Assembly (NCBI GenBank): GCA_963692865.2 | Contig: OY843592.1 | Coordinates: 1,472,001-1,536,000 of the forward strand | Source: a bacterium | Lineage (GTDB): Bacteria > UBA8248 | Length of the DNA: 64,000 nucleotides | Reading direction: 5' to 3' | In this document: positions 1-64,000 of the stretch, piece by piece | Layout of the letters: every line of letters starts with the position of its first letter | Numbering within the stretch: position 1 is the stretch's first letter | The notes under the pieces: generated by a model | What the model was told of the DNA's origin: nothing | Databases searched by the model: none | Seen by the model: the letters and a program-made list of their open reading frames with translations, nothing else | Translations under genes and position numbers: made by a program

Positions 1-40
1 ACGGTTCCATCCCCTTTTCAGGATTATGCCAGAAGCGATG

Positions 41-67
41 GGGACAGGCACGGGGGTCTGTCGCTAC
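41..67 (-). repeat. GTAG-type REP hairpin overlapping the recN stop codon
   Basis: Minus strand reads GTAG-CGACAGACCCCCGTGCCTGTCCC; same family as copies near 50398, 52038 and 56488. Confidence 0.7.
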
Positions 68-1779
68 TCCGCCTTTTCGAGCATCTCTCTCGCGTGCTCT
101 CTGGCCGCGTCGGTGATTTCGAGTCCCGTGCCCATGCGGGCGATCTCCTCCACGCGCTTATGGTCGTCCAGAACCTCGACGCGCGTCTGCGTGCGCTCCC
201 CTGCGACGTGCTTTTCCACCCGGAAGTGGCGGTCGCCCAGGCTCGCGACCTGGGGCAGGTGGGTGACGACGAGCACCTGATGGCTCGCCGATACGCCTTT
301 CAGTTTTCTGCCCACCACTTCGGCAACGGCCCCGCCGATACCTGCGTCCACCTCGTCGAAGATGAGTGTGGGAATCAAGTCCGCCCGCCTTAATACCGAC
401 TCCAGGGCCAGCATCAGCCGCGAGAGTTCCCCGCCCGAGGCGACGCGGCTTAAGCCTCTCGGCGGCTCGCCGGGGTTGGGCGAGAAGTGGAACTGGGCGC
501 GGTCGACGCCGTCGGCGCGGAGAGCCACCGCGCGCCCGCCTGCGCGGATGAAGCCCTCGGGGTCTTCCTGGTGCGTGATGAGCGTCTGGAACCTGGCGCC
601 CGCAAGGCCCAGCTCGCTCAGGGCCTCTTCCATGCGCGCGTCCAGACTCCCGGCGGCGCGCGATCTTTTCTCGGACAGGGCGAGGGCGGCTTTTGCGAGT
701 TCGGCCCTGAGCGCGTCGCGCGCTCCGGCGAGGCGCGCTTCGGTTCCTTCCTCATCCGAAATCGCGGCGAGGCTGCTCCGGCACTCCTCGAGATACGCGA
801 GGCATTCGGCCTCGTCGCTCCCGTATTTCCTGATCATCTCGCGTATCACCGCGCGCCTCGCTTCCAGGGCTTCCAGGCGTTCGGGGTCGTGCTCGATTCC
901 TTCCGCGTAGCCGCGAAGCGAATCGGCGAGGCTTTCCAGTTGCGCCTGCGCGGATGCGGCTTCCTCTTGAAGGGGACGTAAGGACTCATCGAGACCGGCG
1001 ATATCTTCGAGTTCGCGCTGGATCTCGCCCGTCTTTTCGACCACCGCCCCTTCCGCCTCGTAGAGCCGCTCGTAGAGCGAAGCGGCGCCTTCAATCAGTC
1101 GGCCCGCGTTTCTGAGCCGGGGGAGTTCGGCCTCGATCTCCGCAAGCTCCCCTGCGCGCAGCGCCGCCTTTTCGAGTTCTTCGGCCTGGAAGCGCAGGAG
1201 GTCCGCCCTCCGGGCGCGCTCGCGCACGCCCTCCCGGTGGGCGCTTAGTTTTTCTTCGGCGGACTTGAGTTCGCGCACCAGTTCGCCCAGGGCGGTTCGC
1301 GCCCCGCTCGTTCCCGCGAAATCATCCAGAAGCCCCAGGTGGGATGCGGGGCGCAGGAGGCTTTGGTGCGCGTGCTGGCCGTGGATGTTCACGAGGCGAT
1401 CGCCCACCCGGGAGAGCAGCGACGCCGTGCCGAGCACGCCGTTGAGATAAATGCGGCTTCTGCCCGCTTCCGCGACTCTGCGGCGCACGATGAGTTCGCC
1501 GTCCTCCTCAATTTCCACGCCAGCCTCTTCGAGCAGGGAGCGTGCCGCGAGGCCGCCCGCGGTGTCGGGTATCTCGAAGAGGGATTCGACGAGCGCCTCC
1601 CTGGCGCCCCCGCGGACGAGGTCGCCCCCCGCGCGCGCGCCGAGCGTGAGGTTCAGGGCATCGAAGATGATGGATTTTCCCGCGCCCGTCTCGCCCGTGA
1701 GGACGTTCAGTCCCGGGCCGAAGGTGATCTCCAAATCGTCGATGATGGCGAAGTTCGTGATCTTGAGAAGGCGGAGCAT
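64..1779 (-). CDS. recN: DNA repair protein RecN
   Basis: Walker A GETGAGKS, SGGE signature, Walker B LIFDEVD, central coiled coil, downstream of NAD kinase. Confidence 0.97.
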   Translation of the reverse strand: MLRLLKITNFAIIDDLEITFGPGLNVLTGETGAGKSIIFDALNLTLGARAGGDLVRGGAREALVESLFEIPDTAGGLAARSLLEEAGVEIEEDGELIVRRRVAEAGRSRIYLNGVLGTASLLSRVGDRLVNIHGQHAHQSLLRPASHLGLLDDFAGTSGARTALGELVRELKSAEEKLSAHREGVRERARRADLLRFQAEELEKAALRAGELAEIEAELPRLRNAGRLIEGAASLYERLYEAEGAVVEKTGEIQRELEDIAGLDESLRPLQEEAASAQAQLESLADSLRGYAEGIEHDPERLEALEARRAVIREMIRKYGSDEAECLAYLEECRSSLAAISDEEGTEARLAGARDALRAELAKAALALSEKRSRAAGSLDARMEEALSELGLAGARFQTLITHQEDPEGFIRAGGRAVALRADGVDRAQFHFSPNPGEPPRGLSRVASGGELSRLMLALESVLRRADLIPTLIFDEVDAGIGGAVAEVVGRKLKGVSASHQVLVVTHLPQVASLGDRHFRVEKHVAGERTQTRVEVLDDHKRVEEIARMGTGLEITDAAREHAREMLEKAE

Positions 1780-1785
1780 CGGGGC

Positions 1786-2691
1786 TTAAGTCTTTCGCCC
1801 GCCGCGCGGGTGGGTCTCCCACAGGAGCTTTTCACGCAGGGTTTCGAAGAAATCCGCCCCCTTGGGCCGGATGATCCGCACCGGCGTCCTGCTTTTCCTG
1901 ATTTTCACCGAGTCGCCCGCTTCGAGTTCGCATCCGGGGAAGCCGTCGAGCGTGAGGAGAACCTCGCGTCCCTCGGCCTCGGTGTCCGGGAAGATGGTGA
2001 TCTCCAGTTCCGCCTCGGCGGGCACGACGATGGGCCGGTTGCTGAGCGTGTGCGGGCATATCGGGTTGATGAGCATCACGTTCAGATCGGGCAGCACGAG
2101 CGGCCCGCCCGCGGAGAGCGAATATGCCGTGGAGCCCGTGGGCGTGGCGACGATGAGGCCGTCCGCGCGGAAATAGCCCAGATGCCTGCCTTCCATCTGA
2201 ACCTCGTATTCGACCATGCGCGCCAGGGGTCCGGTTGTGAGCACGATGTCGTTCAGCGAATCAGACAGCGCGGGCGGCGCGCCCCCGTTTTTTCGCACCG
2301 AAGCGTCGAGCCGCATGCGTGATTCGATGGAAAACTCCTTCTTGATCAGTATCCGCTCCAGCGCCGGGTAGAGTTCGGCCTGGGGCACGTCCGCCAGAAA
2401 GCCCAGGTGCCCGGTGTTGATGCCCAAAAGCAGCGGGGAATCTTCGCCGATGTTGTGCGCGGTGCGCAGCATGGAGCCGTCGCCGCCGAAGACGATGACC
2501 AGATCGGCGCGCTTGACGACCTCCTCGCGCGGTAGTCCGGTTGCCTCTCCCGCCATCCGGGCCGTGTCCAGATCGAGGTGAACCTCGAAGCCCCTGTCTT
2601 TCAGCCAGGCGGCCAGCCCGGCGAAGTCGAGCGGGTTTTTTTGCGCTCCCGCCCATGCGGTCAGTGCGATGCGTGCAATGTTCGTCGCCAC
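1786..2691 (-). CDS. nadK: NAD(+) kinase
   Basis: GGDG, GHLGFL, TPTGSTAYSLSAGG motifs; GTG start at 2691 chosen for its upstream GGGAGA. Confidence 0.95.
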   Translation of the reverse strand: MATNIARIALTAWAGAQKNPLDFAGLAAWLKDRGFEVHLDLDTARMAGEATGLPREEVVKRADLVIVFGGDGSMLRTAHNIGEDSPLLLGINTGHLGFLADVPQAELYPALERILIKKEFSIESRMRLDASVRKNGGAPPALSDSLNDIVLTTGPLARMVEYEVQMEGRHLGYFRADGLIVATPTGSTAYSLSAGGPLVLPDLNVMLINPICPHTLSNRPIVVPAEAELEITIFPDTEAEGREVLLTLDGFPGCELEAGDSVKIRKSRTPVRIIRPKGADFFETLREKLLWETHPRGGRKT

Positions 2692-2830
2692 GTGATGCGT
2701 CTCCCGAATCAATTCCGGTGGCAAGGTATCCCAGGGTCTGCGCCCCGGCAACCGTATACCGAAGATGATCTCAGTGGGACTGATACCCTTGGACCTACTA
2801 TTTATATGATGAATCTTCGTTGGACAATGA

Positions 2831-3697
2831 TTAGTTGCGCGGTGCTACATGCTTCGGTGGCGTTTTTCCGTTGATCCAATCGACGATAGCGGCCACCGTT
2901 TCACGTTCCGCTCCAAAGAAGCCATGCCGACTTCTGGCCTTGCACGGCCGGCTTTTTGGTTCATGGCCTCCACTTACGGAAACGAAATGCTTACGCGGAT
3001 TGTTCGGCAATTCATTGAAAATTTTTTGACCGGCGTTGTAAGGCGTTCCACGGCATCCATCGTCGATGTGATGAGCAACCAGCGTCGGTCGTTTGATCCG
3101 GCTTGCATCATGGACAACTTCGCTCTTGCTCGCAGTCAATACATAGCCTTTGACATTTGGATGCGCTATGACGGTCGCCAGGTATCCTACGGATAGCGTG
3201 CCCCTGCTGGTGCCTGCCAGATAGACGCCGCAGGCCTTCTCCTCTTTCGTGAGGAAATCAACCACCGCCCGTATATCCTCGTGATGTTCTTTCGAAGTAC
3301 GGAAGGAATCGCTCAACATTTTCCTGTCCGATGGAAGATCGAGCAGAACGGTAATGAGACCCGCTCTGGCGAAAAGCGGAGCGCTCCTGATCAGAAAATT
3401 TCGGCTTACCCTCAAGCGCCTGCCCTTGCGTTTCGTAATCCACTTCGCTTTTCCGCCGGTAAACAACATAACCGCGAGGCATCCTGCTTTTTCCTCTTTG
3501 GCGGTCAAAAACCTTAGCCGGATTCCCGGGCGAGTGGATATCTTGATGTCTTCCCACAGCAGTGGCGCGCCGGGGTCCCTGAAATCGTGGTAAAGAATGA
3601 CATCCACGTCCTTGCGCTCAATCAAGTCTGCATGCCCAAGTGGAACAACAAAAAAGATGAACAGAAATACCGCCGAAATGATTCGCTTGAAGTGCAT
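2831..3697 (-). CDS. Secreted alpha/beta hydrolase-fold protein
   Basis: Signal peptide, GTSRG nucleophile elbow, C-terminal HGF; lower GC than flanks. Confidence 0.8.
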   Translation of the reverse strand: MHFKRIISAVFLFIFFVVPLGHADLIERKDVDVILYHDFRDPGAPLLWEDIKISTRPGIRLRFLTAKEEKAGCLAVMLFTGGKAKWITKRKGRRLRVSRNFLIRSAPLFARAGLITVLLDLPSDRKMLSDSFRTSKEHHEDIRAVVDFLTKEEKACGVYLAGTSRGTLSVGYLATVIAHPNVKGYVLTASKSEVVHDASRIKRPTLVAHHIDDGCRGTPYNAGQKIFNELPNNPRKHFVSVSGGHEPKSRPCKARSRHGFFGAERETVAAIVDWINGKTPPKHVAPRN

Positions 3698-3809
3698 TTA
3701 CACCTCTTCCCGTTTCGATAGTTTGTTAAATGTCAATTACCTAAATGCGGTAAGATGCGCGAATATACTACCTAGAAGTCATAGTTTGATACAAACATAT
3801 CCTCGCCGT

Positions 3810-4727
3810 TCATCCGCGCGCCTGCAGCGCGGCGTCTTTTCTTCGCCGGGGCAGGCGCCGCCAGTAACGGCAGGCGTCCTGAAGCGGGCAGCCCGCGCAG
3901 AGTTTGATGTCTCTTTTGCTCGGGCAATGCTTCAGGATGCCCATCCGCGAGATGGCGAAATCGTAGCGCACCGGATCCTCGGGGTCGATGCGCTTCAGGT
4001 TTCTGGTGATCTCGATCGCCATCTTGAGGTCGGGCGTCTTCCTGTCGGTGAGTCCCAGAAGGCGCCCGATGCGCGCGATGTGGGTGTCGAGCGGTATGAT
4101 GAGCTGGCTCGTTTTCGGTCCTTTCCACAGTCCTAAGTCCAGGCCGTCGGCGGGCCGCACCATCCACCGGAGGAACAGGTGGAGGCGCTTGCACGCGCTG
4201 CCGCTCTCGGGGTCGGGCAGGAGATAGCGGACGCCGCGCTCGACCCTTGCGTTCGCGGGCGGCGCCGGTAGGGACCGGAGCAGGCGCTCACGGAACCGTT
4301 TGAGCGCCCCCTGAAGGGTCTCCTCCTCCGCGCGGTAGCCTTCCAGGAACAAGGCTTCGAGCGATCCCTCGCTCCTGAGCGCGGCGCCGATGGCATTTGT
4401 GAGTAGTCCGATTGCCTCCGGCCCCACCCACCGGTGGTAGAGGCCCTCGAAGAGGCGGACGCTCTCTTCGGGGTCATAACGGCGCAGCGCGGCGGCCGGT
4501 CGTGGTCCCAGCCGCTCCATGATGCGCTTTACGCTCATCCGTATGGCGGCGGCGTTGCCAAACGCCAAAGATGCGCTCAGAAACGCGGCGACCTCGCGGT
4601 CCCGCGCGCCCCGGTAGGCGTGCGCGAGGCCGAGCGGGTCGGTGGCGAGATAGGCGTCGTGGTACGTGCGGGCGAGCGCGTCGAGTTTCTCCTTGAGAAG
4701 GGGCACGTCCCTGCTCCTGAGAGCCAT
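3810..4727 (-). CDS. TIGR02757/DUF2400 family protein (HhH-like) with C-terminal Cys cluster
   Basis: SACKRLHLFLRWMVR, DLGLW, IPLDTHI, DPVRYDFA motifs; Cys tail CPSKRDIKLCAGCPLQDAC. Confidence 0.88.
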   Translation of the reverse strand: MALRSRDVPLLKEKLDALARTYHDAYLATDPLGLAHAYRGARDREVAAFLSASLAFGNAAAIRMSVKRIMERLGPRPAAALRRYDPEESVRLFEGLYHRWVGPEAIGLLTNAIGAALRSEGSLEALFLEGYRAEEETLQGALKRFRERLLRSLPAPPANARVERGVRYLLPDPESGSACKRLHLFLRWMVRPADGLDLGLWKGPKTSQLIIPLDTHIARIGRLLGLTDRKTPDLKMAIEITRNLKRIDPEDPVRYDFAISRMGILKHCPSKRDIKLCAGCPLQDACRYWRRLPRRRKDAALQARG

Positions 4728-5176
4728 TAGAACGCGCCCTTTGAGTCGAGCAGCAGGGTGACGGGGCCGTCGTTCACGAGTTGAACGTCCATCATCGCGC
4801 CGAAGCGGCCCGCCCCGACGCGAACGCCCAGTTTTTCGACCTGCGTGATGAACCGCTCATAGAGAGGCTCCGCCCGCTCGGGCGGGGCCGCGGCGATGAA
4901 GGCGGGGCGCCTCCCCTTCCGGCAATCGCCGTGCAGGGTGAACTGGCTGACGACGAGCATCGCTCCGCCGGCGTCGAGAAGCGAGAGGTTCATCTTCTGC
5001 GCCTCGTCCGGGAATATCCTTAGATTGGCGATTTTCCCGGCGAGGAAATCGGCGTCTTCCTCCTTGTCCTCGCTCCCGACCCCCAGAAACACGAGGAGTC
5101 CGCCCCGGATTTCGCCGACGGTCTCCCCGTCCACCCGGACGCCGGCCTCGCTCACGCGCTGCACGACGGCTCTCAT
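4727..5176 (-). CDS. dtd: D-aminoacyl-tRNA deacylase
   Basis: [19 protein letters not shown] motifs. Confidence 0.97.
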
Positions 5177-5460
5177 ATCGGCTCATCCCGTGGAATCATT
5201 TTATTTTCTCCGGTTCGCCCGCTTGTCCGTGAATCCCGCTCTGCGACGGCGACGGGATCAAGGATATACGGCGGAACCGTTCAGATTCAACGCCGTCGAA
5301 CTCACGACCCTGCGGGGCGGCGTTTTCAACTCCCCTGTGTGGCTCGGCTCGGTTGAAATGTGGAGAGCAATGTGCGACATATCCTTGTAAGTTTTTCGTA
5401 TCGCATATTCATACAAAACCGGATAGTACGTCTTCACCTTAGCCGCAATGGGGGCGGCCA

Positions 5461-6063
5461 TTGTCCAGCGCGAAGAAATATTCCCGGAAAAAGGTGTTCA
5501 CCACGTTCGAGGTGGCGGAAATTTGCGACGTCACGCCGGTCACGATTCAAAACTGGATAGACAAGGGCTGGCTGCGCGCGTACCGGACGCCCGGCGGCCA
5601 TAGAAGAGTGGGGAAAGAGGCGCTCCTCTCCTTTCTGGAGTCACGCGGCATGCCCCATCCTTTCCCGGGCAGGGGAAGGAGCCCCCGGGTGCTCATCGTG
5701 AACGGCGACCGGGGTCTCGCCGACTCTCTCAAAGAAGCGCTCTCCCTCGACGAGCCGGGCTGTGAAATTCAAGTGGCCCACGACGGGTTCCGGGCCGGCG
5801 TCCTTTTTTCCGCCTCGCATCCGGACGTGGTGATACTCGACCTGAATCATTCAGGCGTGGACGGTTACGAGGTGTGCCGCCAGATCAAGGAAGGCGAGGC
5901 CGGCGGTGATGCGATCGTCGTAGCGATCGACGGAGGCGACGGGGAGGGGCGCAAGCGCATTCTCGATATGGGCGCGGCGCATTGCCTCCCCGCGCCGGTG
6001 GACGCGGCGGGGCTCAGGAATCTGGTGAAAGAGACCGTCCTGAATCGCTGGAGGTCTGCGTAG
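5461..6063 (+). CDS. Excisionase/MerR-like HTH fused to an atypical receiver domain
   Basis: FTTFEVAEIC...W...RTPGGHRR HTH followed by a receiver-like domain (VILDL). Confidence 0.85.
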   Translation: MSSAKKYSRKKVFTTFEVAEICDVTPVTIQNWIDKGWLRAYRTPGGHRRVGKEALLSFLESRGMPHPFPGRGRSPRVLIVNGDRGLADSLKEALSLDEPGCEIQVAHDGFRAGVLFSASHPDVVILDLNHSGVDGYEVCRQIKEGEAGGDAIVVAIDGGDGEGRKRILDMGAAHCLPAPVDAAGLRNLVKETVLNRWRSA

Positions 6064-6131
6064 GCGCCGCCTCGAGATTTTCATGGCGCTGCTTGCGGCG
6101 TCGCCGGTACCGGGCCGACGAATGTTTTCGG

Positions 6132-7019
6132 CTAGTTCTCCTCGGGCGCGTCCCCGTCGGCGCCCCGGTTTCTCAGGAAGCGCTCCAGCTCCCTCGCTAA
6201 ATCGTCTCCCGAGGGAAGCTCGTCCGGCTGGTTCTCTTCATCCGAACCGTCGTCTCTGAGTTTGAGTTGATCCACGTAATCTCTCACCGACTTGTTTTTC
6301 TCCAGCGCCTCATCGACCTTCTCCTCGAATTCATGCGCGCCCGCCTCGAGTTCGGAGAGGTTCAAGGGGTAGGAGAGAAAGTCGCTGAGCCGCTCCACGA
6401 GGGCGAGCGCCGCCTTCGGGTTGGGCGTCACGTTCACGTAGTGGGGCACGTTCGCCCAGACGCTGACGGCGGGCAGGTTTTCGTCGCGGAACAGGTTGTT
6501 CAGGACGCCGACGATTCCGGTGGGCCCCTCGTAGCGCGAGGGCTTGAGGCCCAGTTGAGAGGCCAGATCGGGATTCGTGGATGTGCCTGTTATCCGGACG
6601 CGGCTCCGGTGGTAGACGTCGGCGAGCAGGGCGCCCACCGTCACGGCCATTCGCACCCGGCATTCGCGCACCATGGACAAGATGATTTTCGAGAATCGTC
6701 CCCACTGGAGATGAGGCTCCACGCCCAAAAACACCACCACGTCGTGTTCGAGGTTCGGCGTCTCGCATGCGTAGAACGTGTTCGAGGGCCAGGTGATCTT
6801 CCGGCGGCTGCTCTCGTCGAGGCTCACGTGGGGGCGCATGTCCTGAAAATTGTAGAACGGGTCGGAATCGATGCGGGCGAATTCCGCCCCCCCCATTTTC
6901 TCGGTGATGAAGCTGGCGGCGGTCGTGGCGGCGCTGCTGGCGTCGTTCCAGCCCGCGAAGGCCATGAGGAGCGCGGGGTCTCTGAGCTTCGGCGTTTCCT
7001 TGATGTCGAGATGTTCCAT
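6132..7019 (-). CDS. PAC2 family (proteasome assembly chaperone-like) protein
   Basis: AFAGWNDA, EPHLQW, YEGPTGIVG, WANVPHY, NPKAAL motifs. Confidence 0.9.
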   Translation of the reverse strand: MEHLDIKETPKLRDPALLMAFAGWNDASSAATTAASFITEKMGGAEFARIDSDPFYNFQDMRPHVSLDESSRRKITWPSNTFYACETPNLEHDVVVFLGVEPHLQWGRFSKIILSMVRECRVRMAVTVGALLADVYHRSRVRITGTSTNPDLASQLGLKPSRYEGPTGIVGVLNNLFRDENLPAVSVWANVPHYVNVTPNPKAALALVERLSDFLSYPLNLSELEAGAHEFEEKVDEALEKNKSVRDYVDQLKLRDDGSDEENQPDELPSGDDLARELERFLRNRGADGDAPEEN

Positions 7020-7275
7020 TGTTTGTCCCCCCCCTGTGCCGCTTTATGACTCCGAGGTAAAAAGAAAGGGGTGCATTGTATGGGGTCTCGGGTGGGGATT
7101 CAATCCTTTGTTTCGGGGTTTCCCGCGCGGCGTTTGATGGAGGCGCGTCCGTGGGATATAAATTTTCAGCCCGTGAGTCTGCGGCGCTTTCCGGCAGGGG
7201 GAGGCGATTTCCCTTCTTCCGGGGCGGAGGCGTAGAGGAGCGGGCCGAATGCGGGTTGAACGTGAGGGATCGGTT

Positions 7276-8058
7276 ATGAACGCGCCCGAATCGGCGGGCA
7301 TGAAGGATAAGGTGGTTCTGGTGACGGGCGGCTCGCGCGGCATCGGCGCCGCCATCGCGCGTCGCTTCGCGCGGGAGGGGGCGCATCTGGTCCTGAATCA
7401 CAGGGACGGCAAGGGCAGGTCCGCCCGGATGGCGGAAGAGCTTTGCCGCGAGTTTGAGGCCGCAGGCGGACGGGCGGTCGGCATCCCGGCGGACATTTCG
7501 AAAAAAGACGCCGTCAAGGCCATGTTCGCCCGGGTGGAAGCGGAGTTCGGGCGGCTCGACGCGCTCGTCCTGAACGCGGCGCGCGCGCCCTTCAAGCCGT
7601 GGGAGAAGCTTCTGGAGCGCGACCTCAGGCTCCTGGTGGAGACGAATTTCCTGGGCAACGTCTTCTGCCTGCAGGGGGCGCTTCCGCTGCTCTCCCGCCG
7701 GGGCGGGGCCGTCGTGTTCATATCGAGTCTGGGGAGCCGCTTCTATCATCCCGAATACCCGCTGGGGCCCATGAAGGCGGCCATGGAAGCGGCGGTCAGG
7801 CATTGGGCGGAGAGCTTCGGGGAGAGCGGCGTGTCGGTAAACGCCGTCTGCGCGGGGCTGGTGAAGACGGATTCGTTCAAGACGCTGCGCATGATTCAGC
7901 CGGAACTGGACGAGTTGCCCGAGCGCTTTTTCGTGACGCCCGAGGAGGTGGCCGAATCAGTTTATTTCCTCGCAGGCGCGGGCGCGGCCTCCATACGCGG
8001 GCAGACCCTCGTGGTCGACAGGGGGCTCGGCAACTGCTTGAACCGCCCCCCGGGATAA
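7276..8058 (+). CDS. SDR oxidoreductase, FabL-like enoyl-ACP reductase candidate
   Basis: TGGSRGIG, LVLNAA, SSLGS, Y...MKAAME; first gene of the FAS-like cluster. Confidence 0.8.
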   Translation: MNAPESAGMKDKVVLVTGGSRGIGAAIARRFAREGAHLVLNHRDGKGRSARMAEELCREFEAAGGRAVGIPADISKKDAVKAMFARVEAEFGRLDALVLNAARAPFKPWEKLLERDLRLLVETNFLGNVFCLQGALPLLSRRGGAVVFISSLGSRFYHPEYPLGPMKAAMEAAVRHWAESFGESGVSVNAVCAGLVKTDSFKTLRMIQPELDELPERFFVTPEEVAESVYFLAGAGAASIRGQTLVVDRGLGNCLNRPPG

Positions 8059-8194
8059 AAGAGCGGGAGAAATCCCCATGGAGTGGTTGATTTTCGCTCC
8101 CCTCCTTGGTTGTATACGCTTGCATGAACGGGAATTTCCGTGCGCGCCCGTACGCGAGGATGAACCGCGCGATTGATCGTTACAGAGGAAGGCC

Positions 8195-8758
8195 ATGTCG
8201 CAAAACCTGATTTCGGACGATACGATTCTGGATGAAGTGAAAAAGGCGATCGCCCACACCACGGGAATCGACGAGGAGACCATCGAGCCGGACAGCTCCC
8301 TGGTGGACGACCTGGGCGTTTTGTCGCTCGATTTTCTGGACGTGAACTTCCGCCTCGAGCAGGTGTTCGGCATCAAGATGGCGCGCAATTTCGTTCTGGA
8401 GCACGCCGAGGAGATGTTCGGCGAGGGCGTGGCCATCAACGAGGAGAGCGAGGTGACGGAAACGGGGGTCGAGGTCTTGAAGCTGCGCCTGAATGAGGCG
8501 GCGTCTGACCTGGAGCCCGGTATCCCCGTGGATGAGCTTCCGGCCCTCGTGACGCCGAAGACGCTGGCGGGCGCGGTGCGCGACGTGCTGAACTGCCTGC
8601 CCGAGAAGAGCCCGGCGGGGGCGGACTGGAGGGCCGAGGACGGGACGCGCATCGTATGCGCGGAGACGAACGAGCCCGCCTCTTTGCCCAGCGGGGACGA
8701 AGTGGTCCAGAACTGGCTGAACCGGGTGCAGGAGGAAAGGGGCCTCTTCTCCTCCTGA
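8195..8758 (+). CDS. Extended acyl carrier protein (187 aa)
   Basis: Very acidic; DDLGVLSLDFLDVNFRLEQVFGIK phosphopantetheine-site region. Confidence 0.85.
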   Translation: MSQNLISDDTILDEVKKAIAHTTGIDEETIEPDSSLVDDLGVLSLDFLDVNFRLEQVFGIKMARNFVLEHAEEMFGEGVAINEESEVTETGVEVLKLRLNEAASDLEPGIPVDELPALVTPKTLAGAVRDVLNCLPEKSPAGADWRAEDGTRIVCAETNEPASLPSGDEVVQNWLNRVQEERGLFSS

Positions 8759-8801
8759 ATCCGCTTGCCTCATCCAGCCGTTTTGCCGGGAGAGCGTGTG
8801 A

Positions 8802-10112
8802 ATGGCCGGTAGCGACAGACGGGTCGTGATCACCGGATACGGGGCGATGACGCCCCTGGGCGGGGACGTCGCCTCCACGTTCGACGCCGCGCGCGAGGGA
8901 CGCTCGGGAATCGACGTGGTTCGGCGCTTCGATCCCGAAAAACTGCCCTGCCGGATCGCCGGCGAAGTGGACGACGAGTGGATCGCCTCACAGGAGAACA
9001 GAGGCGGGCGCAGGCTCGACAAGTTCTCCACACGCGGCGTGCGCATGATGCGCGCCGCCGTATCCCAGGCGGCGCGGGCGGCGCGCCTGGGTGAAGTTTC
9101 AGAGCGCAAGCGAATCGGCGTCGCGCTCGGCTCCCACGGCGACCACCCCGACCTCGAAGAGTTGCTCCGCATATTTCCCTACTGGAAACCCGCGGACGGC
9201 GACCCCTTACAGGGCGGATGGGACATCGAGGGACTCAAGAGCCGCGGCGCCTATGATCTGATGACGTTTTTCCGAAGAAAGTCCGACGTAGCGACATCGG
9301 TCGTGGCTCTCGATTTCGATTGCCGGGGGCCCATGGTCTCCATATGCTCGGCCTGCGCGGCGGGAGCGCAGGCGATCGGCGAGTCGGTGCGCTTGATCCG
9401 CGACAAGAAGGCCGACGTCATGGTGGCGGGAGGCTGCGAGGCGCCCATCACGTACGTGGGGTTTCTTGGGTTCGTCCTGCTCACCGCGCTCGTGGAGCGG
9501 TACGAGACCCCGCAGAGCGCGTCCCGGCCCTTCGACAGGAGGCGAAACGGTTTCGTGATGTCAGAAGGCGCCGGCGCGATGATTCTCGAGAGCTACGCGC
9601 ACGCGCGCGCGCGGGGGGCCGGGATTCTCGGCGAAGTGCTCGGCTACGGCGATTCATCGGATGCGTTTCGCATCACCGACATGCACCCGAGGGGGCTGGG
9701 CGCGGTGTTCGCCATGAAAAAGGCGATAGAAGACGCCCGGCTCGCGCCCGATCAGGTCGAGTATATCAACGCGCACGGCACCTCGACACCCAAGAACGAT
9801 TCCACCGAGACGAGGGCCATCAAGGAGGTGTTCGGCGCTCACGCGGAGAAACTACCCGTCAGTTCCAACAAGTCCATGATCGGCCACACCATCGGCGCGG
9901 CGGGAGCCGTCGAGGCGATTCTCGCCGTGGAGGGGATGCGCCGCTCGGAGATACTGCCGACCATCAACTACCAGAACCGCGACCCCAAATGCGACCTCGA
10001 CTACGTGCCCAACGAGACGAGGGTGCAGGCCCACCGCGTGGCTCTATCCAACAGTTTCGGTTTCGGCGGGCAGAACGCCTGCCTTTGTCTGGGCGGCCCC
10101 GAACTCGCGTGA
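8802..10112 (+). CDS. Beta-ketoacyl-ACP synthase, FabF-like, intact Cys-His-His triad
   Basis: SACAAG, NAHGTST, GHTIGAAG, SNSFGFGG. Confidence 0.93.
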   Translation: MAGSDRRVVITGYGAMTPLGGDVASTFDAAREGRSGIDVVRRFDPEKLPCRIAGEVDDEWIASQENRGGRRLDKFSTRGVRMMRAAVSQAARAARLGEVSERKRIGVALGSHGDHPDLEELLRIFPYWKPADGDPLQGGWDIEGLKSRGAYDLMTFFRRKSDVATSVVALDFDCRGPMVSICSACAAGAQAIGESVRLIRDKKADVMVAGGCEAPITYVGFLGFVLLTALVERYETPQSASRPFDRRRNGFVMSEGAGAMILESYAHARARGAGILGEVLGYGDSSDAFRITDMHPRGLGAVFAMKKAIEDARLAPDQVEYINAHGTSTPKNDSTETRAIKEVFGAHAEKLPVSSNKSMIGHTIGAAGAVEAILAVEGMRRSEILPTINYQNRDPKCDLDYVPNETRVQAHRVALSNSFGFGGQNACLCLGGPELA

Positions 10113-11296
10113 ATTTTCCACCCGTTCCGATCACCGGCGTCGGCCTGGTAACGGCGGCGGGGGGAGGCGTCGAATCCGCCTGGGAGGCCCTTTGTGCGGG
10201 CCGCTCTCTTCTCGCTACGGACTCAGACCCCGAACTTGCCGGTTTCCCACCCATCGAAACGGCGCGGTGCGCGCGAATCGACCCCGAATCCATCGGGGCG
10301 GAACGCCGCGCGGCGAGAATCATGGGCCATCATACCCACATGCTCCTGGCGGCGGTTCACGATTTGATGGCCGACGCCCCTGCCCCGGAGATCGCGGAAG
10401 AAGATGTCGCCTTTTTCGCTGGGATGGACTCGGTCGATCCGGAAAAAGATGATTTGATCGGCGGGGTGAGGGAAACGGGTGGCCGGGTGGATCTCGCGCA
10501 TTTCTTCAGTGAGGGGATGAACGCCATCCCTCCGCTTTGGCCGCTGGGCCTGTTGAACGCGATAGGCTTCAGCCAGACGGCGATTCAGCACAGATGGCGC
10601 GGCGAGAACGCCGTTTTCAGCGCGGGCCCGGAGGCAACTGCGCGCGCCCTCTGCGAGGCGGCGGACTCGGTCGGATCAGGCAAGGCGAGGATCGCCCTCG
10701 CCGCCGGCGTGAGCGGGGTGATTTCCGCAAGAATGCTGGCCCGCGCCATGCGGCGGGGCGCGTGGCCTCAAGCGGGGGGGCTGGGCGAGGGAGCGGGTGT
10801 GATTCGCCTCGATAAGCCTCGGGACGCCGATCCATCGAAAATACTCTGCTGGCTCAAGGGGTATTCTTCCGTTCGCGCGCTCGAAAAAGGAGGTGGTCTC
10901 GCGCAGGCGATTCGAGATTCGGCCCGGGGTGCGCTCGCATGCGCCGGTCTCGCACCCGAACGGGTCGACCTCCTCGTGGTTCATGGAGAAGGAGAGCCTC
11001 GGGCGGACAATGCGGAGGAGGAAGCGATTCGCGCCCTTTTTGAAGATCACAAGCCCTGGGGGCTTGCGACGAAGGGCGTATTCGGCCACCTTTGGGGGGG
11101 AAGCCCGGCGCTGGACTTGATCATGGCGATGAAAGCCTTGTCCGAAGGCGCGGCGCCTCCGTCTCCTGCAGCGGAGAGTGGATTCTTCCGCGATGCGACG
11201 GATGGCTCCGGACGGGGTGAACTCAAAAACGCGCTCGTGCTTCTGCAGGGTTTCGACGGCGAGTGCGCTGCCCTTGTGGTGGGGAAACACGCTTGA
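10109..11296 (+). CDS. Ketosynthase-like protein lacking catalytic Cys (chain-length-factor-like)
   Basis: GTG start overlaps upstream TGA; ITGVGLVT, GEGAG, KGVFGH; FSAGPEA at the Cys position. Confidence 0.8.
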   Translation: MNFPPVPITGVGLVTAAGGGVESAWEALCAGRSLLATDSDPELAGFPPIETARCARIDPESIGAERRAARIMGHHTHMLLAAVHDLMADAPAPEIAEEDVAFFAGMDSVDPEKDDLIGGVRETGGRVDLAHFFSEGMNAIPPLWPLGLLNAIGFSQTAIQHRWRGENAVFSAGPEATARALCEAADSVGSGKARIALAAGVSGVISARMLARAMRRGAWPQAGGLGEGAGVIRLDKPRDADPSKILCWLKGYSSVRALEKGGGLAQAIRDSARGALACAGLAPERVDLLVVHGEGEPRADNAEEEAIRALFEDHKPWGLATKGVFGHLWGGSPALDLIMAMKALSEGAAPPSPAAESGFFRDATDGSGRGELKNALVLLQGFDGECAALVVGKHA

Positions 11297-11311
11297 CGGG
11301 AGAACAGGCAA

Positions 11312-11764
11312 TTGCGGTTTCTATATTTCGACCGGATCAAGGAGGCTGTGCGCGGCGAGCGCATCGTGGGCGTCAAGACGTTTCCGCTCACCGAAGCGTA
11401 CCTGAACGCCCATTTCAGCCGCGTCCCCCGCGTGCCCGGCTCGATCCTCATCGAGGCGATGGCGCAGATTACGGGGTGGCTCGTGATCTACACGTATGAT
11501 TTCAAGACCTCGTGCGTCATCTCGCTCATCGACGACGTGGAGGTGGCGAGCGACCTGCGTCCGGGCATTACCCTGGAAATTCATGGCGAGATAATCGACA
11601 CGAACGAACGGGCGAGCCTGTGCCGCGCGCGAATCGAAAAGGACGGCGTTTCCGTGGCGCGGGCCGAGCGGTTCGTGTACCCCCACTTTCCCAACGACGA
11701 TCCCGAGGGACTGAAAGAACGCTTCAGGCGCTACGGCTGGCTGGCGTTCGAGGAGACGGCATGA
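11312..11764 (+). CDS. FabZ/FabA-like hotdog dehydratase
   Basis: MRFLYFDRI, HF...PGSILIEAMAQ. Confidence 0.9.
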   Translation: MRFLYFDRIKEAVRGERIVGVKTFPLTEAYLNAHFSRVPRVPGSILIEAMAQITGWLVIYTYDFKTSCVISLIDDVEVASDLRPGITLEIHGEIIDTNERASLCRARIEKDGVSVARAERFVYPHFPNDDPEGLKERFRRYGWLAFEETA

Positions 11765-13026
11765 GCGCGCAGGTATTCATCACCGGACTCGGCATGGTGA
11801 CCTCCCTGGGCGCCGACGTGGAAACCTGCTGGCAGCGGGCGCTGGCCGGCGAATCGGGCCTCTCGCCGATCACGTCTTTCGACGCGAAGGAACTGCCGGT
11901 CGCCGGAGCGGGAGAGGTTTCGGAAGAGACGCTCCGCGCCATACGGGAGAGGCTGCCCGAGGAGTATACGGGCGAGGGGGAGCGCAGGGTGTTGTTCGCG
12001 CTCGACGCCGCGCAGAACGCGATGACGGACGCCGGGATGCGCCCCGGCGATTACGCGCCCGAACGCGCGGGCGTGGTGATGGGAACCGGACTGAGCAGCT
12101 ACCGGCTGGAGGATTTCATTACCTGGGCGGACCCGGAAAACGGCTTCGACGCCGCGCGCTTCGCCAAAGAGCTTGAGATGACGCACGCCTCCGGCTACTT
12201 CAACAACCCGCCCGAGCGGGCGACGTCGAAGATTGCGGAATGGTTCGAACTCGCAGGCCCCTCGGGAACCATCACCTCCGCCTGCGCGGCGGCGGGGCAG
12301 GCGATAGGACTCGGGATGCGCATGATCCGCAGGGGCGAGGCGGACGTGGTGCTGTGCGGCGGGGCCGATTCGATGATCCACCCCGTCGGGATGGCCATAT
12401 TCCTCCTGCTGGGCGCGGCGTCCAGGTCGAAAGCCCCCGTTTGCCGCCCGTTCGACAGGAAACGCTCGGGTCTCGCCGTGGGCGAAGGGGCGGGCGTGGC
12501 GGTGCTGGAATCGGAAGACCACGCGCGCGCGCGCGGCGTTGTGCCCTACGCCGCCCTCTCGGGCTACGGCGCTAGCATGGACTCCCATCAGGTCACGGCT
12601 CCGCACCCGGCGGGCCGGGGCGCGGTGCGCTCGATGCGCGAGGCGATGGAGGATGCGGGCCTCGCGCCCGGCGACGTCGCTTACGTCAACGCGCACGGCA
12701 CGGGCACGAAACTGAACGATCCGGTCGAAACCAGGGCGATTCGGGAGGTGTTCGGCGCGCGGGCGGATGCGCTGGCGGTGAGTTCGTCCAAATCCATGAT
12801 CGGGCACCTGATCGCCGCCTGCGGCGCGCCCGAATTCATCTTCACCGCCTTGAGCGTGGCGCGCGACATCGTGCATCCTACGACGAACCTGGAGAACCCG
12901 GACCCGAGGTGCGATCTCGACTACGTGGCCGGGGGGGCGCGGGAGATGCCCGTGCCCGCCGCCATCACGAATTCTTTTGGCTTCGGCGGACAAAACGCCA
13001 CCTTGCTCGTGAGAAAGGCGGCCTAG
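11761..13026 (+). CDS. Beta-ketoacyl-ACP synthase, FabF-like, intact triad
   Basis: ATG overlaps upstream TGA; SACAAAG, NAHGTGT, GHLIAA, NSFGFGG. Confidence 0.93.
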   Translation: MSAQVFITGLGMVTSLGADVETCWQRALAGESGLSPITSFDAKELPVAGAGEVSEETLRAIRERLPEEYTGEGERRVLFALDAAQNAMTDAGMRPGDYAPERAGVVMGTGLSSYRLEDFITWADPENGFDAARFAKELEMTHASGYFNNPPERATSKIAEWFELAGPSGTITSACAAAGQAIGLGMRMIRRGEADVVLCGGADSMIHPVGMAIFLLLGAASRSKAPVCRPFDRKRSGLAVGEGAGVAVLESEDHARARGVVPYAALSGYGASMDSHQVTAPHPAGRGAVRSMREAMEDAGLAPGDVAYVNAHGTGTKLNDPVETRAIREVFGARADALAVSSSKSMIGHLIAACGAPEFIFTALSVARDIVHPTTNLENPDPRCDLDYVAGGAREMPVPAAITNSFGFGGQNATLLVRKAA

Positions 13027-13043
13027 ATGAGAGGTGATGCAGA

Positions 13044-13796
13044 ATGAAAATCGACCTGAGCGGAAAAATCGCGCTGGTTACCGGAGGCGGGCGGGGCATC
13101 GGGCGCGCCTGCTGCGCGGCCCTGGCGGAGGCGGGCGCTTCTGTGGCGATCAACTACAGCCGCTCGGCGGAGGCCGCCGAGGAAGTAAAGAGGGAGATCG
13201 AGGCGGCGGGCGGCGAGGCGCGAACATACCAGGCCGACGTCTCTTCCTTCGAGGACGTGACGGCGATGTTCGAGCGGGTGAAGGCGGATTTCGGAACGCT
13301 CGATATCCTGGTGAACAACGCGGGCGTGATACAGGACGGCCTGCTGCTCACCATGAAGCCCGCCGGCTGGCGCAAGGTGCTCGGCGTGAGCCTGGACGGC
13401 GCTTACCACTGTACGAAGGCGGCGGGCGAGATCATGCTCAGGAAACGCTCGGGCAAGGTGATCAGCATCTCCTCGGTCGCCGGGGTCTTGGGCGGGGCCG
13501 GGCAGACGAACTACGCCTCCGCCAAGGCGGGCATCATCGCCTTCATGCGCGCCTGCGCCGCCGAGATGGGAAAGCGGGGCATCCAGTTCAACACCGTCTT
13601 GCCGGGCATGATCGTCACCGACATGAGCGAGCGCGTGCGCGAGAAGGGCGGCGACGTGATTTTGGGGCGCATACCGGCTGGCCGCTTCGGCGAGCCCGAG
13701 GACGTGGCCAGGCTCGTTGTGTTTCTGGCGTCGGCGGAATCGGACTACATCAACGGCCAGGCGATAGCCGTGGACGGCGGCCTGCTCACCGGCTAG
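13044..13796 (+). CDS. fabG: 3-oxoacyl-ACP reductase (FabG-like)
   Basis: TGGGRGIG, NNAG, GQTNYASAK. Confidence 0.9.
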   Translation: MKIDLSGKIALVTGGGRGIGRACCAALAEAGASVAINYSRSAEAAEEVKREIEAAGGEARTYQADVSSFEDVTAMFERVKADFGTLDILVNNAGVIQDGLLLTMKPAGWRKVLGVSLDGAYHCTKAAGEIMLRKRSGKVISISSVAGVLGGAGQTNYASAKAGIIAFMRACAAEMGKRGIQFNTVLPGMIVTDMSERVREKGGDVILGRIPAGRFGEPEDVARLVVFLASAESDYINGQAIAVDGGLLTG

Positions 13797-13814
13797 AGCG
13801 GGGGGATTTTCGGG

Positions 13815-14231
13815 ATGCGGCTGTACCAGGGGGTGGATTTGGTGGAGGTGGCGCGCTTGAAGGAAGCCTACGAGCGTCACGAGGCGTTCGGCGAGGACGT
13901 GTTCACCGAGGCCGAGCGGGCGTATTGCCTGAAGCGCCGCAACCCCTATCCCCATTTCGCGGCCCGCTTCGCGGCGAAAGAGGCCTGCCTCAAGGCCTTC
14001 GGCCTCGGCATTTCCGAGCCGGGCGGACTGGGCGGCCGGGGACGTCTGCGCGAGATCGAGGTGGAATCGGCGGCCTCGGGCAAGCCCACGCTCAAACTGA
14101 GCGGCTCGATGGAGCGCATGAGCGCGCGAAAGAAGATCACCCGGTCCACCATCTCGATGAGCCACACGCTGGAGTTGGCGGTCGCCCAGGTAATCCTCCT
14201 GGGCGAGGACGGGCCGGAAGAAGACGGATAA
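13815..14231 (+). CDS. acpS: Holo-ACP synthase (AcpS-type PPTase)
   Basis: GVDLVEV, RFAAKEA, GKP, SMSH. Confidence 0.93.
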   Translation: MRLYQGVDLVEVARLKEAYERHEAFGEDVFTEAERAYCLKRRNPYPHFAARFAAKEACLKAFGLGISEPGGLGGRGRLREIEVESAASGKPTLKLSGSMERMSARKKITRSTISMSHTLELAVAQVILLGEDGPEEDG

Positions 14232-14244
14232 GGGGGACGTTGAT

Positions 14245-14706
14245 TTGAGATACATGCTCGTGGACAGGGTGACGGCGTGGGACGCGGGAGTTTCCATCCA
14301 GGGGGTAAAGAACATCACGATGAGCGAGGATTTCCTGGAGTTTCATTTCCCCCGGTTTCCCGTCATGCCGGGCGCGCTGATATTCGAGGCGCTGGCGCAG
14401 CTCGCGGGCTGGCTCGAGGCGGCGGGTTCCGATTTCACGAGTTGGATACTTTTGGAAAAGGTTCGTAGCGTCAGGTACTATGGATTCGCCTTTCCCGGAG
14501 ATCAGGTTCTCCTGAGCGTGGAGGCGCGGGAAGAGGAAGAGGGACTCAAAAACTTCAGGGGCGTTGCCACCGTGGAGGGGGAGCGCCGGGTGGTCGCGGA
14601 TTTTGCCGGAAAGATGGCGCCGCTCGCGGATTATGAGGACCCCGATGAGCAGCGCCATCATTTTCGCGTTTTAAGACGCGAAATCCGGTTGAGCCAGGCG
14701 GGATGA
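14245..14706 (+). CDS. Second FabZ-like dehydratase
   Basis: LVDRV, HFPRFPVMPGALIFEALAQ. Confidence 0.9.
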   Translation: MRYMLVDRVTAWDAGVSIQGVKNITMSEDFLEFHFPRFPVMPGALIFEALAQLAGWLEAAGSDFTSWILLEKVRSVRYYGFAFPGDQVLLSVEAREEEEGLKNFRGVATVEGERRVVADFAGKMAPLADYEDPDEQRHHFRVLRREIRLSQAG

Positions 14707-14709
14707 GCG

Positions 14710-16008
14710 ATGCGAGGCGCGGAAGTGTGGATCACGGGCGTGGGGCTGCTGACCTCCATAGGCGAGAGCGCCCCGCAGAACTGGGCGTCGCTTCGCGCCG
14801 GAAAATGCGGGGTCGCCCATCATCCGAGCGAGGAGAAAGCGTCTCTCCCGGATAATTTCGCCTACCATGGCGCAATCCCCGGCCATGAAGACCCGCCCGA
14901 GGTGCCGCCCAAACTCGCGAGCCAGCGCAAATTCCTGAACAGAAGCTCCATCCTGGGGCTGTATGCGGCGGCGGAGGCGGTGGCCTGCGCCGGCCTCGAC
15001 ATGGGCGAAGTCGCGCCGGAGAGAAAATCCCTCTATGTGGGTTCGGGCGATTTCACGAGGGTGGGCTACGTGGATTTCTACGCCGCGCTCAAGCAGACGG
15101 CGGGCGATGCGTGGGACGCGCCCGAGCCCGCCTCCCTCAACGAGGCGACGCTCCACAGGGTAAGCCCCTTTTTCCTGCTCGAAGGCCTGCCCAACAACCT
15201 TTTCAGCTACCTGTCTGCGATGTACGAGTTCATGGGGCCGAACGGCAGTTTCTCGAGCCTTTCCTCATGCGGCGCGCAGGCGCTCGAGAACTGCGACCGC
15301 GTGCTTCGCTTCGGCGAGGCCGACGTGGGTCTGGTCGTGGGCTGCGGGAGCTGGGCGCACCCCATGGTGCTCCTGGAACTCGACGGCCTGGGCATTCTCT
15401 CCGCGGCGAAAGAGGGCGCCGCCTCGTTCCGGCCCTTCGACAGGAGGCGCGACGGGTTCTTCCCCGGAGAGGGCGCCGCCGCCCTGGTGCTGGAGAGCGC
15501 CGAATCCGCCCGCGCGCGGGGCGCGAAGCCCCTGGGCCGCGTACTGGGCACGGCGAATTGCCAGGAATTATCTTCGGAGCGTTATATTCCCGTACCCGTC
15601 GAAGCGGTGCGCCGTTCGATGGAATCGGCGGCGGCCGAGGCGGGCCTCGCGAGCGATGATCTGGCCTTCATCCTTCCCCACGGGAGCGCGACGCTCCAGG
15701 GAGACGCGGGTGAATTGTCCGCCTTGCTGACGTATAGCGGCAATGCGGAAGGTTCGATCCCGATCGCCGGCTGGAAGCCCTATACGGGACACATGGGCTC
15801 CGCCAGTGATCTGGCCGAGATCGTGCTGGGGCTCTGCGCCCTCAAAGACGGCCGCCTGCCGCCCACGCCGGGTTTCGAGCGCAAAGACGATGCCTTCGAG
15901 GCCCTCCACATTCCCACCGAAGAATGCGCCGTCGCGGGGGCCGCGTTCTTGTCCCTGAGTCACGGCATCGGCGGGCAATCCTCCGCGACCATCGTCGCCG
16001 CGCAGTGA
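14710..16008 (+). CDS. Ketosynthase-like protein with Cys-to-Ser at the catalytic position
   Basis: GPNGSFSSLSSCG aligns with GPSGTITSACAAA; RPFD, GEGAA, PHGSAT, GHMG. Confidence 0.85.
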   Translation: MRGAEVWITGVGLLTSIGESAPQNWASLRAGKCGVAHHPSEEKASLPDNFAYHGAIPGHEDPPEVPPKLASQRKFLNRSSILGLYAAAEAVACAGLDMGEVAPERKSLYVGSGDFTRVGYVDFYAALKQTAGDAWDAPEPASLNEATLHRVSPFFLLEGLPNNLFSYLSAMYEFMGPNGSFSSLSSCGAQALENCDRVLRFGEADVGLVVGCGSWAHPMVLLELDGLGILSAAKEGAASFRPFDRRRDGFFPGEGAAALVLESAESARARGAKPLGRVLGTANCQELSSERYIPVPVEAVRRSMESAAAEAGLASDDLAFILPHGSATLQGDAGELSALLTYSGNAEGSIPIAGWKPYTGHMGSASDLAEIVLGLCALKDGRLPPTPGFERKDDAFEALHIPTEECAVAGAAFLSLSHGIGGQSSATIVAAQ

Positions 16009-16991
16009 ACAAACCCGCAAAACGCAAGAAGAGAAAGCGCAGCAAGGACAAGAGCGCGTTTCATCAATGGGTGGAATACGCCCTGCTCGTCTCGCTTCTG
16101 AGGCTGGTTCGCCTGCTGCCCTACGGGGTCTGCCGCGCGGTCGCCGCCGCGGCGGGAGAGATGATTTTCCGGTTCGCACCGAGGAGGAGGCGCGTCGCGC
16201 GCGCCAACCTGCGCATCGCGTTCCCCGAACTCGACGAGGCGCAGCGTCTGGTTCTGGCGAGGCGCAGTTGCCGCGCGTTCATTCTCACCTGTCTGGAGGG
16301 GGCGAAGTTTCTCACCCGCTTCGAGGCGCAGCGGGCGAGGGAGACGGTGCGCGAGATCGTGGCCGGCGCGGAGGAGGCGATAGGAAAGGCGCGCGCGATT
16401 CACGAGGAGGCGGGCGGCTGCGTGTTCGTCGTGCCGCACCTGGGGAACTGGGAATGCCTCGCCCATGCCGGCGCGCTGGCGGAGATTCCGCTTACCATCC
16501 CCGTGCGTCCCCTGGACAACCGAAAGCTCGAAGCTTCGCTGTATGAAATGCGCGCATCATCGGGGCAGGAGATTCTCTCGAAGAAAAACGTTTTCTTTCA
16601 TCTGCGCGAGGCGTTGCGCAAGGGCCGTTCGGTGGCGATTCTCGCGGATCAGAACGCGGGCGGCGAGGGGATAGACGCGCCGTTTTTCGGCAGGCCCGCC
16701 AGGACGACGCCCGCCCCCGCCGCGCTCGCGGTTCTCTATAACCGGCCCATCGTCCTCATCTCGTGCCTGAGAAGAGGCGACGGCCGCCGCTACGAGGTAC
16801 TACTCAGCGAGCCGATAACGCCCGATATGGACGCAAAAAGCGCAAAGAAAGAAATGGAGAGGCTTACAAAGTTGGTGAACGAGGAGACGGAAAACTTCAT
16901 CCGAAAAGGGCCGGAGCAGTATCTATGGCTTCACGACAGGTGGAAGCTCACCAAAAACCAGGGACGGCCGCGTTGGGCCGATTCAGGGTGA
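16005..16991 (+). CDS. LpxL/HtrB-family lipid A (lysophospholipid) acyltransferase
   Basis: GTG overlaps upstream TGA; ARANLRIAFP, HLGNWE, LADQ, PFFG, PEQYLWLHDRWK. Confidence 0.9.
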   Translation: MNKPAKRKKRKRSKDKSAFHQWVEYALLVSLLRLVRLLPYGVCRAVAAAAGEMIFRFAPRRRRVARANLRIAFPELDEAQRLVLARRSCRAFILTCLEGAKFLTRFEAQRARETVREIVAGAEEAIGKARAIHEEAGGCVFVVPHLGNWECLAHAGALAEIPLTIPVRPLDNRKLEASLYEMRASSGQEILSKKNVFFHLREALRKGRSVAILADQNAGGEGIDAPFFGRPARTTPAPAALAVLYNRPIVLISCLRRGDGRRYEVLLSEPITPDMDAKSAKKEMERLTKLVNEETENFIRKGPEQYLWLHDRWKLTKNQGRPRWADSG

Positions 16992-17390
16992 AGATGGAGA
17001 GGAAGATACGGCTTCTTTCAGGCGCCTGAAGAAGGGAACGCCCAGTTTATCGAGTTTCGCCTCGAGCTTTTCCGTGCAGTCGCAATCGCCGCAGACGGGA
17101 TAACCCTCGCAGTCTTCGGGTTTCCGGGCGAAGCGCACGTCGATCTCCTCGAAATACGCCTCCCAGTAGGGCAGTTCCTCATACAGCTCATAACCCGGGC
17201 CGAACGCCTCGCGGCAGTAGCAGACCTCGAGCCAGCGCACCTCGCCCTTATCGGTGAGCCGCGCCTCTTTCATGCACTTGAGGAACGTCCGGTGCGCGAT
17301 GGAGCCCCGCCCGAGTTCGCCCGACTCGATGGCTTCGAGCAGGGCGGCGCTTTTGCCCTCGATGACTTTTCCGCGGACCAGATAACGCAT
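16983..17390 (-). CDS. Cys-rich hypothetical protein
   Basis: RBS GGAGG; CYC and CEGYPVCGDCDC motifs. Confidence 0.75.
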   Translation of the reverse strand: MRYLVRGKVIEGKSAALLEAIESGELGRGSIAHRTFLKCMKEARLTDKGEVRWLEVCYCREAFGPGYELYEELPYWEAYFEEIDVRFARKPEDCEGYPVCGDCDCTEKLEAKLDKLGVPFFRRLKEAVSSSPSSP

Positions 17391-17531
17391 GGAGCCTCCA
17401 CGCCTTTTTCATGAATCCTTCATTCGATTGTAACATAGGCGTTGTGATTCATGTATAGATTGGCGGATGCCTCGAACGTCGGAGGCGCACGGCGGCAGGA
17501 CGGGGAGCCCATAAACCTTGGAACAGGCGGT

Positions 17532-18992
17532 ATGACGGACAAACGAATCGAAATCGCCATGGTGGCGAGCGAGATGTTTCCCTTCGCCAAATCGGGCGGA
17601 CTGGGCGACGTCATCGGCGCGCTGCCTTTGGCGCTTGGGCGGACGGGCCAAAAGGTCCGCGTCTATCTGCCCGCGTACCGTTCCGTTCTCCGGGAATATC
17701 GGCCCGGCTCCCCCACGCAGGTGGCGGACGTCTTCTCGGATGCGCGCTATGAGGTGTTCTCGCTCGAACACGAGGGCGGTTCGGTCCGGCTCGTCGCCGC
17801 CGATGACCTGTTCGATCGGGACGGGTTCTACGGAGACGCGCGAGGGGCGTTTCCCGACAACGCGGAGCGTTTCGCCCGTTTCGCCAGAGGCGCGCTATCC
17901 CACATGGAGCGGGAGGGAGCGTATCCGTTCATCGTCCATTGCCACGACTGGCAAAGCGCCCTGATACCGCCCTTGCTGAAATACCGCCGCGCGGAAGATG
18001 AGAAGTGGAGCGGGGTCTCCACTGTCTTCACCATCCACAACCTCGCCTATCAGGGCCGGTTCCACCCGGATGACTTCGCGCACACGTCTCTTCCCGATGA
18101 GGCGATGGGCGTCGAGGGCCTGGAGTTTTACGGCGACGTGAACTTCATGAAGGGCGGCATCCTGTTCAGCGACGTCATCTCCACCGTGAGCGGGCGCTAC
18201 GCGCGGGAGATGCTGACGGAAGAGCAGGGAGAAGGGCTCGAAGGCGTGGTTGCCCTTAAGGCTTCCTCATTGTTCGGCATCATGAACGGCATCGACGATG
18301 CGGTCTGGAATCCCGAGAACGACCCCCACATTCCGGCTCCTTTCTCGCCCGCGCACCCGGAGGGCAAGGCGAAGTGCAAGGCCGCGCTTCAGGCGGAGTT
18401 AAGGCTGGACGCGGGCGCGGAGGGGCCTTTGTGCGTCGTCGTCTCGCGGCTGGCGCACCAGAAGGGGATCGACCTCATTCTCGAAACGATGGATGAATTG
18501 ATGGATCTGGGCGTCAGCCTGGCCGTCCTGGGAACCGGCGAGGAGGAACTGGAGGAAGCCCTCGCCGAGGCCGCCTCGATCCACCGGGGCCGGGTGGCTT
18601 TCGCGCCCGCCTACGACGAGGCGCTCTCCCACCGCATGTACGCGGGCGGCGACGTCCTGCTCATGCCCTCGCGCTATGAACCTTCGGGCCTGAACCAGCT
18701 ATACGCCATGCGCTACGGCGCGCTGCCTTACGTGCGGCGCGTCGGCGGACTCGCGGATTCGGTGATTTCATCTACAACGCCCGAGGCGAACGCCGACACC
18801 GGCTTTCATTTCGATGCGTTCGCCGCGTCCGATTTTCTCGCCGGGATGAAGGGAATTTGCCGGGTGTTTTTGGATCAGGGGCTTTGGCGTATGATGATGC
18901 GCAACGCGATGGAGAAGGACTCCGGTTGGGACGGCGTCGCGCCCCGCTACGTCGAGTTGTACGAAAAGGCGATGCGCGCGCAGCCGCGTTGA
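17532..18992 (+). CDS. glgA: Glycogen synthase
   Basis: KSGGLGDV, HCHDWQ, TIHNLAYQG, MPSRYEP. Confidence 0.96.
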   Translation: MTDKRIEIAMVASEMFPFAKSGGLGDVIGALPLALGRTGQKVRVYLPAYRSVLREYRPGSPTQVADVFSDARYEVFSLEHEGGSVRLVAADDLFDRDGFYGDARGAFPDNAERFARFARGALSHMEREGAYPFIVHCHDWQSALIPPLLKYRRAEDEKWSGVSTVFTIHNLAYQGRFHPDDFAHTSLPDEAMGVEGLEFYGDVNFMKGGILFSDVISTVSGRYAREMLTEEQGEGLEGVVALKASSLFGIMNGIDDAVWNPENDPHIPAPFSPAHPEGKAKCKAALQAELRLDAGAEGPLCVVVSRLAHQKGIDLILETMDELMDLGVSLAVLGTGEEELEEALAEAASIHRGRVAFAPAYDEALSHRMYAGGDVLLMPSRYEPSGLNQLYAMRYGALPYVRRVGGLADSVISSTTPEANADTGFHFDAFAASDFLAGMKGICRVFLDQGLWRMMMRNAMEKDSGWDGVAPRYVELYEKAMRAQPR

Positions 18993-19017
18993 GACGGGCC
19001 GAGCAAAGGAGCGGAAC

Positions 19018-20247
19018 TTGGATTCGCGCGATCCCCGAGTCATAGCCTTCGTCATGGCGGGCGGCGCCGGGAACAGGCTTCGTCCCCTCACCGTCGCGCG
19101 CGGCAAGCCTGCCGTGCCGTTCGGATCGAAATACCGCATCATCGACTTCGTGCTGAGCAACCTGGTGAACTCGGGCTATCGCTCCATCTACGTGCTGGTG
19201 CAATACCTGGCCCAATCGCTTATCGAACATCTGAGACGCTCGTGGAACATCAGCGGCACGCTGGGCAAGGATTTCGTGACGGCCGTGCCGCCCCAGCAGC
19301 GCGCGGGCGAGTTCTGGTTCAAGGGGACGGCCGACTCCATCCACCAGAACAGGAACCTGGTGACCGACAACGCGCCCGACATCGTCCTGGTGTTCGGGGC
19401 GGACCACATCTACCGCATGGACGTGAGCCAGATGGTTCGCTTCCATCTCGAACGCGGGGCGGACGCGACCATATCGGCCCTGCCCGCGCCGCTCGAAGAC
19501 GCCCGGGAATTCGGGGTGCTGGCCGTGGACGAGGAAGGCCGTGTGGAGCGTTTCGACGAAAAGCCCCCCCACCCCCGGCCCATGCCGGGGGATTCCTCGC
19601 GCGCGCTCTGCTCCATGGGGAATTACGTGTTTTCCTCCCAGGTGCTGATGGACGCGCTCATCAGCGACGCGGCGCGCGAAGGGGAGCACGACTTCGGGCG
19701 CACCGTCATCCCCGCCCTTCTGGGCGAGCGCAAGAAACTCTACGCCTATGATTTCATGAAGAACGAGATTCCGGGCGTGCGATCCACCGAAGAGAGAGGC
19801 TACTGGCGCGACGTAGGGACCATCAAGAGCTACTGGGAGACGCAGATGGATCTCCTGGGAGAGACGCCGCGCCTCGACTTGAGCAACCCCGGGTGGCCGA
19901 TTCATACCAGCGCCTACCCGGGGCCGGGCAGCCGCATCGTATCCACGCAGGTGGATAACGCCCTGATCGGCGAGGGATGCCAGATTGCGGGGGCGCGGAT
20001 CGATCACTCCGTCATCGGCCGCGGCGTGATTATCGGCAAAGGGGCGGAGATCGTCGATTCCATCGTCATGGATCACACCCGCATCGGAGCAGGAGCCAAG
20101 CTCGAAAAAGCGATTGTCGACAGGTTCAACCGGATAGAAGCGGGCGCTTCTGTGGTGATAGACGAGGCCGAATCCTTTCCCGGCGCCCTTGCCGATCCTT
20201 CGGGCATCGTCGTCTTGCCGCGCGGGTTCACCCGGCCCGTCATATGA
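19018..20247 (+). CDS. glgC: Glucose-1-phosphate adenylyltransferase
   Basis: AGGAGNRL...KPAVPFG, GTADS, DFG, YWRDVGT, C-terminal beta-helix. Confidence 0.96.
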   Translation: MDSRDPRVIAFVMAGGAGNRLRPLTVARGKPAVPFGSKYRIIDFVLSNLVNSGYRSIYVLVQYLAQSLIEHLRRSWNISGTLGKDFVTAVPPQQRAGEFWFKGTADSIHQNRNLVTDNAPDIVLVFGADHIYRMDVSQMVRFHLERGADATISALPAPLEDAREFGVLAVDEEGRVERFDEKPPHPRPMPGDSSRALCSMGNYVFSSQVLMDALISDAAREGEHDFGRTVIPALLGERKKLYAYDFMKNEIPGVRSTEERGYWRDVGTIKSYWETQMDLLGETPRLDLSNPGWPIHTSAYPGPGSRIVSTQVDNALIGEGCQIAGARIDHSVIGRGVIIGKGAEIVDSIVMDHTRIGAGAKLEKAIVDRFNRIEAGASVVIDEAESFPGALADPSGIVVLPRGFTRPVI

Positions 20248-21746
20248 ATTCCGTGCGCATTGCGGACATCCGCAGCCGCGCTGAGGCCTTTCTCGGCGAA
20301 TCACGAAAGGAATGGTACGAGGTCGGCGCGGGCCTCAAGGAAGACGTGCGCCTGAGCGAGATTTTCGCCGAATACGCCGACCTCTTCACGCGCGGGAACG
20401 TCGAGGCGCTCGCTGCCCTCGCAGGTTCGGAAGAAGACGAGGCCGAGCGCTCCCGATTGGCCGAACTGCGCGGCTTCCTGACCCTGGCCCACATACGAAA
20501 TGCGACGAGAGAATCGAGCGAGCAGGCGCTTTTGTTCGAGACCAGGACGATGGTGGAAACGTCCGAGGGCGAGTCCATCCCCTACCGGCAAAGCGCCGTC
20601 GCGCTCCTGAACGAGCCGGACCGCGAGAAGCGGAGTTTCCTGGAGAGCGCCCGCTGTGAGGCCCTGGCGGAGAAGAACGGATTTCTGGAGAATATCCATC
20701 GCGCGACCCACGAGATGGCCGACGATTTGGGTTTCGAGGGCTACCTGGGGATGATGGCGGCGGTGAAGCGCTATCCGCTTGCGCCTGTTCGAGACGAGAT
20801 GGCGCGTTTTCTCGGACGCACCGAAGCGCTGTATGCCGAGGCGATGGAGGAGGCGATGCGCAAGGCGGGCGTTCCGCCTTCCTCAGCGCAGCGCCACGAC
20901 GCGCAGCACCTCTCCCGGGGCGCGGACTACGACGCTCTTTTTCCGGCGGAGAAAATCGAAACCTCGGCGCGGGCGGTATGCGCTTCGATGGGCCTTGATC
21001 TTCAGGCGGAGGGCAGGGTGCGCCTCGACATCGAGGACCGTCCGCTCAAGAGCCCCCGCGCGTTTTGCGCCTCCCTGCGCGTGCCCGAAGAGGTCTATCT
21101 CGTCATCAGGCCCCGCGGCGGGTATGACGATTACAGCGCGTTCTGGCACGAACTCGGCCACGCGCTCCATTTCGCAGGCGTGGCGGCGGACGCGCCTTTC
21201 GAGTGGAAGCGCCTGGGGGACAACTCCGTGACGGAGGGCTTCGCCATGCTCTTCGATCATCTTCTGCTCGAGCCGCTCTGGCTGGAAGACGCCCTGGGCG
21301 GGGAGGCGTCGGACTACGCGGCGTTTCTGGCGCACCATGCGCTTTTCGAACTCTACATGCTCAGGCGCTACGCGGCGAAAATCGACTATGAGCTCACGCT
21401 TCACCAGGGCGCGGAACTGGAAGGCAAGGACGCCGCCTACCGGGAGAAGCTGAGCGCGGCGACGCGGGTGGGATACCCTGAAATCTCCTATCTCGACGAC
21501 GTGGATCCGTTTTTCTACTGCGCGAACTATCTTCGGGCTTGGATGCTCCAGGCGCAGATGGCCGAGGTCTTGAAGACGAAGTTCGGCAAGAGGTGGTGGA
21601 CCAATCAGGAAAGCGGCGGATTCCTCATGGATATCTGGCGCGACGGGCAGCGCCACGACGGCGATTCCCTCTCCCGCCACCTGGGCTACCAGAGGCTCAC
21701 AACGGAGCCGCTCGAGGCGCAGATCAGGAACCTCATGCCCCGCTAG
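20244..21746 (+). CDS. Gluzincin metallopeptidase-like protein (M3/M32-like fold)
   Basis: HELGH plus downstream TEG; RPLKSPRAFC; ATG overlaps the glgC stop. Confidence 0.75.
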   Translation: MNSVRIADIRSRAEAFLGESRKEWYEVGAGLKEDVRLSEIFAEYADLFTRGNVEALAALAGSEEDEAERSRLAELRGFLTLAHIRNATRESSEQALLFETRTMVETSEGESIPYRQSAVALLNEPDREKRSFLESARCEALAEKNGFLENIHRATHEMADDLGFEGYLGMMAAVKRYPLAPVRDEMARFLGRTEALYAEAMEEAMRKAGVPPSSAQRHDAQHLSRGADYDALFPAEKIETSARAVCASMGLDLQAEGRVRLDIEDRPLKSPRAFCASLRVPEEVYLVIRPRGGYDDYSAFWHELGHALHFAGVAADAPFEWKRLGDNSVTEGFAMLFDHLLLEPLWLEDALGGEASDYAAFLAHHALFELYMLRRYAAKIDYELTLHQGAELEGKDAAYREKLSAATRVGYPEISYLDDVDPFFYCANYLRAWMLQAQMAEVLKTKFGKRWWTNQESGGFLMDIWRDGQRHDGDSLSRHLGYQRLTTEPLEAQIRNLMPR

Positions 21747-21768
21747 CGGGAATGCGAACTACCCCGAC

Positions 21769-22384
21769 GAGGCCGTTGAAAAAGCCCTCCTTGCTCGGAA
21801 TTGACCACCGCCGTCATTCACGCGAAAGCCGGAATGACGATCATAGCCGCACCGCCTCGTGGGGACAGGTCGCGACCTGGGCGGTTCACGAACCGCCCCT
21901 ACGGATGAAACCCTCCCTCCCCGGTCGCGTCGAACCCTCATTCCTCAATCGGGTTCGACCCCCGCAAACCGCCAAGGCCTCTTTCCTCACCCCGAGCAGC
22001 CGCCGGAGGTCAAACGCGACTGAGAAGGGGGTGTTGAAAAACCCCTTGCGAGCCGGTCGGGATCTCACCGTAGGGACCGCATATCATGCGGCCCTGCCTT
22101 GTCGCCTTCACAATACGGGTCGCATGATATGTCAGACATATATGTCTGACCTGCCAACCTCTGCGAAACGAAACGCAGGGGCGGACCTGTGTGTCCGCCC
22201 GACCCCGGAACGGGGTTTTTCGACAGCCCCGAGAAAAGAGCGTTTGCATCGAAGGGCGAGGGGAGTCGAACGCCTCGCGCCGGACGAGAGGCAATCGCTC
22301 CCGCATTGGTTGCGGTTGACCTTCGATACGGCGCTTACGCGCCTACTCAGGATGAGGCGGGGAAGGGGGCTTTTCAACAACCCC
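21769..22384. mobile_element. Composite MITE with IS1182-like ends containing nested repeats
   Basis: Ends GAGGCCGTTGAAAAAGCCC and GGGGCTTTTCAACAACCCC; about 400 bp near-identical, inverted, to part of 35902-36415. Confidence 0.75.
22027..22230. mobile_element. 204-bp MITE with IS1182 terminal IRs, 5-bp TSD and a REP doublet inside
   Basis: IRs at 22027-22045 and 22212-22230 each differ by one base from the IS IR; GAGAA on both sides. Confidence 0.88.
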
Positions 22385-22417
22385 TACAGGAACGACCGCG
22401 CATTTTCCGCGTAGACC

Positions 22418-23476
22418 CTAGAGCGCGACGGGTTGCCCCTCCTTGCACGAGCGGTCGGCCGCCATGGTGAGGGCGAGTACATCTCTGGCGTGCGCGCCCG
22501 TGGCGAGCCCCACGCCGCCGATTCCCAGGATGTGGCGCACGAAGGCGTCGGTCTCCTCCTTCATGGGGCCGAAGAACTCGCCCATCACGAAGTCCCCCGG
22601 CATGGCGGAGCCCAGGAAGGCCACGTTCACCTGGTGCTCGGGCGTGTAGGGGCAGGGGATCGGATCCTCGGGCGCCAGAATCACGTCCCTGTGCGCGTCG
22701 TCCACGTTCAGCGAGCCTTTCGTGCCTTGCAGGTCGATCTCCATCGTCGCCGTATAGGCGGGCCAGTGGTGGGGCGGGAGCCAGCTCGTGCCCAGCGTGG
22801 CCACGCTCCCGTCGTCGAAGGTGACGATCATCCACTGGAAATCGTCGCGGTTGTATTTTTTGAACACGAAGCTCGCCGAGCGCGCGTAGACCTCGACGGG
22901 TTTTTTCCCCTCCATGTACCAGAGGATGAGGTCGACCATGTAGGTGAGCGTGTTGATGGAGGGCGTGGTGTTGGGCGAGCGTCTCGCCACCGCCTCGCCC
23001 ACGGCGCGCGTGACGTAAATCTTGCCGAGCGCCATCACGATGTCGCCGAGCTGGCCGGCGAAGGCCGCCTGCTTGGCGAGCAGAAAGCGCCTTCTGTAGC
23101 GTTGGGTGTAGCCCACGAAAATCTCCGCGCCAGACGCGTCGGCTTTCGTGAGAATGTCGTCCGCCTCGTCGAGATCGAGCACGAAGGGCTTTTCGATGAG
23201 GGCGGGCTTTCCGAGCTCGGCCGCCAGGGCCGCCGGGCCGTGGTGGAACTCCTCGTCCGAGGAGACGATGACGGCGCCCACGCGCTCGTCGCGTATCGCC
23301 ACCTCGTATTCTTCCGTCGCCACGTCGGCCCGCACCGACTCCGCGAGGCGGTCGAGCTTCTCGGGCACGATGTCGCACACGGCGAGGTAGTCCACCTGGG
23401 GGATCTGCGCGCACGAGTGCGCCCTGAGCGTTCCGATGCCGCCCGCGCCGATGACGGCTACACCTGTCGTTTTCAC
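22418..23476 (-). CDS. Gfo/Idh/MocA family oxidoreductase
   Basis: IGAGGIG, EKP, GYTQRY. Confidence 0.9.
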   Translation of the reverse strand: MKTTGVAVIGAGGIGTLRAHSCAQIPQVDYLAVCDIVPEKLDRLAESVRADVATEEYEVAIRDERVGAVIVSSDEEFHHGPAALAAELGKPALIEKPFVLDLDEADDILTKADASGAEIFVGYTQRYRRRFLLAKQAAFAGQLGDIVMALGKIYVTRAVGEAVARRSPNTTPSINTLTYMVDLILWYMEGKKPVEVYARSASFVFKKYNRDDFQWMIVTFDDGSVATLGTSWLPPHHWPAYTATMEIDLQGTKGSLNVDDAHRDVILAPEDPIPCPYTPEHQVNVAFLGSAMPGDFVMGEFFGPMKEETDAFVRHILGIGGVGLATGAHARDVLALTMAADRSCKEGQPVAL

Positions 23477-23569
23477 AATCGTCTCCTCACTTTAATTTGC
23501 ATCCGCTTCGTTTCGGGGGAATAATCCCCGTGTCTCAGATAAGTTCCCATCATACATCTGGAGATTTCC

Positions 23570-24547
23570 ATGCGCATCGATGTTCAGACCCATCATGTAC
23601 CACATGCCTACGTCACGGCGCTCGCCGCCCGCTCCGATTTCCCGCGCTACGAGAAGGCGGGGGATTTCTGGTGGGCGTGGGCGAGCCCGTCGCAAAAACT
23701 CCCGATGCGGCTTCCCGCCCTGGACATCGACATCAAGCTCGCCGAGATGGATGAGCAGGAAATCGATATTGCCCTAATCAGCATCAACATTCCAGGCCCG
23801 GACCTCGCCAAAAGCCCCGAAGACGCGGACGAACTCGCGAGAATCGGGAACGACGGCCTGGCCGAGGCGGCGGCGCGCCATCCGGGGCGCTTCCGGGGCG
23901 TGGCGTCGCTCGGCTTCGGCGAGGTGGACGCGGCCTGCCGCGAACTGGAGCGCTGCGTGGACGACCTCGATTTCGTGGGCCTTCAGGTGTTCGCCTACGT
24001 CGGCGGCGAACGCTACATCGACGACGCGGCCCATGAACCCCTCTGGGGTCTTCTGGCCGAGCGCGGCGTTCCGCTCGTGCTGCATCCGGGGCCTTCTCCC
24101 TCGGGGCCGCATTACGAGGATCACTGGCTGGGGCCGATGATCGGCTTCATGTTCGACGAGTGCCTGGCGGCGCTGCGGCTCATCCTGAGCGGCGTGCTGG
24201 AGCGCCACCCGAACCTCAAGGTGTTGCTGCCGCACGGGGGCGCGTCTCTACCGCTGTTCATCGGGCGGGTGGACAACCTGAGTTCGCGCTACCGCGAGGA
24301 TCAGGAACTCATCACGCGCGACCCGAGCGAATACTTCGCGCGCTTCCATACGGACACGGTGGTTCACTCGCAGACGGCGCTCGAGTTCTCCCTACGGGAG
24401 ATGGGCGCGTCGCGCATGATGTTCGCGAGCGACGCTCCCTGGGTGCCCGTGAAGCGCCACGCCGACATGATGGACGCGCTCGATATCTCGGCCGAAGACG
24501 CGGAGAGAATCTGGAGTGGCACGGCGAGGGAGTTCTTCGGGCTGTAG
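23570..24547 (+). CDS. Amidohydrolase_2 family (ACMSD/decarboxylase-like)
   Basis: IDVQTH, LHP, PHGG, FASDAPW. Confidence 0.88.
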   Translation: MRIDVQTHHVPHAYVTALAARSDFPRYEKAGDFWWAWASPSQKLPMRLPALDIDIKLAEMDEQEIDIALISINIPGPDLAKSPEDADELARIGNDGLAEAAARHPGRFRGVASLGFGEVDAACRELERCVDDLDFVGLQVFAYVGGERYIDDAAHEPLWGLLAERGVPLVLHPGPSPSGPHYEDHWLGPMIGFMFDECLAALRLILSGVLERHPNLKVLLPHGGASLPLFIGRVDNLSSRYREDQELITRDPSEYFARFHTDTVVHSQTALEFSLREMGASRMMFASDAPWVPVKRHADMMDALDISAEDAERIWSGTAREFFGL

Positions 24548-24560
24548 GGCGTCCGCCTCA

Positions 24561-24980
24561 GGGGATGTTGAAAAAACCTCCCAATTCCGTGATTCGGCGT
24601 ATGGAAATTTTCGCCCGGGACGGGGAGGTCCCGAGATGTTGGGACGAAAGAACCGCGCCCGGGTGGACTCGTTCGTCGCCAGTTTGCTCGCCGTCCCGGA
24701 GCGGGAGCGTTCCCTTCGTCCTGCGCAGCCGCCGTATTGGCCTCACCCTGAGTAGCCGCCGAAGGTAAAATGCGACTGAGAAAGGAGCGTTTGTATCGAA
24801 GGTTTGACCCTACCTCCTCGGTCGGGTCAAACCCTCGATACGGCGCGCAAGCGCGCCTACTCGGGATGAGGGAGGGGCTTGGTCGCGAGCCGCTGGCCCC
24901 GTTCGGTGTGAGGAAGGTGTTGCGCGCAAGGGCGGCGAATGCGCCGCCATACCCCCCTTGAGGGGGTTTTCAACAGTCCG
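24561..24980. mobile_element. 420-bp MITE with IS1182-like ends and 5-bp TSD
   Basis: GGGGATGTTGAAAAAACC ... GGGGGTTTTCAACAGTCCG; CCTCA at 24556-24560 and 24981-24985; contains an empty CCTCAyCCTGAGTAG-type palindromic element at about 24741-24871. Confidence 0.8.
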
Positions 24981-24982
24981 CC

Positions 24983-25438
24983 TCAGGCGCCGCTTCTCAG
25001 CAGCATGCGCTTCACGTCGTATTCGAGCACGACCTCGCCGTTCTGGTTGCGCACCCTCTGGCGCGTGGAGACGACGCCGCGGTCGGGCCTGCTCCTGGAG
25101 GGCCGCACGTCCGTCGTCTCGACTTCCACCGTCAGCGTATCGCCCACGTAGACCGGCGCGCGCGCCACGAGGCCGTCCACGCCCAGGAGCGCGATCGCGT
25201 AATCGTGCAGAACGCCCGTCTGGACGATCAGGGTATCCGCGATTCCGCAGGTGAACAGGGCCGGGGCCATGCGTTTTTCGTGGCCTTTTTCCCGCAAAAA
25301 CTCCATGTCGAGGAACAGGCTTTCCGTATAGCCCACCAGGTTGACGTAGTTCACCACGTCGGTCTCGGTGATGGTCCTGCCCCGGGTGGTGAACTTGCTC
25401 CCGACTTCCCATTTTTCGAACGCAACGCCTTCGCTCAT
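24983..25438 (-). CDS. MaoC/PaaZ-type hotdog dehydratase
   Basis: RTITETDV, PVYVGDTL, NQNGEVV; GGAGG upstream of the ATG at 25438. Confidence 0.88.
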   Translation of the reverse strand: MSEGVAFEKWEVGSKFTTRGRTITETDVVNYVNLVGYTESLFLDMEFLREKGHEKRMAPALFTCGIADTLIVQTGVLHDYAIALLGVDGLVARAPVYVGDTLTVEVETTDVRPSRSRPDRGVVSTRQRVRNQNGEVVLEYDVKRMLLRSGA

Positions 25439-25594
25439 CGAAACTGAAACCTCCCGAATGATTGTGTGATTCCGCAGAAGGGCGATTCTACAGGCGGTGG
25501 CGGGAATCTTCAAAGTTCGCGGGGGTTCGGTAGTGTCTCATTTTGAAAACGGGAACATCACAAAGGTTGGATAATAAACCGGCGGGTTCCGGCC

Positions 25595-25843
25595 TCAGCC
25601 TCCGGTGCGCTCGATGAGAACCTTTTGCCCTTCGATGAGCGCCTTGAGCGCAGACATGTTCTCTTCTCTGCCATTCCTGATCTCTTCCATATTCTCTTCA
25701 TGGCGGCGGACGCTCCCGCGCTCCCTGTATTCCGTGCCGCGTTGCATCTGCCGGATTCCGTAGAATATCAACCCGAGGCCGATGTATTGCCCGACAACGC
25801 CGAGCGCCGAGAACAACAGGCTGTAGGATTCATAAGGCGTCAT
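25595..25843 (-). CDS. Small single-TM protein with a charged coiled tail
   Basis: RBS GGAGA; hydrophobic N-terminus then EENM-containing repeats. Confidence 0.7.
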   Translation of the reverse strand: MTPYESYSLLFSALGVVGQYIGLGLIFYGIRQMQRGTEYRERGSVRRHEENMEEIRNGREENMSALKALIEGQKVLIERTGG

Positions 25844-26216
25844 GTGACTTTCTCCACCGCATCGCCCGGCCACTTCCGTCCACCGGGGTCCGCAGCCGTT
25901 CCGCTTTCCCCGTTGACGGAGTACCAAAGTCTCATATGGCCTCATAGGGCGTAAAGTCCATTTTTGAACGATCGATTCAATTGTCTTCTGCCCACCAGTA
26001 GATGACTCCGAACGGCGTCGAAGGGTGGGGTTCGAGCGATCATTGCCGAATCTGGATAGAGGTCGGCCCCTGGCGGGTCAACAGGATGGGCGCGAAAGAC
26101 GCTTCTATGGAAATGGAATAATCGCCAGAATATCAATAACGTAACCAGGATGGAACCTGGCGGCGTCCAAAGGTATAATAGGCGAGTCGCCGGTAATGTC
26201 TTTGCTGGGGGGGTGG

Positions 26217-26960
26217 ATGATGAAGCGTATCGCAATCGCCGTCTCGTTGGGTGTTTTGGCGGTCGTTTTTCTCGTAAGCGTCGCGTCGGCGGATGGGCGT
26301 CGCGGAAACCGCCACGGGTATCAAAGGCATCATAAATACAAATCGGGTCGACACCACAGAGTGCGTCAACACCGCAAATGGCGTCGCCATCATCGCCGTC
26401 CCCGCGTCGTCGTCCGCCATAACTTCTGGTACGGCTATCCTGTGTGGTACGGCTATCCGGTCTGGACCGGCCCCCGCGTCATTTACCGCTCCTATCCGCG
26501 CGAGCGTTACGTCTACCATCCCGCAGATGATGATTGCGCGGCATATTACGTCAATAACGACAACGAGGTTCTCGGCTCGGTGATCGGCGCGATCGGCGGC
26601 GGCGTCATCGGCCATCAGGTCGGCAAGGGAAGCGGACAGGCGTTGGCCACCTTCGCGGGCGTGCTGCTCGGCAGCGTCGTGGGCGGGCAGATAGGCCGCG
26701 ACCTCGATGAGGCCGAGCGGCTCAAGCTCGCCGGCGCCACGCAGTACGCGCTCGAGAACCAGCGCTCCGGCACGCGCACCGTGTGGGACAACCCCGAGGG
26801 GCGGGTCTGCGGCGTCGTCGTTCCCAGGCCGGCGTTCAAGAACGAACTCGACCAGTACTGCCGGGAGTTCCAGCAGACGATTGTCGTAGGCGGCGAGAAG
26901 CAAAACGCCTACGGCACCGCCTGCAGACAGCCCGACGGGCAATGGAAGATCGTCAACTAA
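26217..26960 (+). CDS. RT0821/Lpp0805-like (17-kDa antigen) glycine-zipper surface protein
   Basis: Signal peptide, glycine zipper, WDNP, YCREFQQT, AYGTACRQPDGQWKIV. Confidence 0.88.
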   Translation: MMKRIAIAVSLGVLAVVFLVSVASADGRRGNRHGYQRHHKYKSGRHHRVRQHRKWRRHHRRPRVVVRHNFWYGYPVWYGYPVWTGPRVIYRSYPRERYVYHPADDDCAAYYVNNDNEVLGSVIGAIGGGVIGHQVGKGSGQALATFAGVLLGSVVGGQIGRDLDEAERLKLAGATQYALENQRSGTRTVWDNPEGRVCGVVVPRPAFKNELDQYCREFQQTIVVGGEKQNAYGTACRQPDGQWKIVN

Positions 26961-27148
26961 TCTACTGACGTCTATGGGTTTTGTTGAAATAATCCCCCCG
27001 ATACAGCAAATGGATTTCTGAATCCACATACGCTTATGGAATGACTCCCCCCTCGGGAAGCCCGACCCTCAAAAGGGGCTGTTGAAAAAGTCCCAGGAAG
27101 CGATTCTGAGTTGCGCGCATGCTTTTTGAAGTTCACTCCCCCCTTGAG

Positions 27149-28662
27149 GGGGCTGTTGAAAAACCCCGTTTCGGAAGCGGGTGATATGGCGGTTCACGCG
27201 GCGGCGGAGAGCAAGCCGAATCGGCGTGAGACGGCGCGATGCGCGCGCAGACGGCGTCTCCGGGCGAACCAGACCCGCCACAGGGCGAATAAACGCGCCG
27301 CTACTGCGGCGGCGAGCCGCTTGAGGTTCACCGCAGTCGCCGTCAGGCAGGCCTGGATCCGCATGTTCGCAAGGCCCCGGCGCACCGCCCGCCCCAGTCC
27401 GTGCCAACTCTTCGCCTCGCCGTGGTAGCCCTCAGAACGCCCCATGTGCCGGCGCCACAGCCGGCGCTCCTCCTCCCCCCACCGCGCATGCCGCCGACGC
27501 GCGCGCAACAGCGACGGATATTCGTGCGGAATCAACACCGCCTTGCTCGTTTGAGACTTCGGCAGACAATCCGCCCGAAGCGCGCAACCCGCGCAATCGC
27601 GCGTCCTCGATACATACCACCGCCCCCGCTCCGTCGCCCCCCGGGGGGTCAGCTTCTTCCCCCCGGGACACTTCACGATGTCGTGGCGCTCGTCGTAGCG
27701 GAACCGGCGCAGCGGCACACGGCTCTGCGTGGGCTCCCCCTTCGCCGGTATCAGCCCATCCACCCCCCGACGCTCCAATAAACCGTATACCTTCGAGTAC
27801 GCATACCCCGAATCCGCCGTCACCATCACCGGCGCGCGTCCCGACAACTCGCTCACCGCTTCCACCTGCGATTCAATCACCTCCCGCTCGTTCACCGTCC
27901 CCTCCGTCACCGCCACGTCCAGAACAACGCCACGCGCATCGTCCACCACCGCGTGGTGCTTGTAGCTCGGCTCGAACCCCGCCCGAGCGCTCTTGCGCGC
28001 CAGACGCGCGTCGGGGTCCGTACGGCTCACCGGCCCCGAACCCCCGCCGCCCTTCTTCCCAGACTCATCCGCGGCGGGGTTCTCCCGTATCACCTCCTCC
28101 GCGTGCCGCTCCGCCAGACTCTCCCAACTCACGTCCGCCCGGATCAACGACGCGTCCACGTGAACCACTTCCCCCTTCGCCACCCCCGCATCCAGGCAAG
28201 CCTGAACCGTGCGGCGGAATATCTCCTTGAACCGCTCCTCACCCCAGCGCTGACGGATACGCGTCAGGCTCGAATGATGCGGCAAATCCTCGTGCAGCCC
28301 GCACCCGATGAACCACCGGACCGCCAGGTGCGCCTGCGCCTCGCGCAGCAGACGCCGGTCGTGCACGTAGCCCAGCAGCATGCCCGCCAGCATCAACCGC
28401 AGCGCCACTTCCGGGTCCACCCCCGGACGACCGTTGTCCAGGCAATAGCAATCCGCCACCTCCTCCCGAAGCCAACTCAAATCCAGCACGCGGTCCACGC
28501 GCATCAGGACGTGATCCTCGGGAACCAACCGTTCCAGAGAACCGGCCACGAACAAATCCATCTGCCCGCGCTTATTGCTTCCCATCATCCGGGGTACTCC
28601 CATCTCGGGCGAGTGGGCGTTCATCCATTCGATCATATTACCAGGGGTTTTTCAACAGCCCC
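27149..28662 (-). mobile_element. Complete IS1182-family insertion sequence
   Basis: Perfect 19-bp IR GGGGCTGTTGAAAAACCCC; TTGAG duplicated at 27144-27148 and 28663-28667. Confidence 0.92.
27194..28588 (-). CDS. IS1182-family DDE transposase
   Basis: VPEDH, GRPGVDP, HVDAS, SRTDPDA, ADSGY, CPGG, C-x2-C-x5-C, EAKSWHGL. Confidence 0.93.
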   Translation of the reverse strand: MMGSNKRGQMDLFVAGSLERLVPEDHVLMRVDRVLDLSWLREEVADCYCLDNGRPGVDPEVALRLMLAGMLLGYVHDRRLLREAQAHLAVRWFIGCGLHEDLPHHSSLTRIRQRWGEERFKEIFRRTVQACLDAGVAKGEVVHVDASLIRADVSWESLAERHAEEVIRENPAADESGKKGGGGSGPVSRTDPDARLARKSARAGFEPSYKHHAVVDDARGVVLDVAVTEGTVNEREVIESQVEAVSELSGRAPVMVTADSGYAYSKVYGLLERRGVDGLIPAKGEPTQSRVPLRRFRYDERHDIVKCPGGKKLTPRGATERGRWYVSRTRDCAGCALRADCLPKSQTSKAVLIPHEYPSLLRARRRHARWGEEERRLWRRHMGRSEGYHGEAKSWHGLGRAVRRGLANMRIQACLTATAVNLKRLAAAVAARLFALWRVWFARRRRLRAHRAVSRRFGLLSAAA

Positions 28663-28963
28663 TTGAGGGTCGGGCTTCCCGAGGGGAAAGCCCGACGAAG
28701 AGGCCGAGCCCTTGGGCGAAGGCCGATTCTGTGGGGGGACATGCCACGGAAAAAGCTCCCCCCACCGGTTCGCTTGCGGGCTACGCCCTTACCTCACCGT
28801 CGGTCTTCCCCGAGGGAGACCGACCCTCAAGGGGGGAGTGGTTCTTTCATTCTCGTTGGTCGCGTTAAACCCTTGTTAATCGGGGCTTTTTTCAACAACA
28901 CCGTATGCTTCCCATACAGACCAAACCCGACCGAAGAGGGTTTTTCCAAGAAATCCCCAAGTC

Positions 28964-30004
28964 CTAATCCATCACGATGACGGCGCGGCCCGTTACGGCC
29001 GCTACTTCCAGGCGTTCGTGTATCTTTTCCACCTCTTCGACGTTGAAAGCGTAGGTTTCCGTCACCACGGGCCATACGTCGCCGCGCGCCACGAGGTGGA
29101 GTGATTCCTTGATCTCTTGTTTCGAACAGTATCGGCTGCCCAAAAGTTCGAGTTCTTTCGTCACCATGTTGCGCGCTGCGGCCTGGAACGGCTGCCCCGT
29201 GCCGCCGAGCGTAACGAGGCGTCCGCCGGTTCCCAGGGACTGAACGCCCGCTTCCATCGTGGAGGCGGAGGAGACGAAATCGACCACCACGTCCACGCCC
29301 ACCCCGTTCGTCAGGTCCATGAGCGCGCCCGCGACGTCTCCCTGTGATGCGTCGACGGCCTCGTCCGCGCCCACGTCGCGACACTTGCCGAGCTTGTTCG
29401 CCGCGGCGTCCACGGCGATGACCCTGGCGTGCGCCCACTTCGCCATCATCACCATGTGGATGCCCACGCCGCCGCCGGCGCCGATGACGGCCACGTTCTC
29501 GAGAGGCGCGATGCGCGCGCGCCTCGTCACCTTGTACGGGGTGGCTATGGCGTCGCAGATGACGGAGACTTCCGCCGCGTCCTTCTCGTAATCCAGCCCG
29601 GCGGGGAGTTTGATGAAGTTCCGCGCGGGCAGCTTGATGTATTCCGCATAGGCGCCCTGCACCTGACGGCCGACGTAGCCCGTGAAGTTCTCGCAAAGCG
29701 TCTCGCGGTTGATGAGGCACCACTTGCACCTTCCGCACGTGACGTAGAAATGGGCGGTCACCGCGTCGCCCTCCTGAAGCCCCTCCACGCCCTCGCCCAC
29801 GGCGGTGATGACGGCGGTGATCTCGTGCCCGATGATGAGGGGATAGTCCACTCCCGGCACGCGGCCCATGCGCGCGTGGTGGATGGTCAGCCCGGCGCCG
29901 CAGGCCAGCACCTTCGCGACCGCTTCCCCCGGCCCGGCTACGGGGTCCGGATATTCTTCCTCGGTAAAGGGTTTTCCCGGTTCTCTCAGCACCATCGCCT
30001 TCAA
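28964..30004 (-). CDS. Zinc-binding alcohol dehydrogenase family
   Basis: GHE, CGRCKWC...C, GAGGGVG. Confidence 0.92.
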   Translation of the reverse strand: MKAMVLREPGKPFTEEEYPDPVAGPGEAVAKVLACGAGLTIHHARMGRVPGVDYPLIIGHEITAVITAVGEGVEGLQEGDAVTAHFYVTCGRCKWCLINRETLCENFTGYVGRQVQGAYAEYIKLPARNFIKLPAGLDYEKDAAEVSVICDAIATPYKVTRRARIAPLENVAVIGAGGGVGIHMVMMAKWAHARVIAVDAAANKLGKCRDVGADEAVDASQGDVAGALMDLTNGVGVDVVVDFVSSASTMEAGVQSLGTGGRLVTLGGTGQPFQAAARNMVTKELELLGSRYCSKQEIKESLHLVARGDVWPVVTETYAFNVEEVEKIHERLEVAAVTGRAVIVMD

Positions 30005-30133
30005 AGGGCGTCCTCCTCAGATAAATGGATGGGATTTCAGCCACGCGATTACACCACACGGGAGAGCGCCTAGGCAACGAGGAGCGGATGGCGTAACCTC
30101 ACGGGGCGGCGTCCAGAAAAAAGGCGAGAGAGG

Positions 30134-30517
30134 ATGAACGAACCCCCCGTAATTGAAGAAAGAGTGTTCAGCGCGCAGCGCGCGGCCAGGACGACGCTGC
30201 TCGTCGGCGCGTTGCTCGTCATCTTCACCGCGTCCGCCATGTACACGAACCAGCCGGGCAGGGTGGGCTACGGCTGGGCGACGCTGGGGGCGGGGGCGGC
30301 GTTGTGCGCCTTAGGTCTTGCGACCCTGCGGGGGTTCGCGTGGAGCTGCTATCTCTCCGTGCTGGTGCTGGGCGTTTTCGATTTCATCTGGATGGTGCGG
30401 GTGCTCGAGGGCTTCGACATCGGCCTCGCCATCTGGATAGCGATATGCTTTTTCTCCATCCGCGAGATTTGGCCGGGGATCGACGAGAAATTTCCCTGGG
30501 TGAAGCGCAATCCCTGA
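30134..30517 (+). CDS. Hypothetical 4-TM membrane protein
   Basis: RBS-like GAGAGAGG; four hydrophobic segments. Confidence 0.7.
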   Translation: MNEPPVIEERVFSAQRAARTTLLVGALLVIFTASAMYTNQPGRVGYGWATLGAGAALCALGLATLRGFAWSCYLSVLVLGVFDFIWMVRVLEGFDIGLAIWIAICFFSIREIWPGIDEKFPWVKRNP

Positions 30518-30555
30518 GGGGGCATCCGATTCACGCGGCCAGCAGCTATTCCGTA

Positions 30556-31662
30556 TTACAATCTCTCCATCACGTAGCGGACGCACTCGAAATGGCGCGG
30601 CGCAACGCCCGGCGCGAAATCAGGCGCGTTCAAGGCCCAAAGCGGCACCTTGCTCTCGTGCAGCGAGCCGTGGCTTCTCAGGCGCACCTCGCGCTCGGCT
30701 TGGTCCATCACGCCGAAGACGGTCTCGGAATCCGCCAGCACCATCACGTCGCCCACCCGCTCGGGCATCAGCTCGAAGCGCGCGGCGGCCTCCTGCCGCG
30801 TGAGCGCGTCCTCGATGCCGGGGTGTTCATTCAAGATGGCGACGGCGTCTGAGAGCGCATCCTCGTTTTCCAGATGAACGTAGGCCGCGCCGCCCTGGTT
30901 CCCGTGGTGGACGACGTAGCGGTCCTTGATGATGGGAACGGCATCCGCGGCCAGACCCTGGTTCCTCAGTATGACGCCCGGGTCCAGCGCCCGTGTCTTA
31001 TCCAGCATCCCGTGGTCGGCGGTTACGAAGACCGCCCCGTCTCGGTGCGCGCTCATCCAGCTATCGAGGAGCCGTCCAATTTCCGCATCGAGCGCGGCGT
31101 GGTGCGCTTGCGCTTCCGCGCTTTCGGGACCGTATTTGTGCTGCAGGTAGTCCGTGGTGGTGACGTAGAGGAGGTCCGGCTTTCCCTCTTCCAGCACCGC
31201 GCGCGCCGCGCGCAGGAGCCAGAGGTTCACTTCCCCGCTGTAAATATCCTCTTTCGCGCCCGCTTTCCGGGTGAGCCACCCGGGCGGGTCTTCCGCGGTG
31301 ACGACCGTCTCCGCCCCTTTGCCGATCATGTCGCAGAGTTTCTGTTTGGACGCCAGCACGGCGGTCTTCCGTCCCACTGCCCGGCCCGTCTCCATGAGGG
31401 TGGGCGCCAGGACGAAATCCCCCGATTCCATGTAAACCTCCTCGCCCGTCTCCGCGTTCAGGAAGTAGTTGGCCGTGATGCCGTGCGCGGCGGGGGGCGC
31501 GCCGCAGACCATCGAGACGTTGTTCACGTTGGTGACCGAGGGCATCTGGCACGATACGGTGAAGCGCGCGCCCTCGCTCTCGATTCTGTCGAGGTTCGGC
31601 GTGTGGGAAGCCTCGAAATAAGCGGGGTCGCCCCCGTCGATCAGTATGATGAGAGCTTTCAT
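30556..31662 (-). CDS. Alkaline phosphatase superfamily, phosphonoacetate hydrolase (PhnA)-like
   Basis: IDG, PSVTNVNN, TTDYLQHK, TADHGM, YVVHH, RSHG. Confidence 0.82.
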   Translation of the reverse strand: MKALIILIDGGDPAYFEASHTPNLDRIESEGARFTVSCQMPSVTNVNNVSMVCGAPPAAHGITANYFLNAETGEEVYMESGDFVLAPTLMETGRAVGRKTAVLASKQKLCDMIGKGAETVVTAEDPPGWLTRKAGAKEDIYSGEVNLWLLRAARAVLEEGKPDLLYVTTTDYLQHKYGPESAEAQAHHAALDAEIGRLLDSWMSAHRDGAVFVTADHGMLDKTRALDPGVILRNQGLAADAVPIIKDRYVVHHGNQGGAAYVHLENEDALSDAVAILNEHPGIEDALTRQEAAARFELMPERVGDVMVLADSETVFGVMDQAEREVRLRSHGSLHESKVPLWALNAPDFAPGVAPRHFECVRYVMERL

Positions 31663-31683
31663 TCGAGGCTGGACGCCATGAAA

Positions 31684-32964
31684 TCAGTCCAGGCGCCTTA
31701 AAGCCTTGGCGCCGATGTCTTTTCGGAAATAGGCGTCTTCCCAGTAAATCAGGTCGCTCGCCTCGTAGGCGCGCGCGATGGCGGCGCGGATGTCCAGCCC
31801 GCGCGCGGTGACGCCCAGCACGCGGCCTCCGGCGGTCACGACGGCTCCTGCGTCGTTCACGCTCGTTCCCGCATGAAAGACGTGAACGCCGGGGAGGGCG
31901 TCGGCGTCCTCGATTCCGTGGATCGGGTCGCCCTTCCTGTAATCGTCCGGGTAGCCGCCCGCCGCCATGACGACGCAGACGGCGGCGTCTTGTGAATAGC
32001 TTATCGTCGTCTCGTGCAGCCGCCCCTCGACGCACGCCATGAGGACGGGCAGCAGGTCCCCCTCCATGCGGGTGAGCAGCGGCTGGCATTCGGGGTCGCC
32101 GAAGCGGCAGTTGAATTCCAGCACTTTCAGTTCATCGCCCTGCACCATGAGGCCGGCGTAGAGAACCCCCCGGTAGGGCGTTCCCCGCCTCGCCATGGCG
32201 CGGATGGCGGGCTTGACCACGGTTTCGAGCGCGCGTTCCTCTAACGCGCCCGAGAGCACGGGCGCAGGCGAATACGCGCCCATGCCGCCCGTGTTGGGGC
32301 CGGTGTCCCCCTCGCCGATGGCCTTGTGATCCTGCGCGGAGGCCATGGGGAGCGCGGTTTCCCCGTCTGCGAACGCGAGAAAACTCGCCTCCTCGCCCTC
32401 CAGGAACTCCTCCACCACGCACTTCTCGCCCGCCTCGCCGAACGCTCTTTCCTCCATGATTTGCGCTATCGCCGCGTGCGCGCTCGCGGAGTCTGCGCAA
32501 AGGAGAACGCCCTTGCCCGCGGCCAGGCCGTCGGCCTTCACCGCCCATGCGCCGCCGCGCTCGGATACGAAACGCTTCGCCGCTTGAGCGTCCTCGAAGA
32601 CGCCGTAGGCGGCGGTGGGGATTCCCGCCTCGTCCATCAGGGCCTTGGAGAACGCCTTGCTCGCCTCGATGCGGGCGGCCTCGGCGGATGGACCGAACGC
32701 CGGGATTCCGATCGCTTCGAGTTCATCGACGAGGCCTAAGGCGAGAGGGGCTTCGGGGCCGACGACGACGAGGCCCGGAGATTCTTCTTTCGTCAGCGAG
32801 AGGAGGCCGGGGATGTCCTCGGCGCCGACGGCTGCATTCCGCCCGACTTGGGCGGTGCCCGCGTTTCCGGGCGCGCAGACGACTTCCTCCACGTCCGGGC
32901 TTTGGCTGAGTTTCCATGCCAGGGCGTGCTCGCGCCCGCCCCCGCCGACAATGATGACCTTCAT
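31684..32964 (-). CDS. purD: Phosphoribosylamine-glycine ligase
   Basis: GGGGREHAL, KADGLAAGKGV, GPNTGGMGAY, EFNCRFGDPE. Confidence 0.98.
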   Translation of the reverse strand: MKVIIVGGGGREHALAWKLSQSPDVEEVVCAPGNAGTAQVGRNAAVGAEDIPGLLSLTKEESPGLVVVGPEAPLALGLVDELEAIGIPAFGPSAEAARIEASKAFSKALMDEAGIPTAAYGVFEDAQAAKRFVSERGGAWAVKADGLAAGKGVLLCADSASAHAAIAQIMEERAFGEAGEKCVVEEFLEGEEASFLAFADGETALPMASAQDHKAIGEGDTGPNTGGMGAYSPAPVLSGALEERALETVVKPAIRAMARRGTPYRGVLYAGLMVQGDELKVLEFNCRFGDPECQPLLTRMEGDLLPVLMACVEGRLHETTISYSQDAAVCVVMAAGGYPDDYRKGDPIHGIEDADALPGVHVFHAGTSVNDAGAVVTAGGRVLGVTARGLDIRAAIARAYEASDLIYWEDAYFRKDIGAKALRRLD

Positions 32965-33041
32965 CGGATGTTCCCTTGGATAATGGTGATGCCCACAACC
33001 TAGTGCGGCGCGAAAATGGTGTCAAACGATTCCGGGGGGTA

Positions 33042-33812
33042 TCACCCCATGTCGCCGAGCGCGTGCTGAACGATGGTGAGGAGCGAAACGGGCGCGGTGT
33101 CCGCGCGGAGGATTCTGGGTCCCAGGGATACCGGCAGGAAACCGCCCTCCATCGCTCGTTGCGCCTCCTCGCTCGTGAGGTCGCCCTCGGGACCCGTGAG
33201 GACGGCGACGCGAAGCGGGGCTGCGGTGTTGGTTTCACCCGCGCGCGAGAGGGTTTCTTTGACTGAAAGCGCATCCTCTCCCAGATAGCCTAAGATTTTG
33301 AGGTCGAAATCCCTCGTCGCGGCGAAAAAGTCGTCCAGCCCGCCTAATGGATGCGCAACGGGCGGAGGCACGCGGTCGCACTGCTTGGCGGCTTCCAGGA
33401 CGATGCGCCGCCAGCGCCTGTGACGCTCCGCACGCCTTTTCTCCTGAATCCTTACCTCGCAGCGCTCGAGCGCCAGGGGATGGAAGGCATCGGCGCCCAG
33501 TTCGCAGCCTTTCTGGAGGACCCACTCGAATCGCTCCCCTTTGAGCAGGGGAAGGCCCAAGGCGATCGACAGGGGAGAGGGCGGCCTCCCCGGCATGCGC
33601 TCGATGATTTTGCCGACGCACTGCTCCTCGCCTATTTCCGTCAGCTCCACCTTGTATTCCTGGCCTTCTGAGGTTGCCACGCGGCAGATTGCGCCCGCCC
33701 CCATCTTGAGGACGCGGTGGACGTGCGCGGATTCCTCCGCTCCCAGAACGACCTCTTCGCCCTGAACCGCCTCGGAGGGAACGTAGAAAAGCCTGAATCC
33801 GTCGCGCGTCAT
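33042..33812 (-). CDS. rsmE: 16S rRNA m3U1498 methyltransferase
   Basis: HVHRVLK, QKGCELG, GPEGD, LGPRILRADTA. Confidence 0.95.
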   Translation of the reverse strand: MTRDGFRLFYVPSEAVQGEEVVLGAEESAHVHRVLKMGAGAICRVATSEGQEYKVELTEIGEEQCVGKIIERMPGRPPSPLSIALGLPLLKGERFEWVLQKGCELGADAFHPLALERCEVRIQEKRRAERHRRWRRIVLEAAKQCDRVPPPVAHPLGGLDDFFAATRDFDLKILGYLGEDALSVKETLSRAGETNTAAPLRVAVLTGPEGDLTSEEAQRAMEGGFLPVSLGPRILRADTAPVSLLTIVQHALGDMG

Positions 33813-34687
33813 GGTTTTATTACCTCGATGCTCGCCCATTCCTCGATCCGGTTCGTCCCCTCGACCCTGAAACCGGCTTCTTCGTAGATGCGGGCGAGAG
33901 TTTCCGCCCCCTCGTAGCCGATACCTGCGAGAACGGCGCGGCCGCCGGGAGCGAGCGCTCCGTGAATTTGCGGCGCGAGTTCTCTCAGCGCGTCCAGAAA
34001 AATGTTCGCCGCGATGAAATCAACCCGGCCCCACCATTCTTCAAGCGCGCCGGGAGCAAGCGTCGTGTTTCGCGCCGTCATGCGACCTCCCACACCGTTT
34101 CGCTCCGCCAGGGCGGTGGTTTCCTCAACCGCTTTGGGGTCCAGGTCGAATGCGACGACGCGCCTTGCGCCAAAGAGCAGGGCGGCGACGCCCAGGATGC
34201 CGGAGCCGCAGCCCAAATCCACCATGCGCTTGGGAGGATCTTCGCCGCAGCGGCGTTCAATGGCGAGGAGAGCCAGACGGGTGGAGGGGTGTCTGCCCGT
34301 GCCGAAGGCGAGGCCGGGTTCGATGAGTAGTTCGACGCGCCCGCCCGGCGTTTCGCTTTCATCCCAGGGCGGCCTCACCCAGAGCCTCTCGCCGCAGGCT
34401 TCGCCCTTGAAATGACCGCGCGACAGGGCGACCCAGTCCTGATCCTCGATGTTCCTGAGCGTGATGGCGCTCTTCCCGACGCCCATGGCGGCGAGGAGCG
34501 CCTCTATCGCGCGGAGTTTCGCGGTCGCGCCGTCTCCAAAGGCGACGTGCGTGATGAGCACGGATGCGCCGCCGGCGCCGTCCCGCTCCTCCACGGCGGA
34601 TGCGCCCGCCTCCAGTATCCGGGCGGCGGCGTCCTCGGCCAGGGTCTCACGAACCTCGACGATGAGTTCGAGCCATTTTTTCTGCAC
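33809..34687 (-). CDS. prmA: Ribosomal protein L11 methyltransferase
   Basis: EPGLAFGTGRHPST, DLGCGSGIL, ANI. Confidence 0.95.
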   Translation of the reverse strand: MQKKWLELIVEVRETLAEDAAARILEAGASAVEERDGAGGASVLITHVAFGDGATAKLRAIEALLAAMGVGKSAITLRNIEDQDWVALSRGHFKGEACGERLWVRPPWDESETPGGRVELLIEPGLAFGTGRHPSTRLALLAIERRCGEDPPKRMVDLGCGSGILGVAALLFGARRVVAFDLDPKAVEETTALAERNGVGGRMTARNTTLAPGALEEWWGRVDFIAANIFLDALRELAPQIHGALAPGGRAVLAGIGYEGAETLARIYEEAGFRVEGTNRIEEWASIEVIKP

Positions 34688-34700
34688 AGGCTCTCGCGTT

Positions 34701-35786
34701 TTACTCCGGCAGCCGGACCACGGCGGAGCCGGCCGTCGCCAGCTCGCCCTCCTGGTTCGTTCCGGTGATCTCGACCTTCACGGTGCGCTCGGCCTCGTTC
34801 TTCTCGACCACTTGGCCCTTGTGCCAGATGGCGTCGCCGTAGATCATGGGGCGGCGCACCTGGACGTAGAGGTTCTTCAGGAACGCGTCGTCCCCCATCC
34901 AGTTCGTGATGAAGGGGCTCACCCAGGCGAAGCGCATGACGCCGTTGTCGAACGGTCCCGGCATCCCGCGCCCCGAGGCGAGGTTGAAATCCTCGTGCTG
35001 CTGGGAGTTCTTCACCTTGATCCCGATCTGCGGGATCAGGACGGCGTTGTGCGGCGCTTTTTGGAGATCCAGATAGCCGCGCCTTCCCGCCTTGTAGGAG
35101 GGGCCGTTGCCCGCGTTCCAGGCCACCATGTCGCCGATGGTGAGGGGGCCGCGAAGCATGGGCGGCAGTTCATCGCCCACGGACACTTCCGCGAAGCGTC
35201 GCTTCTCGCCGCCGCGTCTCTCCTCCGCCTGGTAGGCGTTTTCGATTTCAGTGAATTCCGCCTCGTCGTACTTCTTGACGGGCCGCTCGTAGAGGAGCGC
35301 GTTCCCCTCCTGGAGGGTGCGGATCATCGTGCCGACCCCCCTGGCGACGACCTCGTCCGCCTCGTTCCAGTAGGTGCACTCCGAGATGATGAAGATGAGT
35401 TGCCGGCCCGCCTTGTTCGTCTTGACGAAGGAATCCTTCTGGACCGACTCGGCGCGGAGTTTGGCTCCCTGGGAGATGGGTTTTTCCCACTCGAATTCCA
35501 CGCCCCCGATGAGGGAGGACAGCGGAACCTCCATCGGCGCGCCGTGGAGGATCGGGTAGAGGACCGACACCAGAAACGCCGGCGGCGCCATGATGCCCTT
35601 GTGAGATGTGCCGGACGCGTATCCGTCGTCCAGCCAGAGCGGGTTGTCGTCGTCGATGCCGTACGCGAAGTGGCGGATGGCGTCGGCGCTCGCCTCGTTG
35701 TTCCACGCCTCGCGCTCGCGCACGGGGCGGCCGTTCAGCGCTTGCGTCTTCTCGATGAACTCGTCTATGCGTGCTTGATTCGACAA
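34701..35786 (-). CDS. Double-hotdog MaoC-like acyl dehydratase
   Basis: IRHFAYGIDDDNPLW, APPAFL, second VGDELP domain. Confidence 0.82.
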   Translation of the reverse strand: MSNQARIDEFIEKTQALNGRPVREREAWNNEASADAIRHFAYGIDDDNPLWLDDGYASGTSHKGIMAPPAFLVSVLYPILHGAPMEVPLSSLIGGVEFEWEKPISQGAKLRAESVQKDSFVKTNKAGRQLIFIISECTYWNEADEVVARGVGTMIRTLQEGNALLYERPVKKYDEAEFTEIENAYQAEERRGGEKRRFAEVSVGDELPPMLRGPLTIGDMVAWNAGNGPSYKAGRRGYLDLQKAPHNAVLIPQIGIKVKNSQQHEDFNLASGRGMPGPFDNGVMRFAWVSPFITNWMGDDAFLKNLYVQVRRPMIYGDAIWHKGQVVEKNEAERTVKVEITGTNQEGELATAGSAVVRLPE

Positions 35787-35901
35787 TGTGGGATGCTCCT
35801 GTGTCTGTCATGCGTGGATATGTCGGATGGCGTTTGTTGTTCGGAAAAGTTATGTAGCAGGAAATTCCGGGCGCAACAAGGCGGGCCGGGCCGCCTCGTT
35901 C

Positions 35902-36415
35902 GGGATTGTTGAAAAGCCCTTCCCCGCCTCATCCTGAGTAGCGGCCCTTCGACAGGCTCAGGGCAGGCTCCGCCGTCCCCCCACCTTCCTCATCCTGAGT
36001 AGGCGCGTAAGCGCCGTATCGAAGGTCAACCGCAACCAATGCGGGAGCGATTGCCTCTCGCCCGGCGCGAGAGGCTTCGACTCCCCTCGCCCTTCGATGC
36101 AAACGCTCTTTTCCCGGGGCTGTCGAAAAACCCCGTTCCGGGGTCGGGCGGACACACAGGTCCGCCCCTGCGTTTCGTTTCGCAGAGGTTGGCAGGTCAG
36201 ACATATATGTCTGACATATCATGCGACCCGTATTGTGAAGGCGACAAGGCAGGGCCGCATGATATGCGGCCCCTACGGCGGGATCCCGACCGGCTCGCAA
36301 GGGGTTTTTCAACAGCCCCTTCTCAGTCGCGTTTGACCTCCGGCGGCTGCTCGGGGTGAGGAAAGAGGCCTTGGCGGTTTGCGGGGGTCGCAGACAGGAT
36401 TTTTTCAACGGCCTC
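35902..36415. mobile_element. Second composite MITE, inverted relative to 21769-22384
   Basis: Ends GGGATTGTTGAAAAGCCC and GGATTTTTTCAACGGCCTC; flanks GCCTCGTTCG and GCCTCATTCG; abuts the dnaJ stop. Confidence 0.78.
36116..36319. mobile_element. Second copy of the 204-bp REP-carrying IS1182 MITE
   Basis: IRs at 36116-36134 and 36301-36319 (the latter identical to the IS IR); flanks TTCCC and TTCTC. Confidence 0.88.
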
Positions 36416-37499
36416 ATTCGAGGAGGGGCCGCGTCTTCTCATGGAACGTCCGGGTTCTCGGATGGTTGGACGGCGAGGAGATGCGCTGCAACTCATCGAG
36501 GATTTCGCGCTGGCGCCCGCTCAGCTTGGCGGGCGTTTCCACGACCACGCGAATACGCATATCGCCGGTGTTGCGTCCCCCCGCAGGCGACAGCCCCTCT
36601 CCTCTCAAACGAAATTCCCGGCCCGACTGGGTTCCCGCGGGAATCTTTATCGTCCTTGCGTCCCGGAGCGTGGGTACTATGGCTTCATGGCCGAGGGCGG
36701 CCTGGGAGAAGCTCACCGGCAGATCGAGGAGGACGTCGTTGCCCTCCCTTCGGAATACGGGATGGGGCTTCGCGCGCACCGTGACGATGAGGTCTCCCGC
36801 CTCGCCCGAGCGCGCGCCCTCATCGCCCCTGCCCTTGATCTTGATTTGCGCGCCTTCTGCGCTCGCGGCGGGAACCTTCACCTTCAGATTCTCCCGAGTG
36901 CTCGTAAGGCCCTCTCCCCCGCATGCCCGGCACGCAAGACCCGTGTGCTCGCCGCTCCCGTCACAAGCCGAGCAGGGAACCCACAACTCCGCGAGGCCCT
37001 GCCTGTAGCGGACCTCGCCCGCGCCCTTGCACGCCGGGCAGGCGCTCGTGCGCGCGCCCGGCTCGGCGCCGCTTCCGGCGCACGAGGCGCAGCGAACGCG
37101 GCGTGATGCGGCGATCTCTTTTTCGGAATCTTTCGTCAATTCCTCGAGCGTCGCCTCGACCTGGGCGTGCAAATCCCGGGAAGCGCTTTTCTTCTCGTCC
37201 ACGGGTTCTCGCGCGGTTTTGAAGATATGGGAGAAAATGTCCTCCCACAATTCTTCGTATTCGCCTTTTCGGCGCGCCGACCTCCGCCCGCGAGGCGTTG
37301 CGCGGGCGGCGGCGCTTTTCGGGTTTTGGAGGGTTTCGTGGGCGATGACGACCAGTTTGAAGCGCTTTTCCGCCTCCGGGTCGCCGGGGTTTCTGTCCGG
37401 GTGGAATTCGAGGGCCAGCTTCTTGTAGGCGCTTTTGAGTTGAGACTTCGAGGGATTTTTCTCTAAACCCAGAATCTTGAGGGCGTCGGCGACGTTCAA
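36414..37499 (-). CDS. dnaJ: Chaperone DnaJ family protein
   Basis: HPD J-domain, four CxxCxGxG repeats, C-terminal domain. Confidence 0.9.
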   Translation of the reverse strand: MNVADALKILGLEKNPSKSQLKSAYKKLALEFHPDRNPGDPEAEKRFKLVVIAHETLQNPKSAAARATPRGRRSARRKGEYEELWEDIFSHIFKTAREPVDEKKSASRDLHAQVEATLEELTKDSEKEIAASRRVRCASCAGSGAEPGARTSACPACKGAGEVRYRQGLAELWVPCSACDGSGEHTGLACRACGGEGLTSTRENLKVKVPAASAEGAQIKIKGRGDEGARSGEAGDLIVTVRAKPHPVFRREGNDVLLDLPVSFSQAALGHEAIVPTLRDARTIKIPAGTQSGREFRLRGEGLSPAGGRNTGDMRIRVVVETPAKLSGRQREILDELQRISSPSNHPRTRTFHEKTRPLLE

Positions 37500-37547
37500 G
37501 TGTTCATGACCTCCGCCGGGGGAACCGGGGATACAAGCGCTTTTCGT

Positions 37548-38600
37548 CTACTGTTTTCCCGAGGAGAGGAATTTCGACACCGAGTCCGCCGTCCATTCCA
37601 CGAGCGAGACGGCGCGATCGTAGCGCATGCGCTTGGGGCCGATGATGCCGATGCTGCCCAGCGGGCGGTCGTCCATATAGTAGCGCTGGGCGACGACGCT
37701 GCAATCCTTCATCTCCTCGAAATCGTTCTCCGAGCCGATGAGAATCGTGATGTCCGAGGATCCGAGGCATTTGTCCAGCAGGCGCACGAGTTTTTCCCTC
37801 TCCTCGAACGTGCGGTAGAGAGTCTGGAGCTTTTCCGCGTTGGTGGCGAAATCGGGCTGTGAGAACACGCGCGAGGCCCCTTCCACGAAGACGGATTCCT
37901 GCGCGGCTTCGCTTTCCGAGAGCGCCTCCTTGCTGAGTTTGAGGGCTTGTTGGTAGAGGGTGTCGAGGCCCTCCCGCGCACGGGTCATTTTCTGGATGAT
38001 TTGCTCGCGCACCTCTCTCAAGGCGAGGCCGCTGAATTCTTCGTTCAGCAGGTTGGATATCCGGTTCAACTCCTCCTGGCTGATGGGGGTCTCCATGGGG
38101 ATGACGCGGTTTTGCACCACCCCGCTCATGGAGACGATGACGGCCAGGGTCTTTTCCTCCGACATCTTCACGAAGTTGATGTGCTTGAAGTGGAGCTGCT
38201 CCCCTGCGGGCAGAAGAACGAGCCCCGCCGTGTTGGTGAGTTCGGAGAGCACGCGCGTCGCCTGGGCGAGCACCTGTTCGATTTGGGCGGCCTGCGCGGA
38301 AGCGCCTAAGCGCATGGATTCCTGCTCCTCGCTCGTGAGGGTGTGCGAGTCCATGAGGTCGTCGACGAAAAAGCGGTAGCCCAGGTCGGTGGGGAGCCTG
38401 CCGGAGGAGACGTGGGGCTTGGTGAGGAAGCCCGCGTCGGCCAGGTCGCTCATGATGTTGCGGATGGTTGCGGGGCTCAGGGCGATGTCCGCGTGTTTCG
38501 AGAGCGTGCGGCTACCTACGGGTTCGCCCGTATCCACGAAAATGTTGATGATGGCGCGCAGGATTTCCCGGTTTCTCTGTGCAAGTTCCAGGGCGTCCAT
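37548..38600 (-). CDS. hrcA: Heat-inducible transcription repressor HrcA
   Basis: EPVGSRTL, SPATIRN, PHVSSGRLPTDLGYR, IGPKRMRY. Confidence 0.97.
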   Translation of the reverse strand: MDALELAQRNREILRAIINIFVDTGEPVGSRTLSKHADIALSPATIRNIMSDLADAGFLTKPHVSSGRLPTDLGYRFFVDDLMDSHTLTSEEQESMRLGASAQAAQIEQVLAQATRVLSELTNTAGLVLLPAGEQLHFKHINFVKMSEEKTLAVIVSMSGVVQNRVIPMETPISQEELNRISNLLNEEFSGLALREVREQIIQKMTRAREGLDTLYQQALKLSKEALSESEAAQESVFVEGASRVFSQPDFATNAEKLQTLYRTFEEREKLVRLLDKCLGSSDITILIGSENDFEEMKDCSVVAQRYYMDDRPLGSIGIIGPKRMRYDRAVSLVEWTADSVSKFLSSGKQ

Positions 38601-38644
38601 TTCGCGAGTCTCCCGGTGAGGCGTCATTCGCGCCGGATTCTGGT

Positions 38645-38671
38645 GTGGCACTCCGGCGCATGGGGTGCTAA
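38645..38671 (-). promoter_or_regulatory. CIRCE operator
   Basis: Minus strand TTAGCACCC-N9-GAGTGCCAC upstream of hrcA. Confidence 0.9.
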
Positions 38672-38678
38672 TTTGTGC

Positions 38679-38707
38679 AAGATATGAGGGGATTTTTCCC
38701 CTGTCAA
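38679..38707 (-). promoter_or_regulatory. Sigma-70 promoter of hrcA
   Basis: TTGACA-17 bp-TATCTT immediately upstream of CIRCE. Confidence 0.82.
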
Positions 38708-38849
38708 GCACCTGGAGCCGGGGGTAAGGGAGTGTTTTCGGAGCCTGAATCTTGAAAACCGCATGAAAAGAACCCCCATCACTTAAAAGATGATTTAGAT
38801 CGTATCGAAGTTGAACGGAAAAACTTTTTACCTAAAGCGGTGGATTCTA

Positions 38850-39899
38850 ATGATTACCGATATTTTCGCGGATCGTTATTCCAATACGAATTTATGGGAT
38901 GAATTTGGAGAGGCGCAAAGACGGTTAATTGTGCAAATATTTCGCCTTCTTTCTGAACAGATTTGTCCTTACTGGGTAAATGTCAAAGAAAGTGAACCTG
39001 GAAAAATGTTCTGGACTGACATTCACAGCAGATTGTCAATGGAATTAGGCCTCAAGTCACTCTCGGCCCTTGCCTATGCGTACTCTACTAATTTGGGAGG
39101 GAAGCCACATACGGCATCTGGTACATGGCCGTTAATTACTGTCTGTGAAAATTGGATGCTAAAGGAGTTTGATCATTCCGTTTCTGCTGACCGGTTTATA
39201 AAGGAGCGTATTAGCTTGGTAGAGATTGGTTTTCGCAAGCGCGAGGAAGAAATCGACGCTGATAATGCCAAATTACCAGAGAGAATTTTGGCGGCGAAAA
39301 GACCGAGGCCAAGACGATCCGGCATACGCATTCCGGGTGATCCTGTGAAAGGGGTTATGGCGCGTAATGCTTCGATCAACAAGGCATTTCAAGAAGCTGT
39401 CAATGAACTGAATGCGCGTTTCAATCAGGCTGGATGCGCTCTTCATTATCACAATGGTTTTATTCAGTTGACAACTGATGAACTCACTCTGTGCCAAGTT
39501 GAAGAACCTTTTTGGGCACTTGTGGCCGACTCTGAATGGGAGAATGTCGATTTTGATATGAAAGAATCTTTGGACCTCCGCGATTCTAATAAAGGTGACC
39601 CCGCATTTCTCGCTGCCCGTGCACTCGAAAGCACGCTCAAAATCGTGTCAAATAAATTAGGTTTAACGGACGGCCGCGAAAAAGGTGCTCATAACTACAT
39701 CGAAAAACTTGCCTCAAAGGAAACGGGTTTTCTTGCGGATTGGGAATCTGAAGCGCTTAAAGGGTTTTTCACTAATATCCGTAATCCGTTTGGTCATGGA
39801 GCAGGGAATGCATCGAGGCCTGAACTGACGCAACAACAGACTGATTGGGCAATCGAAACATGCATGATTTGGATAAAAAGTATCATCCGTAGGCTCTGA
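38850..39899 (+). CDS. AbiJ-NTD4-like protein with a C-terminal HEPN-like domain (putative anti-phage)
   Basis: MITDIFADRY start, KERISLVEIGFR, RNPFGH (Rx4H); markedly AT-rich. Confidence 0.72.
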   Translation: MITDIFADRYSNTNLWDEFGEAQRRLIVQIFRLLSEQICPYWVNVKESEPGKMFWTDIHSRLSMELGLKSLSALAYAYSTNLGGKPHTASGTWPLITVCENWMLKEFDHSVSADRFIKERISLVEIGFRKREEEIDADNAKLPERILAAKRPRPRRSGIRIPGDPVKGVMARNASINKAFQEAVNELNARFNQAGCALHYHNGFIQLTTDELTLCQVEEPFWALVADSEWENVDFDMKESLDLRDSNKGDPAFLAARALESTLKIVSNKLGLTDGREKGAHNYIEKLASKETGFLADWESEALKGFFTNIRNPFGHGAGNASRPELTQQQTDWAIETCMIWIKSIIRRL

Positions 39900-40066
39900 T
39901 AAAAGTATGCTCGCGTACTATTATTCATTCGCCGCTGGATAACAGTAAAACCATCTCCACCACCTTGCTTTTACTACTGCGTCGCCATTTGTAAATGAGT
40001 TAGAATGAAATCTGAACTCCGGTGTCCGGCGCCGGGAGTGATGCGAAAGCCGCCGATTTTCGAGGG

Positions 40067-42301
40067 ATGCCGATGCCGAACGCATGGACGAGAGCCTTTC
40101 AGGCGGTTTTCAGGCGATGGCTCGGGCGGCGGACGCCGCCGCTCTCCGGACCGGCCCATGAAACCGGGGATTCGGCGCGCTCGCGCATCGCCCGCTCGCG
40201 CCGGGCGAACCGCAAGTTCCAGTACTGCACGATAGGCGCGGCGTTCGTTTTGATGGTGATATTGAGTCTCCTCTCCTATCAGCTTTACGCCGACACCAAG
40301 GCCGAGACCGAGGAGAGGTCCAACCGCCGCCAGCTTCTTCTCGTGGAGCAGGCGGGCGACCGGATCGCCTCGTTCCTGGAGGCGCTCACGGCCTCTTTGC
40401 GCTACAGCGCGGGGTTTCTGCGCACCATCGAACCCGATCATCCAGGGCGTATGGCGGTGATGATGGGTCTGTACGAAAGGCTGGGCGGAAGGTTTCGCGT
40501 GAGCGAACTGGGCTACTTGCAGCGAGCGGGTGAGCAGGCCGCCGCCATTCCCAGGGAATATCTCGAAAAACTGGCGAACTGCTTTTGGCCGCAGGGTGCC
40601 TGCATCCTCGTGGTTCGCGATGAAGCCCAAAGGGTCTCCTCCTTGTTCGCGGCGGCGCCGGTGGCGCCCAAAGGCGATGGAACGGAAGCACGAGAGGCGC
40701 AGCGAAAGCGCGACTGGCTCTACGCGCGAATTTCCATGGCGGATCTGGCGCGCGCCTTCGTCGAGCCCGTTCAATCGGGTGGCCGGGAGCGGGCGTGGCT
40801 CGTGGACGGCGAGGGCAGAATTATCCTCCCTCCGGGCATCCCCCCGCTGGAAGGGGTTCAATTGTCCACCCTCGCGCGCGAGTTGGGGGATGAAAGACTG
40901 AAAAAACTCGCCGGCCGCATGAAGAAAGAAGTGAATGGTTTCGACTGGCACCTCGACTTGAGGCCCGGGAAGAAAGAAAAGCGCATGCGCTACCTGACGG
41001 CTTTCAGCAACTTCCCCGTCGGACATGAGAAGTGGACTTTCGCTCTCACGGCGCCGTCTACCGAATTCGTCGGATTGATCGGACGCCTGTTCCGGAAGGG
41101 TCTGCTCCTGACGGCTTTCGGGTTCGTCGCCCTGGTCCTGGCCGCTCTTTTGATACTCGACCGTGAGCGCAGGCGCATACGGGCCGAAGACAGAATCCAC
41201 TGGTCCGAGCAGGTGCTGGAGAGCAACAGGCGGCTTCAGGCGCTGTTCGACGGCATCACGGACGCCATCGGCATTCTGGACGAGGATTTCCGCATACGGA
41301 TGCTCAATCGCTCGATGGGCAGGCTCTTCGGACGAGAGACGTCCGATTTGCTGGATCAGAAATGGGAGATATCGCTGCTCGGCGCCGTGCCGGAGCCCTT
41401 TGTCGAGCGCGCCATCGTGGGCGACACGTTCGCGACCGGCGAGCCGGGTTTTTTCGAAAAGTCGATTTCGTGGGAAGATGGGCGGCAGATGGATATGGAA
41501 TACTATACCTATCCGATTCTCGACGCCTCGGGAGCAACGCTCCAGGTGATTTTGTATTTGAAGGACGTGACCGGGCGCAAGGCGCTCGAAAAGGAAGTTC
41601 TCCAGAGCGAGAGGCTCTCGATCGTCGGCAAGATGAGCGAGCAGGTGGCGCATTCCATCCGCAACCCCCTATCGGCCATCAACCTGAACGCGGAATTGCT
41701 CGGCGATGAGTTGTCGCAATTCAAGGAGGAGGATACCTCCGAGGCATGGACGCTGCTCAAATCCGTGCGGGCGGAGGTGGATATCCTCAGGCAGGTGACG
41801 GCCGATTATCTCAAGTTCGTGCGGATGCCCAGTCTGGAGAGAGCGCCGGTCGCCTGCAACGAGATGATAGCGGATTTGCTGGACCTGCACGCGGAAGTGG
41901 CGGCGAGCAGAAAAATCCGGGTCGAAAAGGAGTTTGAAATGACCATCCCCGAGGTTGTCCTGGACGAAACGCAAATACGCGTCGCGGTTCAGAACCTCAT
42001 CCTGAACGGCTTCGACGCGATGCCCGACGGCGGTCGTCTCGTGGTGAAGACCGAACTGGAGAATCAACACCTCGCCATCCGTATATCGGACAGCGGGGCG
42101 GGCATCAGCCTCGAGGATCAGGCTTCTTTGTTCACGCCGTTTTTCACGACGAAGGCGAACGGAACCGGCCTCGGCCTCGTGCTGAGCCGCCAGATCATCA
42201 CCGAGCACGGGGGGAGCATCCATTTCGAGAGCGAGGAGGGGGCGGGCGCCACTTTCGTCGTCGAACTCCCGCTCGCCGTTGCCCAGGAGGCGAAGGCATG
42301 A
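40067..42301 (+). CDS. PAS-domain membrane sensor histidine kinase
   Basis: Two TM segments, PAS, HSIRNPL H-box, N/G1/F/G2 boxes; start uncertain. Confidence 0.92.
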   Translation: MPMPNAWTRAFQAVFRRWLGRRTPPLSGPAHETGDSARSRIARSRRANRKFQYCTIGAAFVLMVILSLLSYQLYADTKAETEERSNRRQLLLVEQAGDRIASFLEALTASLRYSAGFLRTIEPDHPGRMAVMMGLYERLGGRFRVSELGYLQRAGEQAAAIPREYLEKLANCFWPQGACILVVRDEAQRVSSLFAAAPVAPKGDGTEAREAQRKRDWLYARISMADLARAFVEPVQSGGRERAWLVDGEGRIILPPGIPPLEGVQLSTLARELGDERLKKLAGRMKKEVNGFDWHLDLRPGKKEKRMRYLTAFSNFPVGHEKWTFALTAPSTEFVGLIGRLFRKGLLLTAFGFVALVLAALLILDRERRRIRAEDRIHWSEQVLESNRRLQALFDGITDAIGILDEDFRIRMLNRSMGRLFGRETSDLLDQKWEISLLGAVPEPFVERAIVGDTFATGEPGFFEKSISWEDGRQMDMEYYTYPILDASGATLQVILYLKDVTGRKALEKEVLQSERLSIVGKMSEQVAHSIRNPLSAINLNAELLGDELSQFKEEDTSEAWTLLKSVRAEVDILRQVTADYLKFVRMPSLERAPVACNEMIADLLDLHAEVAASRKIRVEKEFEMTIPEVVLDETQIRVAVQNLILNGFDAMPDGGRLVVKTELENQHLAIRISDSGAGISLEDQASLFTPFFTTKANGTGLGLVLSRQIITEHGGSIHFESEEGAGATFVVELPLAVAQEAKA

Positions 42302-43677
42302 GCGGCCACGCCGGGGCGCGCATGCTGGTGGTGGACGACAAGCGCGGCAGCCGCGAAGCGCTCCAGAAGATGATCGCCAAGGAGGGGTTCGAGGTCGCTA
42401 TGGCGCACGATGCGGAGACCGCCGCCGAGATGTTCGGCGCCGACCCCGTGAATCTGGTCATCACCGACCTCAGAATGCCGGGGATGGACGGCATCGGCTT
42501 GCTGAAAGAGGTGAAGCGCGTGAGCCCGGATACGGAGGTTATCCTGATCTCCGGCGCCGGGAGCATCCAGTCGGCCGTCGAGGCGATGCGCGAGGGGGCG
42601 TATGACTTTCTCACCAAGCCTCTGGAGCGCGCCCTCGTCCTCAAGGCGATAGACAAGGCGCTCGAAAAACAGGCGCTCATGCGCGAGAACGCGGATTTGC
42701 GGGCGCAACTCCAGAGCCTCAGAGACGCATCCGGCATGATGGGGAATCATTCCTCGATCCGCCGGGTGAAGGACATGGTTCGCCAGGTCGCGTCCACTTC
42801 CGCCACGGTCCTGATCCTCGGCGAGAGCGGAACGGGCAAGGAACTGGTGGCGAGCGCCCTGCACGAGGAGAGCGAGAGGGCGGGCAAGGCCATGGTGAAG
42901 GTGAACTGCGCGGCGCTTCCCGAAACGCTCCTCGAGAGCGAACTGTTCGGCTACGAGCGCGGGGCGTTTACGGGCGCCGTGGGCCGCAAGGAGGGCCGGT
43001 TCAGGCTCGCCCACGAGGGCACGCTGTTTCTCGATGAAATCGGGGACATGCCGCTCGTTCTTCAGCCGAAGATTCTCCGCGTCTTGCAGGAGGGAGAATT
43101 CGAGCGCGTCGGCGGAACGGAGACTCTGAAGGTGGACGCGCGGATCGTGGCTTCCACGAACGTGGACCTGCAAACCGCCGTGGCCGAGGGGAAGTTTCGC
43201 GAGGATCTCTATTACCGCCTGAACGTGGTCCCCATCCACCTGCCCGCCCTGAGGGATCGGCGAAGCGACATTCCGCTGCTCGCCGAGCATTTCCTCCAGC
43301 GCTTCGCCGCGAAGAACAACCGGCCCGTTCTCGCGTTCTCGCGCGAGGCGCTCGACGCGATGTCGAACTATCATTGGCCCGGAAACGTGCGTGAACTCGA
43401 AAACATGGTGGAGCGCGCGGTGGTGCTGAGCCGGGGAGAGATTCTCTCGTTGGACGATCTCCCCGCGCAGGTCGCCCGGGGCGAGCCCGTGAACGGGGAG
43501 CAGGCCGCGGCGTCGGACGCGCCGCTCATCAACCTCGAGGTCGGCACCCCGCTCGCGGAAGTCGAGCGGCGGGTCATTCTGGAGACTCTCCGGCACACGG
43601 GCGGCGACAAGAGCGCCGCCGCACGCCTCCTGGGAATCGCCACGCGCACCATCTACCGGAAGCTGGACGGGAGTTGA
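42298..43677 (+). CDS. Sigma-54-dependent response regulator (NtrC/AtoC family)
   Basis: Receiver, [14 protein letters not shown], Fis-type HTH. Confidence 0.96.
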
Positions 43678-43751
43678 TCGCCCGCGCATCGCTCGTTTCA
43701 TGAGCGGGTTGTGGTAAGGTGTGGCGCGAGAATCTGCGTAGGAGTTCGTCG

Positions 43752-44405
43752 ATGCGGGGTCGTTTCATCACGTTCGAGGGCGTGGAGGGTTGCGGCAAGT
43801 CGACCCAGATGGCGCGCCTGCGGGCGTGGATGGAAGGAGCGGGCCTCCCCGTTGTCGCCACGCGCGAGCCCGGCGGCACGAAGGTCGGGGAGGGGATTCG
43901 CGAGTTGCTCCTCGCCCCGCGGGATGAGGGTCTGGACGCGGAGACGGAACTCCTGCTCTACGAGGCGGCGCGGGCGCAGCACGTGAGCGAGGTGATTCGC
44001 CCGGCCCTGGAGGCGGGCGCCCACGTTCTTTGCGACCGGTTCTTCGACTCCACGACGGCGTACCAGGCGTTCGGGCGGGGACTGGACGAGGAGATGGTGC
44101 TGGAGTTGAACCGCATGGCGAGCGGGGGTCTCGTTCCCGACCTGACGCTGCTGTTTTCCGTATCGCTTGAGGAAGGCCTCGTTCGCGCGCGCGGCGAAAG
44201 CGCGGGCGACAGGCTCGAGGGCGAGAGTCTGTCGTTTCACCGCAAGGTGCAGGCGGGCTTCGAGGCGCTGGCGAAGCGCGAGCCCGAGCGTTTTCACGTA
44301 ATAGGCGATAGCGCGATTGAGCAGGTGCACGAAGAGGTGCTGACGATTCTGAAGGAAAGGTTCGAATGGGCTGGGAATCCATCCGCGGCCAGGACGCGGC
44401 TTTAG
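43752..44405 (+). CDS. tmk: Thymidylate kinase
   Basis: FEGVEGCGKST, REPGGT, DRFFDST. Confidence 0.96.
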   Translation: MRGRFITFEGVEGCGKSTQMARLRAWMEGAGLPVVATREPGGTKVGEGIRELLLAPRDEGLDAETELLLYEAARAQHVSEVIRPALEAGAHVLCDRFFDSTTAYQAFGRGLDEEMVLELNRMASGGLVPDLTLLFSVSLEEGLVRARGESAGDRLEGESLSFHRKVQAGFEALAKREPERFHVIGDSAIEQVHEEVLTILKERFEWAGNPSAARTRL

Positions 44406-45385
44406 ACCTGCTGCGGAGAGACTTATCCTCCGGGCAGGCGGCGGGCGCCTATCTGTTTCATGGTCCCGACGGGGTCGGCAAGGCGCTCGTTGCTCGCCTG
44501 TTCGCGCAGGCCTTGCAGTGCGCGGGCGGCGCGCCGCCTTGCGGGGCCTGCAGGGCGTGCGAGAAGACGCTCGCGAACGTACACCCCGACGTCGTCTCGA
44601 TTCGCCCCGAAGCGGGTTCTCGCTCCATCAAGGCGGAGGAGATCAGGGAAGAAGTGATTCGGCGCGCCCACCAGCGCCCCAACGAGGGGATGCGGCAGGT
44701 CTTCATCGTCGAGGACGCGCATCTGCTCACGCGGGTGAGCCAGAACGCCCTGCTCAAGACGCTGGAGGAGCCGAGCGCGGGCACGATCCTGATGCTGGTG
44801 ACGCCGAACCTCCACACCCTGTTGCCGACGATCATCTCGCGCTGCCGGAGGATCAGGTTTCAGGCGCTGGCGCGCGCGGATCTTGCCGCCGTTATCGGGG
44901 AGCGTTGCGCGGGCGAGGACGTGGAGAAGCTCGTTTCCCTCAGCATGGGCAGGCTGGGCGTCGCGATGTCGGCCGACGTCGAGGCCCTCTCCGAGCGCCG
45001 GGACGGGGCGATGCGGTTCCTGGAGGAGGTGAGCGCGCCTGCGGGCCGGGCGGACGAGGTGACCCTCATCACCCTCGCCACTGAGCGGGCGGGCAGCGGG
45101 GCTTCGGGCAGAAACGAAACAATTCTCTTTTTGGAAATGCTTCGCGGGCTGCTTCGCGATATACTTATCACCCGGGAAGCGCCCGAGACGATGGAATTGT
45201 GGCACACGGACATTCGGGCGGCATTGGCCGCCATGGGAGAGCGCTGGGGAAGCGCGGGCTTAACCCGTGCCCTCGAAAGGGCGGGGGAGGCCTTGCGCGA
45301 CGTGGACGGCGGGAACACCAACCCGTCCCTGACGCTCGAGGCTCTGGTATATTCCCTGCGGGAGACGGTTCCCGCCGGGGTTTGA
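44366..45385 (+). CDS. holB: DNA polymerase III delta-prime subunit
   Basis: AYLFHGPDGVGK, Zn Cys module, NALLKTLEEP, TIISRC. Confidence 0.93.
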   Translation: MGWESIRGQDAALDLLRRDLSSGQAAGAYLFHGPDGVGKALVARLFAQALQCAGGAPPCGACRACEKTLANVHPDVVSIRPEAGSRSIKAEEIREEVIRRAHQRPNEGMRQVFIVEDAHLLTRVSQNALLKTLEEPSAGTILMLVTPNLHTLLPTIISRCRRIRFQALARADLAAVIGERCAGEDVEKLVSLSMGRLGVAMSADVEALSERRDGAMRFLEEVSAPAGRADEVTLITLATERAGSGASGRNETILFLEMLRGLLRDILITREAPETMELWHTDIRAALAAMGERWGSAGLTRALERAGEALRDVDGGNTNPSLTLEALVYSLRETVPAGV

Positions 45386-45394
45386 GGTGAGCGA

Positions 45395-46333
45395 ATGAAT
45401 GAATCATCGAACGGCGGCGTCGCCGTCGAGGAGGCGCCCGAGACGCGCAAGCTGGGCGTGGTCGGGGTCAAGACGCGCTTCGGCGCGCGACCGGTTCATC
45501 ACACCTACGGGGCTCTTCGCCTTCGCGTCGGGATGAAGGTGATGGTCAAGAGCAAGGGCGAGGACGCGGAGTTCGGCGAGGTATCCGAAAACCCCCGCGT
45601 CATGGATGCGCGCTATTATCCCGGCTCCCTCCCCGAGGTGCTGCGGATAGCCACCGAGGATGACGAGAAAAAGGTGGCCCGAACCGAGGAGAACGAGAAG
45701 AGCGCCTACGATTTCTGCCGCATGAAGATATCCGAGCTAAAACTCCCCATGCGGCTGATCGAGGTCCGCTACATCCACTCGAACAAGAAGGCGATGTTTT
45801 ACTTCTCCTCCGACGGGCGCGTGGATTTCCGCAAGCTGGTGCGGGTGCTCGCCGAGCGGCTCTCCGTCCGCGTGGAGATGCGCCAGATAGGCGTGCGCGA
45901 CGAGGCGGGCATGAAGGGCGGCTGCGGGGATTGCGGGCGCACCTATTGCTGCAGTTCCTTCCTCAAGTCGTTCGACCCCATTTCCGTCCGCATGGCGAAG
46001 GACCAGAACCTGAGCCTGAACCCCGTCAAGCTCTCCGGCGGCTGCGGGCGGCTCAAGTGCTGCCTTCGCTTCGAGCATTCCCACTACGTGTCGGTGAAGA
46101 AGAAACTGCCCGCCTGCAAGAAGAAAGTCGGCGGCTGCGACTGCGGCGCGACCGTCGTGCGCCAGGACCTCCTGAAGGAAGAGGTGACCCTCGCGCTCGA
46201 AACGGGAGACTTCATGACGGTTCGCGCGGAGGACCTGATGCGCCTGCCCACGGGCCAATTCTCGCTTAAAACCGGCGTCCAGGACGATGCGTCCCTCAAC
46301 GTCTTGCCCAAGGAAAACGGCCCCAAACGATGA
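45395..46333 (+). CDS. PSP1/RicT (YaaT) family Fe-S regulatory protein
   Basis: RVDFRKLV, RQIGVRDEA, CGRTYCC, KLSGGCGRLKCCL. Confidence 0.93.
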   Translation: MNESSNGGVAVEEAPETRKLGVVGVKTRFGARPVHHTYGALRLRVGMKVMVKSKGEDAEFGEVSENPRVMDARYYPGSLPEVLRIATEDDEKKVARTEENEKSAYDFCRMKISELKLPMRLIEVRYIHSNKKAMFYFSSDGRVDFRKLVRVLAERLSVRVEMRQIGVRDEAGMKGGCGDCGRTYCCSSFLKSFDPISVRMAKDQNLSLNPVKLSGGCGRLKCCLRFEHSHYVSVKKKLPACKKKVGGCDCGATVVRQDLLKEEVTLALETGDFMTVRAEDLMRLPTGQFSLKTGVQDDASLNVLPKENGPKR

Positions 46334-48279
46334 GCAAAAAACCGTTTTACGTCTCCACGCCGATATATTACGTGAACGACAAGCCGCACCTGGGCCACGC
46401 CTACACGACGGTGGCTTGCGACGCCAAGGCGCGCTTCCACAGGCTGCGCGGCGAGCCGGCGCATTTTCTCACCGGAACCGACGAGCACGGCCAGAAGCTC
46501 CAGCGCGCGGCCCGCGAGGCCGGCATGGACCCCCTCGCGTTCTGCGACATGAACAGCGCGAAGTTCCGCGAACTCTGGGAGAAGCTCGACATCTCCTACG
46601 ACGATTACATCCGCACGACCGAGGAGCGCCATGTTCGCGGCGTGCAGGAACTCTGGCGGCGCGTGGAGGCGGCGGGCGACATCTACCTGGGCGCATACGC
46701 CGGCTGGTACGCCGTCCGCGACGAGGCTTTCTACACCGAGAGCGAACTCACCGAAGGCCCCGACGGAGCGAAGCTCGCGCCCACGGGCGCGGAAGTCGAA
46801 TGGGTGGAGGAGCCGAGCTATTTCTTCCGCCTGAGCAAGTACGCCGAGCCTCTCCTCGATCACTACGAGAAAAACCCCCGGTTCGTTCAGCCCGAGAGCC
46901 GCAGAAACGAGGTGATGAGCTTCGTGCGGGGCGGACTCAAGGATCTTTCCCTTTCGCGCACGAGCTTTCAGTGGGGGATCCCCGTGCCGGGGGACGAAAG
47001 CCACGTCATCTACGTGTGGTTCGACGCGCTGAGCAACTACCTGACCGCGCCGGGCTTCGATGAGAACGGGGTTCGCGAGGGGAGCCCCTGGCCGACGGAC
47101 CAGCATTTCATCGGCAAGGACATCCTGCGGTTCCACGCGGTCTACTGGCCCGCCTTCCTGCTCTCCGCGGGCGTCCCCCTGCCGGGGCAGGTCTTCAGCC
47201 ACGGGTGGTGGACGGTCGAGGGCCAGAAGATGTCCAAGAGCCTGGGCAACGCGGTCGACCCGCACTGGCTGATCGAGGAATACGGGGTCGACGCCATCCG
47301 CTACTTCCTGCTCAAGGAGATCCCCTTCGGGCTGGACGGCGATTTCTCCCACGGCGCGCTGATCGACCGCATCAACAGCGATCTGGCGAACGATCTGGGG
47401 AACCTCCTCTACCGCACCCTGAACATGGTGAAGCGCTACACGGAGGGCCGGCTCGAACGCTCCGCGGCAGGCGATACCGAGGCGGAGAGCGCGTTTTGCG
47501 AATTCGTCGCCGATGCGGCCGCGCGGTATGAGAACGGCATGGCGGCGACGCACTTCCAGAACGGCCTGAGAGCCGCCTGGGAGGTGATTTCCTGCGCCAA
47601 CAAATACATCGACGCGAACGCCCCCTGGACGCTCGCGAAAGAGGGCGACGATGCCCGCCTGTGCTCGGTGCTATGGCACGCCGTGGCGGCGATTCGCGTC
47701 GTCGCGGCCATGATTTCGCCCGTCATGCCGGCCACCGCTGGGAAGATAGCGGCGCAAATCGGCCTGTCAGAGGACTGGGCGGGCGCTCCTTATGCGGAGT
47801 TGATGGACATGCGGGGGCTGCCGGAGGAGCTGGTCACCAGCCTTGGGCCGCCTCTTTTCCCGCGCATCGAGGACGAGGCGAAACAGGCCATACAGGAGAA
47901 GGTGGCCAGGCGCATCGCAGGCGGCGAGGAGGCCGCGCCCGCAGAAGACGCGAAAGAGCGGATATCCTTCGAGGAATTCCAGAAAATGGATCTGCGCGCA
48001 GCGCAAGTACTGGAGGCCGAGCGGATGCCCAAGTCGAAAAACCTGCTCAAGCTCACCGTTTCCTTAGGCGAGGAAACCCGCACCGTCGTGGCGGGCATTG
48101 CGAAACACTACGCGCCCGAGGATTTGCCGGGCCGCAAGGTGATCCTCGTGGCCAACCTCGCGCCGGCCAGGCTCATGGGCGTGGAGTCCCAGGGCATGGT
48201 TCTCGCCGCCGAAGACGGCGGGCATCTGCTGCTCGCGGGCGTGGACGAGGCGGTGACGCCGGGCGCGCCGATCAGGTAA
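46330..48279 (+). CDS. metG: Methionine-tRNA ligase
   Basis: HLGH, KMSKS, C-terminal tRNA-binding domain. Confidence 0.98.
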   Translation: MSKKPFYVSTPIYYVNDKPHLGHAYTTVACDAKARFHRLRGEPAHFLTGTDEHGQKLQRAAREAGMDPLAFCDMNSAKFRELWEKLDISYDDYIRTTEERHVRGVQELWRRVEAAGDIYLGAYAGWYAVRDEAFYTESELTEGPDGAKLAPTGAEVEWVEEPSYFFRLSKYAEPLLDHYEKNPRFVQPESRRNEVMSFVRGGLKDLSLSRTSFQWGIPVPGDESHVIYVWFDALSNYLTAPGFDENGVREGSPWPTDQHFIGKDILRFHAVYWPAFLLSAGVPLPGQVFSHGWWTVEGQKMSKSLGNAVDPHWLIEEYGVDAIRYFLLKEIPFGLDGDFSHGALIDRINSDLANDLGNLLYRTLNMVKRYTEGRLERSAAGDTEAESAFCEFVADAAARYENGMAATHFQNGLRAAWEVISCANKYIDANAPWTLAKEGDDARLCSVLWHAVAAIRVVAAMISPVMPATAGKIAAQIGLSEDWAGAPYAELMDMRGLPEELVTSLGPPLFPRIEDEAKQAIQEKVARRIAGGEEAAPAEDAKERISFEEFQKMDLRAAQVLEAERMPKSKNLLKLTVSLGEETRTVVAGIAKHYAPEDLPGRKVILVANLAPARLMGVESQGMVLAAEDGGHLLLAGVDEAVTPGAPIR

Positions 48280-48316
48280 AACAAAACGCCCCGCCCGGGA
48301 GATTGGAGTTTTTGGA

Positions 48317-50047
48317 GTGAACGAATCATCGGAATCCGCGCCGGATTCATCCGGCGATAAGGACCCATTCGCGGGTCAGGACAGAAAAGGACGCCCCAAT
48401 CGCCGCAGAAGAAGGCGAGGCCGAAGGGGCGGGAAACGTCCGGAAGCCATAGAACGGCAGAATACGCCCGGGAATGCGGAGACCGCCGCGCAAACGCAAA
48501 GCGGGGGCAAAGCCGCCCCGCGCCCTGAAAACGGCGGTTCGCGCGACGCCGATTCCCGGCGCGGGCGGGGCGGACGCAAGACCAAGAACCGCTGGCGGCA
48601 CCAGCGGAGGAAAAAAGCCCAGCCCCAGGTCATCATCGCCGAACTGCCCGATACGAACGGCCTGCCCGTACTGGTGGATACCCACGCCCATCTCATCGAC
48701 AAGGCTTTCGATCCGGACCGCCAGGGAGTGGTGGAGCGCGCCATCGAGGAGGGGGTGCACTACATCATCTCGATGGGCGCCTGTCTGGAGTCGAGCCGCC
48801 GGACCCTCGATCTCGCGGCGTCCTACGCGGGCGTCTACGCGGCGGTCGGCGTGCATCCGAGCGACGTCAAGGACATAAACGAGCGGACCATCCGGGATAT
48901 CGCCAAACTGACCGATGATCCCAAAGCGGTGGCCGTCGGCGAGATCGGGCTGGACTACTATCGGGATAACGCCCCGCGCAAGACCCAGCGCAGGTGGTTT
49001 CGGGAGCAAATCCGGCTGGCCGTCGAGGCGGGCAAGCCCATCGTCGTCCATTGCCGCGACTCGGCGGATGACATCCATGAGATTTTGGAAGCGGAAAGGG
49101 CGTGGCGAGCGGGCGGGGTGATCCACTGCTTCACGGGCGACGGCGAGCAGGCCCGGAAATTCCTGGACATCGATTTTCATCTGGGCGCGGGCGGGGCCAT
49201 CACCTTCTCGCGCTCGGAAGAACTCCGCGAAGTCTTCGAGCGGGTCCCCATCGAGCGCGTGCTCCTCGAAACGGACAGCCCCTATCTCGCCCCCCCGCCC
49301 CACCGGGGCAAGCGGAATGAGCCGGCCTACGTCGCGCACGTGGCGGAGACTCTCGCCGAACTCCGCGGGATGTCGACCGAGGAGGTGACGCGCCTCACCA
49401 CGGAGAACGCGCGCCGCCTGTTCGGGGTGGGGCCGCCGCGCGAGGAGGGGAGCATCGCCTACGCTCTCGGCGATACGCTCTATCTCAACGTCACGAACGA
49501 TTGCCAGAACTCATGTTTTTTCTGCGGTCTCCTGAGCGACTGCGTCTACAAGGGCCACAATCTGACGCTCGAAGGAGAACCCGACGCGGGCGAGGTTCTC
49601 GCCGCCGCCGGCGACCCGACCCGCTTCGCCGAAGTCGTATTCAGCGGCTTCGGCGAGCCCACGCTCAGGCTCGACGTCGTGAAGGAGGTGGCCGGCGAAC
49701 TCAAGCGCCGGGGCGCGAAGCGCATCCGCCTGGTGACGAACGGGCTCGCGAACAAGACGCACGAGAGAAACATCCTGCCCGAACTCGGCGGCCTCGTGGA
49801 CGCGATATCCATCAGCATGCAGGCGGAAAGCCCGGAAGCCTATGCGAAGGTCTGCAAGACCAGGGGCGTGGAAGACCCCTACCCGCAGGTCAAGGAGTTC
49901 GTCCGGTGGTCCAAGAACTACATCCCCGAGGTGGAGGTGACGGCCGTCAAGATGAACGGCCTCATCGACATCGAGGCGTGCGAGAAGGTGGCGACCGAGG
50001 AGCTGGGCGTGCCCTTCCGCGCGCATGATTACGTGCGCATGGATTAA
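48317..50047 (+). CDS. TatD-family nuclease fused to a radical SAM domain, with an Arg-rich N-terminal extension
   Basis: DTHAH, GEIGLDY, ETDSPYL; CQNSCFFC, GFGEPT. Confidence 0.9.
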   Translation: MNESSESAPDSSGDKDPFAGQDRKGRPNRRRRRRGRRGGKRPEAIERQNTPGNAETAAQTQSGGKAAPRPENGGSRDADSRRGRGGRKTKNRWRHQRRKKAQPQVIIAELPDTNGLPVLVDTHAHLIDKAFDPDRQGVVERAIEEGVHYIISMGACLESSRRTLDLAASYAGVYAAVGVHPSDVKDINERTIRDIAKLTDDPKAVAVGEIGLDYYRDNAPRKTQRRWFREQIRLAVEAGKPIVVHCRDSADDIHEILEAERAWRAGGVIHCFTGDGEQARKFLDIDFHLGAGGAITFSRSEELREVFERVPIERVLLETDSPYLAPPPHRGKRNEPAYVAHVAETLAELRGMSTEEVTRLTTENARRLFGVGPPREEGSIAYALGDTLYLNVTNDCQNSCFFCGLLSDCVYKGHNLTLEGEPDAGEVLAAAGDPTRFAEVVFSGFGEPTLRLDVVKEVAGELKRRGAKRIRLVTNGLANKTHERNILPELGGLVDAISISMQAESPEAYAKVCKTRGVEDPYPQVKEFVRWSKNYIPEVEVTAVKMNGLIDIEACEKVATEELGVPFRAHDYVRMD

Positions 50048-50062
50048 GGCAATCCAGGTCGG

Positions 50063-50472
50063 GGACGTGTTGAAAAATCCCTCTTCGCTCGGTCGATTCC
50101 TTCCTCATCGGTCGGAACCGACCGCCGCCGTCATTCCGGCGAAAGCCGGAATCCATTTTCAAGCAGAATGACAATGCTCCGGTTTTCCGTCTCCCCGTCA
50201 TAGGCGGGAACCAAGCAGAAAAGAAAAAAAAAGCAAAACAAATGGATTCCGTCGAACCCTCCCTCCCCGGTCGTCTCCGACACCGGAATGACGAACAAAA
50301 CCGCATTCACCTGTAATAGGGCGGCCCTTTATGGCCGCCCTACCCCCCGTGGCCGCCCTTATCGGGTATGCCTATCCTTTCTGGTTGTCCCTTACCAGGA
50401 CAGGCACGGGGGCCTGTCCCTGCGGGAGCGGAATCCGCATCAGTGCAGGGGCCGTTCGCGAACGGCCTCTAC
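50063..50472. repeat. Intergenic cluster of an IS1182-like end and several hairpin repeats
   Basis: GTGTTGAAAAATCCC; CGTCATTCCGGCGAAAGCCGGAAT; GGGCGGCC...GGCCGCCCTAC; GGACAGGC...GCCTGTCCCTGC; blocks shared with 21769-21930. Confidence 0.7.
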
Positions 50473-50587
50473 TGAACAACCGTGCCCGTTTGCGCTAGAA
50501 TGCCCCCATGACTAACCAGCGTGCCTCCAACGATTTTACCGATCCATCTGAGCCAAACGCGCGCATCGTCCCACGGAAAAACCCCCG

Positions 50588-51514
50588 ATGAGCAAGCCCT
50601 TCTACATCCTCTCGCTCGACGGCGGGGGATCGTTAGGTGTCTACACCCTGGGCGTGCTGGCGGAAACCGAGCGCGCGCTGGGCCGCCCGCTGCACGAGGC
50701 GTTCGACCTCGTGTACGGCGTCAGCACGGGCTCCATCATCGCCTCGATGGTCGCGCTGGGCGACCCGGTCGACCCGACGATTGCGGATCGCTATTTCGAG
50801 CTCGCGCCCGACGTGCTGGGGCCTCTGCTCGCGCGCAACAAGACGAGCGCGCTCGATCGGCACGCGCATAGAATCTACGGCGACAGGACTTTCGGGGATT
50901 TCAAGCTGGACGTCGGCATCCTCGTCACGTACGCGGAACGCGACCGCCCCATGGTGTTCAAGCGAGACTTCGCGCAAGACGGCGCGGATGGTTTCCTCTC
51001 GGTCGCGGGTCTCAAGGTTTCGGACGCGATCATGGCGTCGTGCGCCGCGCATCCGTTCCTGAAGCACAAGCGCATCGACTTGGCCGATCACGGGGAGCGC
51101 ACCGCGCTTGACGGCGGGTTCACGGCGAACAACCCGGCGCTTTTCGCCATCGCCGACGCCACCGGGCCGCTCGGCGTCGCTCGGGAGGACATCCGCATAT
51201 TAAGCGTCGGGACGGGGAGTTACCCCGAATCGAGGAAGTGGACGCGGCGGATCATCGCGGGCGTCCGGCCGCTCAGGACCTACATGACGCTCTCAAGGAC
51301 GAGTTCGAACACCGTCGACACGCTGCGCGGGCTGTTCTTCCCGGACGTCGAAACCTTGCGGATCAACGACTCGTTCACCGACCGCGCCTACGAGACGGAC
51401 TTCATGGAGCACGACCCGCGCAAGCTCAAGATGATATTCCAACTCGGGCGCAAATCCTTCGAGCGTGCGGAGGCGCGCGTGCGGGATTTTTTTGGGGATG
51501 CGCGTGGAGGGTAA
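50588..51514 (+). CDS. Patatin-like phospholipase
   Basis: DGGGSLG, GVSTG, DGG. Confidence 0.93.
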   Translation: MSKPFYILSLDGGGSLGVYTLGVLAETERALGRPLHEAFDLVYGVSTGSIIASMVALGDPVDPTIADRYFELAPDVLGPLLARNKTSALDRHAHRIYGDRTFGDFKLDVGILVTYAERDRPMVFKRDFAQDGADGFLSVAGLKVSDAIMASCAAHPFLKHKRIDLADHGERTALDGGFTANNPALFAIADATGPLGVAREDIRILSVGTGSYPESRKWTRRIIAGVRPLRTYMTLSRTSSNTVDTLRGLFFPDVETLRINDSFTDRAYETDFMEHDPRKLKMIFQLGRKSFERAEARVRDFFGDARGG

Positions 51515-51533
51515 GGGGTGAGGTTTTGACTTT

Positions 51534-52063
51534 GTAGGGGAGGACCTATGTGTCCTCCCTTTTTGTTTACCGTCCTGATCGCATTTAATCTCTGGTTGCG
51601 GGCGGACACGCAGGTCCGCCCCTACGGTCCCCATTCAAGAGGGAGAATGTGTAGGGGGTCGCCGGTCGGGATTGATCCACCGCGCGGCCTCGGGCTTAGC
51701 AGAACGCTTGACGCCCTCATCCCGGTACCCCAAACCCTCATCCTGAGTAGGCGCGTTAGCGCCGTATCGAAGGATGGGGGGCGCATCTCTACGGCAGGCG
51801 CGAATTTCGCCCTTCGATACAAACGCTCCTTCATCAGTCGCGTTTTACTTTCGACCGCTACTCAGGGTGAGGGAAAGGGGATTCGGCGGAGCCTGTCCCG
51901 AGCTTGTCGAAGGGCCCCTGCACGAGGTGAGGCGGAGCGGCGGACTGTGCAGGACGAGGAGAGGATTGCGCCGCATCGGGCTTTTTCAACAACCCCATGT
52001 ATGCGTCCCCTACACTTCCGTTGACGTGAACGACGCCGGACAGGCGTGGGGGCCTGTCCCTAC
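51534..52063. repeat. Intergenic repeat cluster: REP doublet, CCTCATCCTGAGTAG element, IS1182-like end, single REP
   Basis: GTAG...CTAC doublet 51534-51625; palindromic element at about 51735-51872; GGGCTTTTTCAACAACCCC 51978-51996. Confidence 0.75.
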
Positions 52064-52146
52064 GGTTGCCGTTCACGAACGATAGAAAACGTGTATCTGA
52101 GAACCACCCTTCCATCCCGCTCCGTTTGGGGTAGAATGTCCACGCT

Positions 52147-55100
52147 ATGGACGGACACTCCTTTCATCCGCTGATCGCGCGCTGGTTCGAAGAGAAGTTC
52201 TCCGAGCCGAGCGCGCCCCAGGAGGCCGGCTGGCCCGAGATTGCCACCGGGCGCGACACCCTCATCGCCGCCCCCACGGGCACGGGCAAGACGCTGGCCG
52301 CCTTCCTGTGGTCGCTCGACGGTCTGATTCGGGACGCGCTCGGGGGCGATCTGGAAGACGCCTGCCGCCTCGTCTACATCTCTCCCTTGAAGGCGCTCGG
52401 AAACGACATCCAGAAGAACTTACAAGAACCTTTGAGCGAGATCCGCGCGCTCGCGAAGAAAGAGGGCGCCGATCTTCCCGAGCTCCGCGTGGCGGTGCGC
52501 TCGGGCGACACGCCTGCGCGCGAGCGCAGGCTCATGCTCAAGAAGCGCCCCCACATCCTCATCACGACGCCCGAGTCGCTCTACATCCTCCTGACGGCCG
52601 CGCGCAGCCGGAAGGTGCTGGAGACCGCGCGCGCCGTCATCGTGGACGAGATTCACGCGGTCGCAGGGGATAAGCGCGGCGCGCACCTGGCGCTCTCCCT
52701 GGAGCGGCTCGACGCCCTTTGCGGTGAGCGCATACAGCGCATCGGCCTGAGCGCGACGCAAAAGCCGATTGAGGATATCGCGCGCCTGCTCATCGGCGCG
52801 GGGAGGAGTAGAGAGGACGGCGCTCCCGATTGCGCGGTGGTGGACGTGGGCCACAAGCGCGAGATGTCGCTCTCCATAGAGGTGGCCGATCAGGATATCG
52901 GCCCCATCGCCTCGCACGAGTACTGGGACGAGGTGTTCGACCGCATCGCCGCCCACATCGAGAGCCACCGCACGACCATCGTGTTCGTCCACACGCGGCG
53001 GCTGGCCGAGCGCGTCGCCCACCGCCTTACGCAAAAGCTGGGCGAGGGCCGCGCCGCCGCGCACCACGGGTCGCTGTCGCGCAAGATCAGGCTGGACGCC
53101 GAGGAGCGTCTCAAATCGGGCGCGTTGTCCGCCATCGTCGCCACGGCGTCCCTGGAACTCGGCATCGACATCGGCCACGTCGACCTGGTCTGCCATCTGG
53201 GCGCGCCGCGAACGCTCGCCTCCCTGCTCCAGCGCGTGGGGCGCTCCGGCCACTGGAAGGGCGCTATCCCTAAGGGAATCGTCTTTCCCATGACGCGGGA
53301 CGAACTGCTCCAGAGCGCCGCCGCGGTCCGCTCGGTGCGGGAAGGCGCGCTCGATAAGGTCATCTTCCCCGTGGCGCCGCTCGACATCCTCGCCCAGCAG
53401 ATGGTGGCCGAGGCCGCCGCGCAGGAAGAGGTGGGAGAGGAGGCGCTCTGGTCGCTCGTCCGGCGCGCGCAGCCGTACGGGGCGCTCGCGCGGGACGTTT
53501 TCGAGGACGTGCTCGAGATGCTGACCGAGGGCATTTCCACCAGCCGGGGCAGGCGCACCGCCTATCTCCACAGGGATCGCGTGAACGCGCTCCTGAAACC
53601 GAGGCGCGGGGCGCGGCTTTGCGCCATCACGTCGGGCGGCGCGATTCCCGACACGGCGGATTACGACGTGGTGGAGGGAGCGGCGGAGACCTTCGTGGGC
53701 AAGGTGAACGAGGATTTCGCCATCGAGTCGAACGCGGGCGACATCTTCCTGCTCGGAAACCACTCCTGGCGCGTGAAGCGCGTGGAGCGCGACAAGGTGC
53801 GCGTGGAGGACGCCGAGGGCCTCCCGCCCAACATCCCCTTCTGGCTGGGCGAGGCGCCCTCGCGCACGGCGGAACTCTCGGAATCCGTCTCGACGCTCCG
53901 GGCCGAACTGGCGGAACGCCTCACGGAGCCCGCCGAAGCCATCCGCCGGCTGCGCGCCGAATGCGGTCTTTGCGCGCAGGGCGCGTCGCAGATTATCGAC
54001 TACGTGCGCGAGACCGTGCGGGTGCTGGGGCGCGCCCCCACGCAACAGGAGATCGTGGCGGAGCGGTTCTTCGACGAGGCGGGCGGGATGCAGCTCGTCA
54101 TCCACTCGCCCTTCGGCGGGCGGGTCAACCGCGCGTGGGGCCACACGCTCAGGAAGCGCTTTTGCCTCACGTTCGACTTCGAACTCCAGGCCGCCGCGAC
54201 GGACGACGGCATCGTGTTATCGCTCTCCTCGCAGCACAGCTTCCCTATTGAGGCCATTTTCGGTTTCGCGCGCCTCGCATCGCTCAGGAAGGACATGCTC
54301 CAGTCCGCCTTGCAATCGCCCATGTTCACCAACCGCTGGCGCTGGAACGCGGCGCGCGCGCTCGCGCTCCCCAGGCGCAGCGGGGGCAGGAAGGTCCCCG
54401 TCGCGATACAGCGCATGCGGGCCGAGGACTTGCTCGCCGCCGTCTTCCCGGCCCAGCTCGCCTGCCAGGACAACCACCACGGCCCGGTCGAGCCGCCCGA
54501 CCACCCCCTGGTGAACGAGACGGTGGAGAACTGCCTGACCGAGGCGATGGACATCGAGAGTTTAAGGAGCCTCGTCAGAGATATGGAAAGCGGGAAGATT
54601 AAAACCTTCGGCGTGGAGACGCCCGCGCCCTCGCCCATGTCGCACGAGATTCTGAACGCGAACCCCTACGCCTTCATCGACGACGCGCCCTTAGAGGAGC
54701 GCCGCTCGCGCGCCGTGCCGCTCCGGCGCGCCCTGCCCGATGACGCGGAGAGCGCCCGGCTCGACCCGGACGTGATAGAAGAGGTGCGCGAGGGGGCATG
54801 GCCGTCGCCGCGCGACGCGGACGAGCTGCACGACGCGCTGCTCTCCCTGTGCGTATTGCCCGCGGAGGAGGCGGAAGAATGGGCCGCCCGGGTGGATGAA
54901 CTCCTCGCCCGCAACCGCGCCGCGAAGGCGGTCTGGGAGGCGGATGGCGCCTGTCGGGAAGGCTGGGTGGCCGCCGAGAGAATGGCGCTCGCCCGCGCGG
55001 CGATTCCGGGAATCAGGCTTGAGCCTGAGACGATCCCCTTCCAGGGGGACGACGGAAAAACGCCCGCGCAGGACGAGGCGGCGCTCGCCGTCGTCAGGGG

Positions 55101-56472
55101 CTGGATGGAGGCGTCGGGCCCGGTGACGGCGAATGAGCTCGCCTCGCGCGTCGGCCTCGCGCTGTCGGATGTCGAGATAGCCCTCGCCGCCCTGGAGGGA
55201 GAGGGAGCGGTTCTCAGGGGCCGCTTCGCGCGCCTCGGCGCCGGGACGCAAGTCGAGTGGTGCGACCGCGTGCTGCTGGCCCGCATCCACCGCATGACGC
55301 TGGGCAAGTTGAGGCGCGAGATAGAACCCGTCACGGCGGCGGATTTCGTCCGGTTCCTGCTCAGGTGGCAGCACGTGCACGAGGACGCCATGCTGCACGG
55401 GCGAGACGGCGTGCTCGAGGTGATCCGCCGGCTTCAGGGGCTGGAGCTTCCCGCCCCCGCCTGGGAGGAGCAGATTCTGCCCGCGCGCATCAGGAACTAC
55501 GACCCCGCCGATCTGGAGGCGCTCTGCCTCTCGGGCCTGGTCGCGTGGGGACGCCTGCGACCCGGCGCGCCGCCCGAGCCGGATGGCGACGCGGCGAACG
55601 GAAGACGCGCGGGGACGCCCCGGAGCGCCGCGCCCACGCGCCGCGCGCTCCTGGCCTTCCTGGTGCGCGAGGAGGCGGGCCTGTTCCTGAAGCCACGCGA
55701 AGCCGAAGAGGCGTGGCGGGGGAGTCTCTCCAGACCCGCGCTCGAAATACTCGACTTTCTGAAAAGCCGGGGCGCGTCGTTCCTCGCCGACATCACGGCG
55801 GCGACGGGCAGGCTGCCGACGGAGGCCGAAGAGGCGCTCTGGGAGCTCGTCGCGCGCGGCCTCGTGACGGGCGACGGCGTGGCGGGCCTGCGGGCGCTCA
55901 TCGTGAACGCGAAGGAGAAGAAAAGGGGCGAGCGCAGGCTGCGCGCCCTGCCGGGCGGGCGTGCCATATCGCGCGAGGCGAAAAAGCGCTTCATGCCCGT
56001 GGGACGCTGGTCGCTCTGGGGGAGCGCGGACGCCCCGCTCGACGCCGAAGCGGCGCGAGAAGCCCATGCGCGGCAGTTGCTCACGCGCTACGGCGTCGCG
56101 CTGCGCGAGCTGGCCGTCCGCGAATCCATTGCGCCGCGCTGGCGCGAGCTGGTTCGGGTGTTCAGGCGCATGGAGGCGAGGGGCGAGATTCGCGGCGGGC
56201 GTTTCGTCTCCGGCTTCACGGGCGAGCAGTTCGCCCTGCCCGAGGCGGTCGAGGCGCTGCGCGCCGTGCGGCGGATTCCCGCGCGGGGCAAGCCCACGAT
56301 GGTCCACGCGAGCGACCCGATGAACCTCGTGGGCGTCATCGTTCCGGGAGCGAAAATATCGCCCAGATCGCGCGAGGTCATCCTCTACCGCGACGGCCTG
56401 GCGGCCGACAGCGGCCCGCTCGGCGAGGTGCGGAGCCGGATGCGGAACGAGTCGCTCACGGGCGGGGGATGA
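52147..56472 (+). CDS. lhr: Lhr-family ATP-dependent helicase, full length
   Basis: APTGTGKT, DEIH, SAT, QRVGRSGH, C-terminal RYG / RGGRFV / GEQFA region. Confidence 0.93.
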   Translation: MDGHSFHPLIARWFEEKFSEPSAPQEAGWPEIATGRDTLIAAPTGTGKTLAAFLWSLDGLIRDALGGDLEDACRLVYISPLKALGNDIQKNLQEPLSEIRALAKKEGADLPELRVAVRSGDTPARERRLMLKKRPHILITTPESLYILLTAARSRKVLETARAVIVDEIHAVAGDKRGAHLALSLERLDALCGERIQRIGLSATQKPIEDIARLLIGAGRSREDGAPDCAVVDVGHKREMSLSIEVADQDIGPIASHEYWDEVFDRIAAHIESHRTTIVFVHTRRLAERVAHRLTQKLGEGRAAAHHGSLSRKIRLDAEERLKSGALSAIVATASLELGIDIGHVDLVCHLGAPRTLASLLQRVGRSGHWKGAIPKGIVFPMTRDELLQSAAAVRSVREGALDKVIFPVAPLDILAQQMVAEAAAQEEVGEEALWSLVRRAQPYGALARDVFEDVLEMLTEGISTSRGRRTAYLHRDRVNALLKPRRGARLCAITSGGAIPDTADYDVVEGAAETFVGKVNEDFAIESNAGDIFLLGNHSWRVKRVERDKVRVEDAEGLPPNIPFWLGEAPSRTAELSESVSTLRAELAERLTEPAEAIRRLRAECGLCAQGASQIIDYVRETVRVLGRAPTQQEIVAERFFDEAGGMQLVIHSPFGGRVNRAWGHTLRKRFCLTFDFELQAAATDDGIVLSLSSQHSFPIEAIFGFARLASLRKDMLQSALQSPMFTNRWRWNAARALALPRRSGGRKVPVAIQRMRAEDLLAAVFPAQLACQDNHHGPVEPPDHPLVNETVENCLTEAMDIESLRSLVRDMESGKIKTFGVETPAPSPMSHEILNANPYAFIDDAPLEERRSRAVPLRRALPDDAESARLDPDVIEEVREGAWPSPRDADELHDALLSLCVLPAEEAEEWAARVDELLARNRAAKAVWEADGACREGWVAAERMALARAAIPGIRLEPETIPFQGDDGKTPAQDEAALAVVRGWMEASGPVTANELASRVGLALSDVEIALAALEGEGAVLRGRFARLGAGTQVEWCDRVLLARIHRMTLGKLRREIEPVTAADFVRFLLRWQHVHEDAMLHGRDGVLEVIRRLQGLELPAPAWEEQILPARIRNYDPADLEALCLSGLVAWGRLRPGAPPEPDGDAANGRRAGTPRSAAPTRRALLAFLVREEAGLFLKPREAEEAWRGSLSRPALEILDFLKSRGASFLADITAATGRLPTEAEEALWELVARGLVTGDGVAGLRALIVNAKEKKRGERRLRALPGGRAISREAKKRFMPVGRWSLWGSADAPLDAEAAREAHARQLLTRYGVALRELAVRESIAPRWRELVRVFRRMEARGEIRGGRFVSGFTGEQFALPEAVEALRAVRRIPARGKPTMVHASDPMNLVGVIVPGAKISPRSREVILYRDGLAADSGPLGEVRSRMRNESLTGGG

Positions 56473-56487
56473 AGTAGATAATCAATT

Positions 56488-56517
56488 GTAGGGACAGGCC
56501 CCCGCGCCTGTCCCTGC
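56488..56517 (+). repeat. GTAG REP hairpin
   Basis: GTAGGGACAGGCCCCCGCGCCTGTCCCTGC. Confidence 0.7.
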
Positions 56518-56525
56518 GAACAAGA

Positions 56526-56560
56526 AAACCCCGGCGGCGCGCGCCGGGGTTTCCTTGTTT
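56526..56560. terminator. Probable bidirectional intrinsic terminator
   Basis: Stem AAACCCCGGCG / CGCCGGGGTTT between convergent genes. Confidence 0.7.
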
Positions 56561-56572
56561 CCGGAAGCGTGG

Positions 56573-57115
56573 TTACTTCTTCTTTTTCTTCTTGCGGAAC
56601 GACCTGTGGCACGCGCCGCACTGCCTGCCGATGAGGCCCACCGCCTTCCTGATGGCCGCGGGGCCGCCCTTGTAGTGGATTTGCGCGAGGGCGGCGGCGT
56701 TCGCGGCGAGGCCGTCCGCGATGAGGCCGAACTTCGCCCTGTCCTTCCAGATGGCGGGGGACGACGTCGTCTTGCCCGCCAGGGTGTTCTTCCTGAACGC
56801 CTTCTTGATCCTGGACGCCTTCTTGTACATGCCGCCCGCGGCCTGGCGCACCTGCTCCTCGACCACCCGGCCGCTGCCCTGTTTCATCGCGGTTCTGATG
56901 CGCTTCATGTCGGCGCCGATGCCGCGCATGAGTTTCCGGCGCGCCGCGACGGCGGCGTCCGCGCCGCCCTTCGTCATCTTTTTCTCGCCCGCCGCCTTCC
57001 CGGCCTTCATGGCCGCCTTCTTCTGGCCCGTCATCCTGCCGTCCGCGCAGCCCGCTGCGAGCGCGCCCGCCGCGGCCAGGACGGCCAGGCTCCTGAATAC
57101 GTCTCGTTTTTTCAT
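56573..57115 (-). CDS. Cytochrome c-prime (class II) lipoprotein
   Basis: LAAGC lipobox, R..LM, AIWKD..KF, C-terminal CGACH. Confidence 0.85.
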   Translation of the reverse strand: MKKRDVFRSLAVLAAAGALAAGCADGRMTGQKKAAMKAGKAAGEKKMTKGGADAAVAARRKLMRGIGADMKRIRTAMKQGSGRVVEEQVRQAAGGMYKKASRIKKAFRKNTLAGKTTSSPAIWKDRAKFGLIADGLAANAAALAQIHYKGGPAAIRKAVGLIGRQCGACHRSFRKKKKKK

Positions 57116-57335
57116 GACCGGATTTCCCCCACGAAATCAGAAACGAAAAAGACAATCAGGCGGAACTGTATGAAACCCCCTCTCGGCGCCCCCGCGCGTG
57201 AAAACGAACCATGGGCGGTCGTCCGCCGGCCTTCATCGCGTATGGGTTCATGTTAGCCGAAAAGCGGTCCGGCGGCCAGCCCCGGAAAACGGGGGGGGGG
57301 TGGTTTTCAGGCCGGGAACAGGGGGGCTGGTTTCC

Positions 57336-58157
57336 GTAGGTGACAACCCCTCCTCGGGGTTGTCCCACGCATACCATGCGGCCCGTGTCGGGCGGCGAAA
57401 AAATCAGGGCCGCATGATATGTCTGACCTACGGAGCGTCTCGCGTTTGCGGAGGGGAGACCGCCCTTCGATACGCCGCCTCCGGCGTCGTCCTGCTACAC
57501 GCCTCATTCGGGTGTCGGTGTAGGGGCCGCATACCATGCGGCCCGTTCAGGTCGGGCTCCGCGGTCGCGTCGTGGAAACGTCTTCAGGAATTGCGTCGCA
57601 TGGGCGAGATTGTAATCGTCGGCGGCGAAAACCACTCTGCGCGGGTCGCATGATATGTCCGACCTGCAATACCATTTTGATTGACGGCTGTAGGGGCCGC
57701 ATATTATGCGGCCCGTCGCCGTTCGATATGCGGGTCGCATGGTATGCGACCCCTACAACAGAAACGGCAATGCCGCCGGAATGGCGGCGAACGATTCGAT
57801 GATCGGGATCCCCTCCCGCGCCAATCGGGTTTTCACCCGTAGGTCGGACATGCCATGCGGCCCATGACGGGACGGCGAAAAAACCGGGCCGCATGATATG
57901 TCAGACATATATGTCTGACCTACGGTGGGAGCCCGACCGGCGGCGGGGTTTTCAACGGCCCCGTGCGTGGTTCCTGTGCGCCCCTCGAATGACGACTGTA
58001 GGGGCCGCATACCATGCGGCCCGTCGCCGTTCGATATGCGGGTCGCGTCTGGGCGGCGAAAAAGGCCGGGTCGCATGGTATGTCGGACATATATGTCCGA
58101 CCTACAATACCGTCTTGAATGACGACCGCAGGGGCGGACGCGCGGGTCCGCCCCTGC
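57336..58157. repeat. REP doublet (REPIN) array 1
   Basis: Repeated GTAG-GGGCCGCATNNNATGCGGCCC, GGGTCGCATNNNATGCGACCC-CTAC and GTCrGACATATATGTCyGAC hairpins. Confidence 0.9.
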
Positions 58158-58384
58158 GAAACCTGAACCGAAGGTCGCCCGCGTTCCACAACCCTCCGGG
58201 CGGCGTTGATCCCGGCGCCCGTTTGTGAAACCTTGGGATATCCTGAAGGGTTCGTGGCGGCTCACCCGCAGGCCCGGCGCAGGCCGGTTGTCGGGGAGGC
58301 ATGAGAGACGCCGCGAAGTTCGCGCGTGAAAACCTGATTTCATTCGCCGCCGGGCGGGCGGCCCCATTTTCGAAAGGAGCGGAC

Positions 58385-58678
58385 ATGAGCGCATACGTGG
58401 TCGGACACATCACCGTGAAGGACGAGGAGGGCTTCGGCAACTACGCCGAGCAGGGGCTCGCCATCGTCGCCTCCGTCGGGGGCGAGGTGGCGGCGAGCGG
58501 ACAGCTCGTGAAGGTGCTCACCGGCGCGCACGACAGGCGGATGTTCGTCCTCCTCAAGTTCCCCGACCAGGCGGCGGTGGAGAAGTGGTATTACTCCGAC
58601 GCCTACCAGGCCCTCATCCCCGGCCGCAACCAGGCGGCGGACATCACGTTCATCTCCTACGACGAGCCGGAGGAGTAG
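58385..58678 (+). CDS. DUF1330 domain protein
   Basis: RBS AGGAG; MSAYVV, GG, FPD...WY.S.AYQ...R. Confidence 0.9.
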   Translation: MSAYVVGHITVKDEEGFGNYAEQGLAIVASVGGEVAASGQLVKVLTGAHDRRMFVLLKFPDQAAVEKWYYSDAYQALIPGRNQAADITFISYDEPEE

Positions 58679-58706
58679 GCGTCCGGGGAGCGGGCGGGAT
58701 GGTCGC

Positions 58707-59557
58707 GATCCCCTCCCGCGCCAATCGGGTTTTCACCCGTAGGTCGGACATATATGTCCGACATACCATGCGGCCCGTTGTCGTTCGGTATGCGGCCCGT
58801 CGCCGTTCGATACGCGGCCCGCGTCGGGCGAAAAAAACCGGGTCGCATGATATGCGACCCCTACCACGGAAACGGCGATGCCGCCGGAATGACGGCGAAC
58901 GATTCGGTGATCGGGATCCCCTCCCGCGCCAATCGGGTTTTCGCCCGCAGGTCGGACATATATGTCCGACATACCATGCGGCCCGTCGCCGTTCGATATG
59001 CGGCCCGCGTCGGGCGAAAAAAACCGGGTCGCATGGTATGCGACCCCTACAACAGAAACGGCGATGCCGCCGGAATGACGGCGAACGATTCGGTGATCGG
59101 GATCCCCTCCCGCGCCAATCGGGTTTTCGCCCGCAGGTCGGACATATATGTCTGACCTACGGTGGGATCCCGACCGGCGGCGGGGTTTTCAACGGCCCCG
59201 CGCGTGGTTCCTGTGCGCCCCTCGAATGACGACTGTAGGGGCCGCATATCATGCGGCCCGTGTCCGGGCGGCGCGGTTTTTGTAGGTGACAACCCCTCCT
59301 CGGGGTTGTCCCACGCATACCATGCGGCCCGTCGCCGTTCGATATGCGGGTCGCATGGTATGCGACCCCTACAACAGAAACGGCAATGCCGCCGGAATGA
59401 CGGCGAACGATTCGATGATCGGGATCCCCTCCCGCGCCAATCGGGTTTTCACCCGTAGGGGCCGCATACCATGCGGCCCGTTGCCGGAGGGGCGAAAAGG
59501 CCGGGTCGCGAAAAAAACCGGGTCGCATGATATGTCAGACATATATGTCCGACCTAC
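58707..59557. repeat. REP doublet array 2 with 186-208 bp tandem units
   Basis: GATCCCCTCCCGCGCCAATCGGGTTTTC at 58707, 58915, 59101 and about 59422, each leading into a G(T/C)AG hairpin. Confidence 0.9.
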
Positions 59558-59609
59558 GGGATCATCGCGTTGCCGGACGGGCGCAGGAGAAAGGGTTGCG
59601 CTTTTGGAA

Positions 59610-60143
59610 ATGAAAAAACGAAAAGCGAACAGGTTGCGCGATCATGATTATTCCGGGAGAGGATGCTATTTCGTAACCATCTGCACGCTGAAACACGCCC
59701 GGTGTTTCGGCGGGATCACGAACGAAAGGATGCGGTTAAACGAAATCGGCGTGATCGCGCACCGGCATTGGCGGGAAATTCCGAATTGTTTTCCGAATGC
59801 GAGTCTCGATGAATTCATCATGATGCCGAACCACATTCATGGCGTTTTGTTCATCGGCGATAAAACCCGCTCCACCCGCTCCGCGCGGGCCGCATGTATG
59901 AATCCCCTGCAATCGCAGCAAGAAGACATTGACCGCTCGAAGATGTATTTGTCGAAAATCATCCAGGGATTCAAATCCTCCGTCACCCGTACGGTCGGAA
60001 AACGCCGGGACGACCATGCTTTCGGCTGGCAGCGATCATTCTACGACCACGTTATCCGGGACGATGCGAATCTGAACCGCATCCGGGAATACGTCCGGAA
60101 CAACCCCCTGAAATGGGCGTTCGATAAATACAATCCGGAATGA
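59610..60143 (+). CDS. REP-associated tyrosine transposase (RAYT, Y1 HUH)
   Basis: RLRDHDYS, YFVTICT, MPNHIHG (HUH), FKS, WQRSFYDHVIR, YVRNNP. Confidence 0.93.
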   Translation: MKKRKANRLRDHDYSGRGCYFVTICTLKHARCFGGITNERMRLNEIGVIAHRHWREIPNCFPNASLDEFIMMPNHIHGVLFIGDKTRSTRSARAACMNPLQSQQEDIDRSKMYLSKIIQGFKSSVTRTVGKRRDDHAFGWQRSFYDHVIRDDANLNRIREYVRNNPLKWAFDKYNPE

Positions 60144-60148
60144 CGACC

Positions 60149-60579
60149 GCAGGGGCGACATGTATGCGTCCCCTGCAAAAACGCGTAATGGTCGCGTAGG
60201 GGCCGCATACCATGCGGCCCGCGTTCGGGCGGCGAAAAAACCGGGTCGCATGATATGTCTGACCTGCAAAAGCGCGCAATGGTCGCGTAGGGGCCGCATA
60301 GTATGCGGCCCGTTGTCGTTCGGTATGCGGCCCGCGTCGGGCGAAAAAAACCGGGTCGCATGGTATGCGACCCCTACGGGCGGCGTTCGGGTGTCGGTGT
60401 AGGGGCCGCATATCATGCGGCCCGTGTCGGGGCGGGGGGGTTGCAACGGCCCCGCGCGCCCCCTCGAATGACGACTGTAGGTCGGACATATATGTCCGAC
60501 ATAGTATGCGGCCCGTCGCCGTTCGATATGCGGCCCGCGTCGGGCGAAAAAACCGGGTCGCATGGTATGCGACCCCTAC
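60149..60579. repeat. REP doublet array 3
   Basis: Same hairpin families as arrays 1 and 2. Confidence 0.9.
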
Positions 60580-60625
60580 AATCGAATCCTGATCGACCCG
60601 CGGCGCGCCTCTCGCGCGGCCGCCG

Positions 60626-61612
60626 TCACGGGCCGTAGCGCAGCCGCGCCACCGCGCCCCGCTGGGCGAGCTGGCCCTGCGCGTAGCGCCCCGGCATGGA
60701 CGGCGAGCGCCAGCGGCCGGCGAGCTGCATCTCGACCAGCGACGCCCCCGCGCTCGCCAGGCTCTGCGCGCTGCCCACGCGCAGGCTGTGCCCGCTGACG
60801 CGCCCCTCCACGCCCGCCTCCCGGGCGCGGCGGATGATGATGCGCCGGACGCTCCTCTCCGTCAGGCGCCCCGCGCTCACCCGGCCCGACCTGTGGACGG
60901 CCCGGAACAGCGGCCCCTCCGCCAGGGCGGCGGCCAGCAGCCACGCCCGGACGCGCGCCACGGTCGGCCCGCCCAGGAACTGCGCGGCGCCCCCGCCCTC
61001 CTGGTCGGTCTTCGAGCGCCGCACCAGCGCCGTCTTCTCGTCCAGGTCCACGTCGCCCACGTCGAGCGCCGATATCTCCGACACCCGGAGCAGCGCGTCG
61101 CTCGCCACCGCCACGATGGCCGCGTCGCGCAGCCCGGCCAGGCCCCCCGCGCGCTCGGCCATCGCCGCCGCCCGGTCCGCCTGCTCCCAGCGCACCCCCG
61201 CCACCTGCCCGCGGCCGCGCTCGGCGGCCATCCGCCTGAACCCGGCGAGAACCCGCTCCGCCGCCGGGCCCACCGGAGAGGGCCGGCCCCGGAGCCTGGC
61301 CCGGAAGCGCAGCGCCGCGACCGCCATGGCGGCGCAGGCCGCGGAGAGCCCCGCCTCGTAGAGGTCCCCCAGGTAGGCCGCCACCCCGGCGTCGGTCTCG
61401 GGCCGCCCCGAACGCGCGAACCCCCGGAGCGCCGCCTCGTAGGCCCGCCGCGTGTTGCGCGCCATCGAGGCCTCCGCCAGGTCCGCGGCCGCGCCGGCCG
61501 GGCGGGCCAGGGCCTGCGCCCTCGCCGAAGCGGCGTCCCGTGCCGGGTCGGGTGGTGTCGCCCCCGTGGTCATGGCGAGAAGCCAACCTTCCGGGTCCGT
61601 AGCTGTTTCCAT
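60626..61612 (-). CDS. Cre-like tyrosine recombinase
   Basis: NTRRAY, LRDAA, LRVSE, RSKTDQ, SGHSLRVGSA, GRW, RY (R-K-H-R-W-Y set); start at 61612 or 61573. Confidence 0.92.
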   Translation of the reverse strand: METATDPEGWLLAMTTGATPPDPARDAASARAQALARPAGAAADLAEASMARNTRRAYEAALRGFARSGRPETDAGVAAYLGDLYEAGLSAACAAMAVAALRFRARLRGRPSPVGPAAERVLAGFRRMAAERGRGQVAGVRWEQADRAAAMAERAGGLAGLRDAAIVAVASDALLRVSEISALDVGDVDLDEKTALVRRSKTDQEGGGAAQFLGGPTVARVRAWLLAAALAEGPLFRAVHRSGRVSAGRLTERSVRRIIIRRAREAGVEGRVSGHSLRVGSAQSLASAGASLVEMQLAGRWRSPSMPGRYAQGQLAQRGAVARLRYGP

Positions 61613-61747
61613 CGCCTGGTGTCGTTCAGGCGCCTCGTGGATTACCGGGTATGATAGACCATGGCGGGGATGGGCGATAGCGGGGAATTCCCGGAAAAAA
61701 AGCCGTCTTCGCAGATGGAGATCGAAGCGGGGCCGTGGATATTGGAT

Positions 61748-61937
61748 TCTGATAATTATTGTTACGGGACGCCGGAAACCCCGTTCTCCGCCGTGAGGCT
61801 CGTTCCGGGGCGCACACGGACTTTGAATGAGCGGAAAAAGACGCAAAACGGCGCAAAAAAATCCCTCGGAGACTTCAAAATCGCGCTTGACATGTTCTTG
61901 AGAAGTGATATATCGTCTGATAACAATAATTAGCGGC
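61748..61937. other. Candidate invertible segment bounded by inverted recombination-site-like sequences
   Basis: TAATTATTGTTA at 61753-61764 and its exact reverse complement at 61921-61932, with TCTGATAA-type arms. Confidence 0.62.
61887..61916 (+). promoter_or_regulatory. Putative sigma-70 promoter facing the lipoprotein gene
   Basis: TTGACA-18 bp-TATCGT inside the inverted sites. Confidence 0.65.
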
Positions 61938-62203
61938 GGGCAGATTTTATGCGAGGCAGCCGAAAGATATGCAGCTTCTGGAGGGCCGGAAAAGGCGTGG
62001 ACATGCCGCAAGAGTTCGCGTCCCGCGGAAAGCGCCGCTACCGCCCCGAACATGAGTCGTTAAATCCAAATCCGCCGTATTTCAAGTTGCTGTGAAAATA
62101 ACCGATTTGTAAAGGCCCGTAAAAGGAGGAAAGGAGGTTCATCGGAGAAAGCCGGAAATTCACGGAAAATCCCTTTTTCTATGTTTTCAGGAGGATTCAC
62201 TCA

Positions 62204-64000
62204 ATGACGTGGAGAAATAAACCAATTCACAAGCTGTACGCTTTCGCGGTGGCGGCGGTCTTCGCGCTGACGCTGGCGGGCTGCGGCGGCGGCGGTGGAA
62301 GCGCCTCGCCTCCTCCGGGCCCGACGCCGATTGAAAGCGCCAAACTGCGTGTGCAGGCTCTTTACGACGCGGCGAAGAAAGCAGCGGCGGACGCGCAGAC
62401 GGAACTCGATGGCTTGGATGCCAAGGCGTTTGCTGCTCAGAGCGCTTATGCGGCGGCCCTGGATGCGGCTCGGGCGGCTCAGCAGGCGGCCGACGCTGCG
62501 GGCGACGCGAATAGCGTGGCCCAGGGTGCGAGCGAACTCTCCGTGGTGGAGGCGCAGGAGAAGGTCGCTACGACCGCAAAAGAGAGGGCCGACGCTGCGA
62601 AGGCTGATACCATGAAGCATGCCAAAGCAGTTGGCGACGCTCATACAACGTACATGGCGGCTGTGGATGCCGGTGTAAAAGCGGCGAACAAGGCGGCTGT
62701 GGACGCTAAAGCGGATGTGACTACGTTGCAAAAAGAGCTCGATGCCTTGGAGCCGGAACAAAAGGCGGCCGGCGCCGCTGCCTACGAGAATGCCATGGAT
62801 CAGTTGGAGGCTGCCAAAGCGGCGGCGGCGGCGGCTCAGCAGGCGGCGGACGCGGCGGATGCGGCGTCCAAAACAACCCCTCCCGACAAGGCCCAGGTGG
62901 AAGCGAATCTGGCTCTGGCGAAAGCAGAGCGGGATAAGGCCTCTGATGCGCTCGCGGCCGGGCGGACCGCTATCGGTATCGTGATAGCGAGTTATCACGG
63001 GGACCGGAGAACGAAGGCTATAGCTGCGGCGAAGCTTGCGCTGGAAACGGCGAAAACAGCGAAGACCGGGGCGGTGAGTAAATTGGCCGAGCTCATCGCG
63101 TACAGCAAGACATTTGGCACCGATGACGAAGAAGTAGTCGAGCCTACGAAGCAGCAGGTGTCGGATGCCACGGAAGAGAAGAACAAGGCCGTCCAGGCTG
63201 AGGCGAATGCGATGGCCGCGGTCCAAAAGGCCGAGGCTTGCGGCTCTACTGACTACAAATGTGCAGAAGGCGCTAAGGAGGAGGCCGAGACGGCGCTTGA
63301 TGCCGCGGAGAAGGCGGCGAAGGCGATCACCGATGCAATAGCGGCTCTGGACGCTCGTGTGGTTGTGGTAAACAAAAGGATCGAAGATACGGGCGAGCTG
63401 AATAAAGCTGGCACAGCCGCCGACACCGCCGCGAAAGACGCCGAAGCCAAAGCGAAAACGGCCGAAGAGAATGCGAAAAAGGTCGCAGATCTCACATCGA
63501 GCAGTTCCCCGGGGGCTATAGCGGCCAAAAATGCGGCGGATGCAGCAAGAGCCGCTGCGAACAGGGCCAAAGCGGCGGCGGACAAGGTTAAGGACGCCGT
63601 GATGAAGGGCACGGACAACAGCAAGGACAGGTTGGACCCGGTGAAGAGAGGCGAACATCTCGCAACAGCGAAGAGCGAGCTGGCCAAGGTCGAGGAAGAA
63701 CAGGCCAAGGTCGTAGCCCAGTTGGCCATAGTCGATAACGAGCTCGCGCTTGCGGATTCGAGGGATCAACAGCGAAGGCTCGCCGCCGCGCGGACAGACG
63801 CGAAGACGTACGCGGATATGGCGAAAGGCCACTACGATTCGGCGATGAGTAAGGCGACGCAGGCCAGGGCGGAGGCCGTCAAAGCCAGGGACGCCGCGAA
63901 CAAGGCCAAGGCCGCCAGGACGGATTACGCCAACGCGGACAAGGAGGCCAAGAAAGCGGAGGATGCCGCCACGGCCGCCGAGAAGGCGCGTGATGCCGCG
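62204..64000 (+). CDS. Large Ala-rich coiled-coil lipoprotein, truncated by the window end
   Basis: AGGAGG RBS; MTWRNKPIHKLYAFAVAAVFALTLAG-C lipobox, GGGGGS/Pro linker; no stop seen in 599 codons; absent from the ORF track. Confidence 0.9.
   Translation, partial: MTWRNKPIHKLYAFAVAAVFALTLAGCGGGGGSASPPPGPTPIESAKLRVQALYDAAKKAAADAQTELDGLDAKAFAAQSAYAAALDAARAAQQAADAAGDANSVAQGASELSVVEAQEKVATTAKERADAAKADTMKHAKAVGDAHTTYMAAVDAGVKAANKAAVDAKADVTTLQKELDALEPEQKAAGAAAYENAMDQLEAAKAAAAAAQQAADAADAASKTTPPDKAQVEANLALAKAERDKASDALAAGRTAIGIVIASYHGDRRTKAIAAAKLALETAKTAKTGAVSKLAELIAYSKTFGTDDEEVVEPTKQQVSDATEEKNKAVQAEANAMAAVQKAEACGSTDYKCAEGAKEEAETALDAAEKAAKAITDAIAALDARVVVVNKRIEDTGELNKAGTAADTAAKDAEAKAKTAEENAKKVADLTSSSSPGAIAAKNAADAARAAANRAKAAADKVKDAVMKGTDNSKDRLDPVKRGEHLATAKSELAKVEEEQAKVVAQLAIVDNELALADSRDQQRRLAAARTDAKTYADMAKGHYDSAMSKATQARAEAVKARDAANKAKAARTDYANADKEAKKAEDAATAAEKARDAA

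Follow-up and report, generated by a model that had tools for sequence, protein, structure and literature searches.

Results

A recombinase gene and a lipoprotein gene diverge from two inverted sites

One end of the window, the 64,000-nucleotide stretch of DNA analyzed here, carries a Cre-like tyrosine recombinase gene and, diverging from it, a gene for a surface lipoprotein (Table 1). A preliminary description of this sequence had reported these two genes, with two inverted sites of identical core in the gap between them. Our analysis agrees with that account: the recombinase matches PF00589 and has Cre as its best solved relative, the lipoprotein has a LAGC lipobox, and direct inspection of the sequence placed both sites where they had been described.

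The two sites, each 22 bp long, are real and non-random. Written as its reverse complement, the lipoprotein-proximal site reads GCCGCTAA-TTATTG-TTATCAGA, with a spacer identical to that of the recombinase-proximal site, and a repeat search returned the pair as a 19-nt inverted repeat (61753-61771 and 61914-61932) that is 84% complementary. The 12-mer TAATTATTGTTA common to both sites has exactly two copies in 64 kb, one per strand, when up to one mismatch is allowed, and none of 100 dinucleotide shuffles gave a match. The arm TCTGATAA was observed three times, against an expectation of 0.49.

Table 1. Coordinates of the features at the locus (positions within the window).
Feature	Position	Strand	Basis or relation
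Cre-like tyrosine recombinase P0001, putative invertase, 315 aa	60626..61573	-	PF00589, Cre matches
Recombinase-proximal site: outer arm TCTGATAA, spacer TTATTG, inner arm TTACGGGA	61748..61769		Homologous site in 25 related loci
Interior of the putative invertible segment, 146 bp	61770..61915		Reverse-complemented relative to 24 related loci
Predicted sigma-70-type promoter toward the lipoprotein gene	61887..61916	+	10/12 matches in promoter scan
Lipoprotein-proximal site: inner arm TCTGATAA, spacer CAATAA, outer arm TTAGCGGC	61916..61937
5' leader of the lipoprotein gene, 266 nt	61938..62203	+	Leader alignment
Cargo (lipoprotein) gene, first 599 codons, continues beyond the window edge	62204..64000	+	Translation

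The recombinase resembles Cre

The match of the recombinase to PF00589 covers residues 134-299 (E 7.7e-17; 62 bits against a cut-off of 27.1). Cre or Tre accounted for 17 of its 18 matches among PDB sequences, the best being Cre 7rhz_B (E 5e-14 over 258 residues, query 54-311); the next match after these, the XerC-like 4a8e, reached just E 0.0026. Residues R163, K188, H262, R265, W288 and Y297 line up with catalytic residues of Cre, giving an R-K-H-R-(H/W)-Y catalytic set with W288 at the position of the second His. Among 31 recombinase homologues, H262, R265, W288 and Y297 are invariant and R163 is nearly so, in keeping with the first description of a Cre-like enzyme whose second His is replaced by Trp. 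This replacement, together with similarity to Cre that runs the full length and includes the N-terminal domain, marks the predicted enzyme as Cre-type.

Profiles of better-described families scored far lower. The FimB/FimE-type invertase profile in NCBIfam (NF007371) gave 23.2 bits against a cut-off of 222, and the recombinase is not a member; the XerC, XerD and XerA profiles (TIGR02224, TIGR02225 and NF040815) gave 40, 34 and 53 bits against cut-offs of 335, 330 and 220. Annotation from NCBIfam and Pfam is that of a generic integrase only. A tblastn search of 72,556 plasmids found no annotated close relative: all 41 records fell below 60% identity, none covered at least 80% of the recombinase, and the matches listed span about 50% of the query (residues 153-314). 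An alternative in-frame ATG at 61612, upstream of the recombinase start, would give a protein of 328 aa, and the extra peptide METATDPEGWLLA is kept in the homologues P0004, P0009 and P0022.

Related loci keep the site pair, and its spacers co-vary

Of 27 related loci at a recombinase identity of 66% or more, 25 carry an inverted pair of sites upstream of the recombinase gene. The preliminary description had pointed to related and paralogous recombinases as the place to look for such pairs, and had named loci keeping only one site as the finding that would speak against inversion; no such single-site locus was seen. The two close loci that have no recognizable pair are L022, whose recombinase match begins only at query residue 72, and L024. 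The pairs of L001, L010, L011, L012 and L017 were found by relaxed scans, the exact TAA/TTA filter not having caught them. Start-to-start distances in 26 loci were 158, 159, 168 (ten loci), 169 (four), 170 (two) and 179 bp (eight), stepping by about one helical turn.

The spacer, 7 bp in L011 and 6 bp otherwise, comes in 14 variants across the 26 loci, TTGATG being one of the natural forms, and within a locus both sites always carry the same one. In an alignment of 22 of the 26 loci (A4, leaving out L016, which was misaligned in A3, and L011, L012 and L017, which were identified afterwards or have a 7-bp spacer), the six spacer columns were complementary in 132 of 132 cells; 36 cells had changed on both sides, at five of the six positions, and none had changed on just one. 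Mismatches at arm positions 1, 3, 5, 18, 19 and 22 occurred in 8 to 18 of the 22 loci. The covariation score was 0.258, compared with 0.142 in shuffles (0 of 500 reached 0.258) and at most 0.125 in slid controls. Covariation delimits a 6-bp variable spacer between invariant TAA and TTA, and the 8-6-8 geometry first suggested for the sites is upheld, in that between loci just the six central positions vary, always matched within a locus. Spacers that differ among loci yet match within each locus point to partner crossover sites. In Cre-type recombination, spacers must match between partner sites, and inversion results when the sites are inverted (PMC10250229; PMC11260471), so the agreement within loci supports this assignment.

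The recombinase family is large and multi-copy, with 188 relatives confirmed by tblastn, a sub-family in which inverted sites flank the entire recombinase gene, and six paralogous copies in OZ241875.1; neither its extent nor the variety of its surface-protein cargo had been noticed at first. A hand count over 23 loci detected no spacer avoidance among paralogues (2 of 24 within-genome pairs shared a spacer, as did 14 of 229 between-genome pairs), and we therefore claim only that most paralogues differ in spacer. MAGs carrying the family are labelled Nitrospinota, Binatia, Dehalococcoidia, Latescibacterota, Poriferihabitaceae, Tectimicrobiota and Dadabacteria, among others. These hosts are uncultured, GC-rich lineages, several of which are typical of marine sponge microbiomes. 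Judged by recombinase sequence and MAG labels, the Cre-like inverton family crosses phyla.

Both orientations of the segment exist in nature

The segment between the sites occurs in both orientations, between homologous as well as between paralogous loci. Its promoter faces the recombinase gene in 24 loci and the cargo gene in two, the window and L009, where the inner arms and adjacent bases are exactly swapped at the spacer relative to the other 24. When reverse-complemented, the window segment aligns end to end with 12 homologous segments; compared with L025, 129 of 164 positions were identical in reverse complement and 88 of 189 in the same orientation. L007 and L009, two paralogues of a single chromosome, share a spacer. 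Their left flanks are identical at 192 of 215 positions, and their segments at 164 of 173 when one is reverse-complemented, against 98 of 192 otherwise. The window locus is nearest to L002, L003 and L025, and L009 is nearest to L007; by sequence relationship, the two inverted loci are phylogenetically independent.

Because the window segment is the reverse complement of that in 24 loci, with its promoter toward the lipoprotein, the lipoprotein would be ON in this assembly, as had been suggested. The two inverted loci among 26 could be rare evolutionary events. Stabilization of the majority state in the manner of a lox66/lox71 product, where a doubly weak site is paired with a good one, was considered as a general explanation and fails for loci of the L009/L014 type, in which the inner arm of the distal site is perfect. 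The lox66/lox71-like pattern does fit the window's subgroup, and such stabilization is a possibility.

A conserved promoter lies inside the segment

The predicted promoter in the segment is a strong consensus match, conserved across aligned loci and preceded within the segment by phased A-tracts at about 61834-61860. In the opposite orientation the same promoter points at the recombinase gene, which the preliminary description had missed. That description had proposed TTGACA-N18-TATCGT, and this remains the best promoter-like match on the plus strand within 61400-62300, with the -35 TTGACA at 61887-61892; the alignment, however, favors another -10. The candidates are TATATC (61909-61914, with TG at 61906-61907) and TATCGT (61911-61916). 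Because relatives show TGT-TATATT at the same aligned position, TATATC, with a TG upstream and a 16-nt spacer from TTGACA, is suggested as the real -10. Either version is weaker than the TATATT of relatives.

Both TTGACA and the (TGn)TATATT element are kept across aligned segments of related loci, where the promoter GCGCTTGACATG...TGT-TATATT adjoins the TCTGATAA arm. TCTGATAA also adjoins the proximal site in four further metagenomic homologues (P0005, P0006, P0007 and P0009). A promoter scan of the minus strand of 61400-62300, in the window orientation, found no sigma-70-like promoter for the recombinase; the segment promoter is the sole recognizable promoter of the intergenic region. The lack of a visible recombinase promoter in the window orientation raises the question of how the ON state is left.

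Leader and cargo

The length of the leader ranges over 240-550 nt between loci. Its sequence is strongly conserved, and its last ~95 nt (about 62110-62203 in the window), with two GGAGG motifs, are nearly invariant in 14 loci. A search of 57000-64000 against Rfam at E up to 1 gave no match in the leader and two chance-level matches far from the switch. RNAalifold predicted a hairpin in the conserved leader with a compensatory change in 0 of 19 pairs, so we have no evidence for an RNA element. The promoter scan found nothing promoter-like in 61938-62203.

The cargo protein begins with a signal peptide with the lipobox LTLAGC (residues 22-27, Cys27), followed by an Ala/Lys/Glu-rich region. Its full-length form is P0122 (1130 aa; 100% identity over 599 aa), from the same 3.94-Mb contig, and residues 929-1130 of P0122 match a C-terminal barrel profile, A2 (hhalign 99.3%, E 2.6e-20). 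An AF2 model of a related C-terminal domain (pLDDT 80.7) had as its top Foldseek matches 6cuj (E 4e-5), 3v8u, 9nhq, 5ec6 and 9b3e, with probability 1.0; the proteins concerned are NHBA, TbpB, fHbp, HpuA, LbpB and PmSLP, at moderate TM-scores of 0.38-0.55. By this model and the profile match of P0122, the cargo C-terminus is predicted to be an 8-stranded TbpB/NHBA/fHbp-like barrel, a match at the level of the fold only. Pfam gave no match for the 599-aa part in the window, nine related lipoproteins or full-length P0122, and the C-terminal domain profile found nothing among PDB sequences at E up to 1, the fold search alone having placed the domain. The slam_lipo profile NF041636 reached 19 bits, against a cut-off of 80, in one of nine proteins, and no DUF560/Slam gene was present among the scanned neighbors of the examined loci. 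Matches of the NCBIfam 'invert_tail / lipo-invert' models at the signal peptide (17-24 bits against a cut-off of 37) were judged compositional and set aside.

A signal-peptide HMM identified 16 ORFs in 14 loci, where the cargo is a lipoprotein with the same signal peptide; the NHBA/TbpB/fHbp-like barrel is carried by lipoproteins of this group. Other loci have as cargo a giant cadherin/Calx-beta/fn3 protein, a TAT lipoprotein or a PKD-collagen protein. In the loci examined the cargo is always a surface or secreted protein.

Discussion

We think it quite likely that the window locus is a phase-variation switch, or inverton, that turns the surface lipoprotein ON and OFF. The recombinase would recombine the two inverted lox-like sites by strand exchange inside the identical 6-bp spacer TTATTG, and the exchange would flip the 146-bp segment together with its promoter. 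In the window orientation the promoter would read through the lipoprotein-proximal site and the leader into the lipoprotein gene; in the opposite orientation, that of the 24 related loci, it would read into the recombinase gene, with the lipoprotein presumably OFF. The sequences directly show the geometry of the sites, the co-varying spacers, the conserved promoter, both orientations among homologous and paralogous loci, and the fold class of the cargo. We infer from them that the adjacent enzyme is the invertase, that the segment promoter is active, that the lipoprotein has no other promoter and that flipping continues within populations. A flip to ON would take the promoter away from the recombinase gene and so make the switch self-limiting; going back would then depend on basal expression or on a paralogous recombinase that acts in trans.

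That a single orientation prevails in 24 of 26 assemblies, and that the recombinase shows no promoter in the window state, would also be expected of a relic of past inversion, no longer switching to any relevant degree, with its promoter fixed for whichever gene it faced. We regard such a relic as improbable: keeping the two spacers strictly alike in every one of 26 loci, across 14 variants, requires continued selection for recombination between partner sites, the catalytic residues are invariant in the 31 homologues, spacing is held in helical-turn steps, and the window and L009 appear to have inverted independently. The orientation bias could instead mean that inversion is real but serves mainly recombinase autoregulation or another function, the lipoprotein promoter lying in the leader, which is long and strongly conserved and might conceal a regulatory RNA or a promoter not of the sigma-70 type. 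Given that the leader yielded no promoter-like site, Rfam family or covariation, and that different cargo genes with unrelated leaders have just the inverton in common, so that the inverton is what they appear to need, we find this quite improbable. It is highly improbable that the sites are operators, res/dif-like or att sites or that the orientation difference is an assembly artefact, even though Cre-type enzymes are classically resolvases and the recombinase family is multi-copy in MAGs of many phyla, as a mobile element would be: resolution or excision needs direct repeats and 26 of 26 pairs are inverted, site-specific inversion is expected to yield just such an exact swap of arms at the spacer as two independent loci show, operators do not need co-varying central bases, and assemblers are not misled by repeats as short as 12-19 bp.

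Beyond the phase-variation switch at this locus, we tentatively suggest a wider picture, plausible at present, in which a portable toggle-inverton has spread horizontally among uncultured marine bacteria of many phyla, with recombinase and cargo competing for one promoter in a self-limiting, bistable circuit. As the spacers of paralogues mostly differ, the copies could flip independently, perhaps in trans, without recombining together. If true, this would allow combinatorial variation of adhesins and TbpB-like lipoproteins and would make the family a natural source of 14 or more orthogonal lox-like spacers.

Host-associated bacteria classically vary their surface by promoter inversion, a mechanism that, to our knowledge, has been studied in detail almost exclusively in cultured pathogens and commensals of the gut. 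The locus is of a known kind, the inverton; it belongs to a well-defined, Cre-like, cross-phylum family in uncultured MAG lineages, of which a search of the available literature found no description. This family appears to control TbpB-like lipoproteins and proteins with cadherin, fibronectin and collagen domains, which are thought to mediate contact between symbiont and host, and heritable surface variation in such symbionts becomes directly testable. The family is, in addition, a source of compact Cre-type enzymes whose sites are short and occur with many naturally co-varying spacers, and it has an unusual circuit in which a single promoter would alternate between recombinase and cargo.

Comparison with known systems

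The cargo shares with the Neisseria and Pasteurellaceae lipoproteins NHBA, TbpB, fHbp, HpuA, LbpB and PmSLP an N-terminal lipobox and, as modelled, a C-terminal beta-barrel; it differs from them in having neither a sequence-level match in PDB or Pfam nor a Slam gene near the examined loci. Lipoprotein families switched by inversion are known from mycoplasmas. In M. penetrans, the promoters of the mpl family of surface lipoproteins are inverted by a tyrosine recombinase. In the M. agalactiae Vpma/Xer1 system, surface lipoproteins are switched through site-specific promoter inversion by a tyrosine recombinase (PMC2268961). Both resemble the present family in combining a conserved signal peptide and 5' region with variable bodies; here, in contrast, every locus comes with a recombinase and a spacer variant of its own, the hosts are GC-rich MAG lineages, and the lipoprotein is predicted to carry a TbpB-like barrel.

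Bacteroides invertons (Tsr, Mpi and those of PhaseFinder-type surveys) place invertible promoters before surface-protein and polysaccharide loci, many per genome. Their recombinases belong to a different clade from the Cre-like enzyme described here, and we know of no report of spacer diversification between their loci or of a recombinase gene placed under the invertible promoter. The E. coli fim switch (FimB/FimE, fimS) is similar in its short promoter segment, short inverted repeats, adjoining tyrosine recombinase genes and ON/OFF control of a surface structure. It is similar also in that recombinase expression depends on orientation, the orientational control of FimE being the known case. 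It differs in that each switch here has one recombinase, outside the FimB/FimE family, and a segment of 146-157 bp rather than 314 bp, whose promoter would alternate between recombinase and cargo.

Cre/loxP of phage P1, like Dre/rox and Vika/vox, has two inverted arms around an asymmetric spacer, and Cre and the present recombinase share a catalytic set in which Trp replaces the second His. The sites here are lox-like but not the same: their half-sites are less symmetric and shorter than the 13-bp arms of Cre, with strong conservation over 8 bp and weak conservation out to ~14 bp, their spacer is 6 bp (7 in L011) instead of 8 bp, and the 34-bp architecture of a Cre target is absent. Whereas loxP is a single plasmid site that serves dimer resolution and circularization, the sites of this family form natural pairs 158-179 bp apart that flank a promoter and apparently serve gene regulation.

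The inverted site pair upstream of the recombinase gene

The two putative recombination sites lie between the minus-strand ORF of the Cre-like recombinase P0001 and the plus-strand ORF of the lipoprotein fragment P0002, exactly as the preliminary description had placed them. A repeat search of the window recovered them as an inverted repeat of 19 nt with 84% complementarity. With at most one mismatch allowed, a 12-mer common to both sites is found nowhere else in the 64 kb and had no match in any of 100 shuffles. Promoter-like matches in 61400-62300 were confined to the plus strand of the segment between the sites, and a promoter scan ranked TTGACA-N18-TATCGT, the element already proposed to drive the lipoprotein, as the best of the interval. 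The only other TCTGATAA of the window lies in a low-GC stretch (0.45-0.55 vs about 0.64 elsewhere) upstream of an ORF, and a site scan of the window detected no full recombination site around that stretch.

Positions of features (window coordinates unless a related locus, L, is named)
Feature	Position	Strand	Detail
Low-GC stretch	38000-40000		
Third TCTGATAA	39895		
ORF downstream of third TCTGATAA	40022-42301		
REP-like cluster	57200-60600		
ORF within cluster	59286-60143	+	
P0001	60626-61573	-	Cre-like recombinase
Site 1 (proximal)	61748-61769		TCTGATAA-TTATTG-TTACGGGA; direct sequence reading
Segment	61770-61915		146 bp
Site 2 (distal)	61916-61937	+	TCTGATAA-CAATAA-TTAGCGGC; direct sequence reading
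Leader end	62110-62203		
P0002	from 62204	+	N-terminal part of lipoprotein
NF058595 match	62204-62360		
L012 inverton	L012:9705-9896		
Leader-end homologue	L025:9377-9486		
Second recombinase gene	L021:11045-11959	+	304 aa
HTH_17 gene	L008:10971-11690	-	239 aa
HTH_17 gene	L014:10873-11592	-	239 aa
CCCGCAGA array	L016: ~9300-9450		~18 copies

Among related loci, 27 encode an enzyme at least 66% identical to that of the window (L001-L025, L038, L053). An inverted site pair of the same kind lies upstream of the recombinase in 25 of these, or 26 loci counting the window; it was not recognised in L022, where the match begins only at query residue 72, or in L024. Start-to-start distances in the 26 loci were 158, 159, 168 (ten loci), 169 (four), 170 (two) and 179 (eight); the lengths thus differ by increments of roughly one helical turn. 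The half-site consensus is TTA-T-C-G/A-G-A, with positions 12-14 weakly conserved. In L012, the spacer set against its flanks has the opposite polarity to the other loci (distal CCATAA, proximal TTATGG), and the distal site has degenerate TAA/TTA flanks.

Spacers covary between the two sites of a locus

Fourteen distinct spacers occur among the 26 loci (TTATTG, TTATTA, TTGTTG, TTGATG, TTGACG, TTGCTG, TTACTG, TTGCGA, CTGTTA, AATGCT, TTATCA, TTATGG, CTTGTA and the 7-nt CTTCTAC), and in every locus both sites carry the same one. We scored the two sites of each locus as helix arms on a 22-locus alignment, omitting L016 (misaligned) and L011, L012 and L017 (found later). All 132 cells of the six spacer columns were complementary. 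Changes on both sides affected 36 of these cells and fell at five of the six positions; one-sided changes did not occur. Arm positions 1, 3, 5, 18, 19 and 22, by comparison, mismatched between the sites in 8-18 of the 22 loci. The covariation score was 0.258; shuffles gave 0.142 (0 of 500 reached 0.258), and no slid control exceeded 0.125. A central region that varies between loci yet matches strictly within each, with arm differences tolerated, is the pattern needed for tyrosine-recombinase strand exchange; two reports state this for Cre-type enzymes (PMC10250229, PMC11260471). By hand count, spacers differ in 22 of 24 within-genome paralogue pairs, which is not above the between-genome expectation.

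The segment is found in both orientations

The recombinase-proximal site of 24 loci is near-palindromic (TCYGATAA-spacer-TTATCRGA) and its inner arm adjoins a conserved predicted promoter, GCGCTTGACATG-N-TGT-TATATT, which therefore faces the recombinase. Four further metagenomic homologues, whose over-called N-termini span the proximal site, have this majority arrangement. Relative to the 24 loci, the window has its inner arms and neighbouring bases swapped, and only when reverse-complemented can its segment be aligned along its whole length with other loci (against L025, 129/164 identical vs 88/189 in the same orientation). The earlier proposal that the window is in the ON state was borne out to this extent: with the segment reversed, the predicted promoter faces the lipoprotein. 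A second case comes from L009 and L007, paralogues in one chromosome that have a common spacer, TTGACG, and a left flank identical at 192 of 215 positions; their segments match at 164/173 reverse-complemented vs 98/192 in the same orientation. On these alignments, the window and L009 inverted independently of each other, and in both the junctions fall precisely at the spacer.

A Cre-like recombinase present in many genomes

P0001 (315 aa) carries PF00589. It fell below every NCBIfam cut-off, and the XerA, XerC, XerD and Fim-type invertase models scored far under threshold, ruling out membership of the FimB/E or Xer families. In a PDB sequence search, 17 of 18 matches were Cre or its engineered derivative Tre (best E 5e-14, residues 54-311), and R163, K188, H262, R265, W288 and Y297 align onto the Cre catalytic residues. 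Homologues number in the thousands, 2339 of the 8000 candidates scored having E <=0.001; the 120 listed are 67-88% identical, several from the same contig. Scanning species-representative genomes with a 31-sequence alignment confirmed 188 relatives, the best 80 of which supplied the loci studied here. Nearly all are MAGs, and the groups they are labelled with number more than ten at phylum level. Some chromosomes carry several copies (six in OZ241875.1, five in OY762824.1).

Directly downstream of the inverton recombinase, L021 has a second PF00589 tyrosine recombinase gene. The paralogous loci L008 and L014 have, just downstream of and convergent with the recombinase, a gene for an HTH_17 protein (PF12728, E 6e-8), Xis/AlpA-like by its domain family, which may act in regulation or set directionality; the window lacks a counterpart.

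Relatives of about 50% identity have inverted lox-like sites flanking the whole recombinase gene, at about -200 to -420 and +930 to +1100 from the recombinase match and 1149-1357 bp apart in scored pairs (L049, L055, L057-L060, L062, L063, L066-L068, L072, L074, L076-L078, L080; labelled Pseudomonadales, Azotimanducaceae, Gammaproteobacteria or Spirochaetia). One such site, GGTTCCGCGAATCCGCTGTT, occurs in five loci of OY762824.1. Sites placed like this hint at a cassette that inverts its own recombinase gene, or at a small mobile unit.

Immediately downstream of the window's recombinase gene, REP-like palindromic repeats are densely clustered (units such as GTAGGGGCCGCATACCATGCGGCCC and GTAGGTCGGACATATATGTCCGAC; direct repeats in 10 families) around an ORF with a sub-threshold match to IS200-like Y1 transposases (22.2 bits vs a cut-off of 23), which looks like a REP/RAYT arrangement.

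Cargo genes encode predicted surface or secreted proteins

No Pfam domain was found in P0002, which carries the lipobox LTLAGC; the full-length protein, from the same 3.94-Mb contig, has 1130 aa in the protein collection. Thirteen loci were examined first: two had no sequence there, and in the remaining 11 the divergent gene encodes a lipoprotein whose signal peptide is nearly invariant and whose body is variable; a signal-peptide HMM found 16 ORFs in 14 loci, often as tandem pairs. Sequence profile searches with these lipoproteins or their C-terminal domain gave no match. An AF2 model of the C-terminal 200 residues (pLDDT 80.7) resembled the NHBA, TbpB, fHbp, HpuA, LbpB and PmSLP barrels in a PDB structure search (best E 4e-5, probability 1.0, TM 0.38-0.55), and the full-length window lipoprotein matches the C-terminal domain profile at 99.3%. 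In other sub-lineages, the genes behind the same inverton encode 1400-1870-aa cadherin-like/Calx-beta/fn3 proteins (L007, L009, L016), PKD-collagen proteins (L001, L015, L018) and TAT-signal PAP2 lipoproteins (L010, L011). The common denominator of all cargo, as predicted from sequence, is a surface or secreted protein.

Sub-threshold matches to NF058595, 'invert_tail / lipo-invert C-terminal anchoring domain' (17-24 bits vs a cut-off of 37), sit at the N-terminal signal peptide of the window protein and five of nine relatives, and are probably compositional resemblance. Although the coding regions have diverged, the final ~95 nt of the lipoprotein 5' leader stay almost unchanged, with homologues in 13 loci; they contain a possible hairpin (GAGAAAG...CTTTTTC) as well as two copies of GGAGG, and neither an Rfam match nor covariation was found for them. 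In L016, tandem copies of an 8-nt unit, CCCGCAGA, lie between the inverton and its 1871-aa SWM-repeat/Calx-beta cargo gene, ~130-270 nt outward of the distal site, a possible second, slipped-strand layer of variation.

A promoter-inversion model and known systems

The best reading of the locus is an inverton. The adjacent Cre-like enzyme would synapse the two sites, only ~170 bp apart, and exchange strands within the 6-bp spacer, flipping the promoter; phased A-tracts upstream of the -35 element and the helical-turn spacing suggest that DNA bending matters. The window would represent the cargo-ON state, and in the opposite state the promoter would feed the recombinase through a ~190-nt leader. 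The promoter scan found no other recombinase promoter in the window state, which might make the ON state self-stabilising if neither basal expression nor a paralogue supplied enzyme.

Full-text searches on sponge-symbiont phase variation, on invertons with tyrosine recombinases and lipoproteins, and on Cre-like invertible promoters returned no description of this inverton family. What appears to be new is a multi-copy, Cre-like inverton family that occurs across MAGs of many phyla, has spacers diversified in nature and uses a single predicted promoter common to recombinase and cargo. By analogy, the locus would work like the fim switch, Bacteroides invertons and the promoter inversions of mycoplasma lipoproteins, and its sites like heterospecific lox sites; their format differs from the 13-8-13 of Cre.
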